Part shown: piece by piece, positions 1-64,000 of the stretch
Layout: each line of letters opens with the position of its first letter
How positions within the stretch are numbered: the stretch's first letter is position 1
IMG/VR virus record: IMGVR_UViG_3300021962_000025
Coordinates: 1 to 64,000 of that record
Source of the DNA: a virus
Length of the DNA stretch: 64,000 nucleotides
Reading direction: 5' to 3' (one strand)
Notes under the pieces: model-generated
The model's database searches: none
What the model was told of the DNA's origin: nothing
What the model saw: the letters and a program-made list of their open reading frames with translations, nothing else
Made by a program: the position numbers and the translations under genes

Positions 1-2
1 AG

Positions 3-1010
3 GGAGTCAACGGTTTAATTGAGTATTCCGATCAAGGTAGGATTACCGCCGTAGTTCAAGGTGGTTTATCCAATCAATCCTTCCAAAGAGAGGATTTCTT
101 CGACCAACCTACATTACCAATTTCTGAGACAAAGAACATTGGTGGAGGATACTTAAAGGGAGGTGCTAACTATAACATTAATGATAAGTCGAACTTATTC
201 TTTAATGCGGGTTATATTTCTCGTCAACCACAATTTGATGCGGTATTCCCCAATTATGCAAACATTGTAAATGATGATTTACAAAACGAGGAAATTCGAT
301 CAGTAGAGTTAGGTTATGGTTTTATTACTAATAATCTGACCCTTAATGTAAACGCTTACTCAACCACATGGGGAAATAGATTTATTTCTCGTTCTTTATT
401 TAACGCTCAAGGTGATCAGGGTTACGCACAATTTAGAAATATTGACGTAGTTCATAATGGTATTGAGGTTGAGGGAACCTACAGAGTTGGTGATAATTTA
501 AAATTGTCGGGAATGGTTTCTATTGGTGATTGGAGATACACCAAGGATTTTGAAGCGGAGATTTTTGATGCAGATCAACAATCAATTGGTACGGGTACTC
601 TCTACCTAAAAGACGCTAAAGTTGGTGATGCCGCTCAGTTCACAACCTTCTTATCTGCCGATTATCGTTTAGGTAAAAGAACAAACTTAGACTTCGGTTA
701 TAGATTTGTTGATGGGTTATATGCGGACTATTCACCCGCTGACGCCATCTTTACTCAACCAGATAACGATGGGGCTTTAAAGTTACCTTCATTTGGTTTG
801 GCGGATTTAGGGGTTTCCCGAAGATTCGGTAAGTCATGGTCTTTAAGAGTAAATATAAATAACCTTTTTGATAAGGTTTATATTTCAGAATCTGAGACAA
901 ACATTCACGCCGATGAAAATTCAGTTACATGGAACGGTGTTGATGTTAGAAACTCCGTATGGTTCGGTTTCGGACGTACATGGAACACATCTTTAAAGTA
1001 TTCGTTCTAA
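3..1010 (+). CDS. TonB-dependent outer-membrane receptor, C-terminal beta-barrel part (5' truncated by window edge)
   Basis: Frame is open from position 3 (GVNGLIEYSDQGRITAVVQGG...) into listed ORF 504-1010. Alternating beta-strand pattern, 'LRVNINNLFDKVY' and 'GFGRTWNTSLKYSF' with terminal Phe are typical of Bacteroidota TBDRs. Confidence 0.85.
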   Translation, partial: GVNGLIEYSDQGRITAVVQGGLSNQSFQREDFFDQPTLPISETKNIGGGYLKGGANYNINDKSNLFFNAGYISRQPQFDAVFPNYANIVNDDLQNEEIRSVELGYGFITNNLTLNVNAYSTTWGNRFISRSLFNAQGDQGYAQFRNIDVVHNGIEVEGTYRVGDNLKLSGMVSIGDWRYTKDFEAEIFDADQQSIGTGTLYLKDAKVGDAAQFTTFLSADYRLGKRTNLDFGYRFVDGLYADYSPADAIFTQPDNDGALKLPSFGLADLGVSRRFGKSWSLRVNINNLFDKVYISESETNIHADENSVTWNGVDVRNSVWFGFGRTWNTSLKYSF

Positions 1011-1029
1011 ACGTAATAATTTTAAATCT

Positions 1030-1054
1030 AAAGGGGACTTCGGTCCCCTTTTTT
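1030..1054 (+). terminator. Rho-independent terminator
   Basis: AAGGGGAC-TTCG-GTCCCCTT followed by T-tract. Confidence 0.85.
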
Positions 1055-1055
1055 A

Positions 1056-1086
1056 TTGACTAATGGTTTGATTTTGTGTATATTTT
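1056..1086 (+). promoter_or_regulatory. Bacteroidota primary-sigma-type promoter (TTG-N20-TATATTTT)
   Basis: TTG 1056-1058, 20-nt spacer, TATATTTT 1079-1086; same architecture recurs at several other gene starts. Confidence 0.65.
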
Positions 1087-1104
1087 TATACCGACAGTAT
1101 TAAT

Positions 1105-1650
1105 ATGAGTAAGATAATAAACCTTTTTGGTGGTCCCGGTGTGGGTAAATCATCTATCGCATCAGGAATTACATACAAACTTAAAAAGAAACACATTACA
1201 TGTGATAATCCGTATGAGTTTCCTAAGTTGTTGGCGTGGGATGAGAACCACTCGGCCATAAGGGATCAGTTGTTTGTATTGGCAAATCAACACAGAGGGA
1301 TTGTTAAGTCATATGGTAAGGTAGACTACATCATTCTTGATTCACCTATTTTATTGTCACTAACCTATAAGAGTTATTACAAATCAAATCAATACCCCGC
1401 AACATTGTATGGGGACACGTTTGATAAAATGGTTTTAGATATTTATAACCAATATGAGAATATCAACATAATGTTGGTAAGGGGGGATGGTAACCATAAT
1501 GATAAAGAGAGATATCAAAATTTAGAAGAATCCAAAGAGTTGGATTGTGAGATTGAGAAATCACTTACCGATAACGGAGTTTTATATCATAAGGTTAAGG
1601 TCAATAGTCATACCGTTAAAAACATTCTAAAAATAATATTGGAAAAATAA
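1105..1650 (+). CDS. P-loop NTPase/kinase, NadR/AAA_28-like
   Basis: Walker A GGPGVGKS, 'YEFPK', 'IILDSP' as in phage NadR-like kinases. Confidence 0.7.
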   Translation: MSKIINLFGGPGVGKSSIASGITYKLKKKHITCDNPYEFPKLLAWDENHSAIRDQLFVLANQHRGIVKSYGKVDYIILDSPILLSLTYKSYYKSNQYPATLYGDTFDKMVLDIYNQYENINIMLVRGDGNHNDKERYQNLEESKELDCEIEKSLTDNGVLYHKVKVNSHTVKNILKIILEK

Positions 1651-2291
1651 TGAAAATGAGAATTACTAACTATTTCATTGGTATATTTTTACTACTTGGG
1701 TGTACTAATGACCCATTATCAGCACAGTCTTGTGACAGAGAAAGTGTAATCATAAAAAATAATGTTTTTGGGGTAAATTACTCCGAGGTATATGAACAAC
1801 CTTTGTGGGTTATATACACATCCACAAATAGACCCGCAAACGTGAATAGGGGGTCCATGGACTTCCATACTGAGAGTGGTATTTGTACCTCAGATAAGGA
1901 TGATTATTACAGAAACATATGGGACAAAGGACATATGGCACCCGCAGCAACTTACTCTGATACATACGAAAATCTTTATACCACATTTTCATATTTAAAT
2001 TGTTCATTACAGGACCAATATCTAAACAGGGGAGAATGGAGATTATTGGAGGCTCAAGAGAGGGTATGGGATGACCATGAAGATTTAATTATAAAAGTCA
2101 TACCGGTCTATAATAATGATGACATGCCACTTCCTTCGGGGGCACTAATCCCGATAGCCTACCATAAACATATCAAATTTGTAAAACAGGGTAAAATAAG
2201 ATGTTTTTATTTTCTAAACTCTAAACCAACCACGGGTTGGGAGGATCATGAGAAAACAAATTGTGATCAAATAGAGGACTTTACATTTTAA
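1650..2291 (+). CDS. DNA/RNA non-specific endonuclease (NucA/His-Me finger family), predicted lipoprotein
   Basis: DKGHMAP (DRGH-type) motif, 'Q...LNRGEWRLLE'; N-terminal lipobox LLLGC. Confidence 0.85.
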   Translation: MKMRITNYFIGIFLLLGCTNDPLSAQSCDRESVIIKNNVFGVNYSEVYEQPLWVIYTSTNRPANVNRGSMDFHTESGICTSDKDDYYRNIWDKGHMAPAATYSDTYENLYTTFSYLNCSLQDQYLNRGEWRLLEAQERVWDDHEDLIIKVIPVYNNDDMPLPSGALIPIAYHKHIKFVKQGKIRCFYFLNSKPTTGWEDHEKTNCDQIEDFTF

Positions 2292-2497
2292 TGAGATACC
2301 CAAGATACAAAAGACCCATACAAGAAATAAACGGAAATCTATATCTGATAAGTGCGGAATACCCATCAGACAAGATTAAAAACATAAATCTTGTAAAGGA
2401 GTGGTTGGGAGTGGATAATGCGTTCAGGTCCCACAGATCCAACACAATTCTTTTCTGTGATTTAATTCAAGAGGTGACTTGGGTAGATATCACTTAA
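2291..2497 (+). CDS. hypothetical protein
   Basis: ORF translationally coupled to nuclease gene. Confidence 0.55.
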   Translation: MRYPRYKRPIQEINGNLYLISAEYPSDKIKNINLVKEWLGVDNAFRSHRSNTILFCDLIQEVTWVDIT

Positions 2498-2837
2498 TAG
2501 TGATTTTTCTGGTTTGTCTAACGGGTTTTACAGAACTATATATTTTATCAAAGTTCTCCATAATATATTTGTAGACAGCTGCCATTTCGTAGTTTTCGGA
2601 TTCCTCGTTCCTTTTCCAAAGAACCGCAACCAAACTAAGAAGTTCTTTATCACCCAACTTTAACTTACCAATGAGTGAGTTCATAATTAACTTTAGGGTT
2701 AAGTATGCGACACCTCTTCTCTTATCTTCCGTAAGAGTGAAGTACTTACCAGTGTCGATCCCGCTTAATACAGTTCCGTTTAATTTATCAATTAACTGTA
2801 AAAATGATGGGTGATTAAGATCTGTGTTAGTTGCCAT
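2490..2837 (-). CDS. hypothetical protein (UVR-like 'ENYEMAA' helix)
   Basis: ORF with upstream TATTTAT motif at 2853-2859. Confidence 0.6.
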   Translation of the reverse strand: MATNTDLNHPSFLQLIDKLNGTVLSGIDTGKYFTLTEDKRRGVAYLTLKLIMNSLIGKLKLGDKELLSLVAVLWKRNEESENYEMAAVYKYIMENFDKIYSSVKPVRQTRKITIK

Positions 2838-2882
2838 AATTCTCGTTTTATTATAAATATTCAGTAACGGGGTAATTGGGAC

Positions 2883-3236
2883 TTATTTTCCCCATTTTCC
2901 TGCCGCAACGATCTGACAAATTATCCCATATACGGATAAATCTTGGTAAGTGTCTTTAACTGACTCACCTACGTTGTCTTTGTTACCTAATAAAACGAGT
3001 TGTTTTAATCTTTGTATTTTATCATTCATTCTAAACCAAAGACCCATTTGAGACATTTTACGATCCTCCTCTTTCTCGAGTGAGGTACCTAATGAAATGT
3101 TGTCAGGTCCATAATTAGATTGTTTTAAACAGAACAGTTCGTATTCTTCCCTTAAGATTGCTTTAAACATCTTTGTTGTTTCAGGGTAATTTTCTTCAAC
3201 TTCCCGTACAACGTCTTTTCTATCGGTATTTTCCAT
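2883..3236 (-). CDS. DUF1599 / nucleotide-modification-associated domain protein
   Basis: 'KQSNYG..NI', 'RMNDKIQRL', 'ESVKDTYQDLSVYGII' pattern. Confidence 0.7.
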   Translation of the reverse strand: MENTDRKDVVREVEENYPETTKMFKAILREEYELFCLKQSNYGPDNISLGTSLEKEEDRKMSQMGLWFRMNDKIQRLKQLVLLGNKDNVGESVKDTYQDLSVYGIICQIVAAGKWGK

Positions 3237-3307
3237 GTATTTATAATTTATAATAAGATAAGAAAAAAAAGTGACAATAACAAATATTTATATACTAAAC
3301 CACAGTT

Positions 3308-3550
3308 ATGGCATCTAAAAAATCAAAAGAAGAAAAATCAAAGAAACCAGAGGGTTCGGACAAACCTAAGAATCAACAATTAATTCAAATGTTGTCATTT
3401 AGAATCGTACCCGCATACTTTAAAGAAATTGAAAAAGTTGCCGATAAGAAGAATATGACAGTATCTAAATTAATTAGATCTTACATCAAAGACGGTATGA
3501 AGAGAGATAAAGACTTCACCGCGGATGATAAAGGTTTTAATATCGGTTAA
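3308..3550 (+). CDS. small ribbon-helix-helix-like DNA-binding protein
   Basis: 'MLSFRIVPAYFKEIEKVADKKNMTVSKLIRSYI' fits beta-strand plus two helices of CopG/Arc fold. Confidence 0.55.
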   Translation: MASKKSKEEKSKKPEGSDKPKNQQLIQMLSFRIVPAYFKEIEKVADKKNMTVSKLIRSYIKDGMKRDKDFTADDKGFNIG

Positions 3551-4609
3551 TTACTTATTAAATCGATTAAACGAATTCTCACTAATCAAATTAGTTGTAA
3601 CTCCTCCAATAAAATGGGGGAGTTCTTTTTTATCCGTATAACTCATCGCTGACTTTAGGTACGAAGTAAAGTTATCCACCCAACCTTGAAGGGTATATTC
3701 TACTTTATGTTTTCTGACAACACCCTCAGAAGTCTTTAATTCCTCTTTACCCCACGATTTTTGGACTTCTTTGGTACTCATACCTCTGAATACTTTATAG
3801 AGTGGGATATCCACGTTAAAACGATCCAATGCGTCTTGTGAGTACTGATCAATTGTATCACCATTCTCTATTGTTGTTTCCCCACAACTCTCTAATGATT
3901 TATTAAAGATGGAACCCAACATAACATAGTCCGCGCCCAATGCAAGTGCCTTAACAACATCCGCATATTTCTTAAACCCACCATCGGCAACGATCTTGGT
4001 TTTAATGTGACTATTTCTCTTCTTTAGTTTGTTACATTCATAAATCAAAGATGCCATTGGGTAACCGACTCCCGTCTGAACTGTTGTCAAACAACCACCA
4101 CCATTACCAATCCCGATACGGACATAATCAACATCAGTTAATGCATATTGATAGAAGGTTTCAGGATTAGCAATATTACCAACCATCAATACTAATGATT
4201 GTCCGTATTTATGTTTTGCCTCTTTAGTTGATCTTAGTAAATCCCCCATGTGTCCATTAGCAATATCGATAAGTGCGTGGACTTGATAACCTTTAGGTAT
4301 GTTAATGGTGTCCTCTAAGAACAAACGATCAAAATCTGTAAGACTATACGATAGGAAATGATCATAATTAACGTGAGAACTATCGGGTTGGTTAATGCGG
4401 GGTAAAACCACCATTATCCCCAAATTTGTAAAGTAATGATGGTTTTTCCCATCAACAACCGTATCCATTGGTGCGGTCATTAAAGGTAACCAATCCCTAT
4501 AAACGCCCTGTTCAATAAATTCTTTGTAATAGGGATTAACCTGTTTGCGTGAACGAATGGATGTGATTGACGCAGGTTCGATCAAAAGATCGTCAAAATC
4601 ATATAACAT
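3551..4609 (-). CDS. guaC: GMP reductase / IMPDH-family enzyme (no CBS domains)
   Basis: TAPMDTV, IDIANGH, GIGNGGGCLT (catalytic Cys), ADGG, GADYVMLG, FRGMS, SEG; SEG and ANG favour GMPR. Confidence 0.75.
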   Translation of the reverse strand: MLYDFDDLLIEPASITSIRSRKQVNPYYKEFIEQGVYRDWLPLMTAPMDTVVDGKNHHYFTNLGIMVVLPRINQPDSSHVNYDHFLSYSLTDFDRLFLEDTINIPKGYQVHALIDIANGHMGDLLRSTKEAKHKYGQSLVLMVGNIANPETFYQYALTDVDYVRIGIGNGGGCLTTVQTGVGYPMASLIYECNKLKKRNSHIKTKIVADGGFKKYADVVKALALGADYVMLGSIFNKSLESCGETTIENGDTIDQYSQDALDRFNVDIPLYKVFRGMSTKEVQKSWGKEELKTSEGVVRKHKVEYTLQGWVDNFTSYLKSAMSYTDKKELPHFIGGVTTNLISENSFNRFNK

Positions 4610-4611
4610 AG

Positions 4612-4956
4612 TTATTTTTTTAGTGTTTTTGAATATTCTTTACCTTTTTCCGTTAAGAAAAAAGTTTCATCGGTGGTCTCATCCTCGTAGGAGTCCATCA
4701 ATCCATCCTCTTTTAATTGATACATTATCGATCCCGTGATTACTTTTTGTAATATTATCTCAAATTCGTCCTCACTCCAAAAATAATCTTCAACGTCCAT
4801 AGACGGGTCTGAGACATAAATTTCCATTAAAAGTTCTGTAAATACTTTAATCGAGTACTCCTCAGTAATATCATAATCGGTAAAGAAGTGAGACTCCCTC
4901 AACCCATGAATGATGTCCTCAACATGTTCCTTTACAATTTCCGGTATCCTATTCAT
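4612..4956 (-). CDS. acidic hypothetical protein (winged-helix-like C-terminus 'FFLTEKGKEY')
   Basis: ORF downstream of TTG-N20-TATCTTTT promoter. Confidence 0.55.
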   Translation of the reverse strand: MNRIPEIVKEHVEDIIHGLRESHFFTDYDITEEYSIKVFTELLMEIYVSDPSMDVEDYFWSEDEFEIILQKVITGSIMYQLKEDGLMDSYEDETTDETFFLTEKGKEYSKTLKK

Positions 4957-4974
4957 TTTTTAACTCTATTTAAT

Positions 4975-5005
4975 AAAAGATAAGGAAAATATTTTTTTGA
5001 GTCAA
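4975..5005 (-). promoter_or_regulatory. Bacteroidota-type promoter TTG-N20-TATCTTTT
   Basis: Reverse complement of 4975-5005. Confidence 0.6.
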
Positions 5006-5067
5006 CCACCCATAAGACTTTAATATGAATGTTAATTTCTTTATATTATACCAAGTAAAACTATTAT

Positions 5068-6324
5068 ATGGAAGAAAACGGAAAAATCTTTATACAGATA
5101 GCGTCTTACCGTGATCCCGAGCTAAACAACACTTTGAACGATTGTATCGAAAAGTCTAAGTACCCTGAAAATTTAGTTTTTGGGATTTGTTGGCAACACT
5201 CATCAGAAGATGAATGGGATAATTTGGATAAGTTTAAAGACGATGAGAGATTTAGGATTGTGGATGTTAATTACACCGAATCCAAAGGTGCGTGTTGGGC
5301 GCGAAACCAACTACAACAACAATATAAAGGTGAGCAATACACCCTACAACTTGATTCACATCATAGGTTTATTGAGAATTGGGATGAGGAACTCATAAAC
5401 ATGTTAAAGTTCCTACAGGATAAGGGACATAAGAAACCATTACTTACTTCGTACATTTCATCATATGATCCTCAGAATGATCCTGATGGGAGAGTACAGG
5501 TGCCATGGTTGATGAATTTTGATAGGTTTATTCCTGAAGGTGCGGTTTTTTTCTTGCCCGCAACTATCCCAAATTGGGAAACATTAACAGAACCCATTCC
5601 CGCGAGGTTTTATTCAGCTCACTTTGCGTTCTCGGTTGGGTCATTTGTTGAGGAGGTTCCGCACGATCCTAATTATTATTTCCATGGTGAGGAGATTAGT
5701 ATTGCGGTGAGGGCTTACACACACGGTTATGACTTATTCCACCCACACAAAATCATTGCGTGGCATGAATATACCCGTAAAGGTAGAACTAAACAATGGG
5801 ATGATGATAAAACATGGGGTAATAAGAATAGTGAATCACACCTAAGAAATAGAAAACTGTTTGAAATGGATGGTCTCGTAAAAGACATTGACTTCGGCAT
5901 TTACGACTTTGGTACTGATAGGACGTTGGAGGATTACGAAAGGTATTCTGGATTATCATTTAAAAAGAGAGCGGTACAGAAGTATACGTTGGATAATAAT
6001 ATCGCACCAAATCCCCCATTGTACGGTGAAGATTTAGAGAACTCGTTTTTAAAAATATTCAAACACTGTATTGATGTACACAAGTCAAGTTTTGACAAAG
6101 AAAAGGATTATAGTTTTTGGGCAGTGATATTCGAGGATGAGAATGGTGTGTCTTTAAATAGGAAAGACTTAAGTGAGTCTGAAATAAGGGGGTATCTAAC
6201 CACTAACGATGATTGGGTTAAGATATGGAGAGAATTCAATGTTGAGTCTAAACCCGCCAAATGGATAGTTTGGCCACATTCACATAGTGAGGGTTGGTTA
6301 AATAAAATTGAAGGTAGATTATGA
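5068..6324 (+). CDS. GlcNAc transferase, GT60/PF11397-like (Skp1-/mucin-type polypeptide GlcNAc-T)
   Basis: 'IFIQIASYRDPEL', 'GACWAR', 'LQLDSHHRF..NWD', 'FYSAHFAFS', 'FHGEEISIAVRAYTHGYD'. Confidence 0.85.
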   Translation: MEENGKIFIQIASYRDPELNNTLNDCIEKSKYPENLVFGICWQHSSEDEWDNLDKFKDDERFRIVDVNYTESKGACWARNQLQQQYKGEQYTLQLDSHHRFIENWDEELINMLKFLQDKGHKKPLLTSYISSYDPQNDPDGRVQVPWLMNFDRFIPEGAVFFLPATIPNWETLTEPIPARFYSAHFAFSVGSFVEEVPHDPNYYFHGEEISIAVRAYTHGYDLFHPHKIIAWHEYTRKGRTKQWDDDKTWGNKNSESHLRNRKLFEMDGLVKDIDFGIYDFGTDRTLEDYERYSGLSFKKRAVQKYTLDNNIAPNPPLYGEDLENSFLKIFKHCIDVHKSSFDKEKDYSFWAVIFEDENGVSLNRKDLSESEIRGYLTTNDDWVKIWREFNVESKPAKWIVWPHSHSEGWLNKIEGRL

Positions 6325-7160
6325 AAAAAGGATTACTAGGTGTTGCGAACAATCTTAGAAGTAACATACAGAAAGTAAAATTATGGTCCAAAAGTTTCAA
6401 ACAGGTAAGTGATGGTGAGGTAATACTTCTACTAGCTAACGGAACTGAGGACGACATTAAAGTATGTGAGGAATTAGGTATCATATCTAATTTAGTTGTA
6501 ATTGAGGATGAGTGGTTCTTCAACCATAAAAGACTTGAACATACTTTAGAATTCCTAAAGAGTACAGACATCGATCTATTTGTCATAACGGATGTCTTTG
6601 ATGTTGTCTTTCAAGGAGACCCCTTTGAATTAATGGATTTAACCACATTTGATGTTTTTGCTGGTGGTGAGGGTGTTGACATAAATCAGGAACCATGGAA
6701 TATGGATAATATTGGTAAAATTTTTCCTCAGTATAGGGATTATTGTATTGGTAAGGAAATTGCCAACTCCGGTGTAATTGGGGGTAAGAGAGATTCTTTA
6801 GTAAACTTATATGAAAGAATGTTTACGTTATGTGAGGAAGGTTCCAATGATCACAATATTAAAGATCAGGCAGCGTTTAATGTGATGATTTCTATGGGTG
6901 AAGTACCTAATTTTAAATTATTCACATTAGATGAGGGTTGGGTACAACACAGTGCTGTTTCAGGTCCTACAGAATTTTTTGATAAGTGGGGATTTAGAAA
7001 TAACCTAAAATACGGAGTACCTCAGTTGGTTAATGGTACGGTTTGTACCTCAACAGGAACACCATTTAGAATTGCTCACCAGTTTAATAGGGTACCTGAG
7101 TGGCACCACTCGATAAACGCAAAATACGATATAGAATTCGAAAAAGATGTCCATAGATAG
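6321..7160 (+). CDS. GT-A-like glycosyltransferase
   Basis: 'TDVFDVVFQGDPF', 'NSGVIGG', 'DQAAFN', 'HQFNR' motifs. Confidence 0.7.
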   Translation: MKKGLLGVANNLRSNIQKVKLWSKSFKQVSDGEVILLLANGTEDDIKVCEELGIISNLVVIEDEWFFNHKRLEHTLEFLKSTDIDLFVITDVFDVVFQGDPFELMDLTTFDVFAGGEGVDINQEPWNMDNIGKIFPQYRDYCIGKEIANSGVIGGKRDSLVNLYERMFTLCEEGSNDHNIKDQAAFNVMISMGEVPNFKLFTLDEGWVQHSAVSGPTEFFDKWGFRNNLKYGVPQLVNGTVCTSTGTPFRIAHQFNRVPEWHHSINAKYDIEFEKDVHR

Positions 7161-7944
7161 TTTAAACAGTACCGCGGTAGTGATTTGTTCTTATCATCGA
7201 ACTTTTGAGGGTGATGGTAATAAGACAATTAGAAGTTTTCACCATGAGAACTTTCCTAACTTTTATTTATTATTTGATGATCACCATGGATATAGTGAGG
7301 ATTACGTATCCGAAAAGTATGGTGGACCAAATGTATGTATCTACAATGATAAGGACTTTGAAGATAATGGTTTCAACAAAGAGATTAGTACATACCATTT
7401 TTGGGGGTCACATCAAAACCCCAAATACTTTTACGCACATTTTAGAATGTTAACCTTCTATTTGAAAAACCCACAATTTGATTATTATTGGTTTTTTGAT
7501 GATGATGTACAATTTGATGGTAGTTTAAGGGAACTATTATCCAATTACTCAGATAATGACGATGATTTTATGGTCATACAAGCATTCAAAAAAGAGGACT
7601 ATGAAGAGTATCCAAACATCTCTGTCATTAATAGAAGAATGGGAGGGTCTAAGGGTCATTGGTTAGGTCATTGTCCTGGACCTGGCGATAACTTTAAATC
7701 AAACGAAGTACACATCGGTTCCTTCTTTCCAATTGTAAGATTTTCAAAAGCGGCAATGGAACATTTAATGGATTTACATAGAGAAGGTTATTATGGTTAC
7801 TCAGAAGGGTTTGTACCAACATCGTTAGCATGTGACGGATATAAAGTATCATCAATGATGGACGAATTCAACAATTTCTTTAAAGAAAATAATGTTTGTA
7901 CCCTTTATCATAAGGGTTCTAAATTTACATGGGAATGGCTATAA
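7147..7944 (+). CDS. putative glycosyltransferase (DUF3405-like GT-A)
   Basis: 'FDYYWFFDDDVQFDG' DxD motif, 'FFPIVRFS', 'SEGFVPT'. Confidence 0.6.
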   Translation: MSIDSLNSTAVVICSYHRTFEGDGNKTIRSFHHENFPNFYLLFDDHHGYSEDYVSEKYGGPNVCIYNDKDFEDNGFNKEISTYHFWGSHQNPKYFYAHFRMLTFYLKNPQFDYYWFFDDDVQFDGSLRELLSNYSDNDDDFMVIQAFKKEDYEEYPNISVINRRMGGSKGHWLGHCPGPGDNFKSNEVHIGSFFPIVRFSKAAMEHLMDLHREGYYGYSEGFVPTSLACDGYKVSSMMDEFNNFFKENNVCTLYHKGSKFTWEWL

Positions 7945-8735
7945 TAAAAAAACCAGTAATCGTAATGGCCCTATACGATATCGGTAGAGATAATTGGGAC
8001 CACTTTAATTTATCCTACAACACCTATCTATGGTGGATGAAAAACACCTTATCCTTAGATGCTAAGTTTGTAATCTTTACTGAAGAAAAGTTTTTATCAA
8101 CGATTACAGATTATAGAAGGGAGTTTGACCCATCTTTTGATAATACAATAATAGTAAACGAACCCTTAGAAAATTTAGATTCATATAAAAGATATAATGA
8201 TCGATTAACTTCTTTAATGGGGTCTGAGGAGTTCAAACAAAAGGTTCATCATGGTCATGTTCCCGAAATGACAAAACCACTTTATAATATAATAATGTTT
8301 AATAAGATGGACTTTATGAAAAAAACGAAAGACCTTTCGTTTTTTGACTGTGACTATGTCATATGGGCCGATGCGGGTGGACTAAGAGAGGATATCTCGA
8401 ACTATCAAGGAAAAAAATGGCCCGATATCGATAAGTTAAACGGATTAGACGTATCTAAGGTTACCTTCTTTAGTCATTCCGCGGATTTTTCTATCGACAA
8501 TGCGGAGTTTCATGCGATGTCCCAAATAAGATACATACAGGGCACTGCATTCGGGGCCCCGAAAGATTCAATTGATAATCTTCACACAGAATTCCATAAA
8601 ACCGTTGATGAATGTATTTCAAATGGTTTTATTGGTAGTGATGAAAAAATATTCGACCTTACATATGTTAAGGATAAAAGTAAGTACCAATTAATAAAAT
8701 GTACTTGGAGAGAATACTTTAACATTTTAGAGTAA
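7929..8735 (+). CDS. HtrL/YibB-family protein
   Basis: 'VMALYDIGR', 'YNIIMFNK', 'WADAG', 'GTAFG', 'GSDEKIF'. Confidence 0.7.
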   Translation: MGMAIIKKPVIVMALYDIGRDNWDHFNLSYNTYLWWMKNTLSLDAKFVIFTEEKFLSTITDYRREFDPSFDNTIIVNEPLENLDSYKRYNDRLTSLMGSEEFKQKVHHGHVPEMTKPLYNIIMFNKMDFMKKTKDLSFFDCDYVIWADAGGLREDISNYQGKKWPDIDKLNGLDVSKVTFFSHSADFSIDNAEFHAMSQIRYIQGTAFGAPKDSIDNLHTEFHKTVDECISNGFIGSDEKIFDLTYVKDKSKYQLIKCTWREYFNILE

Positions 8736-10189
8736 TGAATATAAAAATAGTAACAGTTACGTGGTCACATCAAGAAACTTATGATATAAAAAAGACCACC
8801 CTGTACAAATCGTTTAAGAAATTTAACCCATTTAAGGAGGTATTCCATCATCACTTTAATAGGGGTCACTATTGGCAGGAAGAATCACTTTTCGCAAATA
8901 AGTATGGTAGGGAGAGTGAATACTTACTCTATAAAATATTCTTGTGGAGAGACATTGTCAGGGACATAGAGGCCGATTATATCATTTTCTGTGATGCGAA
9001 TGATGTTGTTTGTTTAACTCATGTTGACGACTTAGTAAATCAATACGATTTAGATAAAAACATTATTGTTGGTCATGAGAAGAACCAATGGCCAACATTA
9101 GAAGCTAAGCAGACTTGGCCCGATTATAAAGATTACAACATTTACGATACCGAAAACAGGAAGTTTCTAAATTCTGGAATGATTATCGCGAAAAAAGAAA
9201 AGTACGTTGAGATGTTGGATAGTATGGTTGAGAATGTGATGTCTAAAGACATAAAAACTTTTAATAATGATCAGGGTGTTTTCACGTATTATTATAACAT
9301 GGGGGTAGAACCAAAGATTAAATTAGATTATACCAATAATTTTGTTGTTAACACCTTTTCTAGATCTCATGATGAATATGTTTTAGAAAATGGTAGATTA
9401 ATCTCTAAGAAGAATCAAACATCCCCTGTTTTCGTACATGATAATGGTTGGAACCACGGTAGTCCTAAATTCCTTAATCATTTTGAATTGAAGAGATTTT
9501 TCATCGATTCTTATCCAAGACTTAAGGATATCTCAAAAGATAGACCAATTGCCCAAACACACCAAGATTACCTTATACGTATAAGAGACGAATACGGATT
9601 CCAACCATCTGTAATTTATGATGTGGGTGCGTGTGTGAATCATTGGAACACGATCGCAAAGGAGGTTTGGCCACAAGCCCAATACTTCTTGTTTGAGGCA
9701 ATGGAAGAATCTGAAGACATTTTTATGGAAGGTACTCATCAGTATGAGATTGGTGTGTTTAGTGATGTCGATGATAAAGAGGTGACATTTTTTAAAAACG
9801 TAACATATCCCGGTGGTAATTCTTATTATATGGAAAACCCTGAACATAGCAGTATGGCCAATGTGTTATTCAATAATCCTTCTAATCAATTCAAAAGAAA
9901 AACAAAGACGTTGGATAGTGTTTTAAAGAGAAGGAACTTTCCCTACCCAGATCTATTAAAAATTGATGTTCAGGGTTGTGAAATAGACATCTTAAAAGGA
10001 TCTACTGACATACTTAAGTATGTGAAGCATCTAATCGTAGAACTACAACACGTTGAGTACAATATAGGGGCTAACCTATCTCATGAGTCAATCCCATTGA
10101 TTGAATCCATGGGATTTGAATTAGTCACCCCTAAGTTCTCATTGTCGAGTCACGCAGATGCTGATTATCATTTTATAAAGAAAAATTAA
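8735..10189 (+). CDS. fusion: PLOD-like GT-A glycosyltransferase + FkbM-family methyltransferase
   Basis: N-half 'IIFCDANDV','EKNQWP','FLNSGMI','NNDQG','VHDNG'; C-half 'IYDVGAC','LLKIDVQGCEIDILKG'. Confidence 0.8.
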   Translation: MNIKIVTVTWSHQETYDIKKTTLYKSFKKFNPFKEVFHHHFNRGHYWQEESLFANKYGRESEYLLYKIFLWRDIVRDIEADYIIFCDANDVVCLTHVDDLVNQYDLDKNIIVGHEKNQWPTLEAKQTWPDYKDYNIYDTENRKFLNSGMIIAKKEKYVEMLDSMVENVMSKDIKTFNNDQGVFTYYYNMGVEPKIKLDYTNNFVVNTFSRSHDEYVLENGRLISKKNQTSPVFVHDNGWNHGSPKFLNHFELKRFFIDSYPRLKDISKDRPIAQTHQDYLIRIRDEYGFQPSVIYDVGACVNHWNTIAKEVWPQAQYFLFEAMEESEDIFMEGTHQYEIGVFSDVDDKEVTFFKNVTYPGGNSYYMENPEHSSMANVLFNNPSNQFKRKTKTLDSVLKRRNFPYPDLLKIDVQGCEIDILKGSTDILKYVKHLIVELQHVEYNIGANLSHESIPLIESMGFELVTPKFSLSSHADADYHFIKKN

Positions 10190-11745
10190 TGGGTTTACCA
10201 AACATAGCATTACATAGTCATCATAACGCATCGGTAGCGGTAGAGTTAGATGGGGATATAGTAACAGTAATAGAATTAGAGAGATTTATAAATTTAAAAA
10301 ACGCAAGTCATTGTTTTTTTAAACCTATTCACGTTCAGGATGTTATTTTAGGTGAAGTTTATGAGTACCTAAGACTCACACATGGATTTACCAAATATGA
10401 TAAATTTATTATTAGTCAGGGGTTTGCGGAGGTTCCGCAAGAGTGGAGAGATCAAATACCGGCCAATGAGTATTTGGTTGATGACCGACATCACCCCGCA
10501 CACGCGGCATCTAGTTTCTACCAATCACCACATCACGAATCACTAATTATTTCATTTGATGGGGGATCCAATGATGGGTGGTTTAATCTTTACCATGGTA
10601 TAAAAGGTGAAGAATTAAAAACAGTTACGAGTTTCGGTATCGATTTAGGGAGTCATTACCACGTTATTGGGTCCGTTTGTGAGGATATTAAGAATTATGA
10701 TGAACTAACGGCCGCGGGTAAAGTATTAGGTCTACAATCTTATGGTAATATTAGATATGAATGGGTCGATTATATAACTGAATTGTTTAAACATGTTCCT
10801 TATTGGCACGACTTAGAATCAAGACTCTTAAAATTGTCTAACCAAATGGGTGTGACATTCTCAAAAGAGAATAAATTGTCAGGACAAATACAATATGATT
10901 TAGCTAGAACCGCACAACACGTATTTGAAACAATATTTTTTGATTCTGTGGATACGTGGGTAAAACAATATAACCTACCTATAGTTTTGACGGGTGGGTG
11001 TGCATTAAACATCACACTTAATACGAGGGTTAAGGAGAGATACCCACATTTAGACGTTTTCGTGGCACCTAATTCAAGTGACTGTGGATTGACCGTTGGT
11101 ACATTATGTAATTTAGTTAAACCCACGAAAACCATTGATATTACATACAAAGGTGTGGGGGTTTTAGATCGATCACTCTTAATGGAGTATGTTAACACTT
11201 ACAATGCTAGAAAGGTAAATGTTGATGCGATTGTACAGGACTTAATTAATCAAAGGATATTGGGACTTATACAGGGTAATTCAGAGCATGGTCCGAGGGC
11301 TTTAGGTAATAGGAGTATACTTTGTTCACCGATACCTTTAGACATGAAAGATACTTTAAACCATAAAGTAAAACATAGGGAGTGGTTTAGACCTTTTGCC
11401 CCGATTGTTAGGGTGGAGGATGTGTCAGAATATTTTGAGTGGGAAGGTGAGAGTAGGTGGATGAATTTCTGTCCTATGGTGAAGAGTGAGTGGAGGGATC
11501 GTCTACCCGCAATTACTCACGTAGATGGAACTGCAAGAGTACAAACAGTGACTAAAGATCAGAATCCACTTATATATGAAATACTAACTCAATTTAAAGA
11601 GAAGACGGGAGTTGGTGTATTGGTTAACACCTCATTTAATGTTGATCGTAAACCAATTTTATCATCATATAAAGACGCATTAAAGGTCTTTCATGAAACC
11701 CAATTAGATAGATTGTATTTAGACGGTTATTACTTCGTTAAATAA
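10189..11745 (+). CDS. O-carbamoyltransferase (NodU/CmcH/TobZ family)
   Basis: 'HNASVA','HHPAHAASSF','FDGG','AGKVLGL','LTGGCALN','EHGPRALGNRSIL','KHREWFRPFAP','HVDGTARVQTV','NTSFN'. Confidence 0.95.
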   Translation: MGLPNIALHSHHNASVAVELDGDIVTVIELERFINLKNASHCFFKPIHVQDVILGEVYEYLRLTHGFTKYDKFIISQGFAEVPQEWRDQIPANEYLVDDRHHPAHAASSFYQSPHHESLIISFDGGSNDGWFNLYHGIKGEELKTVTSFGIDLGSHYHVIGSVCEDIKNYDELTAAGKVLGLQSYGNIRYEWVDYITELFKHVPYWHDLESRLLKLSNQMGVTFSKENKLSGQIQYDLARTAQHVFETIFFDSVDTWVKQYNLPIVLTGGCALNITLNTRVKERYPHLDVFVAPNSSDCGLTVGTLCNLVKPTKTIDITYKGVGVLDRSLLMEYVNTYNARKVNVDAIVQDLINQRILGLIQGNSEHGPRALGNRSILCSPIPLDMKDTLNHKVKHREWFRPFAPIVRVEDVSEYFEWEGESRWMNFCPMVKSEWRDRLPAITHVDGTARVQTVTKDQNPLIYEILTQFKEKTGVGVLVNTSFNVDRKPILSSYKDALKVFHETQLDRLYLDGYYFVK

Positions 11746-11746
11746 A

Positions 11747-11781
11747 AAAAACCCTCTTACTTGGAGGGTTTTCCTTTTTTT
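11747..11781 (+). terminator. probable terminator after glycan operon
   Basis: AAAACCCTC...GAGGGTTTT plus T-rich tail. Confidence 0.55.
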
Positions 11782-11897
11782 GGGGATTGGAGACCTTTTT
11801 TTGTTTCCCCTACTTTTACATAATGGGTTTTGGTTGCTTCCTTATGTTTCTCAAGAATTTTCTTCTTTTCTTCGTCGGACATTCCAAATACTGACAT
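11757..11897 (-). CDS. small basic protein not in ORF track (MSVFGMSDEEKKILEKHKEATK..., 46 aa)
   Basis: Hand-translated; directly follows ORF 11901-12185 on the same strand. Confidence 0.5.
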   Translation of the reverse strand: MSVFGMSDEEKKKILEKHKEATKTHYVKVGETKKGLQSPKKGKPSK

Positions 11898-11900
11898 AAT

Positions 11901-12185
11901 TTATCTATTTAAAATTTTTATTGATTGTTGTTTTTTATCTATAAGTAAAGAACAATTTTCATATTGTTCTCTTTCTTCATATATCTTAATCAATTCATCA
12001 ACTATCTCAACATACAACTCTAAATCAGAACCATATGTAAGAATTGTCTTTGATTCATTATAATAATTTAAAATGACATTGTCAACGCTTGTTATGAAAT
12101 TATAGATCATCTCTAACTCATCTTCGTCGTAATTACCTATATTTAATATTCTTGTTGTTTGTAAAAGAAAATTAATTTTTAACAC
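11901..12185 (-). CDS. hypothetical protein with UVR-like C-terminal helix
   Basis: 'YEEREQYENCSLL'. Confidence 0.55.
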   Translation of the reverse strand: MLKINFLLQTTRILNIGNYDEDELEMIYNFITSVDNVILNYYNESKTILTYGSDLELYVEIVDELIKIYEEREQYENCSLLIDKKQQSIKILNR

Positions 12186-12516
12186 CGTCTTTTAGTTCTA
12201 TAGTCATTTGGTTATTTAAGACTCTAAAACATTCCATAAAACCGTCTAATTCGATCTCCTCCCTACTATTTCTTGACGATTGTTGTGGACATATAACCCT
12301 CCCATCACCTAATGTGATAATGTAAAGCCATTGATTAGGTCCGAACCTCTCTACTGTCAAATATACCTTTTCTTTATCGAAGAAATAGTAAAGTTTCTTC
12401 GACTCAAACAGATATAGTGTGGAAAGTCCAATCACACCCACATATGGAAACATTACCTCAACAAACCTTTGGTATGCTTGAGGGTAAACGATTTTTATTT
12501 TCTTCCAGTTTATCAT
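12172..12516 (-). CDS. hypothetical protein
   Basis: ORF in operon context. Confidence 0.55.
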   Translation of the reverse strand: MINWKKIKIVYPQAYQRFVEVMFPYVGVIGLSTLYLFESKKLYYFFDKEKVYLTVERFGPNQWLYIITLGDGRVICPQQSSRNSREEIELDGFMECFRVLNNQMTIELKDGVKN

Positions 12517-12559
12517 ACTATAATATACAAATTTATGTTTTGATTGTATATTTATTAAT

Positions 12560-13198
12560 ATGAAAATTAAACTGACAGAGTCTCAATTAATAAATATCAT
12601 CAAGGAAGAGGATATTTCATCTGTCGACGCATTTGGTAAACTATTAGATAAGATCGCATTTTTATCTACAGACGCCGATGCCCCTATGTCCGATGAAGAC
12701 AAAGAAACATTTCTTGATCTTCTCGATAATGGTCAGATAAACCCAAACTTCGACCCTGAGTCCGCATCTCCCGAGAGTTTTAAACAAATAGACATGCTTC
12801 CTTTAGTTGATACTAAAGTGAATAGTCCTTATGGTCCGAGGAGTATCGGTGGGGGTGCTAGTAAGAATCATGGTGGTGTAGATTTAAGTGCTAAATCAGG
12901 AACTGAAGTTTATAGTGTTGCTAATGGGACTGTGGAGGCCGCTAAAGATACAACACCGAATGGGTGTGGGGGATTTGTCAAAATAAACCACGGGGAATAC
13001 CAAACAAAATACTGTCACCTTAAAAAATGGTCGGTAAAAGAGGGGGATTCGGTGGTTAAAGGTCAGCTTATTGGTTGGTCGGGTGGTGCATCAAATGACC
13101 CATTTAAAGGTAATTCTATGGGGGCTCACTTACACTATGAAGTTTTGCGAAACGGTAAAAACATTAACCCCGCAAACGTTCACGACGAATTGGCATAA
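12560..13198 (+). CDS. M23-family metallopeptidase (peptidoglycan endopeptidase), probably virion-associated
   Basis: HGGVD (HxxxD), 'TKYCHL', 'V.KGQLIG', 'GAHLHYEV' (HxH); N-terminal MKIKLTESQL. Confidence 0.92.
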   Translation: MKIKLTESQLINIIKEEDISSVDAFGKLLDKIAFLSTDADAPMSDEDKETFLDLLDNGQINPNFDPESASPESFKQIDMLPLVDTKVNSPYGPRSIGGGASKNHGGVDLSAKSGTEVYSVANGTVEAAKDTTPNGCGGFVKINHGEYQTKYCHLKKWSVKEGDSVVKGQLIGWSGGASNDPFKGNSMGAHLHYEVLRNGKNINPANVHDELA

Positions 13199-13245
13199 AC
13201 TTTTGTATAAATTCCTATAATTATAGTTGTTCACACTATAATATT

Positions 13246-13482
13246 ATGGAAATAATTGATTTTTATTATGACGAAGACGAACAAAAATTAGATGTTCGTT
13301 TCACCACCGATCCCGAAAGTGATTTTTATAGAACAGTTTCTCTAACCTTAGAAGATATACTTTACTATACCCCAATAATAATAGATGAAGAAGATCTGTT
13401 AGATTTAGAAGAAGATTTTATTATTGAATTGTTGGTAGAATACTATAGGGAAAACGATTTACCCGAAGAGGAACTATTCTAA
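13246..13482 (+). CDS. small highly acidic hypothetical protein
   Basis: ORF; about one third D/E. Confidence 0.55.
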   Translation: MEIIDFYYDEDEQKLDVRFTTDPESDFYRTVSLTLEDILYYTPIIIDEEDLLDLEEDFIIELLVEYYRENDLPEEELF

Positions 13483-13483
13483 C

Positions 13484-14074
13484 TTACTCTCCCTTAGTTG
13501 CGTACTTGACACCCATTATTGTGCCGATAATACTAAATGAGTTGGTTAATAAGATACCAAACAAGTTGGACCACGTTGATTCCACAATTGCGGATTCCTT
13601 ACCAGTAATCAGGGTGTACCAAAATAAACATGTGGTTAATAGTCCAACCCCTATAATAACATAAAGGGCGACTTTAACTATTTTACCCATTAATTCAAAT
13701 TGGGTTCGTTTTTGTAAGCTGTCTAAATCTTCTAACGCTCCGTCTCTTAGTTTTTCAGCCTCATCCCTTAAGATTTCCGCATTTTTTCTGGCTAATTCAG
13801 TTGTGTGTAACGATTCTTTTAATTCTTCATTGATTCTCTTATTCTCTTTATTTAAGATAACCAATTCGTTATTTTGACTTTGTACTTGTTTAGTGATTTC
13901 TAATCTCTTTCTGCGAGATTCGTTATCACGTTTTTTACATTGGTCTATGTATTCTTTAAAATCGGCATCGTCATCATCGGGGACAATTAATTTTATAATA
14001 TTACCTTCTAGAAATACTTTCTTTTCTTTAGATAATTTAATAAGTGAATCCCTATCTGATTTGGATAATTTCAT
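13484..14074 (-). CDS. coiled-coil protein with two C-terminal TM helices
   Basis: Heptad-rich centre; hydrophobic 'VALYVIIGVGLLTTCLFWY' and 'LFGILLTNSFSIIGTIMGV'. Confidence 0.75.
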   Translation of the reverse strand: MKLSKSDRDSLIKLSKEKKVFLEGNIIKLIVPDDDDADFKEYIDQCKKRDNESRRKRLEITKQVQSQNNELVILNKENKRINEELKESLHTTELARKNAEILRDEAEKLRDGALEDLDSLQKRTQFELMGKIVKVALYVIIGVGLLTTCLFWYTLITGKESAIVESTWSNLFGILLTNSFSIIGTIMGVKYATKGE

Positions 14075-14081
14075 TAGTTAA

Positions 14082-14519
14082 TTATTTGTAGATCTTGAAT
14101 GGTGCGGTTTTGTTTTTGTACCCATCATAATCTTTTTTAAATTCTTCTAAACGAGGTTCGATATCGTCTGATTTTATAATCCAAAATTGAGCACCTACCT
14201 CTTTAGCTTTAACAATTTCTAATTCATCTTGTGAAGAAGATATGATTCCAATAACACAACCATTACCATACTCGGTGTTTATTTTTCGTATCATCTCAAT
14301 ACCGTCGAAGGTAGAGCCAATGATGTTTAAGTCAACAAATACACATTCGGGACGCTCGTGGTTCGGGTCGTCTGGAAACCACTTTTTAAATAATTTATCG
14401 GCCTCATCAGAGGAATCGATTGCCTCAATTGATAATGCCATGTCCAATAAAGAACATGCATCTTCAAATACTAAATGAAATAGATTCTCATCATCAATTA
14501 ACATTAGTGTATCTATCAT
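14082..14519 (-). CDS. single-domain response regulator (CheY-like receiver)
   Basis: LMLIDD acidic pocket, VFVDLN phospho-Asp, ISSS, IIKS Lys; no output domain. Confidence 0.88.
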   Translation of the reverse strand: MIDTLMLIDDENLFHLVFEDACSLLDMALSIEAIDSSDEADKLFKKWFPDDPNHERPECVFVDLNIIGSTFDGIEMIRKINTEYGNGCVIGIISSSQDELEIVKAKEVGAQFWIIKSDDIEPRLEEFKKDYDGYKNKTAPFKIYK

Positions 14520-14527
14520 GGTTTTTT

Positions 14528-15796
14528 TTAATTTATTTTTATTTTTATTTTAGTTCCATTTTCAGTTTTTTCCGCCTCAACACTAAAACCATGTTCCTTC
14601 AAGATTTCGATACAGATATTTAAACCTAATCCCGTACCCTCCTCTTTTTGGTTTTGTCTTCTAGTATATGGTTTGGATAGATAGATGAACTCTTCATTGG
14701 TGAGTCCCCTACCATTATCTTCTATAATTATCTCTTTATTCCCTTCTTCACTAACAACTAAATAAATTTTTACCCACTTTGTTGATGAATCGTTATACTT
14801 AAGTCCATTTCTAATTAAATTATCAATGGCGGTACAAAAAAGGGCTTCGTTCACCTCTATAGATTCAGGTAAATTATTATCTAAATGTACTTGATTAGAG
14901 TATGCGGTTAATTTCAAATATTCAGAAAGTATGTTCTTTACATTACAATTAGATTTTGACATTTGGGCATTCTGTTTTACTAAATTTGTAAACTCGTACA
15001 CCCCCGCATAAACCTTTCTTGCGTGTGACAATCCATCTTCTATTAGTTTTAATGGGGACCCAATCTTTAAAGATAAAATCTGTTCTTCGGTTAATCTTCT
15101 TTTTAGTGAAGTTATACCTCTAGGTATGTATGTGTTGATTCCTGAGTGCATGTCATGCCGAATGATCTTCGACGCGTGTTCTAAATAAACCGATTTTTGT
15201 TGGACTTTCATCTCAGCCTCGTGTTGTTGTGTAACATCTGTGGCTATTTTTAAAACTGCGTCATAAACTCCTTCTTTGTTTTTTATAGGAGTATAATTAC
15301 CAAACAACCAAACACTTTTTCCGTCCTTACCTACTCTTTCAAATTCACCACTTACGTTAATACCACTTTTTAATTGATCCCAAAATTCAATATACTCTAT
15401 ACTATTTTTATATTTTTCACTAACTAATTTACTATGGTGTTGCCCAATTAATTCGGACTCAAGATAACCAATAGAATTACAAAAGTTTTTATTCGCAGAT
15501 ATAAGTTTACCTGACATATCTAGTTTAACCACTAAGTTTGCCGTGTCTATCGCATCTAATTGGATATTAATATTTTCTTCTTTTTGTTTTGTTATCTTTA
15601 AGAAGTCTTTTACAACATAAAAAAATGGGGGCATAAAGGCAATTACCGATAACCATTCAAAGTAGTGAGTAAATGTTGAGTGGTGGATGTATCTAAAAAC
15701 AACTAAAGTTTTAAATACAAAAAAGGTAATCATGATGGTCGCAGCAACTATTAAACACATTCCCGCGGCTTTTGATATGCTTAATGACCTAACCAT
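14528..15796 (-). CDS. membrane-anchored PAS/PAC sensor histidine kinase
   Basis: 2 TM; PAS 'ISANKNFCNSIGY..SELIGQHH', PAC 'KDGKSVWL..NYTPI...KIATDVT'; H-box 'RHDMHS', N-box 'NLIRNGLKYN', G1 'EDNGRG', G2 'GTGLGL'. Confidence 0.93.
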   Translation of the reverse strand: MVRSLSISKAAGMCLIVAATIMITFFVFKTLVVFRYIHHSTFTHYFEWLSVIAFMPPFFYVVKDFLKITKQKEENINIQLDAIDTANLVVKLDMSGKLISANKNFCNSIGYLESELIGQHHSKLVSEKYKNSIEYIEFWDQLKSGINVSGEFERVGKDGKSVWLFGNYTPIKNKEGVYDAVLKIATDVTQQHEAEMKVQQKSVYLEHASKIIRHDMHSGINTYIPRGITSLKRRLTEEQILSLKIGSPLKLIEDGLSHARKVYAGVYEFTNLVKQNAQMSKSNCNVKNILSEYLKLTAYSNQVHLDNNLPESIEVNEALFCTAIDNLIRNGLKYNDSSTKWVKIYLVVSEEGNKEIIIEDNGRGLTNEEFIYLSKPYTRRQNQKEEGTGLGLNICIEILKEHGFSVEAEKTENGTKIKIKIN

Positions 15797-15984
15797 TACA
15801 GTTCTGATTTACCTAAACCTAATTTTTCGAATACCCATTTTGATGGGCAGAACTTAGTCCACACCCCGATATTCAACATAACAATAACGAATACTACGAT
15901 CCACCATTCATTTAATAATAATCCTGTGAGCAATACCAATGACATTAAGAGGTATACCGCTCGTATTGAAGTCCATTTTTTCAT
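15796..15984 (-). CDS. small membrane protein, DUF2892/YgaP-like
   Basis: Two hydrophobic helices and 'WTKFCP...LG' motif. Confidence 0.65.
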   Translation of the reverse strand: MKKWTSIRAVYLLMSLVLLTGLLLNEWWIVVFVIVMLNIGVWTKFCPSKWVFEKLGLGKSEL

Positions 15985-15996
15985 AGTTTTTTTTTA

Positions 15997-16125
15997 TTAG
16001 ATCATTGAAATTGTTTGAAAAAAGGCAACGACTAATCTTATCCAAAACCTACGATACCATTTTAATTCTTTAAACTTAGGGTCGTTAAACATATCTTCGG
16101 GGGTGTCGTATACTTTATATTCCAT
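15997..16125 (-). CDS. 42-aa protein not in ORF track (MEYKVYDTPEDMFNDPKFKELKWYRRFWIRLVVAFFQTISMI)
   Basis: Hand-translated; first gene downstream of TATTTAT at 16143-16149, leading the kinase operon. Confidence 0.55.
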   Translation of the reverse strand: MEYKVYDTPEDMFNDPKFKELKWYRRFWIRLVVAFFQTISMI

Positions 16126-16207
16126 AACATATTAATTTATATATAAATATTGGGTCATATAGTAAATGGGGTCGCAACAATTATCCTTTTGTGGGATATT
16201 TATGTGT

Positions 16208-16579
16208 ATGAGTTTTTTAGATAAGAATAAACAGAGTAAAATTGTGGAGTTCGTTAAGTTCGTAAAGAACGAATTGGGACTTAAAAAAACCCCCACCATT
16301 AAACTATTAAATGGTAGGGGCGATCTTAAGACAACGGCACATTACAACTACTCAAACCCTGAAAAAATCATCAAGGTGAATGCAAAAAATCGTCACATAG
16401 TTGATGTGATGAGAAGTATTGCCCATGAAATGGTTCACCACAAACAATGGGAAGACGGAAAATTGGATGGACCCAAGCCACCGGACATTGGTGGTGAAAT
16501 AGAAGACGAGGCGAATGCTAAAGCGGGTCAGTTCATTAAATTGTTTTCCAAGGAGGATTCAACAATTTATGACGAGTGA
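16208..16579 (+). CDS. HExxH zinc-metalloprotease-like protein
   Basis: 'SIAHEMVHHKQ' and downstream 'EDEANAKAG'; start reassigned to ATG 4 nt after TATTTAT. Confidence 0.7.
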   Translation: MSFLDKNKQSKIVEFVKFVKNELGLKKTPTIKLLNGRGDLKTTAHYNYSNPEKIIKVNAKNRHIVDVMRSIAHEMVHHKQWEDGKLDGPKPPDIGGEIEDEANAKAGQFIKLFSKEDSTIYDE

Positions 16580-16950
16580 TTTTTATTAATCACTCTATTA
16601 ATCTCATCGTAAATCCTTAGAGTTAGTTCTTCGTACCCCCGATCAAATTTAAACTTATCCTGATGAACTTTACACGAATGTATTATCGTGGCGTGGTCTC
16701 TGTCTAATATACTTCCTGTTTGGGAGTATGTATACCCAAATTTGTATCTCATTATATAAGAGAATATTTGTCTCGAATCTACAATTCGACTAAATCGTTG
16801 TTTAGAGGTAATCTCATTTATAGTAACGTCAGATTCTTCACAAACAATCCTTAAAATATCTAATGGAGATATGGGTAGTTTTTTGGACATTCTACTGCGT
16901 ATTCTTAAGTTCGGATCAATACCGGGATAAATGTAGGGACTTAGTTTCAT
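16567..16950 (-). CDS. stand-alone DnaA C-terminal (domain IV) DNA-binding domain protein
   Basis: 'ITSKQRFSRIVDSRQIFSYIMR...SQTGSILDRDHATIIHSCK' matches DnaA domain IV signature (RQIAMYL...IG..F.RDHTTV.HA). Confidence 0.82.
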   Translation of the reverse strand: MKLSPYIYPGIDPNLRIRSRMSKKLPISPLDILRIVCEESDVTINEITSKQRFSRIVDSRQIFSYIMRYKFGYTYSQTGSILDRDHATIIHSCKVHQDKFKFDRGYEELTLRIYDEINRVINKNHSS

Positions 16951-16951
16951 G

Positions 16952-17527
16952 TTAAAATCGATGTAGTTTAATCTCTAAATGGGACTCTATGGCTTTATCG
17001 TATTGGTTACCTCCCACCATAATGTTCGTGTAAAACACTTGGGAGGTTAGTGTAAGAACGTTAGAAGGCATTGCCCCATAGGTATCCAAACTAAACGTGT
17101 ATCTTGTCTTAGAACCTTCGTAATCGGTTTCTATGACAGTCGACTCTGTACAATATATACAAGGAAACCAAACATACATCTGTTCATTAGAAAGATCATC
17201 GGTAATTAGTAACATGTTATAGTCGAATTCCCACTTAGTTGTGGTGATATCGAATCTCCTATTAATCACAGTATTCTCAAAATCTTGGGAAAGAATGAGT
17301 TCATTGTTAGGGGTAACCCCTGTAACAATGAAATTACTAACCGCAGCTCTATCGTGGTCAAGTACCACAACATCACTATCGTAATTAACCTTATCTATCA
17401 CCACATTAATGTCAACGACATCCCACCTACCATTAAGATTTAATTGGGGGTTACTGGGTTGTTCATATACTTCACAACTAAAAAGAGAGTGAAGAAGTAT
17501 AAGTAAAACAAAAAGTGACTTTTTCAT
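16952..17527 (-). CDS. lipoprotein, lipocalin-like
   Basis: Lipobox LFSC; 'LNGRWDV' lipocalin-like GxW motif. Confidence 0.65.
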   Translation of the reverse strand: MKKSLFVLLILLHSLFSCEVYEQPSNPQLNLNGRWDVVDINVVIDKVNYDSDVVVLDHDRAAVSNFIVTGVTPNNELILSQDFENTVINRRFDITTTKWEFDYNMLLITDDLSNEQMYVWFPCIYCTESTVIETDYEGSKTRYTFSLDTYGAMPSNVLTLTSQVFYTNIMVGGNQYDKAIESHLEIKLHRF

Positions 17528-17670
17528 ATTCTAAAGTTTAAAGGTTTGCTCACATATGAAATCATTCATTTTTAACATTTGATTTCTAATGTGTAGTTTT
17601 TTCCTACAGTTCGGTCCACACGTTTTTTTATTTGAGTAACCTTCTATTGGTTTACTACAGATAACGCATT

Positions 17671-17892
17671 TCATCTTTTATTCTTTTTACGTTTCTTTTT
17701 TTTCTTGGGTTCCCCGTAGTATGGGTTATTTGGTCCGTATTTGTTTTGTTTTGTGTTCTTATAGTAAGGTACTGCGACAGACTTAGGTATACCAACTCTG
17801 TTCTTGTATACTCTGGGACAGTGATAACACGCACAAGAGGTAAACACGAAACTAACAAGAATGATTAAAATTCCACTAATATTCCTTTTCAT
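17671..17892 (-). CDS. small basic lipoprotein
   Basis: MKRNISGILIILVSFVFTSC lipobox; start reassigned downstream of promoter 17897-17928. Confidence 0.55.
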   Translation of the reverse strand: MKRNISGILIILVSFVFTSCACYHCPRVYKNRVGIPKSVAVPYYKNTKQNKYGPNNPYYGEPKKKKKRKKNKR

Positions 17893-17896
17893 AATA

Positions 17897-17928
17897 CAAA
17901 TATAGGTATTTTTTTGATATCCATACAA
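17897..17928 (-). promoter_or_regulatory. Bacteroidota promoter TTG-N21-TATATTTG
   Basis: Full TAnnTTTG -7 consensus. Confidence 0.65.
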
Positions 17929-17960
17929 AATTCAAAAATTATTTTGGATATTTATATATT

Positions 17961-18191
17961 ATGAAAATAATGGTATCCGAAAAACAGTTAATATCCGTAC
18001 TTAGAAGACAATCGGAAATGAGGGAACAAGAATCAGGTGGGGATACCCCAACTGACACCGGAATCCCCAAAATGTCTGATAGGGTTGGTCGTGATGGACC
18101 GGCAAACCAAATAGGTTTGACTAAATGGGAAACTATCGTAGGATCTAAGGTTAGTAGGGGTCCCGCTAATCCCTTATGGAAAAAATCGTAA
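17961..18191 (+). CDS. late hypothetical protein (MKIMVSEKQL leader)
   Basis: TATTTAT 5 nt upstream of ATG. Confidence 0.65.
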   Translation: MKIMVSEKQLISVLRRQSEMREQESGGDTPTDTGIPKMSDRVGRDGPANQIGLTKWETIVGSKVSRGPANPLWKKS

Positions 18192-19486
18192 AAATGGTAG
18201 TACAAAGAAGTTTAATACTAGAGAGACATAATCAATTAGTTAATTACAATGGTTATGCAACGGGTATGATACCCAAAATCGTTAATCAACCAAAGAGAAA
18301 CTATGTATTTGAGTGTCATTTAACTGTTGATGAGAGATATTTTGTTTTACATGACGAAGTCTTTGATATAAAAGAACAAACTACCTTAGGTAATATTTGG
18401 GACTCGATTGATAATTTTAAAACAATTTTTAAAAACGTCAATATTGATAATTCCGATTATAAACAAATACAAGAAGGTTGGGAATCATTACCTATTTTAG
18501 AGGGTGTTGGAAATTTACACGCAATTAGAGATTATCTGATTGAAGCGGATTTTTTCGGTAGTGTGTGGAACGGAATTAAAGATGTTGGGGGATGGGTCGC
18601 GGATAAAGTTGTTGATGCAGGTAAAGGAATTGCCCAATTCGCCAAAGATTCATGGGAAGGAGTTAAAAAAATTGGTATCGCAATATCTAAAGGTGATTGG
18701 TCTGAAATACTTAGTTTATTGGGTAAGGGTGTACTTTGGATACTTAGAAAACTTAAGAGTGCAGCATATAGTACGTTAGGTATTATTGTGGATGCAATCT
18801 TGGTTGCTACGGGTATCGGTAAAACCGCTCAAATAGTGGTGTGGGGGTTAATCACCGCATTGGATGTTTATCAGTTAATCAATAATGACTATCCGGCCGA
18901 GGATGCGAATAATCCTATGTGGTATAAAATATTAGAACTTGGTTTTGATATTTTAGGTTTGGTGAGTGCCGGTGTCGCTGCTAAGGGGGCAAGAGCATTC
19001 TTCAGTCCGTTTAAAGCTTTAAAACCAACTCAAATGGCAGCCAAAGTGGCTAAAAGTCCACGAATGAAGAGTTTTATAAAAAAGATATATGAAGCATCCA
19101 AAAGTGGTGCATCTAAAATGAAATCTATCCAAAAAACTGTTTCTTCTAAGTGGGGTGCCGGTGGAAGATTCATAGGTAATATTATGGGTGGTTTAGGAAA
19201 GTTCATTGGAAAACTACAAGAGTGGTGTGGTAAAGTTTTAGGTAGATCCAACCTAAAAGGAGTACAGAATGCGAAAGTTGCTAAGGGTGGTGTACAAACA
19301 GTTAAAACCGCTGGTGAATTTGCTAAGAGAGGAGGAAAGGCGGCGGCACTTGCCACTACCGTAACTTACGGTGCCGAAAAATTATTTGGTGGGGGCGAAA
19401 CCTCGGCCGATGATGCTAATGTTAACAACTTAGATGTTAGCGGTGTTGATTTCAGTAACGCCGAAATCGATCAAAATGAATTTTAA
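18176..19486 (+). CDS. hypothetical, probably virion-associated protein with Gly/Ala-rich amphipathic segments (start may be 18194)
   Basis: Long ORF in late operon. Confidence 0.7.
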   Translation: MEKIVKMVVQRSLILERHNQLVNYNGYATGMIPKIVNQPKRNYVFECHLTVDERYFVLHDEVFDIKEQTTLGNIWDSIDNFKTIFKNVNIDNSDYKQIQEGWESLPILEGVGNLHAIRDYLIEADFFGSVWNGIKDVGGWVADKVVDAGKGIAQFAKDSWEGVKKIGIAISKGDWSEILSLLGKGVLWILRKLKSAAYSTLGIIVDAILVATGIGKTAQIVVWGLITALDVYQLINNDYPAEDANNPMWYKILELGFDILGLVSAGVAAKGARAFFSPFKALKPTQMAAKVAKSPRMKSFIKKIYEASKSGASKMKSIQKTVSSKWGAGGRFIGNIMGGLGKFIGKLQEWCGKVLGRSNLKGVQNAKVAKGGVQTVKTAGEFAKRGGKAAALATTVTYGAEKLFGGGETSADDANVNNLDVSGVDFSNAEIDQNEF

Positions 19487-19517
19487 TAGGAATAAAATAT
19501 TTATATAAAAAAAGACA

Positions 19518-21791
19518 ATGAAATTATTAGATATCATATTGGAGAATAAAGTACCATCAGATCAGATGGAACAGGCCAGTCTCCTAAAAAACTTATTTAA
19601 AAACTCTACGAAGAATTTATCGGTTTTAACCCATGACGGATTAAAGGCGGTCGATTCTGTTTTAGCGAAAGACATTAAAGCCGTTTTTAAATCAAGAACC
19701 ATAACTGGAGTGAAGAATCTTGATGATTTAGTTGTACAGATGTCTAAAGGAACACTTTCAGCGAAAGGTGCTGGGGATTTAGCCGTTGGTTTACTAAAAA
19801 CAAAAGGAGTTAGTTCCATACAAATTAGACAAGTTGCCACTCAGTGGGTAGAACAACCCGGATTCATAAAAGCATGGGCCTCTAGAGGAAAAAATCCAAC
19901 AGTTAAGGAGTTGATGGCATCGGGTAAAGGTTATACTGAGGACGCGGCGAAGGAGATTGTTGCGGCATGTAAAAAGAGTAATAAATTCCAAAACAGCATT
20001 AAAAACGTAACAGGTACGACGGGTAAAACAGGTGCATCTACAGGTAAAACAGGCGCATCTTCAGGTAAAGGTGGGACACCAAAACCTGGAGGAGCAGGAT
20101 CGGTACCTCCGATATCAACATGGCAAAGAATTAAAAACGCGGCAAAATCACCAGGAAAGACCTTAATTAAAGGTGCGACCAAGGTGGTTAATGTTGCTAG
20201 AAAAGGTTATAGAAGTTATGGTTTTATAAAATTAATGACTTGGTTGGCGGTATTTGGTATTGGCGGAATTATGTTATACGATTTATGGAAAAAATTAATT
20301 GGGGGGTCTGACACAATTCCAACCGACGACGAATTAAGAAAAATGGACGATTGGGTAAATTGTATTTTAAAACCTTTACAGGATGATGATGGCGCTGAGA
20401 TTGTTGAGGCAGGTGATGAAGTAGGTTTGAAATACAGTATCGCCGAATTAGGTGGTGTGGAAACTGGTGGACACGTTATTTTCTATTCAGACCATACTAT
20501 TAAATCCGCTAACGGTAATACAGGAACGTGGTCATGTAATCAAGATGGATTACTAAGCGAACAGCAGTCAGAGGGTGGTGGAGAATTATCCGCAGCTCAG
20601 TTGAGTGCAGTAATTGACGAATTAGACGATCAACTTAGTGGTGATTTCTTTGAGTCTGACAGTACCGATATGATGGATGCTCTTAATGCGTTAAGAGGGG
20701 TTGTTGGTAAAACCTATAAAGGAAGAGATGCTATCGAGATCCTTAAGATAAACTACCCCAAAGTAGTTGGTATGTCCTTAGAACAACATGTTAATGAATT
20801 GACCAATTTAGACTTCGAGGCAATTGAGGCGAAAGAAGATTTCTTAAATATTTTGAGATCATCAAACTCAGGTGGGGGTCAACAACAATCGGGCGATTCT
20901 GATAATGCAGATACTTCACAGGGAGACGGAAATCCAAACACAGGACTTTCACATCTTACCATCACATGGGATTCCGCGGATAATGGTGGTGGAGGCGGAG
21001 GAGGAGCCATTATAGATAATTCAAACATCAAATTCAAACCATGTGGAGATTTCCCATTTGATTTGGGTTGTATTAGTGACAAAATTAAAGAATTACAGAC
21101 ATGTTTAAATAAAACAGGATCAGTCCTCAAAGTAGATGGTTACTACGGTAAAAAGACACACAAAGATCTTTTAGATATGGAAATGTTCGCTGATGGGGAC
21201 TCTAACGATACTATCATCACTAAAGTAATGTTTGACAACTTCATGAAGAGGTGTGATGATAATAATACTATTGTGACAACTGGAGATACAACCACAACTT
21301 CAGGAACGACCACAGGTGATACAGCTACCGTTTCGGGGTCAACTACTGATGACACCACTCAAACAGTTGAGGTACCTGTATTGGATACAAGGGCAATGAT
21401 TGATAAGTTCGGTGCTGAAAGATTGGAAAACATCAAAAAGATGACAGTCGACGGTAAAGTAATCAACGATATAATGGAAGACTATTTAGACTTTAGAAGT
21501 GGTAAATACGTTCTTAAAGGTGAAGTTGAGTTAACCGAGAATCAGTTATATGCAATTAATAGAGTAATGTCAGGTAGAGGTTATGTTTTCTTAAAAGATA
21601 AGGAAAAGGCCAATGACCAAGGTGAAGTAGTATTCTCAAAATATGTATGGGTGGCTGATAGAACATTAGATAATAAATCCAGAAGAGAGATTAGACGTAC
21701 CGCACGTTCTAACGAAAGAGCGGGTAGAAGAATCGATAGAGCTCAAGACAGATTAGATAATTTAAAAGCACAAACTTATGATGGTCAATAA
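19518..21791 (+). CDS. large virion-associated protein, one TM, possible PG-binding-like segment, Gly/Thr low-complexity linkers
   Basis: 'IKELQTCLN...LKVDGYYGKKT' resembles PG_binding_1; TM 'LMTWLAVFGIGGIMLY'. Confidence 0.7.
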   Translation: MKLLDIILENKVPSDQMEQASLLKNLFKNSTKNLSVLTHDGLKAVDSVLAKDIKAVFKSRTITGVKNLDDLVVQMSKGTLSAKGAGDLAVGLLKTKGVSSIQIRQVATQWVEQPGFIKAWASRGKNPTVKELMASGKGYTEDAAKEIVAACKKSNKFQNSIKNVTGTTGKTGASTGKTGASSGKGGTPKPGGAGSVPPISTWQRIKNAAKSPGKTLIKGATKVVNVARKGYRSYGFIKLMTWLAVFGIGGIMLYDLWKKLIGGSDTIPTDDELRKMDDWVNCILKPLQDDDGAEIVEAGDEVGLKYSIAELGGVETGGHVIFYSDHTIKSANGNTGTWSCNQDGLLSEQQSEGGGELSAAQLSAVIDELDDQLSGDFFESDSTDMMDALNALRGVVGKTYKGRDAIEILKINYPKVVGMSLEQHVNELTNLDFEAIEAKEDFLNILRSSNSGGGQQQSGDSDNADTSQGDGNPNTGLSHLTITWDSADNGGGGGGGAIIDNSNIKFKPCGDFPFDLGCISDKIKELQTCLNKTGSVLKVDGYYGKKTHKDLLDMEMFADGDSNDTIITKVMFDNFMKRCDDNNTIVTTGDTTTTSGTTTGDTATVSGSTTDDTTQTVEVPVLDTRAMIDKFGAERLENIKKMTVDGKVINDIMEDYLDFRSGKYVLKGEVELTENQLYAINRVMSGRGYVFLKDKEKANDQGEVVFSKYVWVADRTLDNKSRREIRRTARSNERAGRRIDRAQDRLDNLKAQTYDGQ

Positions 21792-22437
21792 TATTGAAAG
21801 TATAGTTAAAAAGACATTAAATGAGAGATATGAAATAAACAGATCTCTACGTCTTATCATTGAAAATGAAGAAACTTCTGATGATGAAAAATTAGATGGT
21901 GTACTTGATGCACTCATGGCATTATCAGATGAGGGTAAATCTGAAGAGGAGATAGAAGGGTCATTGGACGAGAGCATTACTGGTTGGTTAACAAAAACAT
22001 TTGGACTGGGTAATGACAAATCTTCGGATGGGGGAGGTGACACCTCTCTTTCTTTGGGTAACTTGGGTTCTAAAGCAGGATCTGGAGTGTTTTCACAAAT
22101 GAGAGAGTGGTTTATCAGAAAAGGTTTAGGATTTTTAGGTTTTGAGGGAGCCCTGGCCGACGCTATGGCGGCGATGTTTGCTGATTTAGATATAAGAGCA
22201 ATAATCGCATTGTTCAGAGGTGGTAATGCTTGTCAACAGTACGGTGATCAAATTGCCGATGCGATCCTCGAAGGTATTGGTACCTATGTTATGGGTGGTG
22301 CCGAAAATAACAGTATGGCACAAAACTTACTTAGAAATATGGTATTTGAATTTGAAAAATCATCTCAAATCGGTGAGATTATTGCTAGTAAAGTGTGTAG
22401 TTTCAATGTGAGGGGAGCACTGACAAATTCAATTTAA
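21778..22437 (+). CDS. hypothetical late protein
   Basis: ORF in late operon, followed by terminator. Confidence 0.7.
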   Translation: MMVNNIESIVKKTLNERYEINRSLRLIIENEETSDDEKLDGVLDALMALSDEGKSEEEIEGSLDESITGWLTKTFGLGNDKSSDGGGDTSLSLGNLGSKAGSGVFSQMREWFIRKGLGFLGFEGALADAMAAMFADLDIRAIIALFRGGNACQQYGDQIADAILEGIGTYVMGGAENNSMAQNLLRNMVFEFEKSSQIGEIIASKVCSFNVRGALTNSI

Positions 22438-22457
22438 AAATTTTAAAAATATATGTT

Positions 22458-22487
22458 AAATGACCCTCCAAGTGAGGGTCATTTTTT
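22458..22487 (+). terminator. Rho-independent terminator
   Basis: AAATGACCCTC-caagt-GAGGGTCATTT plus T-tract. Confidence 0.85.
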
Positions 22488-22508
22488 GTTTATGAGATAT
22501 TTATTAGT

Positions 22509-22605
22509 ATGAGATCAGTACTTTGGTCGGTACTCGGTTGATAAACGAAAATAACGAAAAGGAGGTGTTACTTATCTCGGCAAAGGGGTCATTGACCTCT
22601 TTGTT
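22509..22605 (+). ncRNA. putative late small RNA carrying a 12-nt extended Shine-Dalgarno (AAAGGAGGTGTT) without downstream ATG
   Basis: Flanked by TATTTAT (22498-22504) and hairpin+U tract (about 22583-22603); only a 10-codon ORF at its 5' end; shares motifs with 28695-28762. Confidence 0.5.
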
Positions 22606-22873
22606 CGTTTACGACTTTTTGAAGTTCTTTAATCGCCTTATCCTTCAAACTTTCCTCCACTAATGACTCTTCTATTTTATATTTTTTCTTATATCGTTCT
22701 TCAAAAGAGGATCCCACTCCGATTTCTAAAATTTCCGCATCGTTTGGTATTAGAGGTTTCCTCTTCCCCATATCAATGACATCATCGACTAAGATGTCGT
22801 GAAAAACTTTCAGGTTTAGTTTTTCCTTCTTTCGATATATTGTTTTATAAACTACAACTACAGGTGGTTTCAT
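22589..22873 (-). CDS. hypothetical protein
   Basis: TATTTAT 5 nt upstream of ATG. Confidence 0.65.
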   Translation of the reverse strand: MKPPVVVVYKTIYRKKEKLNLKVFHDILVDDVIDMGKRKPLIPNDAEILEIGVGSSFEERYKKKYKIEESLVEESLKDKAIKELQKVVNEQRGQ

Positions 22874-22886
22874 ATCATATAAATAG

Positions 22887-22912
22887 AAAAAAGGGATCCG
22901 AAGATCCCTTTT
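22887..22912 (-). terminator. terminator after tmRNA (bidirectional-capable)
   Basis: AAAAGGGATC-cgaa-GATCCCTTTT. Confidence 0.8.
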
Positions 22913-23324
22913 GGTGGAGGTGGCGGGGTTCGAACCCGCGTCTTGTTCGTCCCAACCATAAAGGACTACACGTTTAGGTTAAGGTTTTTCATACCTTCCA
23001 AAATATTTGGTTCCTATTTTGACATTGTTACCAACAACTGTGTCGAGTTCACTTTTAATAAGGTAGTACTCTGAACGAGACCTTTGACACTCCAAGTGGT
23101 ATCACACTATAAGACTTCTGTTCCAAGGTACATGTCCACCGACCCGTCGTAGGAATAACCTTAGGCTACTGCTACTTTAGAATCAACAGATACGAGACCC
23201 ATTAATTCCATTTGTGAATAAACGTTGCCGTCTAAAAAAACGTCACCATAGATTAAAGTGATAGGAAACATCTCACTACGTGCCCCGTATGACTGACTAC
23301 GCCAATCAATGCCATGTCACCCCC
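22912..23324 (-). ncRNA. ssrA: tmRNA, one-piece; tag (A)GNVYSQMELMGLVSVDSKVAVA*
   Basis: 5' GGGGGUG pairs with 3' CACCUCC-A-CCA including the G3.U alanine determinant; T-arm GCGGG-UUCGAAC-CCCGC; resume context UUAGAC-GGC; tag frame 23229-23161. Confidence 0.93.
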
Positions 23325-23331
23325 GTACTAA

Positions 23332-23592
23332 TTACTTAGTGTTATAAGGTTGTCTTCCATTACCTGAAGAACCACCTTGTTTTGGTTTGTTATTGTAGTA
23401 TCTCTTCTTCTTTGGTTTTGGAGATTCTGACAATTCAATATCAGATTTAATTTCCGCACTTTTGGGTAACCCTGTACCTGATGGTTTTGGGGTTCTGTTT
23501 GCGGGCTTAGGTCTTGAAACAGGTGCCGGTTTAACAGCGACGGTTTCCTTTACTCCAAAGAGTCTTTTAAAAAATGAAATAATTTTGTTCAT
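23332..23592 (-). CDS. small basic Pro/Lys-rich protein
   Basis: ORF between promoter 23611-23641 and ssrA. Confidence 0.6.
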   Translation of the reverse strand: MNKIISFFKRLFGVKETVAVKPAPVSRPKPANRTPKPSGTGLPKSAEIKSDIELSESPKPKKKRYYNNKPKQGGSSGNGRQPYNTK

Positions 23593-23610
23593 AATAAAAT
23601 GTTTTATATA

Positions 23611-23641
23611 TAAATATACGAAAAATTATGGTTTTTGTCAA
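23611..23641 (-). promoter_or_regulatory. Bacteroidota-type promoter TTG-N20-TATATTTA (likely drives small ORF + tmRNA)
   Basis: Exact 20-nt spacer. Confidence 0.65.
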
Positions 23642-24303
23642 ACCTTTATGGGTAGGTGTTTTTCGTACAACGCCTCAAAGAATAATTTACTCTTTGCCCA
23701 TTTTTTATCCACTTCACCTATTGATTTATGGTAAAGTTTTATTTTAGTTGTGATACCCACTTTAACTCCCTCTAAGTGATTTAATAAACATATGGGTAAG
23801 TCGTAGAAGTGAAATCCGTCAAATTGGGTATCAAAGTTTTTCTTTATTCTCTTTTTATGGATCATCATAAACAAACCGTCGATTACTACAACCTCCTTAA
23901 TTTTATCTTCGAAGGAATTAGAGTACTTAGAGATATATTTTTTACCATCGTGAATATGACCAACTTGCCCCTGCATAGAGTCCCTATCTTGCCACCATTG
24001 TCCTGAAATTAAATTATCCGTACCGGCCAAACCTATAATCCCATATTCGGGATTTTTATCAAATAATTTAATGATTTTAGGGGTAAGGTTTTTAGTTTCT
24101 AATTCCAGGTCGTCGTGGATAAAAACAACAATATCATTATCGGATTGATCTAATCCCTCATTATAAACCTGAGTGAGGGACTTAGTCCCATCATTCTCAA
24201 TAAAAATGTATTGATTCTTGGGATGAGAAAAAAATTTCTTAATATGATTAACGTATGTGTCGTCAATTTTTCGAGTAGAACATACAACGGTAATTGTATT
24301 CAT
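23638..24303 (-). CDS. GT2-like glycosyltransferase (Glyco_tranf_2_5 type)
   Basis: 'SLTQVYNEG','VFIHDD','GIIGLAG','VVIDGLFM','FDGFHFYD'. Confidence 0.85.
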   Translation of the reverse strand: MNTITVVCSTRKIDDTYVNHIKKFFSHPKNQYIFIENDGTKSLTQVYNEGLDQSDNDIVVFIHDDLELETKNLTPKIIKLFDKNPEYGIIGLAGTDNLISGQWWQDRDSMQGQVGHIHDGKKYISKYSNSFEDKIKEVVVIDGLFMMIHKKRIKKNFDTQFDGFHFYDLPICLLNHLEGVKVGITTKIKLYHKSIGEVDKKWAKSKLFFEALYEKHLPIKV

Positions 24304-24333
24304 AAATTAAGGGATATACCCTTAATGATAAAA

Positions 24334-24531
24334 CTATTGGGTGGATTTGTCAAGACTTTTTTTAATATGTTTAAATGCCTCCTCATAAACAGGTAACATA
24401 TCATAAGCGGTGGGACGAGGTTTGATTTCACTTTTGGAAACCATATCCCTTAATTGGTCAGCAACACCCAAAGAATGTGCTTCATACATCAACTCCTCTA
24501 ATAAGTCACTACTTGTTAAACCCATCACCAA
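24334..24531 (-). CDS. hypothetical protein
   Basis: ORF in operon context. Confidence 0.5.
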   Translation of the reverse strand: MVMGLTSSDLLEELMYEAHSLGVADQLRDMVSKSEIKPRPTAYDMLPVYEEAFKHIKKSLDKSTQ

Positions 24532-24646
24532 TATTGTCTAACTCTTGTTGTAATTTTTGTATTTGTCGTTTTATTTCTTGAGTTTGTTTTTCAAACTTAA
24601 GTTTTAAAATTTTATCTATTATCAATTTTTTATCTAATAGTGACAT
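24509..24646 (-). CDS. 45-aa coiled-coil protein not in ORF track (MSLLDKKLIIDKILKLKFEKQTQEIKRQIQKLQQELDNIGDGFNK)
   Basis: Hand-translated; TATTTAT 4 nt upstream of ATG. Confidence 0.55.
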   Translation of the reverse strand: MSLLDKKLIIDKILKLKFEKQTQEIKRQIQKLQQELDNIGDGFNK

Positions 24647-24685
24647 ATTAATAAATATGTAACAATTTAGTATGTTAAAAAATAA

Positions 24686-25138
24686 TTATCGACATTGGTA
24701 GTCCGCCGCCCTACTAGCAATTTGTTCGTTAGGTTTCACATTAACCTTAAAACCTAACGAATTAGCCCAACCTTTCGCCATAGGGATAAGTTTATTGGAA
24801 TAATACTTATCATTAGAATTATAATCTAAGTCAATTTGTATTTCCACCTTTATTTTTTCTGATATCCATTGAGCAATTTCTATTGAATATTCAGATTCTT
24901 TTAATAGTCGTGTAAATTTATCATTTATCCTATCTACACTAAAATTTTTATATATGTAATGGACGCCTCTACTTCCATACCTATATGCGATAACAATAGA
25001 ATATTTTGTGATCAAAGCCGAGTTTTGGGAGTCACAACCAACGTGAATTACAGTGTATGGACACAATTCTAAAACCTCTAAAGTGTGTTTTACTATCTCT
25101 ACTTTAGTTCCATCTATTTTTTGAAAGACTTTGACCAT
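24686..25138 (-). CDS. RNase H-like protein, YkuK/DUF458 family
   Basis: 'VIHVGCDSQ','YGSRGVHYI','ESEYSIEIA','IDLDYN','ASRAAD'. Confidence 0.8.
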   Translation of the reverse strand: MVKVFQKIDGTKVEIVKHTLEVLELCPYTVIHVGCDSQNSALITKYSIVIAYRYGSRGVHYIYKNFSVDRINDKFTRLLKESEYSIEIAQWISEKIKVEIQIDLDYNSNDKYYSNKLIPMAKGWANSLGFKVNVKPNEQIASRAADYQCR

Positions 25139-25165
25139 TCATATTTTTATTATTTTAAATTATTG

Positions 25166-25239
25166 TGGACCTAGAGGGACTCGAACCCCCGACCAATTGA
25201 TTATGAGTCAACTGCTCTAACCGACTGAGCTATAAGTCC
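25166..25239 (-). tRNA. tRNA with CAT anticodon, most likely Ile2 (lysidine); elongator Met not excluded
   Basis: Cloverleaf GGACTTA...TAGGTCC-A; loop CT-CAT-AA; G1-C72 and no triple GC anticodon stem, so not initiator. Confidence 0.85.
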
Positions 25240-25344
25240 AATAAAAAAACGGCGGGGGTTTGCGACCCCCATTTCTACTTCTGAATATGCTGATTAAGTC
25301 GACCTCACAGCAGGAATTTCATTTTCGTCTAATTACCGTCTTCG

Positions 25345-25418
25345 CTCTCCATCGAGGACTTGAACCTCGGACCTATTGATTAACAGTCAACCGCTCTAAC
25401 CGACTGAGCTAATGGAGA
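25345..25418 (-). tRNA. tRNA-Asn(GTT)
   Basis: TCTCCAT/ATGGAGA-G; loop CT-GTT-AA. Confidence 0.93.
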
Positions 25419-25427
25419 ATTGATATG

Positions 25428-25504
25428 TTGGGATGACGGGACTTGAACCCATATGTAACCACTTACTCTTTCTACAAGGTATAAGCTTGAGGAGATACAT
25501 CCCA
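25428..25504 (-). ncRNA. non-canonical tRNA-like RNA (no D-arm before anticodon arm; possible UAU anticodon)
   Basis: Acceptor TGGGATG/CATCCCA, T-arm ATGGG-TTCAAGT-CCCGT, hairpin CAAG-CTTATAC-CTTG, then hairpin GTAA-GTGG-TTAC. Confidence 0.65.
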
Positions 25505-25509
25505 ATCTG

Positions 25510-25582
<73 letters not shown>

Positions 25583-25585
25583 ATT

Positions 25586-25661
25586 AGGTTGAGGTAGGAA
25601 TCGAACCTATCACGTCACGTCCCGTGTTTGCGGGATTGCTCTACCACTGAGCTACTCAACC
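25586..25661 (-). ncRNA. tRNA-like RNA with aberrant 6-nt anticodon loop (CAAACA)
   Basis: Canonical acceptor GGTTGAG/CTCAACC and D-arm GCTC-AGTGGTA-GAGC, T-loop TTCGATT; anticodon arm TCCCG-CAAACA-CGGGA lacks U33. Confidence 0.7.
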
Positions 25662-25668
25662 CGTTTGA

Positions 25669-25827
25669 TTATTCCGCCACGGAATCCGTCGATACCGAAT
25701 CAACAACCACTTCTTCAACAGATACGGAATCAACAACCACTTCTTCAGAAGTTTGATCTTGATTGTTACTGTTGTTACAAGCGATTAAAGTAGCGGTAGC
25801 GAATAACAGAAAAAATAATTTTTTCAT
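25669..25827 (-). CDS. 52-aa Bacteroidota-type lipoprotein with EEVVVDSVS repeat
   Basis: MKKLFFLLFATATLIAC lipobox; start reassigned from the ORF that overlaps tRNA-Asp. Confidence 0.75.
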   Translation of the reverse strand: MKKLFFLLFATATLIACNNSNNQDQTSEEVVVDSVSVEEVVVDSVSTDSVAE

Positions 25828-25888
25828 TTCACTATTTTGTTTAATCAATTTATCATGGATTCTTTTGATGGTGACCATTATCCATTTG

Positions 25889-25962
25889 CGGTATGGACGG
25901 GACTCGAACCCGCGACCACTTGAGTGACAGTCAAGTATTCTAACCAGCTGAACTACCACACC
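25889..25962 (-). tRNA. tRNA-Asp(GTC)
   Basis: GGTGTGG/CCATACC-G; loop CT-GTC-AC. Confidence 0.93.
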
Positions 25963-25968
25963 GAATCA

Positions 25969-26099
25969 GCAATCAGGGTGGGATTCGAACCCACATCCAC
26001 TTTCGGTCGGACTGGCTTGTCATTTTGACTTCCCACGTTGTACACCGTGTTGTCCTGTGGAGTACCGATACCTACACATACCAATGTGCGACCTGATTG
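25969..26099 (-). ncRNA. 131-nt tRNA-like RNA with a large structured insert in place of the anticodon loop
   Basis: Acceptor CAATCAGG/CCTGATTG, D-like GCACAT-TGGT-ATGTGT, T-arm GTGGG-TTCGAAT-CCCAC. Confidence 0.65.
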
Positions 26100-26150
26100 T
26101 TTGCCACATTAGCTCCACTTTGTTTTTCCCAAAGAACAAAGAAACTTTTG

Positions 26151-26235
26151 CGGAGAGTGAGAGATTCGAACTCCCGGAACCTTTCAGTTCAATAGTTTTC
26201 AAGACTACCGCAATCGACCACTCTGCCAACTCTCC
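26151..26235 (-). tRNA. tRNA-Ser(TGA)
   Basis: GGAGAGT/ACTCTCC-G, type II variable arm, loop CT-TGA-AA. Confidence 0.93.
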
Positions 26236-26259
26236 AAACGACTTACATGGCATGCTAAG

Positions 26260-26332
26260 TGACCCTGGAACGACTCGAACGTTCGACCGACTGCTTAGAA
26301 GGCAGTTGCTCTATCCACTGAGCTACAGGGCC
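26260..26332 (-). tRNA. tRNA-Arg(TCT)
   Basis: GGCCCTG/CAGGGTC-A; loop CT-TCT-AA. Confidence 0.93.
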
Positions 26333-26412
26333 ATAAAAAAGAGACCCGGGCCCAACAAGCCGCCCGTTGTGAAACGAAATTAGACGGAAGGGCCCTTTTG
26401 AAGGTCTCTCAG

Positions 26413-26498
26413 TACCACCTGCCGGAATCGAACCGGCACGGACATCACTGCCCAAGGGATTTTAAGTCCCTCGTGTCTACCTATTTCACCAAGGTGGC
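26413..26498 (-). tRNA. tRNA-Leu(TAA)
   Basis: GCCACCT/AGGTGGT-A, type II, loop CT-TAA-AA. Confidence 0.93.
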
Positions 26499-26512
26499 AA
26501 TACTTTTCCCAT

Positions 26513-26524
26513 ATGTCAAAGAAC
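26513..26524 (-). promoter_or_regulatory. boxA-like antitermination element GTTCTTTGACAT
   Basis: Immediately downstream of promoter 26529-26559; identical copy at 27024-27035; resembles boxA TGCTCTTTAACA. Confidence 0.55.
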
Positions 26525-26528
26525 ACTT

Positions 26529-26559
26529 CAAATATACAGGCAATATTCTTTAAAATCAA
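26529..26559 (-). promoter_or_regulatory. strong consensus Bacteroidota promoter TTG-N20-TATATTTG for tRNA operon
   Basis: Exact -33 TTG / -7 TAnnTTTG. Confidence 0.8.
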
Positions 26560-26566
26560 TAGGGAT

Positions 26567-26600
26567 AAAAAAAATCCCCCACATTTCTGAGGGGGATTAT
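26567..26600 (-). terminator. terminator inside tRNA region
   Basis: AATCCCCC...GGGGGATT plus T-tract on minus strand. Confidence 0.7.
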
Positions 26601-26622
26601 ACTATCGTTCTGTAACTACTTA

Positions 26623-27000
26623 TTAATCAGTTAATAATTGTTTAGATTTTTTTACGGGTTCACACCCATCTTTATCGATTTTCACCAATCGATTCTCAAA
26701 TTTATCAAACCTACTGTCAATATAACGGTATATGTCGTTCATGTTGTCTTCATGATTCTTATACATTTGATCCGTATATCTCATAGTTTCATTATGTAGG
26801 CCATCTGTTCTACTTATTTCACCATCTATACGTAGGTGAAGTTCTCTTTGGTTTTCATCCAAATTTCTGAATATTCCATTGATAGCTTCCTCGAAACCAT
26901 CGGAACGTTGCTTAACCTTAAACACACCCATAACAGCATACCCCAATCCGAGTAAACCGATCATACTGAGCGCACCTAAAATAAATTCTAAATTTTCCAT
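26623..27000 (-). CDS. membrane-anchored coiled-coil protein
   Basis: N-terminal TM 'FILGALSMIGLLGLGYAVMGVF'. Confidence 0.7.
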   Translation of the reverse strand: MENLEFILGALSMIGLLGLGYAVMGVFKVKQRSDGFEEAINGIFRNLDENQRELHLRIDGEISRTDGLHNETMRYTDQMYKNHEDNMNDIYRYIDSRFDKFENRLVKIDKDGCEPVKKSKQLLTD

Positions 27001-27023
27001 GTTTTTAATTTTTAGTTTTAATT

Positions 27024-27035
27024 ATGTCAAAGAAC
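27024..27035 (-). promoter_or_regulatory. boxA-like element GTTCTTTGACAT (second copy)
   Basis: Identical 12-mer to 26513-26524. Confidence 0.5.
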
Positions 27036-27054
27036 GATAGTAATATCTTTCACG

Positions 27055-27197
27055 CTGTAGTGGAGGGATTCGAACCACTCACGAGGTCTTTAGCCATAGG
27101 ACATTGTACATATTGTGGTCAACCCATTATCCTACGTTTGTCAGATGTTCCTCACCCCCGAGACAGGAGGGTATGTCTGCCGTTTCATCACACTACA
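27055..27197 (-). ncRNA. 143-nt type-II-like tRNA with GTC anticodon and 74-nt variable arm
   Basis: TGTAGTG/CACTACA-G; Leu/Ser-like D-arm ATG-AAACGGCAGA-CAT; CCCTC-CTGTCTC-GGGGG; T-loop TTCGAAT. Confidence 0.72.
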
Positions 27198-27208
27198 AAC
27201 TGTGTTTG

Positions 27209-27282
27209 AGCCTCAGGAGGGATTCGAACCCCCGACAGGCTGATTACAAATCAGCTACTCTGGCCAACTGAGTTACTGAGGC
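27209..27282 (-). tRNA. tRNA-Thr(TGT)
   Basis: GCCTCAG/CTGAGGC-T; loop TT-TGT-AA. Confidence 0.92.
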
Positions 27283-27486
27283 TTACAATATGTTCCATAG
27301 TCTCGGTTTTTTAATTCGAAACCATATCGGTATAGTTTTAATTATTAAGAACCACTTAATTCTTTTCACCATACTATATAAATAATACAAAAAAAATTTA
27401 GATTAATCAACAGAGTTTATCTTGATTTTAAGAACTATTTATAGTTAAGACCTTAAAAAGTCTAATAAAAAGTAAAAAAGAGAGAC

Positions 27487-27726
27487 ATGGCATTTAAAGA
27501 CATTTTTAAAGACAAGAATGATTACAATGAAAAATCTATTGTGGGTTTTGCATCATTCGCAGTAATGGTATTATTCGCAGTTGCGGATTTGACCACAGGT
27601 TATTTTGGTAAAGACCTCGTTATTAACGAGTTTATTTACAATTCATTTGTGGTAATAACACTTGGATCTTTTGGTATTGCTGAAGTAGGTAAAGTTTTCG
27701 GTAAGAAGGATTCAACAGAAGAATAA
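27487..27726 (+). CDS. holin-like two-TM membrane protein
   Basis: Two TM helices, directly upstream of endolysin. Confidence 0.55.
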   Translation: MAFKDIFKDKNDYNEKSIVGFASFAVMVLFAVADLTTGYFGKDLVINEFIYNSFVVITLGSFGIAEVGKVFGKKDSTEE

Positions 27727-27737
27727 AGAAAAAAATC

Positions 27738-28661
27738 ATGTTATTAAAAGTAGGATCAAAAGGAGAACTCGTAAAAGATGTTCAGGAAGTTGTTGGGGTT
27801 ACCGCAGATGGTGTCTTTGGACCTGGTACAGAAGCGGCAGTAAAAAAATGGCAATCAGCAAACGGATTAACTGCCGATGGAATTGTTGGTAATGCAACAT
27901 TAGGGAAGATGGGATTGTTAGACACGGATAGATCTATTAGTGAATCTATTCCTGAAGCTTCTTCAGGTTTGTACACTAAAAAAACATACACATCCCCTAA
28001 TGGTATTGAAGTGATTGAGTATTTCATGCCAAAAGACGAGTATTTGAAGGGTCCAATTAAACCCGAATGGTTATTCTTACATCACACCGCGGGTTGGCAT
28101 AACCCGTATAACACAATTAAATCGTGGGATGCGGATAAAAGTGGTCAAATTGCCACAGAATTTGTTTTAGGTGGACAATCTGTAAAGGGTAACGATGATC
28201 AGTATGATGGTATATTAGTACAAGCATTTCCTAAAGGAAACTATGCGTGGCATTTAGGTAAGAACGGATCACAGACGATGCATAAAAACTCTGTAGGTAT
28301 CGAAGTTTGTAATTTTGGATACGTTGTTAACGGAAAGACCTACGCGGGATCAACCGTAGATGAATCCCAAATTGTTAAATTGTCAAAACCATTTAGAGGT
28401 CATACTGATTGGCACAGATATTCTGATAAACAGATTGAGGTTTTACATAAGTGGATTCTTTGGATTGCGGAAAGAGACGGTATCGATGTAAGAGCTGGGT
28501 TACCCGCATTAGTTAAGAAAAACGGGGCGGACGCTTTCGAGTTTAATGACGACGCTTATTATGGTAAAGTTAAAGGTCTTTGGACCCATACTAATACAAG
28601 AAAAGATAAGGTTGACATGTTCCCTCAACAAGAGTTGATGGATATGTTAGTGAGTCTATAA
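27738..28661 (+). CDS. endolysin: PG-binding domain + N-acetylmuramoyl-L-alanine amidase (Amidase_2-like)
   Basis: 'ADGVFGPGTEAAVKKWQSANGLTADGIVG..T'; 'LHHTAG', 'SVGIEVCN', 'WTH...RKDK.D'. Confidence 0.9.
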   Translation: MLLKVGSKGELVKDVQEVVGVTADGVFGPGTEAAVKKWQSANGLTADGIVGNATLGKMGLLDTDRSISESIPEASSGLYTKKTYTSPNGIEVIEYFMPKDEYLKGPIKPEWLFLHHTAGWHNPYNTIKSWDADKSGQIATEFVLGGQSVKGNDDQYDGILVQAFPKGNYAWHLGKNGSQTMHKNSVGIEVCNFGYVVNGKTYAGSTVDESQIVKLSKPFRGHTDWHRYSDKQIEVLHKWILWIAERDGIDVRAGLPALVKKNGADAFEFNDDAYYGKVKGLWTHTNTRKDKVDMFPQQELMDMLVSL

Positions 28662-28667
28662 AAAATA

Positions 28668-28694
28668 AACCCCAACAAGGATGCTGGGGTTTTA
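28668..28694. terminator. hairpin usable as a terminator on either strand
   Basis: AAACCCCA...TGGGGTTT. Confidence 0.6.
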
Positions 28695-28762
28695 GGTCTA
28701 CATTGGGTTCAACCCCAATGCTTTAACGAGAAAAAACGAAAAGGTAATCGGCAAAGAGAACC
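28695..28762. ncRNA. putative structured RNA paralogous to 22509-22605
   Basis: Shares AACGA..AACGAAAAGG and CGGCAAAG blocks; hairpin CATTGGG/CCCAATG; no ORF. Confidence 0.4.
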
Positions 28763-28808
28763 TTCGATGTATAAATATATATTTTTTTTAAAAAAGTTCA
28801 GATTTTAG

Positions 28809-30824
28809 TTAAATGAGGGGAAGATTTTTGGAAATTTCCAAATTCCCCTCTTTTATTTTTAACAAGATCTCCACATTTTCTACAATATTACCCATCAAAA
28901 TTTCATCACTTATAAAATCTTCACATAGATTTTGAATAATTCTTTTGATTGGTCGGGCACCATACTCTTCCTCAGAATTAAGTTTCAAAATTTCGTCATA
29001 AACGGTTTTGTCAAAAGTTATTTTATAAGAATTCTCGTTTAACCTATTAATTAAAGACTGTAGTTCAATCTGTACGATTTTTCTTAGAGATTTATCATCT
29101 AACTTGTTGAAGACGATTATATCATCTACCCTATTTAAGAATTCTGGTGAGAATTGTTGCTTCAAAGACTTCTTTATAATTGAATCTCTTACTTTTTCTT
29201 GGTTATTATCGTTTGTGAACCCGACACCACCACCAAAATCAGATACTTTCTTAGCACCAATATTTGATGTCATAATAATCAGAGTGTTTGTGAAATTAAC
29301 TTTCCTACCAAAAGAATCGGTTAAGTGACCTTCATCCAAAATCTGTAGTAGAATGTTAAAGACATCCTTATGTGCCTTTTCAATTTCATCAAATAAAACA
29401 ACGGAGAATGGATTGTTTTTTATCTTCTCCGTCAATTGACCACCTTCGTCGTATCCAACGTACCCGGGAGGAGACCCAATCAAACGAGAAACATTATGTT
29501 TTTCCATAAACTCACTCATATCGACCCTAATAATTTTTTCAGGATCCCCAAAAAGTGTTTTAGCTAATGTTTTGGCTAAGTGTGTTTTACCAACACCGGT
29601 AGATCCTAAAAACATGAATGACCCAATGGGTTTATTTGCGTTTTTAACACCGACTCTGTTTCTTCTTATTGATTTTGAGATTTTAGAAACCGCATCGTCT
29701 TGACCAATAACATTTTTAGAGATGGTTTTTTCTAACGATAATAAAGATTTACTTTCTTTGGTGTCCAATTTTGAGATTGGTACTCCCGTCATGGAGGTAA
29801 TGAGATTATAAACATCCTCAACACTAATCTCTTTTCTGTTTACTTGTTGTTCGTCGTTCCATTTTTTCTTTTCTGACTCCAACTTTTTGAGGACCTTCTT
29901 TTCTTCATCTCTGAGTTGTGCCGCCTGTTCATAGTCTTGACTTTTTACGACCTCTAATTTTCTTGTTTTGATTTTCTCCGATTCCTTTTTTAACTTCTCA
30001 ATAGAGTCGGGAATCTTCACATTTATTTTTTTCTCAGAACCTAATTCATCCAAAACGTCAATCGCCTTATCGGGAAACTGTTTATCAGTAATATATCTTT
30101 TACTAAGGGATACGATAGTTTCGATAACATTAGAATTATAAGAAACCCTGTGAAACTCCTCATATGAAGGTTTTAAGTTGTAAAGAATATCAATTGTTTC
30201 ATCCACAGTGGGTTCGTTAAGTATAATTTTTTGAAATCTCCTTACCAACGCACCATCTTTTTCAATGTTCTTTTTGAATTCATCAAATGTTGTGGCACCA
30301 ATACATTGAATTTCTCCTCGAGCCAATGCGGGTTTTAAAATATTCGCAGCATCCATAGACCCCGACGCATTACCCGCACCAACCATAGTGTGAATTTCGT
30401 CTATAAAGACAATTACGTTTGGGGCTTCCTGTAGTTCATTTAAGATAGCTTTAATTCTCTCTTCAAACTGTCCCCTATACTTTGTACCTGCAACTAAAGA
30501 TGTGAGGTCTAAGGACATTATTCGTTTATCCAGTAGATTGGTGGGACAGTTACCGTTTGTAATTAGTAGGGCTAACTTTTCTACTAACGCAGATTTACCC
30601 ACACCCGCGTCACCAACGATGACAACGTTATTTTTCTTTTTCCTTGATAGTATTTGGGCTATTCTCATAACCTCCTTACCCCTACCTATGATAGGATCTA
30701 TCAACCCCTCACTCGCCAATCGAGTGAGATCCCTTGAGAAGTTATCGAGTACTGGTGTATTAGACCCTCTCTTACTTTTTCTCTGTTGTGATGGTGACCC
30801 ACCTTCAAAAAAATCCACGGACAT
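28809..30824 (-). CDS. clpC: ClpC-like AAA+ unfoldase lacking the N-terminal Clp-repeat domain
   Basis: Two AAA modules (GDAGVGKS, FIDEIH; GSTGVGKT, LFDEIEKAH), UVR middle domain 'VKSQDYEQAAQLRD', ClpP-docking-type 'VGF' loop. Confidence 0.9.
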   Translation of the reverse strand: MSVDFFEGGSPSQQRKSKRGSNTPVLDNFSRDLTRLASEGLIDPIIGRGKEVMRIAQILSRKKKNNVVIVGDAGVGKSALVEKLALLITNGNCPTNLLDKRIMSLDLTSLVAGTKYRGQFEERIKAILNELQEAPNVIVFIDEIHTMVGAGNASGSMDAANILKPALARGEIQCIGATTFDEFKKNIEKDGALVRRFQKIILNEPTVDETIDILYNLKPSYEEFHRVSYNSNVIETIVSLSKRYITDKQFPDKAIDVLDELGSEKKINVKIPDSIEKLKKESEKIKTRKLEVVKSQDYEQAAQLRDEEKKVLKKLESEKKKWNDEQQVNRKEISVEDVYNLITSMTGVPISKLDTKESKSLLSLEKTISKNVIGQDDAVSKISKSIRRNRVGVKNANKPIGSFMFLGSTGVGKTHLAKTLAKTLFGDPEKIIRVDMSEFMEKHNVSRLIGSPPGYVGYDEGGQLTEKIKNNPFSVVLFDEIEKAHKDVFNILLQILDEGHLTDSFGRKVNFTNTLIIMTSNIGAKKVSDFGGGVGFTNDNNQEKVRDSIIKKSLKQQFSPEFLNRVDDIIVFNKLDDKSLRKIVQIELQSLINRLNENSYKITFDKTVYDEILKLNSEEEYGARPIKRIIQNLCEDFISDEILMGNIVENVEILLKIKEGNLEISKNLPLI

Positions 30825-30846
30825 ATGTATCTTGTTTTAACTTTTA

Positions 30847-30877
30847 TAAAGATAACAAAAATTGAACTAAGAGTCAA
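30847..30877 (-). promoter_or_regulatory. Bacteroidota-type promoter TTG-N20-TATCTTTA for clpC
   Basis: Exact spacer. Confidence 0.65.
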
Positions 30878-30880
30878 TAG

Positions 30881-30973
30881 ATGTCAAAATGTCATAATAT
30901 TATTTTTTATTTTAACTAATATATGAAAAAATGTCATAATATTCTAATTTTTTTTCATTGGCACCTGATTTGA
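30881..30973 (+). promoter_or_regulatory. sigma54-like promoter TGGCAC-N5-TTGA (30959-30973) with upstream AAAATGTCATAATAT direct repeats
   Basis: Repeats at 30886-30900 and 30928-30942; located upstream of hsp20. Confidence 0.5.
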
Positions 30974-31013
30974 AATAGGTGGTTTATAATAATAAATCTT
31001 AAAAAAAAATAAT

Positions 31014-31394
31014 ATGATTACTTTACTTAAAAACGATCCGTTTTTTACTAACTTATTAGATTTGGTTTTCGATGCTGAAGATGAAAATTTATGGAAAGGT
31101 CATGTACACGTACATAAGTCTGTTAATGATGAGGGTATTACCTTAGAGTTTATTGTTCCAGGTTTAACAAAGGAGGATGTTTCAATTCTTGCTGAGGACA
31201 GAGTGTTGAGGATTGAGTATTCGCCCGATGAAGGGAAGAAGAATAAATTTGTGGGGTCGTTCCGAAGATCATACACTATGGGTGACGATTTAGATAATAA
31301 AAAGGTCGAAGCCAAACTTGAGAATGGGATACTGACAATTAATATTCCAAAACTAAAAAAGAAAAATACTCAAAGAAGTATTTCAATCAACTAA
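31014..31394 (+). CDS. small heat-shock protein Hsp20/IbpA family
   Basis: 'VPGLTKEDV','F.RSY','AKLENGILTINIPK'. Confidence 0.92.
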   Translation: MITLLKNDPFFTNLLDLVFDAEDENLWKGHVHVHKSVNDEGITLEFIVPGLTKEDVSILAEDRVLRIEYSPDEGKKNKFVGSFRRSYTMGDDLDNKKVEAKLENGILTINIPKLKKKNTQRSISIN

Positions 31395-31397
31395 TCC

Positions 31398-31427
31398 AAT
31401 TCCCCCAATCGGGGGAATTGTTTTTTA
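31398..31427 (+). terminator. terminator after hsp20
   Basis: AATTCCCC-caatc-GGGGAATT plus T-tract. Confidence 0.75.
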
Positions 31428-31457
31428 CGGGATATTTATTAGTTACATCAGACTGAC

Positions 31458-31488
31458 TTGATTTTGTCGATGAAATTTATTATATTTT
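31458..31488 (+). promoter_or_regulatory. promoter TTG-N20-TATATTTT
   Basis: Exact spacer; TATTTAT also at 31433-31439. Confidence 0.6.
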
Positions 31489-31505
31489 AATTAAAATTAA
31501 AAAAT

Positions 31506-31751
31506 ATGGCAGTTACATCAGAAAAAATCAACGGTAAGGAGATACTTGTCGAGATTCAATCATCGAATTTGAAGTCTGCGTCTTATAATACTGAAGACGA
31601 AACATTACAGGTCACTTTTAATAGTGGGGGTGTTTATGAGTATTATAAGGTTCCGTGGGAAAAGTTCACAAAACTTAGGATGGCGGAATCCCAAGGAAGG
31701 TTTTTCAATTTACAAATTGCGAAAACCCACGAGTACAAAAAACTGAAATGA
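31506..31751 (+). CDS. KTSC-domain protein
   Basis: 'SSNLKSASYN...LQVTFNSGGVYEYYKVP....L..AESQGRFFN..I'. Confidence 0.9.
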   Translation: MAVTSEKINGKEILVEIQSSNLKSASYNTEDETLQVTFNSGGVYEYYKVPWEKFTKLRMAESQGRFFNLQIAKTHEYKKLK

Positions 31752-32533
31752 GAAATAGTCAGATTGTTGATGAACTAATCGAGGAAATAGGTAATAACCA
31801 AGAGATTGTTAAATCTTTTGAAACTAAAGATTCACTATGCTCCGACATATTTGTTGAGGAGGGTGGTGAATTTTCTATGCATAAAGAGATCAGAGATAGA
31901 CTTTTAGAAATAACTGAGGAATTTATGGATTTCGTCGACGTTGACTTCTTTATTCATGATATCATATTAACAGGATCTTTAGCCAATTATAATTGGTCAA
32001 ATTATTCAGATGTTGATTTACATATTATGGTTGACTTTGATGAAATAGGTAATAAAACATCGGTTGGTTTAGAAACTATCATAAAAAACTTCTTCGATTC
32101 AAAGAGAAGTTTGTGGAATAAACAACATGAGATAAAAATAAAGGGTTTTGATTGTGAGATTTACGTTCAAGACGTAGATGAAAAGCACCTCGCATCAGGC
32201 ATATATTCTATATTAAACGATAAGTGGATAATAACCCCTGAAAAAACTAACCCATCAATTGATAAAGAACTTATAATTAAAAAAGCAGATAAATTTGAAC
32301 AATTGATAGACGACGTTCAGGATAAATTTAAGAGCGGGGATGACGTTGAGAAAGATATTTTAAATATAAAACAGTCCTTAAAGAAATTTAGACAGTGTGG
32401 TTTAGACACCGGTGGGGAGTATTCCTATGAGAATTTGGCGTTTAAACTTCTTAGACGTAACGGTTACATTGCCACCTTAATGGATATCCAAAGTAAAAAT
32501 AAGGATAAGAAATTATCCATAGCACAACAGTAA
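31748..32533 (+). CDS. nucleotidyltransferase, Pol-beta superfamily
   Basis: 'LTGSLANYNWSNYSDVDLHI' (GS...DxD), 'CEIYVQD'. Confidence 0.8.
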   Translation: MRNSQIVDELIEEIGNNQEIVKSFETKDSLCSDIFVEEGGEFSMHKEIRDRLLEITEEFMDFVDVDFFIHDIILTGSLANYNWSNYSDVDLHIMVDFDEIGNKTSVGLETIIKNFFDSKRSLWNKQHEIKIKGFDCEIYVQDVDEKHLASGIYSILNDKWIITPEKTNPSIDKELIIKKADKFEQLIDDVQDKFKSGDDVEKDILNIKQSLKKFRQCGLDTGGEYSYENLAFKLLRRNGYIATLMDIQSKNKDKKLSIAQQ

Positions 32534-32601
32534 ACGAAATATTTTTCTTGATATTGTTGTATTTATAGAGTAAGAATAAGTTATTAACAAATAATTGTAA
32601 T

Positions 32602-33618
32602 ATGTCAGATCTTAAACCATTAGGTAGTGAGAAACTACAAGGTGATGATAAACTAAAAAGAATAATGGAGATTGCCAACTATGGTAGATCACCTAAAAAA
32701 GTCATCACTGAAACTGTATCAACTGCCAACGTTGAATTCATTAAAGAGTCTACTAACGGTACATATGGTATTGTTAGAGAAAAAGACGGATACTATGTAA
32801 AAAAGGGACTTAATGAAAGTTCATTAGATTATATTGGTGGAATCTTCATGAAAAATAAAAATAAGTTTTCATCTTATGCTGAAGCATTAAAAAGATTGGA
32901 ACTTATTAGTGGAGAGGAGAACTCTTTAAATGAGGCCAAAAAATATATTTTAAAAAAATCTTCAGCTTCTACGGAGCCTGTTGAGAATGTTCCCGCAGCA
33001 CCAGTTGCGGCGGAACCCGCACCGGCACCTGCACCTGAGGCTCCTGTAGGTGATTTACCCCCTGCTGATGGTGGTATTTCAGACATTCCTTCGGACGTAG
33101 AAGATATGGGTGGAGAAGAAAATGGTGGTGAGGAAAATGGGAAGAGATCTGATTACATGGATGAGGTACAAAAATTCTCGGGTAAATTAGGACAAGCACT
33201 TAGAGATGTTAAGGAAAAAATGATGAGTGATGACATAAAATATGTTATTAACATGGTTCTTTCCGCAGTTGACTTAGATGCTTTAGACGATGAGGATAAA
33301 GAAGAGATAGCAGAAAGATTTGAACCTGAGGAGGACGATTTTGTAGAACCATCATATGATGATGTACCCGCAGAAGAACCAGAATCAAGTGAGGAAATCG
33401 ATGAAATAATGGCTAAACTAGAAAGTTTTGTTGACACACCTGTTGAAGAGGAGGGTCAGGTCGAAGAAAAAATCGATTTAGACCAATTTAACGACTTAGG
33501 TATTGAAGAAGATATTTCTGAGGAATCTGATGACGAGGAGGTTGAAATAGACTTAGAGGATCTCAAAAGTGAAATCAACAAACATGTTGAGTCAACTTTG
33601 AGTAAATACTTTAAGTAA
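32602..33618 (+). CDS. acidic head-assembly/internal protein
   Basis: Late motif upstream; many (L/I)xE sites; AP-rich linker. Confidence 0.65.
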   Translation: MSDLKPLGSEKLQGDDKLKRIMEIANYGRSPKKVITETVSTANVEFIKESTNGTYGIVREKDGYYVKKGLNESSLDYIGGIFMKNKNKFSSYAEALKRLELISGEENSLNEAKKYILKKSSASTEPVENVPAAPVAAEPAPAPAPEAPVGDLPPADGGISDIPSDVEDMGGEENGGEENGKRSDYMDEVQKFSGKLGQALRDVKEKMMSDDIKYVINMVLSAVDLDALDDEDKEEIAERFEPEEDDFVEPSYDDVPAEEPESSEEIDEIMAKLESFVDTPVEEEGQVEEKIDLDQFNDLGIEEDISEESDDEEVEIDLEDLKSEINKHVESTLSKYFK

Positions 33619-33619
33619 T

Positions 33620-34024
33620 ATGAGACTTATCTATATCAATGAGATTGGGTCTGATTATAAGGGTCAGAAACAATATGAGTTCATTTTCAGTGATCAAACA
33701 GAATTTGATATAGAGGAATGGTATCACATACCCGCATCGACATATCCCGAGTCACTTTCTCCCGATTTAGAGTACATTTCATATGTGGGGGTATTAAAAA
33801 ATTCCGATATAGATTTAGACTTGGTTCAAAAGTCTGACTATTTTGGAATTATTGATGCTGTCGATGGTGTCATCTCATTAGGGTGGGAGAAATACGATAT
33901 AGAAAGTGAGTTCGAAAGACTTACTTTTTCTTTTGGGGATAAGATTGAAAGTGTGAAGAAAAAAATAGAATCTAGAGGATTCCATCTAATAAAAGAGGAA
34001 TTAAATTTTAATACGGGGTTATGA
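33620..34024 (+). CDS. hypothetical protein
   Basis: ORF in head operon. Confidence 0.65.
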   Translation: MRLIYINEIGSDYKGQKQYEFIFSDQTEFDIEEWYHIPASTYPESLSPDLEYISYVGVLKNSDIDLDLVQKSDYFGIIDAVDGVISLGWEKYDIESEFERLTFSFGDKIESVKKKIESRGFHLIKEELNFNTGL

Positions 34025-34629
34025 GAAGAAAACAAATTATACAAAATCTTTTAAAGGAAGGTTTAAGTGAAAAATTTTTATCAAAATTAACTGATAAACA
34101 AATTATCGATTTGTCTCATAGATTATTGTCTGAAGCCACCTTTGAGGTTTCTGCAGAAAAAGTAGATACAATAAAAGATAAGGTTGGTCCTGACGATATA
34201 GTTAAGGTTTCAGAGGAAGAAGAGACTAACGAGGCATCTTCTCCCCAACAACAGGCGGCAATTGCTATCTCTAAAAAGAAAAAGAAAGAAAACAAGGAGA
34301 TTAATGAATGGGTGGATAATTTGGTTACTTCTAACTATCACCCCGAAATCACCACTAAAAAAGATATCTATGAAATGATAGGGTCATTATCAGACAGTGT
34401 TGATAATCTTTCAGCGGCAAAAAATATGTTTGCCGTTGATGAACAACAACCATCACCATCTAAACCCGATACTGATGCCCCTGTGAGAGAAAAACCAACA
34501 ACAAGACCTGGTAAACCCTCAAGAGAAAACCCTTTTCAACCAAAACACACACCTAAACCTAAAGCTGAACTTCCAAAAGAACTTACGTTTAGTGCTTTAG
34601 GACTTGACTTAAAACAGGTGGCAGAATGA
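34021..34629 (+). CDS. hypothetical virion protein
   Basis: ORF in head operon. Confidence 0.65.
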   Translation: MRRKQIIQNLLKEGLSEKFLSKLTDKQIIDLSHRLLSEATFEVSAEKVDTIKDKVGPDDIVKVSEEEETNEASSPQQQAAIAISKKKKKENKEINEWVDNLVTSNYHPEITTKKDIYEMIGSLSDSVDNLSAAKNMFAVDEQQPSPSKPDTDAPVREKPTTRPGKPSRENPFQPKHTPKPKAELPKELTFSALGLDLKQVAE

Positions 34630-35954
34630 TCAGTAAGAAAGAACTTTTAGAAACTATTAAGGGTTTAAAAGAAATGCCGATGGATTATGGGGATAACCCT
34701 GAAAGAATTAGTCCTGATATTGAGGATAAATTGGCAAACAAAGAAACCCCTTTTAAAGATAACCCCGCATTTCCTGAGGAGGAACCTGACGGACTACCCT
34801 CTAATTGGGAAGAACTATTGGCATCTAAAAGATTTCAGGATGTTATTGCCAAAGTAAAAAGGTACACAGGACAAGAAGGTAACGTAACTAACCAAAACAC
34901 ATTCATGCAATTAATTGGGACAATGCAAAGAATGTTATCAAATGTGTTTCAATTTGAATCACAGAACAAAGAATATTTGGAGAACCTTGCCGTTGAATTG
35001 GTCAAAAAAGAGATGGCATTACCCGAAGGGGCGCTACAATTTGATGCAAAATTAGTGGGTATGGGTGGAATTGATCCTGAGGGTTTCCAACAACAGTCCC
35101 AAGACCCTAGTGAAGAAGAAATTGAACAACAATTTGGGGTTAATTCTGAAGAGGCTCAGGAGGACTTGGAAGATTTTATCGACGCCTTTGAAAAGTTCGA
35201 TCAAGAAACTGCGAAAAGAAGATTTATAAACGCATTAATACAAGGAGCATCTAAGAAAGGACATTACATGTTTGAATTGGTTGCTAACGAGTTGAATGAG
35301 AGAAATCCAAATATCGTAACTCAATATGGTATTTTAATGTCTGTTAATGATTTAATGTATTGGGTTTTACCTGAGGGTACAATTCAACAAGGAATGGAAG
35401 GTGGAAGTTTTGCCGGTAAAGAGGAGGTGGATACTGAAACAGACCCACCAACGATTAGAGCAAGGGCAATTTTCTTTCCTGCGTTAATACATGAGATTAT
35501 TAAAGGTGTAATGGAAGTTATGGGAACTCAAGGGTTACCTGACGACCCTAAATCAGCTGAGATGGTTATGGGTAAAGCCGATACACTTCCTGCTGAGATA
35601 TGGGATTTAAGATTAGGTCCTGTTATTTGGGAGAAGTTCAGATCATCATATCCTGACAAATTAGAGGATGACGATCTAAAACACATACAGAATTACTTAT
35701 TCTCACGTTTTTCGGCGTTAGACACTGAAGAGTTTTTTAAAGTTTCAAAAGAAATATTAAAAGGATCTGAATTAGGAAAGAATATCATAAACAGAATGGT
35801 TAATCAAATTATCGAAGACCTTAAAACCGAAGACTATGAAGAAGATCAATACAATCGGGAGTTTGGGGATGAGGACGATGGTTTGAGTGGGTTCCTTGGT
35901 TCATTGGGAATCGGACTCTCACCTGATGATGACGATGACGGACCAACCGTATAA
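34626..35954 (+). CDS. acidic hypothetical virion protein
   Basis: Long ORF; 'FPALIHEIIKG'. Confidence 0.7.
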   Translation: MISKKELLETIKGLKEMPMDYGDNPERISPDIEDKLANKETPFKDNPAFPEEEPDGLPSNWEELLASKRFQDVIAKVKRYTGQEGNVTNQNTFMQLIGTMQRMLSNVFQFESQNKEYLENLAVELVKKEMALPEGALQFDAKLVGMGGIDPEGFQQQSQDPSEEEIEQQFGVNSEEAQEDLEDFIDAFEKFDQETAKRRFINALIQGASKKGHYMFELVANELNERNPNIVTQYGILMSVNDLMYWVLPEGTIQQGMEGGSFAGKEEVDTETDPPTIRARAIFFPALIHEIIKGVMEVMGTQGLPDDPKSAEMVMGKADTLPAEIWDLRLGPVIWEKFRSSYPDKLEDDDLKHIQNYLFSRFSALDTEEFFKVSKEILKGSELGKNIINRMVNQIIEDLKTEDYEEDQYNREFGDEDDGLSGFLGSLGIGLSPDDDDDGPTV

Positions 35955-35959
35955 AATCT

Positions 35960-35988
35960 AAAGTGGTCATAATCGACCACTTTTTTTG
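35960..35988 (+). terminator. terminator before terminase
   Basis: AAAGTGGTC-ataatc-GACCACTTT plus T-tract. Confidence 0.8.
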
Positions 35989-36000
35989 TATTTATAGGAT

Positions 36001-37782
36001 ATGGATAAGAACAAATTAATACAACTTAAGGAATATGCGAAGATCATGAAGGATACTCCATACGCCTTAAAGACATATCTTCAAACATACGATAACACCC
36101 AAAAGAAGTATGTACCGTTAGAGTTATTCCCTGACCAAGAACAACTAATTCTTGATTATGATAACTATAATGAAAACATTACCCGTAAGTACAGACAGGC
36201 GGGTGTGTCAACAGTAACTGCGGCTTGGTTATCCAAGAAAATACAAACCGCAAGTCCAACAGAACCTGAAAGGATTCTAATCATTGCGAACAAAAGAGAT
36301 ACCGCTATTGAAATGGCAAATAAGATTCGTCATTTTTTGGACCAATGGCCCGAATGGATGAATGTTGGTTTTTCCCCCGATAAGAACTCGGAGAGTAGGT
36401 TTAGAATGAATAATGGGTCCGAAGTAAAGGCGGTGGCAACATCGGCAGACGCACTTCGTGGTTTTACGCCAACAGTACTCGTATTTGACGAAGCCGCATA
36501 CATTGAAGCGGGAGAAGATTTTTGGGCTGCGTGTATGGCATCCTTATCTACGGGTGGTAAGGTTATTTTGATCTCTACCCCGAACGGTTATGACCCAATT
36601 TATTATGGTGTTTATGATCAGGCTTTAAGAGGGATGAATGATTTTAAAGTAACTGATTTAAGATGGTTTAAAGACCCTCGTTACGCATCTGATTTAAAAT
36701 GGTTAAAGGTTGAAGATATCATTCATTATATGTTGAATAGAGAGATGTATAATGACGATGAGATCACATTAAACGAAGGTTGGGAACGTTACACAGAGTT
36801 ACTCGAACAGGGATATAAACCATACTCTCATTGGTTTGAGAATATGGCTAAGAAATTTAAATATGATAAGAGGAAAATCGCACAAGAATTAGAATGTGAT
36901 TTCCTTGGATCAGGAGATGGGGTGATTCCCAATTCAATACAAGAGAGAATAAGTAAGAATGAGATTAAAGAACCGATTGAAAAATACATGCAAGGTACTT
37001 TCTGGTTATGGAAAGAACCTGTTGAGGGTCATAGATATATTATGGGTGTTGATGTTTCCAGAGGCGATAGTGCCGATGCCTCATCAATATGTGTTATTGA
37101 TTTTGATGAAAACGAACAGGTCGCTGAATACATTGGTAAGATACCCCCAGACGACTTGGCGGGTGTTGTATACAAGTGGGCGACACTTTATAAAGCGTTC
37201 GTAGTAATTGATATAACTGGTGGTATGGGTATTGCCACATCGAGGAAACTACAAGAAATGGGATATAAAGACCTTTATATTGATGGGGTTAATTCTATGA
37301 ATATATGGGACTATAACAAGAAAGGACAAGATAAAATACCAGGTATTAATTTTAATAATAAGAGAGCCCAAATTGTTGCAGCATTTGAGGAACGTTTGAG
37401 ACATGGTTTTGGTGTTAGGTCTTCTCGTTTATTGAACGAATTAAATACGTTTGTTTATGTAAATGGTAGACCCGATCATATGAAGGGGGCTCACGATGAC
37501 GCCATTATGGCCATGGCTATTGCTATGTATGTTGCAGATATTTCCTTCACACAATTACAAAGAAGTGACAGTACCAATAAGGCGATGTTAGATTCATGGT
37601 TATTGTCCGAAAGGACTTATGAGACTAGTAAATCATTTTATTCCCACGGGACCGCTTTCGATGCAATTGGGTCAATGGCAACTGATAATCGTCATTACCC
37701 ACCCCAAATGGGTAATGCAATACCAAAAGAGGCGTACCAAGAACATTCGTGGTTATTTGGTAAAAGGACTAAACAGTTTTAA
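36001..37782 (+). CDS. terminase large subunit (T4 gp17-like)
   Basis: 'KYRQAGVST', Walker B 'LVFDEAAY', 'LISTPNG', 'QELECDF', nuclease 'MGVDVSRG', 'HDDAIMA'. Confidence 0.95.
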   Translation: MDKNKLIQLKEYAKIMKDTPYALKTYLQTYDNTQKKYVPLELFPDQEQLILDYDNYNENITRKYRQAGVSTVTAAWLSKKIQTASPTEPERILIIANKRDTAIEMANKIRHFLDQWPEWMNVGFSPDKNSESRFRMNNGSEVKAVATSADALRGFTPTVLVFDEAAYIEAGEDFWAACMASLSTGGKVILISTPNGYDPIYYGVYDQALRGMNDFKVTDLRWFKDPRYASDLKWLKVEDIIHYMLNREMYNDDEITLNEGWERYTELLEQGYKPYSHWFENMAKKFKYDKRKIAQELECDFLGSGDGVIPNSIQERISKNEIKEPIEKYMQGTFWLWKEPVEGHRYIMGVDVSRGDSADASSICVIDFDENEQVAEYIGKIPPDDLAGVVYKWATLYKAFVVIDITGGMGIATSRKLQEMGYKDLYIDGVNSMNIWDYNKKGQDKIPGINFNNKRAQIVAAFEERLRHGFGVRSSRLLNELNTFVYVNGRPDHMKGAHDDAIMAMAIAMYVADISFTQLQRSDSTNKAMLDSWLLSERTYETSKSFYSHGTAFDAIGSMATDNRHYPPQMGNAIPKEAYQEHSWLFGKRTKQF

Positions 37783-37827
37783 ATGTCAAAAAAAATTCGT
37801 ATATTATAAAGTTTAATATTTATTAGT

Positions 37828-39651
37828 ATGGCAAAACAAAATCTAACAGTATATCAAAGATTAACGAAGGTGTTCGGTTATCAAACTGATCAACCATCTA
37901 CACCTCCGCAGTATAAATTTGATAGAGATAAACTGTTAAAGACAGATAGTAAGGAAGATTACGAGAAAGAATTACTACAAAGACAACAATCACAATACAT
38001 TGCCGATAAGTGGACAAAATTAGATCAATCACTTTATAACCAATCTGTTTATTATGAACCAAATAGGTTGGCCGCATACTATGATTATGAATCTATGGAG
38101 TTTACTCCCGAAATATCAGCGTCTTTAGATATCTATTCAGAAGAGTCAACAACACTCTCAGAAAAAGGTCAGATTTTGACAATATACTCCGAATCAAAAA
38201 GAGTGAAAAACATATTAGAAGATCTATTCTATAATGTATTGGATATTAACACCAATCTTCAGATGTGGTGTAGAGGTTTGGCTAAGTATGGTGATGACTT
38301 TGTCTATTTAAAAATAGACCCTAGTAAGGGTGTTATTGGGTGTCAACAATTACCTAACATAGAGATCGAAAGACATGAAGGTGCCGCATCTCAGGTACAT
38401 AAATCGGAACCCGCAGCAGGTGTGAAAATGCCAAGTAGGGAGTTAAGATTTACGTGGAAGAATAAAGACATGGAATTCCAAGCATGGGAGGTCGCCCACT
38501 TTAGATTATTGGGTGATGATAGAAAACTTCCTTATGGTACGTCTATGTTAGATAAAGTAAGACGTATTTGGAAACAATTACTTCTTGCGGAAGATGCGAT
38601 GTTAATCTACAGAACTTCGAGAGCACCTGAAAGAAGGGTGTTTAAAGTATTCGTGGGTAACATGGATGACAAGGACATCGAAGCGTACGTACAACGTGTG
38701 GCAAACAAGTTTAAGAGAGATCAGATCGTAGATCAAAGGAATGGACAAGTAGATATGAGATACAACCAAATGGCGGTAGATCAAGATTACTTTATTCCTG
38801 TAAGGGACCCATCTCAAACTAGTCCGATCGAAACATTACCAGGAGCACAGAACTTAGGTGAAATTGCAGATATTGAGTACATTCAAAAGAAATTATTGGC
38901 AGCACTTAGAATTCCTAAGGCGTTCTTAGGTTTTGAAGAAATTGTGGGTGAAGGTAAGAGTTTGGCATTAATGGATATTCGTTTTGCGAGAACTATTAAT
39001 AGAATCCAAAAATCCCTTATCCAAGAATTAAATAAAATAGCATTAGTTCACTTATATCTTTTAGGTTTAGAAGATGAACTAAATAACTTCACATTATCTC
39101 TTACTAATCCATCGGCACAATCTGACCTACTTAGAATTGAACAGTGGAAAGAAAAGATTACTTTATACAAAGACGCAACATCAGATCAATCACAAATCGG
39201 TATTCAACCCGTTTCACATACATGGGCTAAAAAGAATATTCTTGGTATGAGTGATAACGATGTAATCCTTGACCTACAACAACAAAGACTTGAGAGGGCT
39301 CTTGGTGCTGAATTAGGTATCACACAGAACATTATTAAGAGGACTGGTGTATTTGATGAGGTTGATAAGAAGTACGGTATCCCCGAAGAGGAGAGACGTG
39401 CGGTCGATGCTGGTGGATCACCTGACGGTGGTGCCGGTGGTATGGACATAGGTGGAGGAGGAGCACCCCCACCGATACCTGGAGATTCAGGAGGGGGTGG
39501 TGAGGAACCTCTAAGTGAATCAAAGAAAAATAAAATATTAGGTATGTTGGGTGAGGATTCTGAAGATTTTGACGATCTTTTTGATGTCCATAAGGCACAA
39601 CAGAATATTTATGAAATAGAAAATAAACTCAAAGACATTATACAAGAGTAA
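37828..39651 (+). CDS. portal protein (T4 gp20-like)
   Basis: 'YRTSRAPERRVFKVFVGNM','QDYFIPVR','IETLPGAQNLGEIADIEY...L..AL.IP'. Confidence 0.95.
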   Translation: MAKQNLTVYQRLTKVFGYQTDQPSTPPQYKFDRDKLLKTDSKEDYEKELLQRQQSQYIADKWTKLDQSLYNQSVYYEPNRLAAYYDYESMEFTPEISASLDIYSEESTTLSEKGQILTIYSESKRVKNILEDLFYNVLDINTNLQMWCRGLAKYGDDFVYLKIDPSKGVIGCQQLPNIEIERHEGAASQVHKSEPAAGVKMPSRELRFTWKNKDMEFQAWEVAHFRLLGDDRKLPYGTSMLDKVRRIWKQLLLAEDAMLIYRTSRAPERRVFKVFVGNMDDKDIEAYVQRVANKFKRDQIVDQRNGQVDMRYNQMAVDQDYFIPVRDPSQTSPIETLPGAQNLGEIADIEYIQKKLLAALRIPKAFLGFEEIVGEGKSLALMDIRFARTINRIQKSLIQELNKIALVHLYLLGLEDELNNFTLSLTNPSAQSDLLRIEQWKEKITLYKDATSDQSQIGIQPVSHTWAKKNILGMSDNDVILDLQQQRLERALGAELGITQNIIKRTGVFDEVDKKYGIPEEERRAVDAGGSPDGGAGGMDIGGGGAPPPIPGDSGGGGEEPLSESKKNKILGMLGEDSEDFDDLFDVHKAQQNIYEIENKLKDIIQE

Positions 39652-39653
39652 TT

Positions 39654-40385
39654 ATGGCAACTTTCGGACACGTAAAAAATAAAATATTGGTTAAGTTGAC
39701 AGAGTCTTATGGTAAAAAAGATTTTAAAGACTCACTTAACAAATATTTCAAACCAATCATGAAAAATGGTACATTAAAGGAAATGTATTCATTATATGAG
39801 GATTTAGAAACAATGACTTTTGATGATAAGGAAACCGCACAATTATATGTGGAGGAATTGTCTAAAGTATTAAAGGATAGATACAATGAAGTGGGTTCAT
39901 CTCTTTTTGAGCTGAACGAGTCACTAAAGGATGTACAAAAGAGTGATAACCAACTATACGAATGGTTAGACGTTCTTTCTTGTCCTGACAGATTAGGTAA
40001 TATTTCTGCGAAGGTCGTCGCCAAGAAAAACTTAGTAGAACACCTAATAACTTTTAAATCAACGGATGAATTAAGAGTTGATCAAGGAGTTAATGAAAGT
40101 TTACTTAATTCGGTTTTAGTAAATAACTTTAACGTTAGTTTTGACAAAACATTAAGTGAGGAAGAAAAATCTAAACTTAAACACATTTTGTCTTTAAGTC
40201 ATGATGAGATTGAAAAGGAGACATCCACTCTGCACGAATCTATTGAAACTAAACTTACAGAATTAATATCCGAGGACTCATCTTTTAAGGATAAGGCCGA
40301 TGGTGTGAAAAAAGAAATAAGTAAGATGGAGGTAAACAAGTATAACTTGTTCCGATTACAGGACCTTTTGGAAGGTCTATCATAA
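39654..40385 (+). CDS. hypothetical head-module protein
   Basis: ORF coupled to portal. Confidence 0.75.
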   Translation: MATFGHVKNKILVKLTESYGKKDFKDSLNKYFKPIMKNGTLKEMYSLYEDLETMTFDDKETAQLYVEELSKVLKDRYNEVGSSLFELNESLKDVQKSDNQLYEWLDVLSCPDRLGNISAKVVAKKNLVEHLITFKSTDELRVDQGVNESLLNSVLVNNFNVSFDKTLSEEEKSKLKHILSLSHDEIEKETSTLHESIETKLTELISEDSSFKDKADGVKKEISKMEVNKYNLFRLQDLLEGLS

Positions 40386-40389
40386 AAAA

Positions 40390-40418
40390 CGAAAGGTGTC
40401 ATTAGACACCTTTTTTTA
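40390..40418. terminator. bidirectional terminator between head gene and rpsU
   Basis: AAAGGTGTC-atta-GACACCTTT with T-tract. Confidence 0.75.
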
Positions 40419-40607
40419 TTTCTGTTCTTGGTCTTTTAATTGTTGAATGTACTGAGCCTTCTTTTTTTGAAGTCTACGGGAAACTGACGGTTTAGTGAAT
40501 TCTTGACGATCTCTAAGGAATTGGACTTGTTTCGTATTCCTAACTTTAGTTTTTAATTTTTTAAGGGCTTGATCGATGTTCCCGTTGAAGACTTTTACTA
40601 TTAGCAT
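40416..40607 (-). CDS. rpsU: 30S ribosomal protein bS21
   Basis: MLIVKVFNGNIDQALKKLKTKV...LRDRQEFTKPSVSRR...KAQYIQ; start reassigned to 40607; TATTTAT at 40630-40636, no SD. Confidence 0.9.
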   Translation of the reverse strand: MLIVKVFNGNIDQALKKLKTKVRNTKQVQFLRDRQEFTKPSVSRRLQKKKAQYIQQLKDQEQK

Positions 40608-40648
40608 ATTTGTTTTTAGTGTTATATACATAAATATATCAAAAAAAT

Positions 40649-40679
40649 TTGATTTAGAAAATATTTTTAGTTATCTTTT
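40649..40679 (+). promoter_or_regulatory. promoter TTG-N20-TATCTTTT
   Basis: Exact spacer. Confidence 0.6.
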
Positions 40680-40714
40680 ATAGACACCATAAAAGTTAAT
40701 AAGAATGAAAATAA

Positions 40715-41140
40715 ATGAAATTAGGTCGTTTTATCCCATTAGAGGATTACAAAAACGTAAAGATCGGATACGGAACAATAGATCATAAGAATTTAAAGAC
40801 AATTTATTTGTCTTTTAACTCATGGTTAGAACCAGAAAATGATTGTGATAGTTTTGATACAATAATAAAATCATCAAGAAATTGTATTAAAAAATTAATC
40901 TACAACTTAGGGTCAGATCTTTTTAGACCCGAATCTATCGTCGATTTAGATGTAAGGACAAACGGAATTAAGATAGAGAAAAGATCCTTTATGAATTTAG
41001 AGATAACGTTATATGTGAATAACCAAATCAATATAAAGGACAAAAATCTTAAAATGGACATTAACAACATGATGAAAATGGTGGTTGATGATTGTCTAAA
41101 TGACGAAAGACTCTTTAATTTTAACAAAAAGAAAAAATAA
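40715..41140 (+). CDS. hypothetical protein
   Basis: ORF with own host-type promoter. Confidence 0.7.
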   Translation: MKLGRFIPLEDYKNVKIGYGTIDHKNLKTIYLSFNSWLEPENDCDSFDTIIKSSRNCIKKLIYNLGSDLFRPESIVDLDVRTNGIKIEKRSFMNLEITLYVNNQINIKDKNLKMDINNMMKMVVDDCLNDERLFNFNKKKK

Positions 41141-41183
41141 CTTCGTTTACGATGTATTTATAGTAATAAAACTATAGGTACAC

Positions 41184-41870
41184 ATGAAGGTATTAGGTCC
41201 TAAAGAGACGGGTAAAGGAATTCTCATCGAGTACGATGCGGGTTTTATCTCTCCTGACGAAAACAAAAAAGTAATTTCAGAAATGAAAGGTATTGACTTC
41301 TCTGAAGACATTATCCTTTATGCGGTTTTACAGAAATACGATACTCCAAATAAAAACGGTAGAATTTATCCCGAATCCATACTTAAAAGAGAAATGGATA
41401 AATACCAAACCGTTATCAATAAGGGTTCTGCTCTAAATGAGTTAAACCACCCCTCATCATCTCTTATCGATTTAGATAGAGTTTCCCACACAATTACTGA
41501 AACTTGGTGGGATGGTAAGATGTTAATGGGAAAAATTAAACTACTCACTTCACCAGGTTGGAAAAAGATGGGGATTGTTTCCACAAAGGGAGACCAAGCC
41601 GCAATGTTATTAATGAACGGTGTGACTTTAGGAATATCTTCCAGAGGTGTGGGATCACTTAAATCCGAAAAAGGTCAGAATATTGTACAAGATGATTTTG
41701 AGTTGGTATGTTTTGACTTAGTGTCCTCACCATCAACACCTGGTGCTTATGTATTCTCAGATCCATCAGACAGACAGAAATATGATGAGTCAATAGAAGA
41801 ACAAGAACCAATACTTGACAATAGGATGAAAAAACTAATGGGAACTTTAGATAAGTTTCTTTATAGATAA
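41184..41870 (+). CDS. prohead core protease (T4 gp21-like)
   Basis: 'NKNGRIYP','ELNHP','LGISSRGVGS','FDLVSSPS'. Confidence 0.95.
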   Translation: MKVLGPKETGKGILIEYDAGFISPDENKKVISEMKGIDFSEDIILYAVLQKYDTPNKNGRIYPESILKREMDKYQTVINKGSALNELNHPSSSLIDLDRVSHTITETWWDGKMLMGKIKLLTSPGWKKMGIVSTKGDQAAMLLMNGVTLGISSRGVGSLKSEKGQNIVQDDFELVCFDLVSSPSTPGAYVFSDPSDRQKYDESIEEQEPILDNRMKKLMGTLDKFLYR

Positions 41871-41949
41871 AGAATTTTTCTGTGATTAGTATATCATAAT
41901 CTTAATTTTTCTGAAATAATAGATATTTATAATAAAACCAAATAAAAAA

Positions 41950-43179
41950 ATGAGCAAAAAATCCATTTTAGAACAAGCATTGCTTCAGGTACAAGATCTT
42001 GAAGAGGCAGTAAAAGCAAACGCAAAAGGTATACTTGCTTCAACTATGAAGGAAGAACTAAACGAAGTGCTAAAAGAATCGATGGAAGAAGAGGATGTAA
42101 ATCCTACAACAGAAGACGAACATGATATGCCAGTCTCCGAACAGTTTGACGACGAGGAGGAAGGAAATGACGATGAAGCTTCAATAAACGACGAGCCAGC
42201 GGACGATGTCGATCCTGATTTAGAAGGAGGTGACGAAGAATTAGACGCTACTGATGATGAATCTGCAGATGATGCGGATTTTGACTTTGGTGGTGAAGAT
42301 TCAGATCTACCTTCTGACGAAGATGACGACGAAGTTCTAGATATGACAGACGCTTCTGACGAAGAAGTTCTTAAGGTATTTAAATCTATGAAACCTGAGG
42401 ACGGAATTGTTGTGAAGAAGGATGGAAATAACGTTGAGCTTGAAGACGGTGACGACGAATACATTATCAAGTTAGATGACGAAGAAAGTGAAATTGCCGA
42501 AGGTGACTACAACGAAGAAGAGGACTGCCAAGAATGTGGCGACTCTATGGAAGAAGAAGTTACAGAAGGTGATGAAACTATCTACGAAATCGACTTAGGT
42601 GATGACGACGAATCTGAAGAAGTTTCTGAGGAGGTATCAGAGGAGGAATCCGAAGAAGTCTCTGAAGAGGATGCTTCTCATGAGGAGGAAGTAGATGAAG
42701 CGGCAAGAACAAAATCTAACGTACACGGAAACAAAGGTGGTGCTGACAGAGCGGGTATTGATTCTAAGAAGAAATACGCGGCTGGTGCTATTAACGAAGA
42801 AGTTGAAACTTTAAAGAAACAAAACGCAGAATACAAGAAAGCGTTAGTATTATTTAAAGACAAACTTAACGAAGTAGCAGTATTCAACGCTAACTTGGCT
42901 TACGCTACAAGATTGTTCACTGAACACACTACGACTCGTCAAGAGAAGTTAAACATTTTGAAGAGATTTGACGCAGTTACGTCATTAACAGAATCTAAGA
43001 GTACATACAAAACCATTAGTGGTGAGTTAAACACTAAGACTACTGTTACTGAGTCTGTAGTTGATAGAATTTCTTCAACCCCGACTACATCTTCATCTAA
43101 AGAGGTACTTTCTGAAACAAAAGCGTATGAAAGCCCTCAGTTCAAGAGAATGAAAGATTTAATGTCAAAATTAAAATAA
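41950..43179 (+). CDS. prohead core scaffold protein (gp22-like), extremely acidic
   Basis: Between protease and MCP; D/E-rich N-part, coiled-coil C-part. Confidence 0.85.
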   Translation: MSKKSILEQALLQVQDLEEAVKANAKGILASTMKEELNEVLKESMEEEDVNPTTEDEHDMPVSEQFDDEEEGNDDEASINDEPADDVDPDLEGGDEELDATDDESADDADFDFGGEDSDLPSDEDDDEVLDMTDASDEEVLKVFKSMKPEDGIVVKKDGNNVELEDGDDEYIIKLDDEESEIAEGDYNEEEDCQECGDSMEEEVTEGDETIYEIDLGDDDESEEVSEEVSEEESEEVSEEDASHEEEVDEAARTKSNVHGNKGGADRAGIDSKKKYAAGAINEEVETLKKQNAEYKKALVLFKDKLNEVAVFNANLAYATRLFTEHTTTRQEKLNILKRFDAVTSLTESKSTYKTISGELNTKTTVTESVVDRISSTPTTSSSKEVLSETKAYESPQFKRMKDLMSKLK

Positions 43180-43212
43180 TAATAAAATAAAAAAAATTAA
43201 TACCTAATTAAA

Positions 43213-44913
43213 ATGGGAGCATTATTAGAAAGTGGTATGGTTGGTAACATCGGTCTTAAGCACCTTAGAGTTATCAAAGAAGATACCATCAACAAGTGGG
43301 ATAACCTCGGGTTCTTAGAAGGACTTGAAGGTCATCAAAAAGACAATATCGCACAATTATATGAGAACCAAGCTTCTTATTTGATCAACGAGGCAGCAGT
43401 TTCTGATTCATCAGGATCTTTCGAAACAGTTGTTTTCCCAATCATCAGAAGAGTATTCTCTAAATTGTTAGCGAATGACATCGTATCTGTACAAGCAATG
43501 AACTTACCTATCGGTAAATTGTTCTACTTTGTACCTAAAATTCAGGACAGAAACGCTAACGGAACACACAACTCACCTTACGGAATGCCATCAAACACTG
43601 ACTTGGCTGACAAAGGTTACTCTGGTAGAAACTTATATGACAGATTCTATGAGGAGGGTGATGCGGCATCTGACGGTTTATTCGATTACTCTAAAGGAGA
43701 CTCTACTGAAGTATCCTTAGTGGGTGATTCGTTTGTAACCTTCGATAACGGAGCTATCACAACTTCAACTGCAGCTTTAACATCTGACGTTGCATCTGTT
43801 ATCTTAAAGGCCACAGGTTTCTCTAAACTTGGTCAAGGTAAAATCGTTGGTCCTAATGGTAACGAAATGGACTCAGAAGAGTTCTTGGCTTCTTTAGAAG
43901 TTAATCAAGGTTCAACATCTTTACCTTTCAACATCGTAACTCAGAAGTACGGTAAAGGTATCGTTGAGTACGGTAGTAAAGCAACAGGTCTTACTGGTAA
44001 ATTCCAAGACATCTGTGATGAAGAAGGTTCTATCTATTTAAATGTAGATTTACAAACCTATTCTGCATCTTCAGGTTTCTCTGATGGTGGTAATGGTTTA
44101 GCACCTTCAGGTCTTACTTTAACCTACAGACAGTACGCTTCACTTGAGTTTGAAGATGCTATCGGTGAAGTTTCTTTCGAGTTAGAGTCAGTAACTGTTT
44201 CTGTAACTGAAAGAAAATTAAGAGCTAGCTGGTCTCCTGAATTGGCTCAAGACGTATCTGCATTCCACAACATCGATGCTGAAGCTGAGTTAACTGCATT
44301 GTTATCTGAGCAAATCGCTGCTGAGGTTGACAGAGAGATCTTAAGAGACTTAAGAAAAGGTGCCGCTTGGAACTTGAAGTGGGATTACAATGAGTGGAAG
44401 TACGGTGGAACCGCTGGTGCTACTTTACAAGGTTATACTCAAAAGGATTGGAACCAAACGTTGATCACTAAGATTAACCAATTATCGGCTCAAATCCATA
44501 AAACTACACTTAGAGGTGGTGCTAACTGGATCGTTGTTTCTTCAGAAGTTTCTGCAGTATTCGATGACTTAGAGTACTTCCACGTATCTAACGCAGGTGC
44601 TGAGCAAGATCAATACAACATGGGTATTGAGAAAGTTGGTACTTTAGCTGGTAGATATCAAGTGTATAGAGATCCTTACTTCCCTGCAGGTAAGATCTTA
44701 GTAGGTCACAAAGGTAAATCTTTATTGGACGCTGGTTACATCTACGCTCCATATGTACCTTTACAGTTGACTCCTACTATGTATAACCCATTCAACTTTA
44801 CACCAATCAAAGGTATCATGACCAGATACGCTAAGAAGATGGTCAACAACAGATACTTCGGTGTAATCAACGTAAGTGGTTTACAAACATTCAGCTTGGA
44901 TACTTTAAGATAA
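43213..44913 (+). CDS. major capsid protein (T4 gp23-like)
   Basis: 'FPIIRRVF','RKLRASWSPELAQD..AFH.IDAEAELT','EIDREI'-like 'EVDREIL','YAPYVPL','TRYA'. Confidence 0.97.
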   Translation: MGALLESGMVGNIGLKHLRVIKEDTINKWDNLGFLEGLEGHQKDNIAQLYENQASYLINEAAVSDSSGSFETVVFPIIRRVFSKLLANDIVSVQAMNLPIGKLFYFVPKIQDRNANGTHNSPYGMPSNTDLADKGYSGRNLYDRFYEEGDAASDGLFDYSKGDSTEVSLVGDSFVTFDNGAITTSTAALTSDVASVILKATGFSKLGQGKIVGPNGNEMDSEEFLASLEVNQGSTSLPFNIVTQKYGKGIVEYGSKATGLTGKFQDICDEEGSIYLNVDLQTYSASSGFSDGGNGLAPSGLTLTYRQYASLEFEDAIGEVSFELESVTVSVTERKLRASWSPELAQDVSAFHNIDAEAELTALLSEQIAAEVDREILRDLRKGAAWNLKWDYNEWKYGGTAGATLQGYTQKDWNQTLITKINQLSAQIHKTTLRGGANWIVVSSEVSAVFDDLEYFHVSNAGAEQDQYNMGIEKVGTLAGRYQVYRDPYFPAGKILVGHKGKSLLDAGYIYAPYVPLQLTPTMYNPFNFTPIKGIMTRYAKKMVNNRYFGVINVSGLQTFSLDTLR

Positions 44914-44938
44914 TCTTAAAAGATTCATTTTACACAAC

Positions 44939-44967
44939 TAAAGGGGGACATTGTCCCCCTTTTTTTA
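44939..44967 (+). terminator. terminator after MCP
   Basis: AAGGGGGAC-att-GTCCCCCTT plus T-tract. Confidence 0.85.
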
Positions 44968-44994
44968 TTCCTATTTTTTACGTATATTTTAGAT

Positions 44995-45435
44995 ATGAAT
45001 TGGACAGAATATTTTATTAGAATAGCCGAACAAGTAAAAGAGAAATCGAAAGATATTAATACACAGATAGGTGCGGTGATCGTTGGAAAAGACAAAGAAA
45101 TATTGACCACAGGATATAATTCATTTCCTAGAGGTTTAAATGACGAATTACCTGAAAGACAAGAAAGACCCGAGAAATACTTTTGGTTTGAACATGCGGA
45201 AAGAAATGCAATTTACAATGCCGCACGTATTGGGGTATCGTTAAAAGAATCCACAGTTTATTTAACTTCGGGTTTACCATGTATGGATTGTGCTCGTGGA
45301 TTGATACAAGCGGGCATAAAAAAAGTGGTATGTAAACAAAACTGTACCACTAAGAATAAAGATAAATGGTTAGAACAACAAGAGAGATCTCTTATTTTGT
45401 TTTCTGAGTGTGGGGTAGAAGTCGAGTTTTATTAA
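44995..45435 (+). CDS. dCMP deaminase (ComEB-like)
   Basis: 'GYNSFPRG','HAERNAI','PCMDCA'. Confidence 0.92.
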   Translation: MNWTEYFIRIAEQVKEKSKDINTQIGAVIVGKDKEILTTGYNSFPRGLNDELPERQERPEKYFWFEHAERNAIYNAARIGVSLKESTVYLTSGLPCMDCARGLIQAGIKKVVCKQNCTTKNKDKWLEQQERSLILFSECGVEVEFY

Positions 45436-45703
45436 GTTTTCTAACTTTAACTTTTAATTCTCCCGTACCTTTTAAGATTCTATGATATTCTCCTTCAGGT
45501 ATAAAGATGGTTAGGCCCTCGTGTATATCAATAGGGAGGGAATTGTCCATTTGAAATTTCCAATCGGTGTCATGAAGAAATGTGATCTCCCTATCTTCAT
45601 TATCGAAATGCCACTTTAATTCACTTTCTTTTAAATCTGAGGAAAATACCCTAACACTGTGTGTGGAGTTCAAAATTTCTCTAAAGGGTAATTCGTCTTT
45701 CAT
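45392..45703 (-). CDS. small cupin-like protein
   Basis: 'WHFDNEDREI','IFIPEGEYHRILKG'. Confidence 0.6.
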   Translation of the reverse strand: MKDELPFREILNSTHSVRVFSSDLKESELKWHFDNEDREITFLHDTDWKFQMDNSLPIDIHEGLTIFIPEGEYHRILKGTGELKVKVRKLNKTRLLPHTQKTK

Positions 45704-46206
45704 TTTTTCGGTGACATAATCATATTCATTATTGCCCTGTGACCGTCCTTATCGTATTCCGATAACTCTTTTAACGATTTCCTATTTAACAGTAAGATTT
45801 TATCACCATTTTCATATTCATCAAAACTATCAGTTATGTTACCCTCTTTAAACATTATTGTGGCAAAAACTTCGTAACTGTCTGAGGTTAATTCTGCATT
45901 ATCCTCATCAAATTCATCATAACTATAGTGACCATCTTCATCCTCATCAGAATATGAATAATAATCTGATTGGTAGTATTCATCTGGCACCATATCTTTA
46001 TGGAAAACATATCCCTTGTTTGTGTTGGGGTCCATAACTAATATATAATCTGACCCCTCCTTGGATTTGTAATCGTACTTATCGTACGCAATAAATTTCA
46101 TGGTAGGTTTTACCCCATCTAAAGAATCATCTCTAAAACCACCTCTAGATGGTTCATCGTATTCAGGGGGGTCGTTCCAACCCTCTAAAAGGTCTAATAG
46201 TTTCAT
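45700..46206 (-). CDS. acidic hypothetical protein
   Basis: ORF in late operon. Confidence 0.6.
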   Translation of the reverse strand: MKLLDLLEGWNDPPEYDEPSRGGFRDDSLDGVKPTMKFIAYDKYDYKSKEGSDYILVMDPNTNKGYVFHKDMVPDEYYQSDYYSYSDEDEDGHYSYDEFDEDNAELTSDSYEVFATIMFKEGNITDSFDEYENGDKILLLNRKSLKELSEYDKDGHRAIMNMIMSPKK

Positions 46207-46207
46207 A

Positions 46208-47194
46208 TTACCAAGGATTCGAAGATTTGATACCCAACGCCTTTCTGTATCTTGAAATGTTACAACTCCAATATCCTGCCTTGGTACGGTCTTTTTTATC
46301 TTTACAATTGTGTCTCGCCCTAAACGATTTGGCCGCGGCTTTATTGTTATTTCTTACTCTTAGGTTGGGATCACCAAAAGTCACTTTCTTGATATTACCA
46401 CTTGGGGACTTTACATAGACCGCAAATTTCTTAGGTCCACCCGGTGTTCTAAACGGTTTATTTAATTTGACATTTCTACCTCTATGTTTAGCTTCAACTA
46501 AATATTCTTCTTCACCCTCCACAAAAGGTATATCTAAATAAACTTCGACACCTTCATACATACCTGTAACACCTAAATCAGTTTGGATTAGATCTAAGTC
46601 CACTCCGGTGACTTCTAAGACGTTTTCTTCATGTAATCGACGTACTTCATTATATAAGTTAAAAAACTCCTCAGAATAGATCCTATAGACGTTCTCAACG
46701 ATAGGAAGTTTCTTATTTAGGTGGTATTGTATACCCTCACTTAGAGTGATTGAGGATTCAGTAATATTTTTAAGTGTTGGATATCCTTTTGGTAGGGATT
46801 GAACGTCTAAATTGTTCAATACTAAATTTATAACTCTACCTTCATCAAATCTTGTAAATGTTGGGGTATTTCCTTTACCCGTTTTTGGATCTTTTTTCTC
46901 CGCTCGTCTTTTCTGCGATGTCATTGATTTTTTTTCTTTTTTATCATATGAAGACGCAACTTTAGGGGTTTTCTTAGATACTTTTTTGGATGGTCTACAT
47001 TTTGGATAACCTTTTCTTGATCCATCTCCGTCTGCATCCTTTCTACCACATGGAGGGTGTTTGCCATCTATTTTTCTAGATACATCAACCCATTTCTCTT
47101 TGAACCAACGGCCAAGATCTTCTTGGAGAACCTCACCATTGGCAAGACACTCCTCAATGTATTTCTTATCTTCTTCGTTGATTATTATTTTCAT
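46208..47194 (-). CDS. phage protein with basic Cys-containing modules (DUF6321-like C-terminus)
   Basis: 'DLGRWFKEKWVDV','YPKCRP','KKFAVYVK...KKVTFGDP','SFRARHNC','YWSC'. Confidence 0.65.
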   Translation of the reverse strand: MKIIINEEDKKYIEECLANGEVLQEDLGRWFKEKWVDVSRKIDGKHPPCGRKDADGDGSRKGYPKCRPSKKVSKKTPKVASSYDKKEKKSMTSQKRRAEKKDPKTGKGNTPTFTRFDEGRVINLVLNNLDVQSLPKGYPTLKNITESSITLSEGIQYHLNKKLPIVENVYRIYSEEFFNLYNEVRRLHEENVLEVTGVDLDLIQTDLGVTGMYEGVEVYLDIPFVEGEEEYLVEAKHRGRNVKLNKPFRTPGGPKKFAVYVKSPSGNIKKVTFGDPNLRVRNNNKAAAKSFRARHNCKDKKDRTKAGYWSCNISRYRKALGIKSSNPW

Positions 47195-47625
47195 TACTTT
47201 TTCTTTTTACAATAAGAACCTGAACATCTCTTCTTACCATCTAAACCAGGCATGGTTCCTTTACAAACTTGGACCGCATACCCATTGGCATATGCGGATG
47301 GGTAAACGTCAAACTTAGATTTTGCTGCGGATATGCCACGAGAACATAATTTGTTCTTATTTTTCTTTTCTTCGTTGATTGCTTCTTTGGTTTCATTCAT
47401 GAAGAAATCTAATACTTGATCAATGTTTTCTTTCGCCACCGTTACGTGATCGTCCGCCCAATCATGACCATTTTGTAAAATTTCTTCTATGATCATTGGG
47501 TCTAACTCTAATAACATTTCACACTGCCTCTTTATTTGTTGTAAATTACTAAAGAACATGTAATTTTCTGTTCTTTCTTCCTTTAAAGAGGATAAATGTT
47601 TTTTTATAATTTCCTTCAAGTCCAT
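47194..47625 (-). CDS. hypothetical protein with C-terminal 'YPSAYANGYAVQVCKG' module
   Basis: Start reassigned to MDLKE (TACTTAT variant 4 nt upstream). Confidence 0.6.
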   Translation of the reverse strand: MDLKEIIKKHLSSLKEERTENYMFFSNLQQIKRQCEMLLELDPMIIEEILQNGHDWADDHVTVAKENIDQVLDFFMNETKEAINEEKKNKNKLCSRGISAAKSKFDVYPSAYANGYAVQVCKGTMPGLDGKKRCSGSYCKKKK

Positions 47626-47638
47626 ATCTATAAGTATT

Positions 47639-49009
47639 TTATTTTTCCGAGACAATCTCAAATTTTATGACGTTTGGATAATCAAACTCTTCGTTGTGTT
47701 TGATACCCTTTATTTCGATAAAATATTCTCTTGGTATAAGGATAGACGTATCTAACATGAAACTATTTTCATTTGTTACATCTAAGTATGTCCAATCGAA
47801 TACGTTTACATTTGTGTGACCTTCTTTAATATAAATCCTGTAGAATACCTCATCAAATATTTCATTTGTTGACTTAGAAATTGTCCTAAAAATTGCGGTT
47901 ATCTTTCTTGTCTCTCCTGATTTAATTTTTTCGTTTTGTTTTATACCCGAGAATTGGACCACATATTTATTAGTCTCCTTCTGATTCTCACCTATTGTAA
48001 ATTTTGAAGAGTAAGGTTTAGGGACAAATTTTTGTGTAATATCGGGGAATGTCGTACCCTCCACGTTTATACCTTTCCACACATCATAGAAAAATCTTTT
48101 TCCGTCACACACCAAACCGTTAATACCAAAAGTTACTCTATACACCCCTTTTCTCACCTTTTCCACTGATAGGTCAGTTAAACCACTAATTGGAGTTTGA
48201 GTGGAATCTAAGATGTCCACTGTTGGTAAGTCATCTAAATCAAAGAAGTTGGTGTCCTTGTTGACATATAAGAATAAGTTCTGATTGGTTTTTTCGATAA
48301 AATTTTCCCTGTCGTCAACTATCCTATCATTAAATATTGTTTCTAAAAATGGTTCGAAAAAAGTTTGGGTGTACTTACTGAAGAAAGCAACCGACTGATC
48401 AACTTCTGAAGTTAGATCTTGATAAAGTGGGTCAAATGCAACACCAATACCATAATCAGTTTCTCCATTCAAGATACTGTTAATGTAGGATGTTATATCA
48501 ACTTCCAAATCCTCATTACCATTATCGAAATTTTGTGTCCCAATTATAATTGGATTATTTGAATATACCCCTTCTGCGGTCCATGAATCTAATGTGGTTC
48601 TCATAAACCAGTTCGAAGGTCTCACATCAAATGTGTTATTTCCGGTTGTATAATCGTAACCCGAATCTTCGTAATCGAAACCAACACCTTCATCCCAATA
48701 TTGTGGAATTTTAAAAACAACTAATTTGAATGATGTTGTTCTTTCTCTACCACTACCCCTTTTTGCTCCTAAGAATATTTCATCCCCAAAAATGGTGTTA
48801 GTCATGTGAAGGACGTGTTTTGTATCTGAATTTAAAACATAAGTACCGTTTTCAATACTTGATTTTAAATCAGTTAAATCTATCTTACAAAGAAATTTGG
48901 AAAAACCCGAACCATAGAAGATCTCGGTCGAGGGGTTTTTTGCGGTATTAACCTTCAACCCCTTGATTATCGTGTTGTTTTTCTCGAAATATGAACGAAA
49001 ATATGACAT
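47639..49009 (-). CDS. probable structural (tail/baseplate) beta-rich protein
   Basis: Beta-rich sequence, late motif upstream. Confidence 0.55.
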   Translation of the reverse strand: MSYFRSYFEKNNTIIKGLKVNTAKNPSTEIFYGSGFSKFLCKIDLTDLKSSIENGTYVLNSDTKHVLHMTNTIFGDEIFLGAKRGSGRERTTSFKLVVFKIPQYWDEGVGFDYEDSGYDYTTGNNTFDVRPSNWFMRTTLDSWTAEGVYSNNPIIIGTQNFDNGNEDLEVDITSYINSILNGETDYGIGVAFDPLYQDLTSEVDQSVAFFSKYTQTFFEPFLETIFNDRIVDDRENFIEKTNQNLFLYVNKDTNFFDLDDLPTVDILDSTQTPISGLTDLSVEKVRKGVYRVTFGINGLVCDGKRFFYDVWKGINVEGTTFPDITQKFVPKPYSSKFTIGENQKETNKYVVQFSGIKQNEKIKSGETRKITAIFRTISKSTNEIFDEVFYRIYIKEGHTNVNVFDWTYLDVTNENSFMLDTSILIPREYFIEIKGIKHNEEFDYPNVIKFEIVSEK

Positions 49010-49040
49010 CTTAACTTATCTTTCTTTAATAAATATCTGA

Positions 49041-50513
49041 TTAGTTTATTCTAATCGATTTATTTAGAAGATCGTTCTCGATTGTTTTAAAAACTTCCTG
49101 TAATTCGGAGAGGTTTGGTGTCCCATCAGGCATTGGTTCACCTGGATTGTGTGCGTGTGACCTTATAACTCTATATAGAAGTATTAATGCTTTAACTAAA
49201 TTTTCACCCCTTACAGTTGAGTAAGTATTGGGTTCTATTAAAGTAAGTAGTTCTTCCTGAGTATATTCGTATTTGTTTAACTTATTAAAGGGTACCGATT
49301 TTCCGGCAACTTGATTAGTATCACTAGATAAAAAGTAAATCTTGTCAGATGTTAGGGACCCAAAAGTCTGTTCCATATTCGAAGCAACTGTTACCAATTG
49401 ATTTTCTATTATTTCTTTAGTCACAGGTTTGGGATAATTTTCCGTAGGACTGTAATAAAGTCCTGAACCATTGTTAGACCCTGGATTTGTTGTGGGTTTT
49501 ACTTCTTTTAAAAACGACTTATCAGTTAGTGTACTTACGGGTCTAAAATAAAAAGGGTGTAAGAGAGGACGAGGTAATCTTCTATTTAAAACTTTTAAAC
49601 CTTTTCTATTTATTTTATCTATGGTTGTTCTAATTGTAGTATATGCGTCCTTAAAATTTCTAACAGATTCAGTATGTGTTGGGGTTACATTAGTGCCATC
49701 TAAATTTATTAATTTGATTGAATTTGAATATGATAGTAAATCTTGGGCAGTGGTGGAGGTAAACACTCTGGTATTAAACGTATCCCCATAAACATTTTTT
49801 ACCTCATATACATACCAAAAAAGTATTGAAGGATCGGTCACGTCATCGACATCATACTCTATGATATAATTTAATTTTTTACTTGGTATTGTAGTTACTG
49901 GGGTTTTAAACTCCACATTTTCTTTTTTGGTGCTGAATTTTTTTAGGGAAAGTATTGCCCTTTTTTCGGACATTATTGGAAATGACTGTATATCGTCTTT
50001 TTTTAATGTGTCTTTAACTAAAAACTTACCTCCTCTTAAATTTATTCCATTTTCCGTAAATAAGATGTCGGACCCATATGGTCCGTAGATTGCATAATCT
50101 TTAAATTCTGCGATAGAACCCACAGACTCCTTTTTCTTGTATTGTCCATCACTAAAAATATCGGGAGAAGATTTGACCAGAACCCCATAGGAAGTATTCT
50201 CCACTTGTTGTGAGTTGGTTTGGGAATTAAAGTCATGAATAGTTGTGAATGGTCCTGCAATGTACTCTCTATTAAGGAGATCATTATCGGGATCGTAGTA
50301 TATGATCTTTACTGTCTGACCAACCTCGGGAACAAAATTTATATTAGTTGGTAGGAATGGTAATGCCACAAAAGGATCGTTGTTGTCCCATTTATTATAT
50401 TTAATAGCATTTTCCCTAGTGCTACTAGATTCGCCCATGACTTTGAACCTCACTCTACCAATACCCTTCGGGTCTTGATTTTCGTCAACTATGGCTAGTT
50501 TAATATAACTCAT
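49041..50513 (-). CDS. baseplate hub/spike protein with gp5/VgrG-type OB-fold N-terminus
   Basis: 'VDENQDPKGIGRVRF...FVPEVGQTV.I'; C-terminal 'VRGENL...HAH' spike-tip-like. Confidence 0.65.
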   Translation of the reverse strand: MSYIKLAIVDENQDPKGIGRVRFKVMGESSSTRENAIKYNKWDNNDPFVALPFLPTNINFVPEVGQTVKIIYYDPDNDLLNREYIAGPFTTIHDFNSQTNSQQVENTSYGVLVKSSPDIFSDGQYKKKESVGSIAEFKDYAIYGPYGSDILFTENGINLRGGKFLVKDTLKKDDIQSFPIMSEKRAILSLKKFSTKKENVEFKTPVTTIPSKKLNYIIEYDVDDVTDPSILFWYVYEVKNVYGDTFNTRVFTSTTAQDLLSYSNSIKLINLDGTNVTPTHTESVRNFKDAYTTIRTTIDKINRKGLKVLNRRLPRPLLHPFYFRPVSTLTDKSFLKEVKPTTNPGSNNGSGLYYSPTENYPKPVTKEIIENQLVTVASNMEQTFGSLTSDKIYFLSSDTNQVAGKSVPFNKLNKYEYTQEELLTLIEPNTYSTVRGENLVKALILLYRVIRSHAHNPGEPMPDGTPNLSELQEVFKTIENDLLNKSIRIN

Positions 50514-50713
50514 TTCTTACCGTACCTATTACCTAACTCTTTGTTAATTTTATTATATGATGTCTCCACCGCGTCCAAATATTTAGTCAATTCTAAAATA
50601 CTTGATTTAGTTTTCTCAAACTCGGTAGTTAGAAATTCCATACACTCAGTCAAGTCTTTGTTATTTTTAACTTCGGGATTGTTTACTATGTCTAAAATTT
50701 TATTTGGTTCCAT
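50510..50713 (-). CDS. small coiled-coil protein
   Basis: ORF coupled to neighbours. Confidence 0.6.
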   Translation of the reverse strand: MEPNKILDIVNNPEVKNNKDLTECMEFLTTEFEKTKSSILELTKYLDAVETSYNKINKELGNRYGKK

Positions 50714-50714
50714 C

Positions 50715-52610
50715 TTAGAATACTTTACCCGAACTGTTTAAAATTCCTGGAGGAATAGTTAATGGTCCCGCAGGTGTCGGAATGGTTATTTTTTTATTAC
50801 TAACTTTTACAAATGAGTTTGTATCGCTCTCTTCGGAAATACCCTCAATTACTGACTTCATCATCAACAAATATTTGTTAGGTTCTCCGTATATGGTACC
50901 CGTATTAAGTCCTAATTGGGATGCCCTTTCTGCTGAATTCATGTATGCCCTATCCGCACTATAACCAGGTAATATATCGGCAAAACCTAATATAAAACCA
51001 GGTACATTGATTTTACCACCCGGTAAATTCAGAGCACCTTTAATTGCTCCTATAATTGCTAAAAATATTTCTAAACAACTTTTAAAACCAACGGTCAGTA
51101 ATTTTCTAAGTAAGTCAATTATTGCGGTTAAAATTCTTACAAAATGTTTATACTTATTTTTTAATATTTTCATTCCCACGTTGGCAACAAAATCGAGAAG
51201 ATCTTTCTTAATAAATTTCCAAAATTCAGTCAAGAATTTCCAAAAAACTTCTTTGATAATTGTATGAACCAGTTTATAAAGTTTCTTCATTAATTCCTTT
51301 ATGTCAAGTATAACACCTTTTAGTTGTTTATATGCAACCACTAAAGGATAGAAAACCTTAGGAGATAAAACCGACGAAACCAAAGCTTTAGGAACGTTTA
51401 AAATAAACATATTTAGTAATTCTAAATTTATGTTATCAAACATGTTTTGGTTGTCACTTTGTATTGCGGCATTTAATGCGACCGAGTCCAAAGTATCATC
51501 AACTAAATTTGATAAGTTACCATCTGAGAGAAAAACAAAGTCTTCAAATGAAGTTTGGGGAGAGGGAATTTCAAAATTACCACAGTCCTTGAATCTTAGA
51601 ACTTTTCTATATCTATCATCTTCATCATCTATGTCGATCCCTTCCACATCATCAAAATCAAAGTACGATTGAATGTCGGAATCATTCTCGGAAAATTGTT
51701 GACTGGTGGTTTGTATTAAACCACTATCTTCCATTGGGGATCCGCAAAGTTTAAAAAGTTTGGAACATAGTCTGTTTAAGTATGCCATTGCTTTATCAAA
51801 GGATTCAGGATTCTCACCATCCCCTTGTAACGTCATTAACATGGCGGTTTTAATAATATATTCTATTTTGGGAGTCTCAATACTATCGTAGTAGTCCTCC
51901 ATAAATTCACCAACCTTTACTGCCGCAATACCTTGTTTTAATCCACTCACTTGGTATTCTTGGTTTCCACTATCCCACGATAGTGAAAATAGGTTTTTAC
52001 CTGATTTACTACTAAATGTGTAGTTATTAGAGAAAGCATTATAGAGTTCTCTATTCATTTTAATATCTCCAGATGAGGGACTCTCCTCCTCATACATTAT
52101 CATACCGATAGATGATGAAGGGTCATTTTGTAAAACGTTTAAGAAGTCAAATTCTTTTGGAGAGATAGTCATACTATCTTGTGGCATCTCAGTATCTACA
52201 CCACAAATACTTGAATCTGAATCAACGAATAAGACTTTTTTTACACTTTCTTTTACAATGTTTTTAGAATCTTTTACAGTTATCGATGCCGACTCTAAAG
52301 CGTATTTTTTTAATTTTCTACCCGATAATAATTTTTCATTATCGTTTAATTGTATCTTATTTGATCTAGTGGTTAAAAAATCGTTAGCGATATCAATTAT
52401 GGAACCAAAAATATCTTCCTTATTATCTTTTTTTCTTTTGAGTTTACTCTTTAACCCCTCTATAGAATCTGATATTTTCTTATCTATCTCAGCGTCTTTA
52501 AGGTATAGGTCATAGAGGTTGTCAGAAGCCTTTGACGGATCGTCATTAATCTTCTTAACAATTTCAAGTTTTGACTTGATCTCACCTCTTAACTTTTTAA
52601 CCTTACTCAT
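50715..52610 (-). CDS. large hypothetical (possible baseplate/tail) protein
   Basis: 631-aa ORF in late operon; C-terminal 'IPTPAGP'. Confidence 0.65.
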   Translation of the reverse strand: MSKVKKLRGEIKSKLEIVKKINDDPSKASDNLYDLYLKDAEIDKKISDSIEGLKSKLKRKKDNKEDIFGSIIDIANDFLTTRSNKIQLNDNEKLLSGRKLKKYALESASITVKDSKNIVKESVKKVLFVDSDSSICGVDTEMPQDSMTISPKEFDFLNVLQNDPSSSIGMIMYEEESPSSGDIKMNRELYNAFSNNYTFSSKSGKNLFSLSWDSGNQEYQVSGLKQGIAAVKVGEFMEDYYDSIETPKIEYIIKTAMLMTLQGDGENPESFDKAMAYLNRLCSKLFKLCGSPMEDSGLIQTTSQQFSENDSDIQSYFDFDDVEGIDIDDEDDRYRKVLRFKDCGNFEIPSPQTSFEDFVFLSDGNLSNLVDDTLDSVALNAAIQSDNQNMFDNINLELLNMFILNVPKALVSSVLSPKVFYPLVVAYKQLKGVILDIKELMKKLYKLVHTIIKEVFWKFLTEFWKFIKKDLLDFVANVGMKILKNKYKHFVRILTAIIDLLRKLLTVGFKSCLEIFLAIIGAIKGALNLPGGKINVPGFILGFADILPGYSADRAYMNSAERASQLGLNTGTIYGEPNKYLLMMKSVIEGISEESDTNSFVKVSNKKITIPTPAGPLTIPPGILNSSGKVF

Positions 52611-52990
52611 TACATTTGATATTTTTGGGATCCACTTCCTTGTGGTTCATCATCTTCCTTCATAAGTTTCTCCAATAACTGTCTGTCTTCTTCAGTTAGA
52701 TCTAATTTTCCTCCGTTTTGGATTTGTCCACCTCCACTTTGTTTTAATAATACACTTTGTAGTTTTACTAAGGAGATTTTCTTTTCGGTACAATCATTAA
52801 GAATTTTTTGTTGTTCTTTAATCACGGGACCAATAACACTCATGTCTTCGGCCTCCTTCATAAAACTCAACATCTTCTTGGTTATTAAATTGGCGGTTTG
52901 CTTCTGCTCCACAATATCATTGTAGATTTCCTGCATTAAAGAGAGTGCAGAATCAGTATCTAATGATAATAAATTTGTCTTTCTTCTCAT
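52610..52990 (-). CDS. helical hypothetical protein
   Basis: TATTTAT 4 nt upstream of ATG. Confidence 0.65.
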   Translation of the reverse strand: MRRKTNLLSLDTDSALSLMQEIYNDIVEQKQTANLITKKMLSFMKEAEDMSVIGPVIKEQQKILNDCTEKKISLVKLQSVLLKQSGGGQIQNGGKLDLTEEDRQLLEKLMKEDDEPQGSGSQKYQM

Positions 52991-53009
52991 ACCTATAAAT
53001 AGATTGTTT

Positions 53010-53711
53010 CTAATTATTTATGAAATCCAACTTTAACAACTCATAAAGTTTTTTATACTTTTTCATCGCTACACGGATCTCTTTAGTACTTAAAGAAGTC
53101 ATCTCTCTAAGAGATAATAGTATTAAATTCTTATTGAATTTATTACCGTCACCTTGTTGGAAAATCTTATCGAAGTTTGAAAAGACCTCGATAAGGGCGT
53201 ATCCCAATTTTTTTTCATTATCATTAAGATCTTCATTTTCCACAAAATTTTCTAACTCTGTGGTGAGTTTAATAACAATGTTTTTATAGTCTAACTCCTC
53301 TTCATCTATAACATATGAGAGGTCGGCACGATCCTCCAATCGTGTTGAGATGTCTTCATATGAAACGGATCTATTTGTTTCTTTTACATCTTTTTGTATG
53401 GTACCCATAAGATAGTTCTTACAGATTGTACCAAAATAGGAGTATGCTTTATAGTTTTTCGTAGTATCAAACTTACTGATCTTAGTCATCAAGAATGACA
53501 TAGTATCAGTGTGAATTTCTTCAAACTCGTAATCTTTCCTATAAAGTTTATAACGGCGGATTATACTTTCCACCATTATTGTGAGAGGTTCTTCTAAATA
53601 TTCTCTGAATATCTTATTCTTTTCGTCTTCGTTTTCGGATTCTAAGTATCGTACTACCGCTTGTTCTTGCTCCTCCCCAAAATACATTTTTTGGGTGCGT
53701 TTTCTCGGCAT
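53010..53711 (-). CDS. phage late-transcription sigma factor (gp55-like, sigma70 region 2)
   Basis: 'MYFGEEQEQAVVRYL','KFDTTKNYKAYSYFGTICKNYL' resembles gp55 region 2 (NPFAYFTQI..NAF). Confidence 0.75.
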   Translation of the reverse strand: MPRKRTQKMYFGEEQEQAVVRYLESENEDEKNKIFREYLEEPLTIMVESIIRRYKLYRKDYEFEEIHTDTMSFLMTKISKFDTTKNYKAYSYFGTICKNYLMGTIQKDVKETNRSVSYEDISTRLEDRADLSYVIDEEELDYKNIVIKLTTELENFVENEDLNDNEKKLGYALIEVFSNFDKIFQQGDGNKFNKNLILLSLREMTSLSTKEIRVAMKKYKKLYELLKLDFINN

Positions 53712-54496
53712 TAACTTTCAGCGTATTCAATATCTCGTTTAGTCTTAAAGAAGAATTCTTTTTTGGCTGTTTCTAACCAAAATTTAGGTTCTTCAGAAGA
53801 TAGTTTTAAATTTTCATCGTTTTTATATGACCAAAACAACGAACCTTCTCTAAAGTTGACGTGTCTGTACCCAACTTGTGGGATAACGGCAACCTTGACA
53901 CCATTGTGAGTTAACCTTAATAAAAACTCATAACTAAATGTCAGTTTAATGTTTTCTTTAAAAGACCCATTCTCTTTGATCACATCTGTTTTATAGAGAC
54001 CTCCACTAGTTTGGTAGTTTTGGTAATCTAATAAAACCTCATTATCTATAATACCTTGTTTTTCACTAAACCCGTAAGCCCACACAGACTCGTTAGTGAA
54101 ACTAGTCATTTTACCCTCAACGTTAACATCCTTAACAATTGGTAAGAATACGTCTGCGTCCTCAAACATTTCTCTATAGTTTGTAAATGATTTTAACCAA
54201 TTTGATGTATACTCATCATCTACTTCTAAAATTGAAAACCATTCGGTTTTACAACTATTGATTCCAAGATTTACTTGAGAACAAAAATCGGTAGGACCGG
54301 TGTTAATTGTGAATTCAATGTCTAACTTATCTGTAAGACCTCCTCTGGTGAGATCCCCGATTGCGTTTGATGGACCAACTATTTGGAGTATCACGTCATC
54401 GTGGAACTGTTCCACAGAAGAAATTGCTCTATTTAACATCTCCTGATATTCTCCTTCAAGAGTATGTATTGGTAATATTATTGTTATATTTTTCAT
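53711..54496 (-). CDS. glycosyltransferase family 2
   Basis: 'ITIILPIH','QVNLGINSCKTEWFSILEVDD' DxD. Confidence 0.8.
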   Translation of the reverse strand: MKNITIILPIHTLEGEYQEMLNRAISSVEQFHDDVILQIVGPSNAIGDLTRGGLTDKLDIEFTINTGPTDFCSQVNLGINSCKTEWFSILEVDDEYTSNWLKSFTNYREMFEDADVFLPIVKDVNVEGKMTSFTNESVWAYGFSEKQGIIDNEVLLDYQNYQTSGGLYKTDVIKENGSFKENIKLTFSYEFLLRLTHNGVKVAVIPQVGYRHVNFREGSLFWSYKNDENLKLSSEEPKFWLETAKKEFFFKTKRDIEYAES

Positions 54497-55563
54497 ACGT
54501 TTACTTCCTCTTTTAATTTATTCAAAACATTCTCAATTGATGTTACTCTACTATTTCTAAAAGAGTTGAAAATTGAGATTATATTTTGATCTATTACATC
54601 TTCGGCATAAGGAATAAGAGTTTCTTTCATTTTTTCCTTAACCTCGTCGTTAATGGTGATTCCTTCTAACCAAGCTAAAACATATGTTCCCATGAATTCG
54701 ACAATTTTACTTAAATCATAGGACCATAAACCATTTTCATTAACCCAGTCTGGTTCCGTATTAGGGACCTTACCAATGACAGGTACTTCACATTTCATCG
54801 ATTCTAAAGGAAACGTACCAAACGTAGACTCCTCATCCAACCAAACAGAACAAATACATTCTTTTAGTTGGTCGGCAAATTCCGTGTAAGGCATCTGTAC
54901 CATATCTTTAAAAGTAATCCACCTTAATTGTGGGTACTTTAAATAAAATTCAGATATAACTCTTCTGTGTTGTCCCCTATCTCTAGCACTAATGGCTATA
55001 AATGGTTTTGTTGGTGTTTCTGACGGCTTAAAGATATCCCCTATTTTGGGTGGATTGACAAAGATGAAAGATTCGGGGAATACTGATTTAATATATTCTT
55101 TGGATCTCTCTGTAGTCGTGATAACCTTATCAAAACCATAATCACTCCATCTACTACCAACAGGTAACGTTTCAAAAATATACTCTGTTTGTTGTACTAA
55201 CATGATCTTAGTACATTTTATATTAGATAGTTGTTCTAAAACATTAGAATAATACTCAGGTACAACAATAACATCGTCAATACCCATCTCAAGTTTATCC
55301 TCTTTTATAGTAACAACAGGAATATCATTATATGTATCACCCATCCAAGCTCTTACACCTGAATAGTTCTTATCCTCAACAAGGATTTTCGCATCTATAC
55401 CATACTCTCTTAGGGTTTTCACAGAGTCATATATGTATTTGATTGCGGCCCTGGCATTTCCTTTCGTATCATATGTTAGGAAATAAATTTTGTATTCATT
55501 ACTGTTTAATCTAGAGAGGGCATTCTCTAATTTTGTAATGTTTTCTTGTGTTTTATCACTCAT
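54493..55563 (-). CDS. GT-B (GT4-like) glycosyltransferase
   Basis: 'DVIVVPE','ESTFGTFPLESMKCEVPVIG' E-x7-E-like motif. Confidence 0.8.
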   Translation of the reverse strand: MSDKTQENITKLENALSRLNSNEYKIYFLTYDTKGNARAAIKYIYDSVKTLREYGIDAKILVEDKNYSGVRAWMGDTYNDIPVVTIKEDKLEMGIDDVIVVPEYYSNVLEQLSNIKCTKIMLVQQTEYIFETLPVGSRWSDYGFDKVITTTERSKEYIKSVFPESFIFVNPPKIGDIFKPSETPTKPFIAISARDRGQHRRVISEFYLKYPQLRWITFKDMVQMPYTEFADQLKECICSVWLDEESTFGTFPLESMKCEVPVIGKVPNTEPDWVNENGLWSYDLSKIVEFMGTYVLAWLEGITINDEVKEKMKETLIPYAEDVIDQNIISIFNSFRNSRVTSIENVLNKLKEEVNV

Positions 55564-55846
55564 CGTATTTTCTTAAAATTCCGTATTTTATTAGCGTGTT
55601 AAATGAAAACTTAAACGGGATTGATAACTCGTTCGTTAACAACCCCAATCCATTATCATCTTGAGCACCTTCAGTTAATAATGTGTCTAAACATTGTTTA
55701 ATGGTGTCATATTTAAACACATTTATTGATTGTTCCACTTGTTGTGGTTTTTCATCATCATTTGCTATCGGTTCGACAGTCATTTCACAACTTTCAGTAA
55801 TCTTGTCAATGTCGATATAATAATATTCTCCGAAGATTTCAACCAT
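55556..55846 (-). CDS. hypothetical protein
   Basis: ORF in operon. Confidence 0.6.
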   Translation of the reverse strand: MVEIFGEYYYIDIDKITESCEMTVEPIANDDEKPQQVEQSINVFKYDTIKQCLDTLLTEGAQDDNGLGLLTNELSIPFKFSFNTLIKYGILRKYDE

Positions 55847-56430
55847 GTCTCATCTATTTCTGTTAATTTATGTATTTCTAAGGGATTTGTAAAGTGTTGG
55901 TTATAATCTGTATTAAATTTGATAACCTTTTTGTTTTTTGGTTTCTGACTAATAATAGGCTCAGAATCTGTAACCCACAAATCACATTGTTTCCATAGAT
56001 TTGGTATTTCAGAACTTATTGAGAACCTCACATTGTTACCCATAAAACCATTTCTGGATAAAAAGAATAATGTTGATGGTTTTGCTTTCCCTAATTCATC
56101 CAATCCAATCAAAGTAAATCTGTGTTCCTTATTTTGATAAATTAAATTATTTAAATCCAAAAAAACGTTAGGATAACTCCCATTTGCGTGTCCAAAGATT
56201 TCTACCGAATAGTCTATGAAAGTGAAATTATCAAATTCGTCTTTTGATTGGAATCGATAACTTTCTAATAGATGGTTATTTCTAACAGGTTCGGTTACTG
56301 CGTAGTCAAATTGATTCTCCTCGTCCGTTTTTTCCTCGGGCTCCGAATCTAAGTAATAATCTTTGTAGTGATAATCAAACTTAGCAATTGTGTTCCTTAA
56401 TACACCATCTATACTGATAAAAATTTCCAT
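55780..56430 (-). CDS. HAD-like protein (5'-nucleotidase NT5C-like, motif I partly degenerate)
   Basis: 'ISIDGVLR','DLWVTD','VIKFNTDYN'. Confidence 0.6.
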   Translation of the reverse strand: MEIFISIDGVLRNTIAKFDYHYKDYYLDSEPEEKTDEENQFDYAVTEPVRNNHLLESYRFQSKDEFDNFTFIDYSVEIFGHANGSYPNVFLDLNNLIYQNKEHRFTLIGLDELGKAKPSTLFFLSRNGFMGNNVRFSISSEIPNLWKQCDLWVTDSEPIISQKPKNKKVIKFNTDYNQHFTNPLEIHKLTEIDETWLKSSENIIISTLTRLLKVVK

Positions 56431-56467
56431 AAACTTAATATAATAAATTTTTTATTATAAGTAAAGG

Positions 56468-57166
56468 TTAGTCATATCTTTTTAGGATTTGACTAATTAT
56501 GGGGTTTCTAACAATGTCGTTATCCCCGAATTCAAAGACGCCAATATTCTTAACTCCTGCCAATCTAACTTTAGCGTCATAAAGACCACTCTTAGTTTTG
56601 TCTTTAAACTTATCTGATTGTTCTAAGTCACCCGAAATAAAGAACTTAGTATTAAATCCAATACGGGTTAATAACAATTTCATTTGTGCGGGTGTTGCGT
56701 TTTGTGCCTCTTCAAAAATCAGAATTGTATTATCTACGTTCCATCCTCTCATATATGCCAATGCAGCAACCTCTATATATCCCTCATCTTTGAGTTTTTC
56801 TCTACACTCCTTACCGATTATTTTATTTAATAGATAATATGATGGGAAGATGTAGGGATCTAATTTTTCCTCTAATCCACCAGGTAATGACCCTAATTTT
56901 TCTTCTGCTTCGACGGCCGGTCTAACAATAATTATTTTTTCGTATTTGTTGTCATCGTCATGTAATAGATCTACCGCCTTTTTCATGGCGATATATGATT
57001 TACCCACACCCGCAGGACCGAAACACAAAGTAATTTCGTTATTATGTAAAATGTCCCAATATTCTCTTTGAGAATCTGTTAGGAATTTTTCTCTTGGTTT
57101 CTTAAAGATTTCTCTGATTTTCTCTTTATGTGTTAACCGTCTTTCAATAGGTCTTCTTTGAGCCAT
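56468..57166 (-). CDS. phoH: PhoH-family ATPase
   Basis: 'FGPAGVGKSY','VRPAVEAEEKLGSLPG','YMRG','EEAQN','LTRIG','GDLEQSD','IVRN'. Confidence 0.95.
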   Translation of the reverse strand: MAQRRPIERRLTHKEKIREIFKKPREKFLTDSQREYWDILHNNEITLCFGPAGVGKSYIAMKKAVDLLHDDDNKYEKIIIVRPAVEAEEKLGSLPGGLEEKLDPYIFPSYYLLNKIIGKECREKLKDEGYIEVAALAYMRGWNVDNTILIFEEAQNATPAQMKLLLTRIGFNTKFFISGDLEQSDKFKDKTKSGLYDAKVRLAGVKNIGVFEFGDNDIVRNPIISQILKRYD

Positions 57167-57190
57167 TAATATTATTTCGTATTATTTAAT

Positions 57191-57805
57191 TTATTTTCCA
57201 GTGGAACCAAACCCACCATTACCTCTTTCACTATCACTTAGTTCTTCCACTTCTGTGAAAACTACATTAGGATACGGTATTACCATTATTTGTACAATTC
57301 GATCACCCACATCGTATTTGATAGAGTCTAAACCGTTTGTTTTATTAAATGTCGCTTGGATCTCACCTCGATATCCACTATCTATTACACCAACGGAATT
57401 ACTTAACTCTAATTCCATTTTTCTTATTGATGATCTTGGGAACACCAACCCAACGTAACCTTTTGGTATTTCAACCGCAATACCCGTCCCATACGTAACT
57501 TGAGATGTAGTATTACCGATGATTTCTGTTGCGGTGATATCCATACCGGCATCTCCCTCTTTAGAATATGAAGGGATAACGGCGTTGGGGTGTAACTTCT
57601 TTATTTTACATGATAATTTGACTGAATCTAACAGTCTTTCACCATTTACAAACTCAGTAGCGTCATTAGACAATGAACCTAAGACGTTTTCAATTTCTTT
57701 GATATACTCGTCATCAACATCATCACTAGTGGATAGTGTTCTCTCGAAATCCTCTAATTTTTCTAAGTATTGTCTTATTAGTTTTTCATCCATGTTTTTG
57801 TTCAA
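57191..57805 (-). CDS. dut: trimeric dUTPase with N-terminal acidic extension
   Basis: 'AGMD','PRSS','GVIDSGYRGE','RIVQ','RGNGGFGSTG'. Confidence 0.95.
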   Translation of the reverse strand: MNKNMDEKLIRQYLEKLEDFERTLSTSDDVDDEYIKEIENVLGSLSNDATEFVNGERLLDSVKLSCKIKKLHPNAVIPSYSKEGDAGMDITATEIIGNTTSQVTYGTGIAVEIPKGYVGLVFPRSSIRKMELELSNSVGVIDSGYRGEIQATFNKTNGLDSIKYDVGDRIVQIMVIPYPNVVFTEVEELSDSERGNGGFGSTGK

Positions 57806-58346
57806 ATATTGCTAACTCAAACCCTTGTTTTACAACTTGGGCCAATGGTGTTGAGTGATACTTTGCTTGTAGATCATCGTCACCTTTATCAGAATTCACT
57901 ATTGTTTGATATTCTTCTTCAGTTAAACTAACCCCGTACTTAGAACAATAGTATGCCGATCTTTCACCCACTCTCATGGAAACTAATTGATCATTAAATT
58001 CATACATTTTACCTAAGTTCTTTCTGTGCCACTCACTCTCATTTGGTTTAAATAAGAATACTTTTCCTATCTGAGAAAGGATGGTACATTTTAAAATAGA
58101 TGACACATCTTGTTGTAGTTTCTCGGGTAAGAGACCGTTCACCTTAACCGCATATTTTGATGCGATGAAGATATGTTCTAATAACCCACCAGGGTATGCA
58201 CCGTACATATCAAGGGAAGTAGAAGCGGGTGCGACATAAAGGTCGTCACCCAAGAATTCTAACAAAGATTCCGTTAGAACACCATACTTCTCGGATGTCT
58301 CTAATAATTTAGATTTATTTTTTTCTATTTGTTCTTTATTCAACAT
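57786..58346 (-). CDS. HD-domain-like (YhaM-type) protein with degenerate HD motif
   Basis: 'AYPGGLLEH' followed by 'LSQIGK' where 'LHDIGK' is expected. Confidence 0.65.
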   Translation of the reverse strand: MLNKEQIEKNKSKLLETSEKYGVLTESLLEFLGDDLYVAPASTSLDMYGAYPGGLLEHIFIASKYAVKVNGLLPEKLQQDVSSILKCTILSQIGKVFLFKPNESEWHRKNLGKMYEFNDQLVSMRVGERSAYYCSKYGVSLTEEEYQTIVNSDKGDDDLQAKYHSTPLAQVVKQGFELAIFEQKHG

Positions 58347-58351
58347 AATAA

Positions 58352-58585
58352 TTAACCTTTGTAATACTCGGGAGTTATTTTAGAGTCAATGACACATTCA
58401 ATTTGCATCTTGGCAATTGAAATACTTTCACTTGATCTCATATCTTCTGACCGATACTTTGATAATACTAATGTCGCCTCTTCAACGGACTCCGCTTCAA
58501 CGACGTACTTAACTTTTTGGACTCTTGGGTTACCTGATCTGTCCAATTGTTCTAATTCATAACCTACTGTTGCTAAATAATACAT
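58352..58585 (-). CDS. DUF4494-like small protein
   Basis: 'KVKYVVEAESVEEA'. Confidence 0.55.
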   Translation of the reverse strand: MYYLATVGYELEQLDRSGNPRVQKVKYVVEAESVEEATLVLSKYRSEDMRSSESISIAKMQIECVIDSKITPEYYKG

Positions 58586-58594
58586 AATTTTAAT

Positions 58595-59821
58595 TTATTT
58601 AATTATTGATTTTAAGAATTCCACTCTGTTTTTAGAAACAGTGGAGAGGGAATATTTGTCTTTCACTGTTTCGTATAATCTATTACCAAGATCCTCAATC
58701 ATATTCGGATTGTCAACTAATTTTTTCATATGTTGGAACCACTGTTTGTGATTTTTGGATGATTGTACTAATAAACCATTACCCTTATCGGTAAATTTAC
58801 CGTCTTCCCACGCGTTTACAACATCAAGTAGATAAGGATTCTCGGCGGTCGCAATTATTGCTTTCTTATGAAATCCCGCCTCAATTACTTTTAGTTGTGA
58901 CTTCTGTTCGTTGAATTCGGTTTTAACCAACGGAGCCAAAGAAACATCAAAATAATTGTAATTGGTGGCGTACTTGTTTATGTCCATAGTCCATCTACGA
59001 ACATACGGCTGATCTAAATCATTGGGGTAAGGGGTTTGGGACCAACTATTCAGATAATTCGAATAGTCGGAATCTAAAGATTTATAATCGTTTGTGAAGA
59101 TTTTTTCATATTTAAACCATACAGTTTCTTCCGGTTTAATTGGTCTTTCTCTTACTTCACCTGTTAATTTATTAATCTCCCTCATGTTACCTCTCAGATC
59201 GAATCCACAAAGAACGAATTGGGTAGTACCCTTATATTGGTTTTGAATTTGACTTATTCCTCCTCGTAATAACTCTAAATCATGGAGATGTGAGGACCCA
59301 CCTAACCAACCAAACCTGACTTTATCCGATTTAATTGGGTTGGGTTTGAATTGTGGGTCAGTTTCATCAACCGCGTTAGGGAAAACAAACACATTTTTTT
59401 GTCCTAACAGTTTTTTTATTGTGTTCGCATAAACGGGAGTTGTTGTAGTCACATAATCCGCGGATCTGATAAATTCACCACGTTTTTTTGGTAGTTCTGC
59501 CTTTCTGAAAGATTCATAGTTTGGGTGTCTTTGATCGATTCTCCAAAAATCATCGGTATCCATAACAACTTTAATCCCTTTACTCTTCAACCATGAAATT
59601 CTTTTCATGTTTTCTTCATGACTTGACTTATGGATGAAACTATGAAAAACAACAATATCATAATTTTTAAAATAGTCGTCATCGTTAGGCACATCGAATA
59701 CAATATCCACATGTACCTCACTTGAGTGATTATCTCCGATAAAGGTAAAAGGATCTATGATTCTAAATTTCCCAACCCCATGTGAATCCGAGGGTATGGC
59801 TAATACTCTAACTTTTGACAT
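58595..59821 (-). CDS. GT-B (GT4-like) glycosyltransferase
   Basis: 'GVGKFRI..P','DTDDFW','VFPNAVD','GWLGG.SH..DL','SLAPL...FNEQKSQLK.IEAG'. Confidence 0.85.
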   Translation of the reverse strand: MSKVRVLAIPSDSHGVGKFRIIDPFTFIGDNHSSEVHVDIVFDVPNDDDYFKNYDIVVFHSFIHKSSHEENMKRISWLKSKGIKVVMDTDDFWRIDQRHPNYESFRKAELPKKRGEFIRSADYVTTTTPVYANTIKKLLGQKNVFVFPNAVDETDPQFKPNPIKSDKVRFGWLGGSSHLHDLELLRGGISQIQNQYKGTTQFVLCGFDLRGNMREINKLTGEVRERPIKPEETVWFKYEKIFTNDYKSLDSDYSNYLNSWSQTPYPNDLDQPYVRRWTMDINKYATNYNYFDVSLAPLVKTEFNEQKSQLKVIEAGFHKKAIIATAENPYLLDVVNAWEDGKFTDKGNGLLVQSSKNHKQWFQHMKKLVDNPNMIEDLGNRLYETVKDKYSLSTVSKNRVEFLKSIIK

Positions 59822-59839
59822 ATAATTTCGTTATATATC

Positions 59840-59870
59840 AAAATATAAGAAAAAAAAAGTAAGAAATCAA
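59840..59870 (-). promoter_or_regulatory. promoter TTG-N20-TATATTTT heading the 59821-53010 operon
   Basis: Exact spacer. Confidence 0.65.
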
Positions 59871-59873
59871 TCC

Positions 59874-60482
59874 TTACTTACTTTTATTTACTCCTGTGAT
59901 TTTACCTTTAAAGATGGAATCTCCTACTTTTAAGACCAAGTTTTCATTGATAGATGCGGTCTGTTGTGCTGTGAGTAGAAGAGTTAATTTACGATCGACG
60001 ATTTCCTCTAATGTATCTTTAATCGTTTCCTTTATAAGGGATTTGATCTCCTCGTTAAGTGAGGTGTTGGGTTGGGTGATTGTACCGACTGGTTGTTGAT
60101 TTGATAGTGGGGTTTTTTTAGTTGATAAACCTTCTCTCTCCATTAATTTTTTGGCACCCTCAACAAATTTTAAATCTAACCCATCCGATAATGAAATGTT
60201 ATCCATTGTTGGTATTGGGTTCTTTATCATCGCCTCCTTTATAGATTCGGGCAATTTTGAATTCCTAATTTTGTCTTCATTAACAATTGGTGATGAGACC
60301 GATTTAGGTTTTGATGGGTTCTGATTTGACATTAAGACTTCTGGAGATTCCAATAATGCTGATGGGTCTATATTACCCTTAGTGAACGTTCCTCCGTCCA
60401 CTACATTCATAACTTTTTTGGCATTAACGAGTTTCCTCATAAGATCATTCTCGTTTATAACTCCTGTTCCTTGTTGTGACAT
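59874..60482 (-). CDS. hypothetical protein
   Basis: ORF. Confidence 0.65.
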   Translation of the reverse strand: MSQQGTGVINENDLMRKLVNAKKVMNVVDGGTFTKGNIDPSALLESPEVLMSNQNPSKPKSVSSPIVNEDKIRNSKLPESIKEAMIKNPIPTMDNISLSDGLDLKFVEGAKKLMEREGLSTKKTPLSNQQPVGTITQPNTSLNEEIKSLIKETIKDTLEEIVDRKLTLLLTAQQTASINENLVLKVGDSIFKGKITGVNKSK

Positions 60483-60517
60483 ATTTTAAAACTTTATATA
60501 ATATAACAATTTTATTT

Positions 60518-61222
60518 TTAATTATAAAGTAATTCTTTGATTCTCTTTATATTCTCGTTCAAACCATCGTAGTTGTTGTCCTCCCCGTCTTGGTCGTTAT
60601 CTTGGTCGTCACCTTTAGGTGGTTCCATACTTGGGGTATTTTCGGGTTCGGGTTGAGGTAGTTCATTTGATTGTGGTTCAACGGATTGTTCGGGTTCTGT
60701 GGTGTCGACTCTTTGGGGATCCGTATCTTGAACTCTTGGTTCTTGTGGTTCTGATTGTTGTGTGGGTTCTGATTTCGGTTCTTCAGGTTTTTGAGGTTCA
60801 GGTGTTGAGGACCAATCAGACGTGACATAAGTAACTAACATTGAGTTATCATTCCCTTCTTTATAACCAGGTCTCTTAACGTCAAACGTCTCATCCTCAA
60901 AGATCTCTATTTGATTCATTCTAGAAACAATGAAAGTTCTCCAATTACCCTTTTCAAATCCTGTCTTAGATCTTGAAGGTGGTGCCACCCAAGCCCTAAC
61001 AATCATTTTGCCTGTTTTGGAAGATCCCATGGCAACCATTTCGGCTTTGATCCTTTTACCTGGTTGTACCTCACCTCGTGGTCCATTATAAAAGAATGTC
61101 ACGGGATGTCTTTTTTTAATTGCGTTGGCTAAAGACCCGGGTCTTCCGGTTTTCCTATTAAGGGTTGCAGGTACTTTCTGCTCCCCCAATAAAAAGTTAT
61201 ATATGTCTTTAATTAACTTCAT
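60518..61222 (-). CDS. WYL-like domain protein with P/E/Q-rich tail
   Basis: 'VTFFYNG','VRAW','WRTFIVSRMNQIEI'. Confidence 0.6.
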   Translation of the reverse strand: MKLIKDIYNFLLGEQKVPATLNRKTGRPGSLANAIKKRHPVTFFYNGPRGEVQPGKRIKAEMVAMGSSKTGKMIVRAWVAPPSRSKTGFEKGNWRTFIVSRMNQIEIFEDETFDVKRPGYKEGNDNSMLVTYVTSDWSSTPEPQKPEEPKSEPTQQSEPQEPRVQDTDPQRVDTTEPEQSVEPQSNELPQPEPENTPSMEPPKGDDQDNDQDGEDNNYDGLNENIKRIKELLYN

Positions 61223-62065
61223 TAGAAATCGGGGTAGCCGTTAGACTCACTAAAATTATTTCTTGCGATGTGTTGAACTCTTTCGTTAATGTCTGTTCGA
61301 GTTCCTACACTGTTGTTATTCTCTGCTCTACCCTTTTCGTCTCCGTCTGAAATTGCGTTAGGGTGGACTAATCCATAACCGTTATTTTCGTTATAAATAT
61401 TTCTAGCAACATTGTCTGTTCGTGTGTTAATGTCGGTCAATCCACCGACATTATTACTATTTAAACCCTTTCCTGGCTCATCTCCACTTGACAACGCATT
61501 TGGGTGATTAATACCATATCCATTATTAGGTCCGTAGATGTTTCTAGAGACAACGTCGTTACGTGTATTAATATCGGTTAAGGACCCAATCATCTCATTA
61601 TTTTCACCTTTACCTTTATCATCCCCATCAGATAGGGCGTTTTGATGTGTTACCCCATAACCATTATTTTGGTTATATGTGTTTCTCCCAATATTATCAA
61701 TTCTGGTGTTGATGTCAGTAGAACCTCCGATTTTACCGTTATTTTCACCTTTTCCCAATTCATCACCGTCTGAAATAGCGTTGGGGTGGTTGACACCATA
61801 ACCATTATTTTGATTGTAAGTGTTTCTACCTAAATGTTCCTGTCTTTGATTGATATCCGTAAACGTACCTATCTGACCGTTATTTTCACCCCTACCATAT
61901 TCATCACCATCGGATATGGCGTTGGGGTTTTGTAAACCATAACCAAATTCGGAGGAATAACGATTTCTTCCAATAGAATCTAACCTGTTATTTATGTCGA
62001 CAGAAGACCCAACATTACCATTATTCTCTCCTTTACCTCTTTCATCTCCACTTGAAATTGCATTA
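61222..62065 (-). repeat. degenerate 141-bp tandem repeat x6 (coding)
   Basis: 47-aa periodicity between successive NA(I/L)S motifs. Confidence 0.8.
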
Positions 62066-62163
62066 TTGTGGTTGGAGTCATAACCGCTGTCTGACTTATA
62101 AATGTTTTTAACTATCGCCTCTTGTCTAAACTTATCCGATATTAAATCTATTTGACTTGCCAT
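61222..62163 (-). CDS. Asn/Gly/Asp-rich tandem repeat protein (6 x 47 aa)
   Basis: Repeat NA(I/L)S(D/S)GDE.GKGENN..(V/I)G..TDIN.R....RN.Y...NGYG..HP. Confidence 0.85.
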   Translation of the reverse strand: MASQIDLISDKFRQEAIVKNIYKSDSGYDSNHNNAISSGDERGKGENNGNVGSSVDINNRLDSIGRNRYSSEFGYGLQNPNAISDGDEYGRGENNGQIGTFTDINQRQEHLGRNTYNQNNGYGVNHPNAISDGDELGKGENNGKIGGSTDINTRIDNIGRNTYNQNNGYGVTHQNALSDGDDKGKGENNEMIGSLTDINTRNDVVSRNIYGPNNGYGINHPNALSSGDEPGKGLNSNNVGGLTDINTRTDNVARNIYNENNGYGLVHPNAISDGDEKGRAENNNSVGTRTDINERVQHIARNNFSESNGYPDF

Positions 62164-62642
62164 TATAATAATTCTTTGATTCTTTTTATTTCCTCAAAAA
62201 CACCTAAGGATGATATTGGAGTGACTGATGTTTTATCTGAATTCGATTTTAACATATTTGTAGGGACACTGTAATTTGATTTCTTTTTATGTGTTTTTAG
62301 GAACGCGTTTTTTCTATCAATCTGACCAATGTTATTTGATCTTTGTTGTGATTTTTTGTTTTTCTCAATCAGGTCTCTTTCCCCGTCTAAAAATGTCCTA
62401 CCCCAATTTAACATCTCATCACCACCGGCTAAATTATATTGTATAAGTGGTAGTGATCCGCTTTCTAAATCATGTATAATTCTTTTTAGTTGGGCGTATG
62501 ATACGTTCTTTGTTCTAAGTAAGTTCTTAGCTCTTTGAGTGCCATCAACAGATTTATCCTCTAACGACGTGAATACCTTATGTATATAATTAAACACATT
62601 GTCAGGAATCTGAAAATTTCTATTCTTGAGCCTACTATTCAT
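62163..62642 (-). CDS. hypothetical protein
   Basis: ORF; C-terminal 'EEIKRIKELL'. Confidence 0.65.
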   Translation of the reverse strand: MNSRLKNRNFQIPDNVFNYIHKVFTSLEDKSVDGTQRAKNLLRTKNVSYAQLKRIIHDLESGSLPLIQYNLAGGDEMLNWGRTFLDGERDLIEKNKKSQQRSNNIGQIDRKNAFLKTHKKKSNYSVPTNMLKSNSDKTSVTPISSLGVFEEIKRIKELL

Positions 62643-63376
62643 TAAAATAAGTCTTTTATATCATTAATTGATAATCCGTTATTTTCTAAACTATTTTTTA
62701 AAGAGGAGACTTGTCTTTTAATTATTTGTGGAATTTCTTTACTCTCTTCTTTATCCAAAATGTCGTGGTTAAAATCTTTTTTACTTAAGACTGTTTCCAT
62801 ATAGTCTTTCATAAATTTTTTAGGGTTCTCCACTAATCTTACCTTATCCTCGGGTAGTTTTTCATCATACCCCATCGATTCAAGTCTCTCCATTGCATCG
62901 TCGTGGGTCAACCCTAATTCTTTTGTAAAATGATTGTACGCTTGTTCGAATGTATCATCTTCACCTAACGTATCATCATAACCTAACGACTTACTCATAT
63001 CCGACTCCGCCCAATATCTTAAAGATGTGTGGGTACCATGGACACCGTGTGTACCCATAGATCCGCCTGAGGTTTTCGCGACCTTGTCTGTCGTTGATTT
63101 AGATCCAACAGTTTTTGTTGCTAGGTTAGTGGGTTTAGAACCTCTTTTTATATTGCCCTTTGAGTCGACAATTTCATCAACCTCTTTTTCTTTCTCGGTC
63201 ACCTTCTCGGGTATTTTATCAAAGTCAGTATCGTTTGAAAACTCTTTAGCGTATTTTTCCCACTTCTTCTTCTCTTTCTTGCTCACCCCTTTTTCGTTGG
63301 CCTTAGCATAGAAGAATCTTTGTTGTGCTTTTGACGCGAATTTCTCTTCGATTACCTGTTTTACGAAATTATTCAT
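62642..63376 (-). CDS. hypothetical late protein ('FASKAQQRFFYA' motif)
   Basis: Start reassigned to MNNF; TATTTAT at 63393-63399. Confidence 0.65.
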   Translation of the reverse strand: MNNFVKQVIEEKFASKAQQRFFYAKANEKGVSKKEKKKWEKYAKEFSNDTDFDKIPEKVTEKEKEVDEIVDSKGNIKRGSKPTNLATKTVGSKSTTDKVAKTSGGSMGTHGVHGTHTSLRYWAESDMSKSLGYDDTLGEDDTFEQAYNHFTKELGLTHDDAMERLESMGYDEKLPEDKVRLVENPKKFMKDYMETVLSKKDFNHDILDKEESKEIPQIIKRQVSSLKNSLENNGLSINDIKDLF

Positions 63377-63429
63377 AGAAACTTGTTTTATTATAAATAT
63401 CAAATAGTAAGAAAGATATTTATTAGAAT

Positions 63430-64000
63430 ATGAATACACAGGATATTTTAAGAAATTTGGGGATCAGTTTTGATTTAGTGTTGGATAATTCGGAAACATA
63501 TGACTACGAATTATCTGGTTTTGATAGTGATTATGACAAAAACGTCATAAATTTCAATACCCCCCTGTCTCTTGATGTTAGTATTCTAAAAAATTTGGAT
63601 GGGGACCAGTTAGATAGATCGGTTATAACGGTGTGTGAAGTCGATAATACTATTAACAACCCTAACTATGTATACAGTGGTTTAACAGAAACGTTTACTT
63701 ATTTAGATTTTGTTAACCATTTTAATATTCCTGACCATGAGTACAAAAATTTTATTTTAAATAACGATGTTTACACGTATACAGGTATAACAAACGAAGT
63801 ACATTATTTTAAAATTTGTTACATAGGTCCTCCATTACCAACTAGTACTCCCGAGACGACACCCACAGAAACCCCAATACCAACATCCACGCCGGAACCA
63901 ACTAGTACTGAAATTCCAACACCTACACCGACATCCACGCCGGAACCAACTAGTACTGAAATTCCAACACCTACACCAACAGAGAGTAGTACTCCTGCAC
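63430..64000 (+). CDS. 3'-truncated probable virion protein with Pro/Thr/Ser/Glu mucin-like linker
   Basis: Hand-translated open frame MNTQDILRNLG...PTSTPETTPTETPIPTSTPEPTSTEIPTPTPTSTPEPTSTEIPTPTPTESSTPA; TATTTAT 6 nt upstream. Confidence 0.8.
   Translation, partial: MNTQDILRNLGISFDLVLDNSETYDYELSGFDSDYDKNVINFNTPLSLDVSILKNLDGDQLDRSVITVCEVDNTINNPNYVYSGLTETFTYLDFVNHFNIPDHEYKNFILNNDVYTYTGITNEVHYFKICYIGPPLPTSTPETTPTETPIPTSTPEPTSTEIPTPTPTSTPEPTSTEIPTPTPTESSTPA
63880..63975 (+). repeat. 48-bp tandem direct repeat x2 (PTSTPEPTSTEIPTPT)
   Basis: 63880-63927 and 63928-63975 differ at one base. Confidence 0.9.

What the first reader, a model, noticed from the sequence alone, without database searches (positions are those of the whole stretch)
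13484..16149. Phage-encoded signalling operon: small peptide, DUF2892-like protein, PAS histidine kinase, stand-alone receiver, coiled-coil 2TM protein
Seen: an intact kinase (H, N, G1, G2 boxes) and receiver (DD, D, S, K) with no DNA-binding output. The last gene has a cytoplasmic coiled coil plus two TM helices; TATTTAT lies upstream of the operon. Known: the PAS-PAC resembles Aer/BdlA-type redox/oxygen sensors; complete two-component systems are uncommon in lytic phages. Inference: environment-dependent phosphorelay whose output is a protein-protein switch on a membrane effector, e.g. lysis timing, lysis inhibition, superinfection exclusion or cross-talk with host regulators.
Basis: partly seen in the sequence, partly recalled or inferred. 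Interest (0 to 1): 0.72.

Follow-up and report, generated by a model that had tools for sequence, protein, structure and literature searches.

The report
Phage sensor relay wired to lysis membrane-protein
This uncultured marine jumbo phage carries an intact sensor kinase, a phospho-receiver and a virus-specific membrane protein that thousands of related phages keep together, mostly inside their cell-bursting gene clusters, so the phage probably decides when to burst its host from a sensed signal, though nothing has been tested at the bench.

Summary
On the minus strand, 16125-13484 holds five tightly packed genes: a 42-aa peptide, a 62-aa two-helix membrane protein, a 422-aa 2TM-PAS histidine kinase, a 145-aa receiver with no output domain, and a 196-aa protein (CC196) with an N-terminal domain, a coiled coil and a C-terminal TM hairpin. 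The window lies in a T4-like jumbo phage of 184 kb or more.

Kinase-receiver-CC196 stand in the same order in about 145 fetched viral loci at 50-67% identity, under purifying selection. The CC196 family has 5222 clusters, none named and none with a Pfam domain.

New evidence points to CC196 as the relay's output. In other phages its coiled coil and TM hairpin are fused directly to PAS-PAS or GAF sensors. These sensors are 50% identical to those on cassette kinases, and those phages have no kinase or receiver next to the fused gene. The fused genes lie 0-5 genes from endolysins. Of 98 distinct cassettes, 53 have an endolysin within five genes. In this window the cassette is detached: its endolysin lies 11 kb away and an M23 peptidase two genes away.

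Best reading (0.55): a phosphorelay that tunes lysis through a holin- or antiholin-like effector. The scan reached the same reading on other genomes. I found no paper describing it.

The parts
16142..16149 (-). TATTTATA upstream motif, 17 nt before the first start codon of the operon; candidate phage promoter element
   Evidence: 20 copies in the window against 9.9 expected. Twelve lie within 44 nt upstream of a called start, including the terminase large subunit at 36001. The same motif stands before stand-alone cassettes in relatives.
15997..16125 (-). 42-aa conserved small protein with a hydrophobic C-terminal tail (pep42); function unknown
   Evidence: Found in 74 fetched loci (43 distinct sequences), median dN/dS 0.36. 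In many relatives its start overlaps the stop of the endolysin gene (TAATG).
15796..15984 (-). 62-aa two-helix membrane protein with an invariant C-P-S-K motif (tm62); weakly YgaP-like_TM (ex-DUF2892); candidate accessory of the kinase
   Evidence: Its stop overlaps the kinase start by 1 nt. dN/dS 0.17. Present in 16 of 18 loci whose kinase lacks PAS.
14528..15796 (-). Histidine kinase, 422 aa: two N-terminal TM helices with a loop of about 10 residues (about residues 10-64, 15605-15769), PAS (88-196, 15209-15535), DHp with His214 (15155-15157), catalytic ATPase domain (320-421, 14534-14839)
   Evidence: Pfam PAS_9 and HATPase_c. H-box invariant or nearly so and core N, G1 and G2 residues invariant in 98 sequences. 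Closest solved kinase core is Thermotoga HK853 (E 4e-10), whose register places His214 at the phospho-histidine. PAS is closest to the MmoS FAD-PAS and Aer.
14082..14519 (-). Stand-alone receiver, 145 aa; phospho-acceptor Asp63 (14331-14333); conserved C-terminal extension forming an extra strand
   Evidence: Response_reg above cut-off. Mean column identity 81%, catalytic residues invariant. dN/dS 0.08, the lowest in the operon. Model pLDDT 90; best fold matches are stand-alone phytochrome-partner receivers and CheY.
13484..14074 (-). CC196, the candidate output: N-terminal domain (1-76, 13847-14074), coiled coil continuous with TM1, and a TM hairpin (132-190, 13505-13681) whose second helix is nearly invariant
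   Evidence: No Pfam, PHROG or NCBIfam hit. 5222 clusters at 90% identity and 247 clusters at 50% identity. Modular fusions.
12560..13198 (+). M23 peptidase (cell-wall hydrolase) two genes from CC196; context only
   Evidence: Pfam Peptidase_M23 E 3.5e-25; PHROG endolysin and peptidase families. It could be a lysin or a virion-associated enzyme; this was not resolved.
27487..28661 (+). 79-aa TM protein (27487-27726) plus PG_binding_1/Amidase_2 endolysin (27738-28661). In relatives this pair directly precedes the cassette; here it lies 11 kb away
   Evidence: (75% identity to the cassette-adjacent endolysin of L096).

Best explanation
The operon is a phage-encoded phosphorelay whose output is a membrane protein of the lysis pathway.

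Proposed steps:
1. The kinase sits in the inner membrane on two helices, possibly with the 62-aa and 42-aa proteins as accessories. It senses membrane state through those helices or host redox/energy state through a flavin-type cytoplasmic PAS domain (inferred).
2. It autophosphorylates on His214 and passes the phosphate to Asp63 of the receiver (inferred from invariant catalytic residues).
3. The phosphorylated receiver has no output domain, so it docks on the N-terminal domain of CC196. This is inferred from gene order and from domain swaps.
4. The signal travels down the coiled coil, which is continuous with TM1, into the TM hairpin. There it changes how CC196 assembles with itself or with the holin. 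Hole formation, and hence endolysin release, comes earlier or later (inferred from lysis-gene context).

I lean slightly towards CC196 being a regulator of the antiholin or pro-holin type rather than the only holin, because separate small holin-like genes accompany it.

Shown here: the genes are intact, strictly co-occurring and under purifying selection; the effector module is interchangeable between a two-component and a one-component input; and it is associated with endolysins. Not shown: any biochemical step.
For: (1) Strict synteny. Kinase-receiver-CC196 stand in the same order and strand in about 145 fetched IMG/VR loci at 50-67% identity, whether the search started from the kinase or from CC196, while the flanks vary.

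(2) Selection. Median dN/dS is 0.08 for the receiver, 0.22 for the kinase and 0.20 for CC196, with synonymous sites saturated. Catalytic residues are invariant.

(3) Short-circuit architectures. P0169 and P0173 (PAS) and P0150 (GAF) are fused directly to the CC196 coiled coil and TM hairpin, at 42-51% identity to the window protein. Their sensors are 50% identical to the PAS-PAS and GAF modules of kinases that sit in ordinary cassettes. No kinase or receiver is called on the fetched contigs of these fused genes, which range from 1.6 to 12 kb.

(4) The N-terminal domain follows the receiver even when its C-terminal half is replaced. In bacterial-looking contigs the order is kinase, receiver, then N-terminal domain fused to a second kinase core (50% identity over residues 1-76).

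(5) Lysis context.
- 53 of 98 distinct cassettes have an endolysin within five genes, and 46 have a holin-like gene.
- Three unrelated endolysin types occur, on either side of the cassette.
- Stop and start codons overlap with the endolysin or holin-like gene upstream.
- The one-component forms lie 0-5 genes from GH19 or M15 endolysins.
- They sit among small membrane proteins and lipoproteins that look like spanins from their sequences.

(6) The input varies (2TM only, 2TM-PAS, 2TM-GAF-PAS, soluble PAS-PAS) while receiver and CC196 stay constant.

(7) The second TM helix of CC196 is nearly invariant and rich in small and polar residues.
Against:
- In this window the main endolysin and its 79-aa membrane partner lie 11 kb away, and no homologue of the holin-like family f3 was found in the 184-kb record.
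- 39 of 98 distinct cassettes have no recognised lysis gene within five genes, although many of those contigs are short.
- CC196 matches no holin, antiholin or spanin family. Its fold search gave only generic helical hairpins.
- Synteny is partly inherited, so the locus counts are not independent events.
- One contig with an N-terminal-domain-kinase fusion has no receiver beside it.
- The holin-like assignment of f3 is below threshold (Phage_holin_4_1 E 5e-4).
Confidence: 0.55

Rival explanations
1. The relay does control CC196, but CC196 is a membrane effector for something other than lysis. Examples are superinfection exclusion, control of ion flux or membrane potential during infection, or remodelling of the envelope. 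On this view the closeness to lysis genes only reflects a shared block of late membrane-protein genes.
For: In this window the cassette is 11 kb from the endolysin. 39 of 98 cassettes have no lysis gene nearby. In seven relatives a proteorhodopsin-like gene sits between receiver and CC196, pointing to membrane energetics in general. CC196 matches no holin family.
Against: Three non-homologous endolysin types occur next to the cassette on either side, which argues for retained linkage rather than one inherited arrangement. The one-component forms are embedded in lysis clusters in three separate lineages. Stop-start overlaps with the endolysin and holin-like genes indicate shared transcription units.
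Confidence: 0.2
2. The receiver's real target is a host protein or another phage protein. It might dock on a host kinase, on a motility or proteolysis adaptor, or act as a phosphate sink. CC196 would then be an independently acting neighbour.
For: The receiver is by far the most conserved gene (81% mean column identity, dN/dS 0.08), as expected for a protein with several partners. Stand-alone receivers of this fold have diverse or unknown partners. The phage also encodes a ClpC-like ATPase and a tmRNA.
Against: No fetched viral locus long enough to show all three genes lacked one of them. The CC196 N-terminal domain follows the receiver even in bacterial-type cassettes where its other half is a kinase core. 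When sensors are fused directly to the CC196 hairpin, kinase and receiver are both absent together.
Confidence: 0.13
3. The region is a recently captured host fragment or a decaying passenger with no function for the phage.
For: Bacterial-looking contigs carry a related kinase-receiver pair at 57% and 64% identity, so an origin in cells is plausible.
Against: There are at least 592 kinase matches and 462 CC196 matches in IMG/VR and 5222 CC196 clusters. Selection is strongly purifying with saturated synonymous sites. All catalytic residues are invariant. GC content (about 0.32-0.34) matches the rest of the window. A scan of 185,579 species genomes with the receiver found only six contigs, all in metagenome bins.
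Confidence: 0.02

Closest known systems
Phage T4 lysis inhibition: holin T with antiholins RI (periplasmic) and RIII (cytoplasmic) (PMC8385771, PMC11413866)
   Same: A T4-like phage adjusts lysis timing after translation, in response to a sensed signal, through a protein that acts on the holin. RIII acts from the cytoplasmic side, as proposed here for the CC196 soluble domain.
   Different: T4 uses no phosphorelay: RI itself is thought to sense superinfection in the periplasm. CC196 hit no PHROG family at all, so it matches none of the holin or antiholin families in that library. Here the input is a modular kinase with PAS, GAF or TM-only sensors.
LytSR two-component system controlling the holin/antiholin-like LrgAB/CidAB in staphylococci (e.g. 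PMC2996381, PMC5717393; mechanism from general knowledge)
   Same: A two-component system coupled to holin/antiholin-like membrane proteins and to membrane energisation.
   Different: LytSR is host-encoded and acts through transcription by a LytTR DNA-binding regulator. The phage receiver has no output domain, and the kinase shows no LytS-type multi-TM sensor.
Class I (HisKA-type) kinase with a single-domain receiver: Thermotoga HK853-RR468; CheY; phytochrome-partner receivers Rcp1/RcpA/DrBRR
   Same: The kinase core is closest to HK853 among solved structures (E 4e-10). The receiver model matches stand-alone phytochrome-partner receivers (6XVU, 1K68, 1I3C, 4ZYL) and CheY at Foldseek probability 1.00. 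Output by protein-protein contact is the rule for this class.
   Different: Virus-encoded, and the proposed target is a TM-hairpin protein of no known family. Sequence identity to these proteins is 14-23%.
Flavin-binding PAS sensors: MmoS PAS-A (3EWK), Aer (8DIK), NifL, LOV
   Same: The kinase PAS domain is most similar to these (E 2e-16, 3.5e-7, and 2.7e-4 or weaker; NifL model hit).
   Different: Cofactor binding is untested, and the PAS domain is absent from 18 related cassettes.
Other phage-borne sensory genes: the agr genes (including the AgrC histidine kinase) of Clostridioides difficile phage phiCDHM1 (PMC3901668); phage quorum-sensing receptors (reviewed in PMC7790227)
   Same: Precedent that phages carry sensory genes of bacterial type.
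   Different: From general knowledge, that phage lacks the cognate response regulator and its genes match a host pathway. Here kinase, receiver and a dedicated virus-specific effector form a closed unit. tblastn of CC196 against 50,697 deposited phage records found nothing, and the kinase gave only weak partial matches.

Membership tests
HisKA-type (class I) sensor histidine kinase | Catalytic ATP-binding domain with N, G1 and G2 boxes | tested here: met
   Pfam HATPase_c 58.3 bits against a cut-off of 26.4. Core N, G1 and G2 residues are invariant in 98 relatives.
HisKA-type (class I) sensor histidine kinase | DHp helix with a phospho-accepting His in an H-box | tested here: inconclusive
   The motif R-H214-D-M-H-S-G-I-N is invariant and lies in register with the HK853 phospho-His. 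The Pfam HisKA model gave no hit at E <= 0.1 for the window protein.
HisKA-type (class I) sensor histidine kinase | Autophosphorylation and transfer to the cognate receiver | not testable with these tools
   Needs a biochemical assay.
Response-regulator receiver domain (CheY-like, stand-alone) | Receiver profile match, with the acidic pair, phospho-Asp, Ser/Thr and Lys in place | tested here: met
   Response_reg 32.8 bits against a cut-off of 30.2. D9, D10, D63, S94-96 and K116 are invariant.
Response-regulator receiver domain (CheY-like, stand-alone) | (beta-alpha)5 fold and no output domain | tested here: met
   Model pLDDT 90.1, pTM 0.85, five strand-helix units plus a short C-terminal strand. 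Foldseek matches to single-domain receivers.
Flavin-binding PAS sensors (MmoS/NifL/Aer type) | Sequence membership in this PAS clade | tested here: met
   Best solved matches are 3EWK (E 2.1e-16) and 8DIK (E 3.5e-7). Pfam PAS_9 and PAS_3 are above their cut-offs.
Flavin-binding PAS sensors (MmoS/NifL/Aer type) | Bound FAD or FMN and redox-dependent signalling | not testable with these tools
   Cofactor contacts were not examined residue by residue. Needs spectroscopy of the purified domain.
Phage holin | Small membrane protein with one or more TM helices | tested here: met
   Two TM helices at 132-150 and 171-189. At 196 aa, with a 130-residue cytoplasmic part, it is larger than typical holins.
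Phage holin | Encoded next to the endolysin | tested here: inconclusive
   Not met for the main endolysin in this window, which is 11 kb away, although an M23 peptidase lies two genes away. Met in 53 of 98 distinct relatives and in three one-component lineages.
Phage holin | Match to a described holin family | tested here: not met
   No Pfam, PHROG or NCBIfam hit for CC196.
Phage holin | Forms lethal membrane lesions that release endolysin | not testable with these tools
   Needs expression and permeabilisation assays.
T4 antiholins RI / RIII | Sequence homology to RI or RIII | tested here: not met
   The PHROG scan of CC196, the receiver and the small proteins returned no lysis-inhibition family.
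LytSR-type lysis regulators | LytTR DNA-binding output on the regulator | tested here: not met
   The receiver is 145 aa with only a receiver domain.
YgaP-like_TM (former DUF2892) for the 62-aa protein | Pfam PF11127 match | tested here: inconclusive
   The window copy has no hit. 11 of 22 relatives hit at E <= 1, best 1.9e-4, none shown to reach the curated cut-off. A weak DUF4395 hit has E 0.017.

The most novel reading that the evidence does not exclude
CC196 and its sensor-fused relatives are a new class of signal-gated membrane effector. A cytoplasmic sensor, either a PAS or GAF domain in cis or a phosphorylated receiver in trans, would drive a coiled coil that opens or closes a TM-hairpin pore. 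That would make this the first virus-encoded phosphorelay that acts after translation on a membrane lesion. It would let abundant aquatic Bacteroidota phages time host death by the host's redox or energy state. In the relatives that insert a rhodopsin gene into the operon, light could be an input too.
Probability: 0.3. Interest if true: 0.9.

Novelty: new variant of a known kind. Interest (0 to 1): 0.74.

Why it matters
Lysis timing sets phage burst size and fitness, and in the sea it sets when bacterial carbon is released. The known ways of adjusting it, such as T4 lysis inhibition and holin/antiholin pairs, rely on dedicated small proteins, not on a signalling cascade.

A complete, virus-owned two-component system feeding a lysis-cluster membrane protein would show that phages compute the moment of host death from intracellular or membrane signals using bacterial-style phosphotransfer. 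The CC196 family alone has 5222 clusters at 90% identity.

The module has swappable inputs (TM-only, PAS, GAF, PAS-PAS) and a constant output, and it also exists in a one-component form. That makes the hypothesis directly testable. It also offers a compact sensor-to-membrane switch for synthetic biology.

Finally, it gives a function to a very large unnamed, Pfam-less protein family in aquatic metagenomes.

Tried and rejected
- blastn of 13000-17000 against deposited phages: no match. tblastn of CC196: no match. tblastn of the kinase: only weak partial hits of 22-40% identity, several of them on short or host-like records.
- Foldseek of the CC196 model against the PDB: nothing at E <= 0.001, only generic helical hairpins such as ATP synthase c subunits and DgkA. 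Against viral models: only one family member from an uncultured phage. The protein atlas returned only the protein's own viral family.
- Homologues of the holin-like family f3 and the 370-aa TM/coiled-coil family f7 were not found in the window's 184-kb record. The record is about 59% complete, so this does not show absence.
- Spanin reading of CC196: rejected. The soluble part has no signal peptide and is replaceable by the cytoplasmic sensor domains PAS and GAF, so it should face the cytoplasm.
- 'Captured host fragment under no selection': rejected.
- Some apparent fusions (FecCD permease P0194, RNA-polymerase fragment P0161, glycosyltransferase P0165) each occur in a single cluster. I treated them as possible assembly or gene-calling artefacts and did not use them.
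- Eight literature searches found no paper describing a phage two-component system in a lysis cluster. The library is incomplete, so this is not proof of absence.
Full report
WHAT IS THERE

The window belongs to an IMG/VR virus record of 183,758 bp, estimated 59% complete. It encodes a large terminase, a portal and a gp23-like major capsid protein. The nearest cultured relatives of the capsid protein are distant T4-like phages of Microcystis, Rhodothermus and Flavobacterium. GC content is 0.31-0.39 throughout and 0.32-0.34 over the finding.

On the minus strand, 16125-13484 holds five tightly packed ORFs with gaps of 12, -1, 8 and 7 nt:
- a 42-aa peptide;
- a 62-aa protein with two hydrophobic helices;
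- a 422-aa histidine kinase;
- a 145-aa receiver;
- a 196-aa protein, called CC196 here.

Pfam finds PAS_9/PAS_3 and HATPase_c in the kinase and Response_reg in the receiver, all above the curated cut-offs. It finds nothing in CC196 or the peptide. The kinase has two N-terminal TM helices joined by a loop of about ten residues. CC196 has two TM helices at its C-terminal end. The CC196 model (pLDDT 83) shows a small N-terminal helical domain, one uninterrupted helix from residue 37 to 157 that runs from the coiled coil straight into TM1, and a return helix at 162-192.

CONSERVATION

Back-translated pattern scans of IMG/VR found at least 592 stretches encoding a relative of the kinase and 462 encoding a relative of CC196. 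In the 154 loci fetched from these two scans, kinase, receiver and CC196 lie in the same order and strand, whichever protein was used as bait. The window's own flanking genes recur in only one locus.

The large protein database holds 5222 clusters (90% identity) of the CC196 family. The 120 listed are metagenomic, have no Pfam domain and are mostly labelled hypothetical. Some sit on contigs of up to 343 kb. No deposited phage genome has CC196.

Alignment of 98 kinases, 89 receivers and 93 CC196 proteins gives these results:
- In the kinase, the H-box (His214) is invariant or nearly so, and the core N, G1 and G2 residues are invariant.
- In the receiver, D9, D10, D63, S94-96 and K116 are invariant.
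- In CC196, the second TM helix is nearly invariant.

Median pairwise dN/dS is 0.08 for the receiver, 0.22 for the kinase, 0.20 for CC196, 0.17 for the 62-aa protein and 0.36 for the 42-aa peptide. Synonymous sites are near saturation. This rules out a recently captured fragment drifting without selection.

THE PARTS IN DETAIL

Among solved structures, the kinase core is closest to Thermotoga HK853 (E 4e-10). The register of that alignment puts His214 at the phospho-histidine. The Pfam HisKA model does not reach E 0.1 on the window protein.

The PAS domain is closest to the FAD-binding PAS-A of MmoS (3EWK, E 2e-16). Cofactor binding remains untested.

The input side is not fixed:
- 18 loci have kinases of about 300 aa with only the two TM helices and the catalytic core.
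- One has 2TM-GAF-PAS.
- Four have a soluble PAS-PAS kinase.

The receiver folds as a confident (beta-alpha)5 domain (pLDDT 90) with a conserved C-terminal extension that adds a strand. Its best structural matches are stand-alone partners of bacteriophytochromes (6XVU, 1K68, 1I3C, 4ZYL) and CheY. These are regulators that work by binding other proteins.

The 62-aa protein has an invariant C-P-S-K motif. Its relatives give sub-threshold hits to YgaP-like_TM, the former DUF2892 (11 of 22, best E 1.9e-4).

CC196 IS THE LIKELY OUTPUT

A profile search of 1.84 billion representative proteins shows that CC196 belongs to a closed family: 247 clusters at E <= 0.001. A few members have other architectures.

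First, the C-terminal half of CC196 can take other sensors.
- In P0169 and P0173 (and P0156) one or two PAS domains are fused directly to the CC196 coiled coil and TM hairpin. In P0150 a GAF domain is. Identity to the window protein is 42-51% over that part.
- These sensors are not random. The PAS-PAS module of P0169 is 50% identical over 260 residues to the PAS-PAS of a soluble kinase that sits in an ordinary kinase-receiver-CC196 cassette (L134).
- The GAF of P0150 is 50% identical over 246 residues to the GAF of another cassette kinase (L155).
- No kinase or receiver is called on the fetched contigs of these fused genes, which range from 1.6 to 12 kb.

Second, the N-terminal half of CC196 can drive another output.
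- Residues 1-76 are 50% identical to the start of P0259, and P0235 and P0261 share the same start. In these proteins it is followed by a HisKA/HATPase_c core.
- In bacterial-looking contigs (GC 0.41, with YceI, AraC-type and AP-endonuclease neighbours) the order is a kinase of about 300 aa (57% identical to the window kinase core), a 143-aa receiver (64%), then this N-terminal-domain-kinase fusion.
- The same arrangement stands in a Bacteroidetes metagenome bin and next to P0235.
- One contig (P0261) has no receiver beside the fusion.

So the same sensors feed either kinase core, then receiver, then N-terminal domain, coiled coil and hairpin, or feed the coiled coil and hairpin directly. The N-terminal domain is the element that travels with the receiver. 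The simplest reading is that the phosphorylated receiver docks on that domain and that the hairpin is the effector. This is inference from architecture.

WHAT THE EFFECTOR DOES

In relatives the cassette sits inside lysis clusters. Clustering the neighbouring genes gave:
- an endolysin with PG_binding_1 and Amidase_2;
- an M15 endolysin;
- a third endolysin-like family (phrog_33083);
- a 140-aa holin-like family (Phage_holin_4_1 E 5e-4; phrog_199 holin E 2e-4);
- several small TM proteins.

A frequent order is a small TM protein, the endolysin, the 42-aa peptide, the holin-like gene, the 62-aa protein, the kinase, the receiver and CC196, with overlapping stop and start codons.

Of 98 distinct cassettes, 53 have an endolysin within five genes and 46 have the holin-like gene. 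The three endolysin types occur on either side of the cassette. Among 44 loci with full context, 21 have an endolysin.

The one-component forms show the same association.
- The PAS-PAS form lies two genes before a GH19 endolysin.
- The GAF form lies five genes before a GH19 endolysin and a glucosaminidase.
- The single-PAS form (P0173) overlaps the start of an M15 endolysin.
- They sit among small type-II membrane proteins with coiled coils and small lipoproteins. From their sequences these look like spanin pairs.

Because PAS and GAF are cytoplasmic sensors, the soluble part of CC196 should face the cytoplasm, so CC196 is not itself a spanin. Separate small holin candidates usually accompany it, so I lean slightly towards a regulator of hole formation rather than the sole holin.

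THIS WINDOW IN PARTICULAR

Here the cassette has been separated from its usual partners. The 79-aa TM protein and the Amidase_2 endolysin (75% identical to cassette-adjacent copies) lie at 27487-28661, 11 kb away. No copy of the holin-like family was found in the record. An M23 peptidase lies two genes from CC196.

The cassette has its own upstream TATTTATA, 17 nt before the first ATG. This motif is a real signal in this phage. Twelve of its 20 copies lie within 44 nt upstream of a called start, including the terminase gene, where about 4% of positions would. It also precedes stand-alone cassettes in relatives. Whether it marks late transcription is not known.

WHAT IS KNOWN

The nearest functional parallel is T4 lysis inhibition, in which the antiholins RI and RIII hold back holin T in response to superinfection (PMC8385771, PMC11413866). 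There is no sequence relationship, and T4 uses no phosphorelay. LytSR with LrgAB/CidAB is a host two-component system tied to holin-like proteins, but it acts through a DNA-binding regulator (PMC2996381, PMC5717393). Phage phiCDHM1 carries agr genes including a histidine kinase (PMC3901668).

Eight full-text searches found no description of a phage two-component system in a lysis cluster. A review of jumbo-phage genomics mentions only an unrelated receiver variant (PMC7824862).

Earlier notes of this scan on other genomes reached the same reading, including one that saw a sensor fused to the membrane protein. I tested these points independently here.
- the 50%-identity match between cassette-kinase sensors and the fused sensors;
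- the bacterial-type cassette with the N-terminal domain on a second kinase;
- the detachment of the cassette from its endolysin in this genome;
- the rhodopsin insertion described under 'noticed in passing'.

VERDICT

Confidence that CC196 is the relay's output is about 0.75. Confidence in the full explanation, including lysis control, is 0.55. I class it as a new variant of a known kind: signal-dependent control of phage lysis, achieved by a virus-owned phosphorelay and an undescribed effector family.

Noticed in passing
L104:5412-5987, L043:8177-8758, L048:8185-8766 (relatives, not the window): A compact 7-TM microbial rhodopsin of 192-193 aa sits between the receiver gene and CC196 in seven fetched loci (three distinct sequences, order kinase-receiver-f9-rhodopsin-CC196). 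One locus is on a 297-kb viral contig. Pfam Bac_rhodopsin E 3.8e-12; closest solved relatives are proteorhodopsin (E 1.4e-9) and viral rhodopsin OLPVRII. Helix C reads R-Y-x-D-W-x-x-T and helix G carries the D-x-x-x-K Schiff-base lysine. The proton-donor position appears to be Gln. A rhodopsin inside a phage signalling and lysis operon hints at light or membrane energy as an input.
   Followed up: partly
L165:179-2523, L166, L160:3100-6481: Bacterial-looking contigs (GC 0.40-0.41; YceI, AraC-type, AP-endonuclease and DUF7151 neighbours) carry a related three-gene set. It comprises a kinase (2TM, about 300 aa, in L165; 634 aa in L160), a 143-aa receiver 64% identical to the phage one, and a second kinase whose first 76 residues are the CC196 N-terminal domain. 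This is a possible cellular ancestor of the phage cassette and a three-protein relay in its own right.
   Followed up: partly
window, 20 sites, e.g. 35989-35996 (+), 19498-19505 (+), 41924-41931 (+), 27436-27443 (+), 16142-16149 (-): TATTTATA is a gene-start-associated motif of this phage. Twelve of 20 copies lie 4-44 nt upstream of a called start on the same strand, in front of the terminase, the small TM gene before the endolysin and others. It may be a promoter element giving very short leaders.
   Followed up: partly
window 27487-28661 (+): A 79-aa TM protein followed by a PG_binding_1/Amidase_2 endolysin. This is the pair that directly precedes the signalling cassette in many relatives. 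Here it stands alone between the tRNA array and a ClpC-like ATPase gene (28809-30824, -).
   Followed up: yes
relatives, e.g. L056:7681-8175 (family f9) and L059:8259-9368 (family f7): Two further unnamed membrane/coiled-coil families travel with the cassette. One is a protein of about 165 aa with multiple TM helices and a C-terminal coiled coil, inserted between receiver and CC196 in 38 loci. The other is a TM/coiled-coil protein of about 370 aa, often just downstream. Neither was found in the window's record.
   Followed up: no
window 16283-16320 (-): A strong hairpin followed by a T-run (CCCCTACCAT...ATGGTGGGG TTTTTTT) reads as a minus-strand terminator but lies inside the plus-strand ORF 16166-16579. 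Either that ORF starts later than called or the hairpin serves both strands.
   Followed up: no
L158 (89-kb contig of a Bdellovibrionota metagenome bin) and L157 (Verrucomicrobia bin): Cassettes with a full CC196 occur on contigs binned into unrelated bacterial phyla. L157 carries T4-type split topoisomerase II genes, so it is probably a phage contig. L158 carries PrkA and SpoVR genes, and its origin (phage or cell) is unclear.
   Followed up: partly

Follow-up and report, generated by a model that had tools for sequence, protein, structure and literature searches.

The locus lies in an IMG/VR virus record of 183,758 bp with a CheckV completeness estimate of 59%. Unless stated otherwise, coordinates refer to the window, i.e. 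the whole stretch of 64,000 nucleotides (positions 1 to 64,000 of the record) that was analysed. Its gene cargo includes a tRNA cluster and a tmRNA gene on the minus strand. A bS21 gene on the reverse strand is flanked by the terminase-portal genes on one side and the gene of the major head protein on the other, which is the layout of Bacteroidetes bS21 phages (Chen et al., 2022; PMC9723584). The genome is essentially free of SD sequences, with the 4-base SD core upstream of 5 of 154 gene starts; the gene calls behind this count, as well as behind the box positions given below, come from a crude ORF rule. In the gap between a 219-aa gene and a convergent 94-aa gene, a compact unit was found, which together with its surroundings comprises the following features:

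22458-22487 (+), intrinsic terminator of the upstream 219-aa gene (21778-22437); 22458-22484/7 in the terminator scan
22496-22504 (+), promoter-like box (G)ATATTTAT, here GATATTTAT
22511-22610 (+), predicted small RNA of about 100 nt with both ends putative; a conserved block in 108+ distinct relatives
22513-22539 (+), hairpin P1 with the near-invariant loop UUGGUC (22523-22528); compensatory changes in 9 of 10 pairs
22540-22557 (+), conserved GAUAA, then an A-rich single-stranded linker ending in AACGAAA
22558-22569 (+), AAAGGAGGTGTT, an extended SD and 12-base complement of the AACACC-type Bacteroidota 16S 3′ tail
22562-22578 (+), short hairpin P2, GAGGU (22562-22566) with AUCUC (22574-22578), which half-covers the SD
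22581-22610 (+), P3, a terminator-like GC-rich hairpin (22581-22590/22594-22603) with a U-rich tail
22589-22873 (−), convergent 94-aa gene with its stop codon in the P3 loop; found in window-type (type A) relatives only
22912-23324 (−), phage tmRNA gene, convergent to the small RNA; neighbourhood conserved across the family
40416-40607 (−), phage bS21 gene, SD-less, with a ATATTTAT box before it

The terminator, box, SD, missing ATG and 3′ hairpin from which the original prediction started are all present at these positions, and its remark that no comparable SD stood before the inspected gene starts agrees with the rarity of the SD core. Two of its details held in part. The 3′ hairpin and U tract exist, but the strict terminator rule of the scan does not accept P3 because the U-run lies partly within the stem. 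The 10-codon reading frame MRSVLWSVLG (starting at 22509) is present in the window but not conserved, as most members, among them relative L022 and all of type B, lack its ATG. Directly 3′ of AAAGGAGGTGTT follows ACTTATCTC, which offers no ATG, GTG or TTG. The 11/12-mer of the SD occurs once in the whole record, in which the second-best tail complement amounts to 10 bases, and 22511-22610 folds better than shuffled sequences (z about −3.07 to −3.2). A stretch at 28695-28777 shares AACGAAAAGG and CGGCAAAG with the unit and is devoid of P1, SD and P2; neither the covariance model described below (filters off, E ≤ 10) nor an nhmmer search of the whole record recovered it.

The box, called a late motif in the original prediction, proved to be a genuine genomic signal: ATATTTAT occurs 46 times in the record, with 37 copies in intergenic DNA, which makes up 5.7% of the genome, and 30 copies at most 80 nt upstream of a co-oriented start. 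Among the genes behind it are those for the portal, an endolysin-like peptidase and bS21, the latter without SD as had been claimed. Only seven intergenic copies lack a gene downstream, and the box at 22497 is among them. Across the small RNA family its ATATTTA is invariant, at a fixed distance to P1. At many genes ATATTTAT is found only 12-14 nt before the ATG (window positions 12548, 17948, 37816 and 63416; genome positions 67964, 72843, 86827, 109202, 153197 and 158922), and if the box is a −10-like element, the corresponding late mRNAs would be leaderless or nearly so.

Relatives were obtained along several routes. The 94-aa protein has 42 homologues in metagenomes, and their contigs show a common gene order of glycosyltransferase, small basic protein, tmRNA, 94-aa gene, unit and a convergent 219-230-aa gene. 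The unit itself is near-identical across phages in which the neighbouring protein is only 57-78% identical and the adjacent terminator wholly different; since the stem of this terminator differs in every relative, 22458-22487 lies outside the conserved unit. At the other end, conservation stops at the U-rich tail 3′ of P3. A scan with a degenerate pattern of SD, AUCUC and the 5′ strand of P3 led to 88 metagenome contigs of lake, estuary and seawater origin. As this pattern fixes the SD, a second scan used box, P1 loop and AUAA alone and resulted in 101 viral contigs of up to 334 kb. AAGGAGG was retained in 63 of the 67 distinct variants retrieved in this way, the exceptions being three GGGGG and one AGGGAGG, so that the 12-mer's core is indeed conserved at homologous loci, the point on which the original prediction had made itself depend.

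A covariance model built on 108 distinct members, whose E-values are rough, detected exactly one copy in each of 100 loci (83-135 bits). In the window it gave a single match at 22497-22625 (107.3 bits), and nhmmer on the whole record likewise found a single copy. When the whole window was searched with Rfam 15, no family apart from tmRNA and tRNAs exceeded its gathering threshold; a sensitive Rfam scan of 22440-22660 reached at most 21.7 bits, compared with thresholds of 43-115, and this on the upstream terminator. A match to a described Rfam family, which would have spoken against a new RNA, is therefore lacking in Rfam 15, and a full-text search of the literature yielded no description of such an RNA. 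The small RNA belongs to a large RNA family absent from Rfam.

Other routes were unproductive. Neither the locus nor a type-B unit had a blastn match among cultured phages, and the upstream 219-aa protein used as bait gave no relatives in viral contigs. Exact 16-17-mers of the SD and P1 loop, searched in viral contigs, led beyond two true relatives to ordinary SDs followed by ATG or to chance matches (L009-L011 and L014-L019; about 40 chance 16-mers are expected from a rough estimate of the collection size). One of these contigs, unrelated L016, carries AAAAGGTTGTACTTTGGTCGGT twice in two 5′ leaders (10160-10190 and 10465-10495); the motif shares 16 bases with P1 of the window, which was judged a chance overlap. 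Distant homologues of the 94-aa protein (41-46% identity; L003-L008 and L034-L036) were rejected as family loci, as the small RNA unit is missing there. The 94-aa family has no Pfam or PHROG match, and its last four codons coincide with the 3′ strand of P3.

In the model-based alignment 93.8% of the cells are paired, a percentage inflated by fitting the alignment to the structure. Changes on both sides of a pair were found in 221 cells, compared with 63.8 ± 6.2 after shuffling and 10-44 when the partners were slid by 1-3 columns. Judging by these slid controls and the number of pair types, the covariation is probably genuine despite the structure-fitted alignment. It resides in P1 (compensatory changes in 9 of 10 pairs) and in P3 (4 of 10 pairs, with 99% of cells paired). 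Conservation and covariation in related bS21-encoding phages, which had been proposed as a check, have thus been observed. Both strands of P2 and the SD are invariant in the alignment; therefore, covariation is silent on the P2 helix and on whether the SD is exposed or masked. The P2 loop varies from 1 to 12 nt, usually 6-10, and its 5′ part lengthens the 16S complement. A long-range helix P0 (AAACGAA with UUCGUUU) is weakly supported, with 36-37 of 100 sequences unpaired at two pairs. G-U pairs are frequent, e.g. in 71, 98 and 51 of 100 sequences at three positions. As these would turn into A-C mismatches on the opposite strand, the SD-bearing plus strand is the functional one, and a minus-strand reading, in which the 3′ UTR of the 94-aa gene would mimic the 16S tail, was rejected. 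Judged from its sequence, the unit has the marks of a small RNA gene, namely a box enriched upstream of genes, covariation in P1 and P3, and a P3 hairpin with U-rich tail. We consider it very probable that the locus encodes a real non-coding RNA.

Against a 16S tail of the AACACC type, of which the last 11 bases were those of the oligonucleotide of Jha et al. and the upstream part was taken from sampled genomes, 104 of 108 units carry an exact complement of 9-13 bases with a mean duplex energy of −19.4 kcal/mol; the window has 12 bases and −19.1 kcal/mol. The hallmark of rpsU in Flavobacteriales, where typically a single gene has such an extended SD, is 9-13 SD-anti-SD pairs at −14 to −21 kcal/mol (McNutt et al., 2023; PMC9976891). 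The pairing of the small RNA with the tail (9-13+ bases, about −19 kcal/mol) falls in this rpsU range, in line with the rpsU-leader idea of the original prediction. The bases following GGAGG are dominated by UAUUC (42 units), UGUUC (17), UAUCC (13) and UGAU-type sequences. In 59 Bacteroidota genomes the 16S tail just 5′ of CCUCC reads AUCACC, AAUACC, AACACC or rarely AUUACC; the 16S gene of a Saprospiraceae MAG, for instance, ends in GGAAUACCUCCUUU (AAUACC type). The small RNA classes UGUUC, UAUUC and UGAU are exact complements of the common tails AACACC, AAUACC and AUCACC, respectively, and when natural tail variants are allowed, the best exact run comprises 11-16 bases in 107 of 124 units. 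This mirroring of tail variants, seen at the level of sequence classes in phages without assigned hosts, is our strongest argument for the rRNA tail as the presumably selected partner. As no phage was assigned to a host, the agreement between SD extension and tail is a correlation of classes and not of pairs. Similarity of bS21 assigned no hosts either, as one and the same Flavobacteriaceae MAG gives the best score with every phage bS21 protein. On balance, the small RNA probably acts by pairing with the 16S tail.

The GGAGG core and the P1 loop might instead be bound by a protein, such as a phage RNA-binding protein or bS21, or by another RNA, with the likeness to an SD being incidental. Such a partner would account for the P1 loop, since UUGGUC and GAUAA are conserved like the SD and the ribosome-tail model gives neither a role; the complement of the P1 loop is absent from two Bacteroidota 16S genes and not in excess in the phage genome. 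Pairing of the P1 loop with phage leaders as a trans-SD was rejected on the same grounds (23 occurrences of GACCAAA, 22.7 expected). However, the complementarity to the tail continues into the bases on either side of GGAGG, and these bases follow the natural tail variants, which a protein site does not predict. The phage tmRNA was considered as the RNA partner, as the 3′ strand of its acceptor stem resembles an anti-SD. Within the family the stem varies (GGGGGUG, GGGGAUG, GGGGACG, GGGCCUG, with G3-U kept), and so does the anti-SD-like strand (CACCUCC, CAUCUCC, CGUCUCC, CAGGUCC), whereas GGAGG of the small RNA stays constant; hence the two RNAs are not paired there, and the acceptor strand is excluded as partner of the core. 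Binding of the core by something other than the rRNA tail is unlikely from these data.

A translated frame behind the SD was another observation that would have contradicted the original prediction. Among 137 distinct units, none has an ATG, GTG or TTG 3-14 nt downstream of GGAGG, and no conserved ORF was detected in the units. In 47 distinct loops no start codon was found, compared with 7.7 ± 2.3 after shuffling, and 1 of 2000 shuffles was as low, in a test weakened by the relatedness of the sequences. The sole near-cognate codon is the AUC of the invariant AUCUC, which in 129 of 137 units stands 6-10 nt downstream of GGAGG, mostly at 8 nt. It might allow the RNA to serve as a tiny mRNA of the rreB type, whose extended SD loads ribosomes at AUC and leads to a micro-peptide (often ISAKGS) or a stalled ribosome. 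The spacing of the invariant AUC would suit this function, a common frame of 6 codons ends in the P3 loop in 60 units, and there is a precedent in rreB, a small RNA whose SD is very long and which is strongly associated with 30S subunits and weakly translated (PMC5711450). Yet the AUC frame ranges from 1 to 48 codons and is shifted by 1-nt indels in the P3 loop even between close relatives, and canonical start codons are never present. Moreover, the encoded peptide lies wholly on the conserved strands of P2 and P3, so that its conservation is explained by structure. We regard translation from AUC as quite unlikely. As the core matches the 16S tail and no gene follows, the RNA probably binds host ribosomes and is not translated.

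In the whole family the small RNA gene and the phage tmRNA gene converge, with a tmRNA in the retrieved flanks of 99 unit-bearing loci. In type B the two genes are often just 25-45 nt apart, and in type A only, the 94-aa gene lies between them. In the window the tmRNA (79.9 bits in Rfam) has a tag ending in VAVA and its own terminator at 22912-22889; tags in the family end in VAVA, VAA or VEVA. A gene for SmpB was not found in the record, which represents a 59% complete genome. The original prediction had missed this linkage, for which we offer no explanation beyond a shared island of RNA genes. The convergence could be taken as a hint to a cis-acting transcription element, in which P3 is a conditional terminator, read-through is antisense to the tmRNA or 94-aa gene, and the SD serves as sensor or anti-terminator. 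In sequences of the L025 type, inspection by eye revealed a possible alternative pairing of the SD with the 3′ strand of P3. This helix has no covariation support, however, and in many members, e.g. the GACCUUUUG types, the 3′ strand of P3 is not complementary to the SD. In addition, the tmRNA's own terminator separates the two RNA genes, as does a protein gene in type A. A cis-acting role is therefore very unlikely. An element acting as DNA (a site bound by a protein, or a signal for packaging or replication) would be compatible with conservation by itself, but is extremely improbable given compensatory changes in two helices and one-strand G-U pairs, both signatures of selection on RNA, and the bracketing of the unit by a promoter-like box and a terminator-like hairpin.

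The reading that we prefer, with a probability of roughly 0.55, is that of a trans-acting RNA of about 100 nt that pairs with the anti-SD tail of the host 16S rRNA; competition with rpsU, while phage bS21 replaces host bS21, would be the likeliest outcome. In Bacteroidota, bS21, bS18 and bS6 normally keep the tail buried, only ribosomes lacking bS21 can use it, and the host autoregulates rpsU via an equally long SD (PMC7797042; PMC9976891). The likely targets are therefore 30S subunits without bS21, in which alone the tail is exposed; they may be few, since SD oligonucleotides are not bound by ribosomes that contain bS21 (PMC7797042). All seven of the large unit-bearing records that were searched encode bS21. 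Its closest cellular relatives are from Flavobacteriaceae and Saprospiraceae, and the rpsU genes of these relatives carry SDs. According to the proposed mechanism, the small RNA would be transcribed from the late-type ATATTTAT promoter and end at the P3 hairpin. A single-stranded or weakly masked stretch of 9-16 bases would then pair with the 16S tail, with the A-rich single strand 5′ of GGAGG as a possible toehold, the 5-bp P2 being by prediction far weaker than the tail duplex, and a start codon presumably being deliberately absent. In this way the RNA might capture 30S subunits with an exposed tail or pull the tail out, and out-compete host rpsU mRNA. Host bS21 would no longer be replenished, and the SD-less, co-expressed phage bS21 could take its place. 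The original prediction of an rpsU-leader mimic is borne out in part: the long SD has the strength of that of rpsU, but host rpsU leaders and the small RNA share nothing beyond the SD, so the term holds for the SD alone.

The specific role in competition with rpsU or in bS21 exchange is more doubtful than the pairing with the tail, and we put it forward tentatively. How phage bS21 displaces host bS21 has been raised as an open question (PMC9723584; PMC9976891), and McNutt et al. speculated that phages may encode aids for bS21 exchange and that rpsU autoregulation is a host counter-measure (PMC9976891). A possible though doubtful extension of this idea is that the RNA is a ribosome-remodelling factor that extracts or traps the tail from the bS21/bS18/bS6 pocket, blocks rescue by rpsU and drives the exchange. 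If so, it would be the exchange-facilitating product suggested by these authors, and the bases matching the tail would indicate the host range of uncultured giant phages. The tail-pairing model accounts neither for the invariant P1 loop nor for the constant linkage with the tmRNA.

The closest known counterparts differ from the small RNA in several respects. With the extended SD of rpsU (PMC9976891; PMC7797042) it shares a tail complement of 9-13+ bases at about −14 to −21 kcal/mol or stronger, the occurrence as the single such sequence in an otherwise SD-lacking genome, and 30S subunits without bS21 as the expected partner. In contrast to rpsU, it has no start codon (0 of 137) and no rpsU ORF, the SD-less bS21 gene lies 18 kb away, and it is a phage-encoded, stand-alone unit with two conserved hairpins, its own promoter-like box and a terminator-like hairpin. 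The rreB/rreR RNAs of alpha-proteobacteria, with an SD of 16-17 nt (Hahn et al., 2016; PMC5711450), are likewise short and have an unusually long complement to 16S. However, rreB encodes a conserved ORF of 14 aa that starts with GTG, and its hosts use SDs (PMC5711450); small ORFs of 14-18 aa, with GTG or ATG behind the long SD, characterise the rreB/rreR group. The small RNA has neither a canonical start nor a conserved ORF, would meet host ribosomes that normally hide their anti-SD, and shows no sequence similarity to rreB. From the missing start codon and ORF, it is a member of neither group. With regard to mode of action, CsrB and RsmZ titrate CsrA, and 6S RNA titrates RNA polymerase, by displaying the motif of a substrate. 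By analogy, the small RNA may follow the same logic of a non-coding decoy with a displayed motif; it is not homologous to any of them, its predicted target is the rRNA tail instead of a protein, and it mostly presents a single GGAGG at a stem junction and not several GGA motifs in hairpin loops as in CsrB and RsmZ.

In Rfam 15 and the full-text literature we found no described kind of natural RNA to which the small RNA corresponds, and within these sources it would be the first natural non-coding RNA with a conserved anti-SD-pairing function. To our knowledge, the only known use of the hidden Bacteroidota tail is the autoregulation of bS21. Many aquatic giant phages carry bS21, and a conserved ORF-less RNA that matches the tail with the strength of rpsU is a concrete candidate for the displacement question; in addition, lake and marine viromes gain an abundant new RNA family. 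Should the bases that match the tail track hosts, they would give a hint, at the level of sequence, to the lineage of the hosts of uncultured phages. The small RNA can be synthesised and tested with existing Flavobacterium johnsoniae assays.

Two further genes in the neighbourhood deserve mention. Directly upstream of the tmRNA, at 23332-23592 on the minus strand, a very basic low-complexity protein of 86 aa is encoded behind a ATATTTAT box; a gene for 78-89 aa is found at the same place in all syntenic contigs, and its product may bind RNA as a partner of the tmRNA or the small RNA. Within the tRNA cluster, a tRNA-like gene at 25585-25662 (minus strand) has an abnormal anticodon loop, is reported as 'tRNA-???' by ARAGORN and scores 38.8 bits with the Rfam tRNA model.

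What the first reader, a model, noticed from the sequence alone, without database searches (positions are those of the whole stretch)
25428..25504. tRNA-like RNA with rearranged arms: no D-arm before the anticodon hairpin, extra hairpin after it, UAU triplet
Seen: good acceptor and T arms. Only 7 nt separate the acceptor from the hairpin TCAAG-CT TAT AC-CTTGT, and a GG-containing hairpin GTAA-GTGG-TTAC lies 3' of it, where the variable loop should be. Known: bacteria normally avoid tRNA-Ile(UAU) and read AUA with lysidine-modified CAU; the phage also has a CAU tRNA at 25166. Inference: an arm-swapped tRNA architecture that might still form an L-shape, acting either as a TilS-independent AUA decoder or as a non-decoding tRNA mimic.
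Basis: partly seen in the sequence, partly recalled or inferred. Interest (0 to 1): 0.75.

Follow-up and report, generated by a model that had tools for sequence, protein, structure and literature searches.

The report
Phage isoleucine tRNA with rewired core
This 77-base gene is most probably a working phage isoleucine tRNA (anticodon UAU, for the codon AUA) in which the D-arm pieces and the anticodon arm lie in a different order from the universal cloverleaf; it belongs to a large, unannotated family found in many phages and some bacteria.

Summary
The element (window 25428-25504, minus strand) is real. ARAGORN and Rfam's tRNA model both miss it. Pattern scans, BLAST and a covariance model recovered at least 118 distinct 77-nt relatives. 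They occur in IMG/VR phage contigs, 77 cultured Streptomyces phages, a crAss-like Bacteroides phage and about 43 bacterial genomes.

Covariation fixes a three-way junction:
- a 7-bp acceptor stem;
- a 3-bp helix (11-13:37-39) that encloses the anticodon arm;
- a T arm.

That stretch instead reads as a standard D-loop (A-R-N-Y-G-G-U-N-R) joined directly to the T arm. R42:Y52 covaries as the Levitt pair 15:48 does.

Every member has an isoleucine-type anticodon (UAU, GAU or CAU) and discriminator A. Members usually fill an isoleucine slot that the neighbouring canonical tRNAs leave empty.

This phage is AT-rich. AUA makes up 32% of its Ile codons, and its other tRNAs with a U at the first anticodon position read A-ending codons. 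I therefore read the element as a decoding tRNA-Ile(UAU), confidence 0.75.

No expression or charging data exist, and I found no paper describing the family. This scan reached the same reading earlier on another genome (note e1-5806014).

The parts
25498..25504 (-). Acceptor stem, 5' strand (RNA positions 1-7, UGGGAUG)
   Evidence: Pairs with 25429-25435. All 7 pairs show compensatory changes across 77 homologues, and 95% of cells are paired.
25495..25497 (-). U8 A9 U10 connector. U8 and A9 are as in canonical tRNA; U10 lies opposite U40.
   Evidence: Invariant in alignment A1 and in the Streptomyces phage copies found by BLAST. The patterns fixed these bases in only some scans.
25492..25494 (-). 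Stem II, 5' strand (C11 U12 C13)
   Evidence: Pairs with G37 A38 G39. Paired in 100% of 77 sequences. Pair 12:38 is CG 41, UA 24, GC 10, AU 1, UG 1. Pair 13:37 is CG 64, GC 11, AU 1, UA 1. Pair 11:39 is CG 76, AU 1. RNAalifold predicts this helix unaided.
25474..25491 (-). C14 plus the anticodon arm: U15.U31, a 4-bp stem 16-19:27-30, and the 7-nt loop CUUAUAC. The anticodon UAU lies at 25481-25483.
   Evidence: Stem paired in 99.4% of cells, and all four pairs have double changes. The loop keeps U33 and A37. Anticodons in 118 distinct members: UAU 87, GAU 20, CAU 11, and no other.
25469..25473 (-). A32 + G33 A34 A35 A36: a 5-nt strand on the 3' side, between the anticodon stem and stem II
   Evidence: GAAA is invariant in alignment A1, whose retrieval patterns did not fix it for most rows. 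It is also present in the BLAST-found Streptomyces phage copies. Its role is inferred.
25466..25468 (-). Stem II, 3' strand (G37 A38 G39)
   Evidence: See stem II, 5' strand.
25453..25465 (-). Connector U40 A41 A42 G43 U44 G45 G46 U47 U48 A49 C50 A51 U52. It reads as a D-loop (A14 R15 N16 Y17 G18 G19 U20 N20a R21) plus C, A and Y48.
   Evidence: The family consensus is A-R-N-Y-G-G-U-N-R. R42:Y52 covaries: AU 86, GC 28, AC 4 in 118 members. In a tree-aware test, 5 of 5 independent pairs change the same way, p about 0.06. The hairpin 39-42:47-50 is not supported.
25436..25452 (-). T arm (AUGGG-UUCAAGU-CCCGU)
   Evidence: Canonical T-loop UUCRANU. Stem pairs 53:69 and 54:68 covary, and 55:67 and 56:66 covary in the wider set.
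25428..25435 (-). Acceptor stem, 3' strand (CAUCCCA) plus discriminator A77. No CCA is encoded.
   Evidence: The discriminator is A in 118 of 118 members. A minority of relatives encode CCA (for example L002).
25253..26559 (-). Surrounding tRNA transcription unit. A promoter-like site lies at 26559-26531. It is followed by tRNA-Leu, Arg, Ser, Asp, an aberrant tRNA and Pro, then this element 4 nt after tRNA-Pro, then tRNA-Asn 9 nt later. A terminator-like hairpin lies at 25271-25253.
   Evidence: ARAGORN calls and consensus scans. These are pattern matches only; transcription has not been shown.

Best explanation
The element is a functional phage elongator tRNA-Ile with anticodon UAU. It supplies decoding of AUA, a codon this AT-rich phage uses heavily, without needing lysidine (TilS).

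Its secondary structure is a three-way junction, not a cloverleaf. A 3-bp D-stem-like helix (plus U10.U40) continues directly into the anticodon arm. The D-loop sequence follows that helix and runs straight into the T arm.

Inferred 3D logic:
- The helix and the anticodon arm stack into a rod of 5+1+4 layers, as in a normal tRNA.
- U8, A41 (=A14), R42:Y52 (=15:48), G45 G46 (=G18 G19) and the T-loop rebuild the usual elbow, so the L-shape and the anticodon-to-CCA distance are kept.
- The invariant GAAA bulge may fill the groove that nucleotides 9, 45 and 46 normally occupy.
- RNase P, the CCA-adding enzyme and EF-Tu would then see an ordinary acceptor/T-arm limb. IleRS would see an ordinary anticodon loop and A73.

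The 2D structure, family membership and anticodon restriction are shown here. Expression, charging, the 3D fold and the reason for the rewiring are inferred.
For: 1. Structure. Among 77 (A1) and 118 distinct homologues, every proposed helix has compensatory changes, and RNAalifold returns the same structure unaided.
2. tRNA core signature. U8, A-R-N-Y-GG-U-N-R, the R42:Y52 covariation and the T-loop UUCRANU are all present.
3. Anticodon. Only UAU, GAU and CAU occur. Scans for members with a non-A middle base found only false positives in IMG/VR and in JGI metagenomes. The discriminator is A in 118 of 118.
4. Complementarity. A rewired GAU or UAU copy shares a locus with a canonical tRNA of the same anticodon in 7 of 156 cases, and in 3 of 32 in tRNA-rich loci. 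Often the other Ile isoacceptor is canonical (15 of 32). One example is crAss-like Kehishuvirus tikkala, with a canonical UAU and a rewired GAU.
5. This phage. It has 36% GC, and AUA is 32% of its Ile codons. Its other tRNAs with U at the first anticodon position (Arg UCU, Leu UAA, Pro UGG, Thr UGU, Ser UGA) read its preferred A-ending codons.
6. Position. The element is packed 4 and 9 nt from flanking tRNAs in one operon.
7. Breadth. It is kept in phages of Actinomycetota and Bacteroidota hosts and in bacterial tRNA arrays.
8. Precedent. E. coli HisRS, EF-Tu and ribosome accept a D-armless tRNA (PMC11551756).
Against: - There is no RNA evidence. No RNA run holds the locus, so expression, processing, CCA addition and charging are untested.
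- E. coli IleRS charges tRNA-Ile(UAU) poorly. An unmodified UAU anticodon also reads AUG on E. coli ribosomes (PMC3575796). Function therefore depends on host IleRS and on U34 modification, and both are unknown here.
- No 3D model could be made, so the L-shape argument is reasoning by equivalence.
- Several 'invariant' columns were fixed by the search patterns (39-41, 45-47, 50-51, and the T-loop in scan 25).
- Some members have two or three acceptor-stem mismatches (for example L200 and L226).
- Streptomyces phage Jay2Jay carries canonical Ile(GAU) and Ile(UAU) as well, so in that phage the element is redundant.
Confidence: 0.75

Rival explanations
1. The element is a non-decoding tRNA mimic. 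It is made and processed like a tRNA, but it acts as a decoy or ligand. It might soak up a host tRNA-targeting nuclease or toxin, or bind IleRS or another tRNA-binding protein. It would not deliver isoleucine at the ribosome.
For: - The core is non-canonical, and standard detectors reject it.
- The same operon holds other aberrant tRNA-like elements.
- Carriers such as Streptomyces phage Jay2Jay also encode Ro-like protein, RNA ligase and polynucleotide kinase, which are tRNA-damage themes, and they have canonical Ile tRNAs already.
- Phage tRNAs are known to be shaped by tRNA-targeting defences (PMC10264068, PMC13096335).
Against: - A decoy has no need to track the three Ile anticodons, or to fill the Ile slot that canonical neighbours leave empty.
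- The decoding-relevant features are all kept: a 7-nt loop with U33 and A37, a 5-layer anticodon stem, A73 and a 12-bp acceptor/T limb.
- 18 of 168 loci show no canonical tRNA near the element.
Confidence: 0.15
2. The molecule is a tRNA, but it folds. It would have two independent hairpins (the anticodon hairpin and the GG tetraloop hairpin GUAA-GUGG-UUAC) joined by single strands. There would be no helix 11-13:37-39.
For: In this copy the hairpin can form, and it appears in the single-sequence minimum-energy fold. Pairs 40:49 and 42:47 remain pairable across the family (UA or UG; AU or GU).
Against: - The hairpin shows no compensatory change.
- Pair 41:48 is unpaired in 36 of 77.
- G39 covaries with C11, not C50. 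A42 covaries with U52, not U47.
- The consensus fold omits the hairpin.
- The single-sequence fold is no better than shuffles (z = -1.47).
Confidence: 0.06
3. The element is an inactive relic: a rearranged tRNA-Ile pseudogene carried along within the tRNA cluster.
For: It fails tRNA detectors. Other odd tRNA-like sequences lie nearby.
Against: At least 118 distinct versions exist across unrelated phages and bacteria. Stems are 95-100% paired, the pattern of change is compensatory, and core nucleotides are invariant. The population contigs laid on the region show no listed differences inside the element.
Confidence: 0.03

Closest known systems
Canonical bacterial and phage tRNA-Ile (GAU; CAU modified to lysidine; the rare UAU type, as in Mycoplasma mobile, PMC3575796)
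   Same: - 7-bp acceptor stem and 5-bp T stem, with T-loop UUCRANU.
- U8 and A9.
- A D-loop sequence of the same 9-nt form (A-R-N-Y-G-G-U-N-R).
- A 7-nt anticodon loop CU-NAU-A.
- Discriminator A.
- Location in tRNA operons.
   Different: - The order of the parts. The D-stem-like helix encloses the anticodon arm instead of the D-loop.
- The D-loop follows the helix and replaces the variable loop.
- There is an extra invariant GAAA bulge.
- The junction is three-way rather than four-way.
- Rfam RF00005 and ARAGORN do not recognise it.
D-arm-lacking mitochondrial tRNA-Ser(AGY/UCU) of animals (reviewed in PMC7609411)
   Same: There is no D hairpin between the acceptor and the anticodon arm. The anticodon helix is extended and the junction is three-way.
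   Different: - The mitochondrial forms replace the D arm with a short connector on the 5' side and lose the GG/T-loop elbow contacts.
- Here the 5' connector is only 3 nt.
- A full D-loop sequence with GG is kept on the 3' side, next to a canonical T arm.
- The setting is phages and bacteria, not organelles.
Engineered D-armless 'mini HisT' accepted by E. coli translation (PMC11551756)
   Same: It shows that bacterial aaRS, EF-Tu and ribosome can use a non-cloverleaf adaptor.
   Different: It is artificial and simply lacks the D arm. It is neither rewired nor natural. That paper's abstract states that all known bacterial tRNAs are cloverleaf.
tRNA-like domain of tmRNA (RF00023)
   Same: It has an acceptor stem and T arm, with a D-loop analogue that is not closed by its own stem. 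It gives the only (weak) Rfam match (11.9 bits).
   Different: In tmRNA the D-analogue lies 5' of the long helix, there is no anticodon loop, and the RNA carries an mRNA-like tag. The score is far below the gathering score of 47.
allo-tRNAs with 8/4 or 9/3 acceptor/T limbs (PMC5389517)
   Same: They are non-canonical tRNAs found in metagenomes and phages that standard tools miss.
   Different: allo-tRNAs keep the cloverleaf order and change stem lengths. Here the 7/5 limb is canonical and the core connectivity is changed.

Membership tests
Canonical cloverleaf tRNA (Rfam RF00005) | 7-bp acceptor stem plus a 5-bp T stem with a T-loop UUCRANU | tested here: met
   Sequence; covariation of both stems.
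Canonical cloverleaf tRNA (Rfam RF00005) | Anticodon arm: 5-bp stem and a 7-nt loop with U33 and a purine at 37 | tested here: met
   U15.U31 plus 4 covarying pairs; loop CUUAUAC.
Canonical cloverleaf tRNA (Rfam RF00005) | D-arm hairpin (stem 10-13:22-25 closing the D-loop) between nucleotide 9 and the anticodon arm | tested here: not met
   Only U10 C11 U12 C13 C14 lie there. The helix partner is 3' of the anticodon arm, and the D-loop sequence follows it.
Canonical cloverleaf tRNA (Rfam RF00005) | Score at or above the family's gathering threshold (29 bits), or a call by ARAGORN | tested here: not met
   No RF00005 match even at E<=10. There is no ARAGORN call in bacterial mode, with a lowered threshold, or with introns allowed. 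Relatives are also not called.
tRNA-Ile identity | Anticodon NAU (GAU, UAU, or CAU to be modified) with A37 after U36 | tested here: met
   UAU here. The family has only UAU 87, GAU 20 and CAU 11.
tRNA-Ile identity | Discriminator A73 | tested here: met
   A77 here, and A in 118 of 118 members. That A73 is an IleRS determinant is from established knowledge of E. coli tRNA-Ile identity.
tRNA-Ile identity | Aminoacylation with isoleucine by IleRS | not testable with these tools
   This needs a charging assay. E. coli IleRS charges UAU tRNA poorly (PMC3575796).
Rewired-core tRNA-Ile family (defined in this scan; model R1) | Helix 11-13:37-39 enclosing the anticodon arm, an N-GAAA strand on its 3' side, then U-A-R-N-Y-GG-U-N-R-C-A-Y directly before the T arm | tested here: met
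   All features are present. Model R1 gives 96.4 bits here against <=23.9 bits for the canonical tRNAs of the same genome. The window copy is in the model's seed, so its own score is partly circular. Independent copies in five bacterial genomes score 86-89 bits.
D-armless mitochondrial-type tRNA | The D arm is replaced by a 5' connector, and the D-loop/T-loop GG contacts are lost | tested here: not met
   The connector lies 3' of the anticodon arm. It keeps invariant GG and a canonical T-loop. ARAGORN in mitochondrial mode at the default threshold does not call it.
tmRNA (RF00023) | Gathering score of 47 bits; a tag reading frame; pseudoknots | tested here: not met
   11.9 bits, with only the acceptor/T part aligned. 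At 77 nt there is no room for a tag.

The most novel reading that the evidence does not exclude
This is a natural, widely spread elongator tRNA that is not a cloverleaf. The D-arm and anticodon-arm segment is in effect permuted in place (order 22-44, linker, 10-21), giving a three-way junction that rebuilds the standard L-shape from the same tertiary contacts. It would be used for isoleucine by phages of several bacterial phyla and by tRNA arrays of some bacteria. If so, the universal cloverleaf connectivity is not required for translation in bacteria. Every standard tRNA finder would also be missing a class of Ile tRNAs.
Probability: 0.7. Interest if true: 0.9.

Novelty: new variant of a known kind. 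Interest (0 to 1): 0.85.

Why it matters
The cloverleaf connectivity of tRNA is treated as universal outside animal mitochondria. [quoted passage not shown]

A conserved, covarying, Ile-specific tRNA with different core wiring would have several consequences:
- It would be a natural experiment on which features of the tRNA core matter, the contacts or the chain order.
- It would show that annotations of phage and bacterial tRNA sets, and codon-usage arguments built on them, miss an isoacceptor. The element is unannotated in about 76 Streptomyces phage records, and one record labels it tRNA-Leu.
- It would offer a new scaffold for orthogonal tRNA engineering.
- It raises a concrete question: why isoleucine only? 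Possible answers are escape from a tRNA-targeting defence, altered AUA/AUG discrimination, or a frozen accident.

Cultured carriers exist, so all of this can be tested directly.

Tried and rejected
- **ARAGORN.** With a lowered threshold, with introns allowed, and in mitochondrial mode at the default threshold, there was no call at the element. Mitochondrial mode at 80% threshold gave mostly noise across the region.
- **Rfam.** At E<=10 there was only a weak tmRNA hit.
- **Single-sequence folding.** It is not distinguishable from shuffles (z = -1.47) and is misleading about the GG hairpin.
Rejected on covariation.
- **C14:N32 as a Watson-Crick pair, and U10:U40 as a standard pair.** Neither is standard. 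They are kept only as possible non-canonical layers.
- **Rewired members for other amino acids.** The non-A35 pattern gave one false positive in IMG/VR and two in JGI metagenomes.
- **RNA evidence.** No RNA holder is listed among the public runs.
- **Laying metagenome contigs on the region.** This gave no informative variation inside the element.
- **E. coli complete genomes.** No match to an enterobacterial-MAG member.
- **tilS in the five Cytophagales carriers.** All have tilS, so in them the rewired tRNA does not replace the lysidine route.
- **Literature.** Six searches and four papers read found no description of the family.
- **3D modelling.** No RNA 3D modelling tool was available.

Full report
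**What is there**

On the minus strand of 25428-25504 lies a 77-nt unit. In order it contains:
- a 7-bp acceptor stem (UGGGAUG/CAUCCCA);
- U8 A9 U10;
- C11 U12 C13;
- C14;
- an anticodon-type hairpin (U.U plus 4 bp, loop CUUAUAC, anticodon UAU);
- A32 G33 A34 A35 A36;
- G37 A38 G39;
- UAAGUGGUUACAU;
- a canonical T arm (AUGGG-UUCAAGU-CCCGU);
- the acceptor 3' strand and discriminator A.

It sits 4 nt after tRNA-Pro and 9 nt before tRNA-Asn, in a co-oriented tRNA cluster. The cluster lies between a promoter-like site and a terminator-like hairpin.

ARAGORN does not call it in any sensible mode. Rfam's tRNA model gives no match even at E<=10, and the only hit is a weak tmRNA match. The host record is an IMG/VR phage contig of 183,758 bp, estimated 59% complete, with 36% GC.

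**Relatives**

- An exact-pattern scan of IMG/VR first found one relative. Its 45-nt core was identical, and its acceptor stem differed at compensating positions.
- After sorting, these gave 76 distinct 77-nt members.
- BLAST against GenBank phages found the element in 77 Streptomyces phages (Samistivirus, for example Jay2Jay) and in the crAss-like Kehishuvirus tikkala of Bacteroides cellulosilyticus. It is unannotated in all of them except EGole, where it is labelled tRNA-Leu (UUA).
- One scan of GTDB species genomes gave about 43 further members. Five are in cultured Cytophagales: Chryseolinea, Chryseosolibacter (two species) and Ohtaekwangia. There the element lies in large chromosomal contigs, within arrays of up to 17 canonical tRNAs.
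- In all, 118 distinct sequences were collected.

**Secondary structure**

On the 77-sequence alignment A1, counts for the proposed structure are as follows.

| Helix | Cells paired | Pairs with double changes |
|---|---|---|
| Acceptor | 95% | 7 of 7 |
| Helix 11-13:37-39 | 100% | 3 of 3 |
| Anticodon stem 16-19:27-30 | 99.4% | 4 of 4 |
| T stem | 97% | 2 of 5 |

- For helix 11-13:37-39, pair 12:38 is CG 41, UA 24, GC 10, AU 1, UG 1.
- The other three T-stem pairs were fixed by the search pattern.
- No shuffle of 500 reached the observed covariation, and sliding the partners by 1 to 3 columns collapses it.
- RNAalifold predicts exactly this structure without guidance.
- The highest-ranking mutual-information column pairs (the top 18 listed) are exactly these pairs plus 42:52.

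Where G39 becomes U (Jay2Jay), C11 becomes A while C50 stays. So the molecule is a three-way junction. The D-stem-like helix closes over the anticodon arm, and the GG stretch is a single-stranded connector.

**The connector is a D-loop (sequence shown; geometry inferred)**

- Positions 41-49 read A-R-N-Y-G-G-U-N-R. This is the length and consensus of a bacterial tRNA-Ile D-loop (A14 R15 N16 Y17 G18 G19 U20 N20a A21). The comparison with E. coli tRNA-Ile is from my own knowledge.
- R42 covaries with Y52, the base just 5' of the T stem: AU 86, GC 28, AC 4. This is how the Levitt pair R15:Y48 behaves.
- The search pattern allowed all four R/Y combinations, so it did not impose this covariation.
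- On a tree built without those two columns, 5 of 5 independent pairs on supported branches change together. That is p about 0.06, the best a sample of five can give.

Inference on the fold:
- The helix and anticodon arm form a stack of 5 (anticodon stem, including U.U) + 1 (C14 opposite N32) + 4 (three pairs plus U10.U40) layers. This equals the 5+1+4 layers of a normal anticodon/D limb.
- The strand that leaves the far end of the helix runs into A41, as strand 10-13 runs into A14.
- U8, A41, R42:Y52, G45 G46 and the T-loop could therefore rebuild the usual elbow.
- Each new chain junction (9 to '22', '44' to '10', '21' to '48') links residues that are neighbours in the canonical core.
- Formally, segment 10-44 is permuted in place. 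A tandem duplication followed by deletion could produce this.
- The invariant GAAA bulge may occupy the D-stem groove, where nucleotides 9, 45 and 46 normally form triples.
- None of this could be modelled here.

**Function**

- The anticodon is UAU in 87, GAU in 20 and CAU in 11 of the 118 members. These are the three bacterial isoleucine anticodons, and no others occur.
- A pattern demanding a non-A middle base found only false positives in IMG/VR and in JGI metagenomes.
- The discriminator is always A.
- Rewired GAU or UAU copies seldom share a locus with a canonical tRNA of the same anticodon: 7 of 156 overall, and 3 of 32 in loci with 10 or more tRNAs. In 15 of those 32 the other Ile isoacceptor is canonical.
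- Kehishuvirus tikkala, with a near-complete tRNA set, has a canonical Ile(UAU) and a rewired Ile(GAU).
- In this phage AUA is 21.5 per thousand codons and 32% of Ile codons. Its other tRNAs with U at the first anticodon position (Arg UCU, Leu UAA, Pro UGG, Thr UGU, Ser UGA) match its preferred A-ending codons. A UAU tRNA fits the set.

These points favour a decoding tRNA over a decoy. They do not prove charging.

**Caveats**

- No RNA run holds the locus, and the contigs laid on it add nothing.
- Some invariant columns were imposed by the patterns. However, the BLAST-found Streptomyces copies keep U8 A9 U10, GAAA, UA, GG and CAU.
- E. coli IleRS charges a UAU tRNA poorly, and an unmodified UAU anticodon misreads AUG on E. 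coli ribosomes (PMC3575796). The host's IleRS and any U34 modification therefore matter.
- The five Cytophagales carriers all have tilS, and Jay2Jay has canonical Ile(GAU) and Ile(UAU). The rewired form is therefore an addition there, not a replacement.
- Why the wiring is kept is unknown. Escape from tRNA-targeting defences is plausible in view of PMC10264068 and PMC13096335, but it is untested.

**Novelty**

- Searches of PMC and bioRxiv found no description.
- A 2020 review of non-canonical tRNAs has no phage or bacterial case of this kind (PMC7609411).
- A 2024 paper states that all known bacterial tRNAs are cloverleaf, and shows that E. coli's machinery tolerates a D-armless tRNA (PMC11551756).
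- This scan had already noted the same family on another genome and reached the same reading (e1-5806014). I arrived at mine before seeing that note.
  - bacterial carriers that have tilS;
  - the cultured-phage carriers;
  - the complementarity counts;
  - the negative scans for non-Ile members;
  - the tree-aware test of 42:52.

**Verdict**

The element is best read as a rewired-core tRNA-Ile(UAU) for AUA. Confidence in the 2D structure and family is above 0.95, and confidence in the decoding function is about 0.75.

Noticed in passing
L081, L082, L089, L101 and about 40 other IMG/VR loci (for example L082 12861-12954 +): A second phage tRNA-Ile(UAU) type of 91-95 nt. It has a normal D arm but a long variable arm, whose hairpin carries a conserved 7-nt loop YAGAUNA. 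ARAGORN calls it tRNA-Ile(tat). A class-II-like Ile tRNA is itself unusual.
   Followed up: partly
window 25586-25661 (-): A tRNA with canonical arms but a 6-nt anticodon loop. ARAGORN calls it 'tRNA-???' with anticodon (aa), and Rfam's tRNA model gives only 38.8 bits. It lies immediately upstream of tRNA-Pro in the same operon.
   Followed up: no
window 25909-26100 (-): A T-arm/acceptor-like sequence gives a weak tRNA match (25970-26038, 17.8 bits). There is also a sub-threshold YrlA (Y RNA-like) match at 25909-26023 (33.1 bits against 69). This may be another aberrant tRNA-like RNA next to tRNA-Asp.
   Followed up: no
window 22912-23324 (-): A phage-encoded tmRNA (Rfam 79.9 bits). ARAGORN reads the tag as VDSKVAVA*.
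   Followed up: no
L269 858-934, L274 1344-1420, L291 280-356, L301 3620-3696, L308 3545-3621, L284 6646-6722: Cultured Cytophagales (Chryseolinea, Chryseosolibacter, Ohtaekwangia) carry one near-identical rewired tRNA-Ile(UAU) each. It lies in chromosomal contigs, most within tRNA arrays (the largest with 17 genes). All five genomes searched also have tilS. These are convenient phage-free systems in which to test the RNA.
   Followed up: partly
L263 295-371 (Streptomyces phage EGole MK494112 75265-75341): The family member is annotated as 'tRNA-Leu, codon recognized UUA'. By the family structure the anticodon is GAU (Ile), so the label looks wrong. In the other Streptomyces phage records listed, no feature is annotated under the match.
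   Followed up: partly
L258 1910-1986 (+): A variant family member. The 5-nt N-GAAA strand is replaced by a 10-nt stretch (UGCGUUUCGC) that could form a mini-hairpin, and the 5' side is also altered. This suggests the linker can be remodelled.
   Followed up: no
L006, L023, L030, L038, L039, L041, L069, L075: A conserved tRNA-like RNA. It has an acceptor stem GGAGGUG/CGCCUCU, then AGUGGUUAAU directly before a T arm, and a palindromic UUGGUACCAA element in place of an anticodon loop. It is not a member of the Ile family and is unexplained.
   Followed up: no
L004 6117-6206 (-), and about 20 loci that share the 3' end ACAGGTTCGAATCCTGTCCTGACTAC: An abundant ~90-nt class-II-shaped phage tRNA-like gene. 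ARAGORN calls it tRNA-Ile(tat), with the anticodon at position 38. In many contigs a CCAC...GUGG hairpin precedes the T arm. Its identity is unclear.
   Followed up: no
L323 (Streptomyces phage Jay2Jay KM652554 58000-107000): Carriers of the rewired tRNA in Streptomyces also encode a Ro-like RNA-binding protein, a T4-like RNA ligase, polynucleotide kinase, a tmRNA and many duplicated isoacceptors. This is a tRNA damage-and-repair gene set.
   Followed up: no
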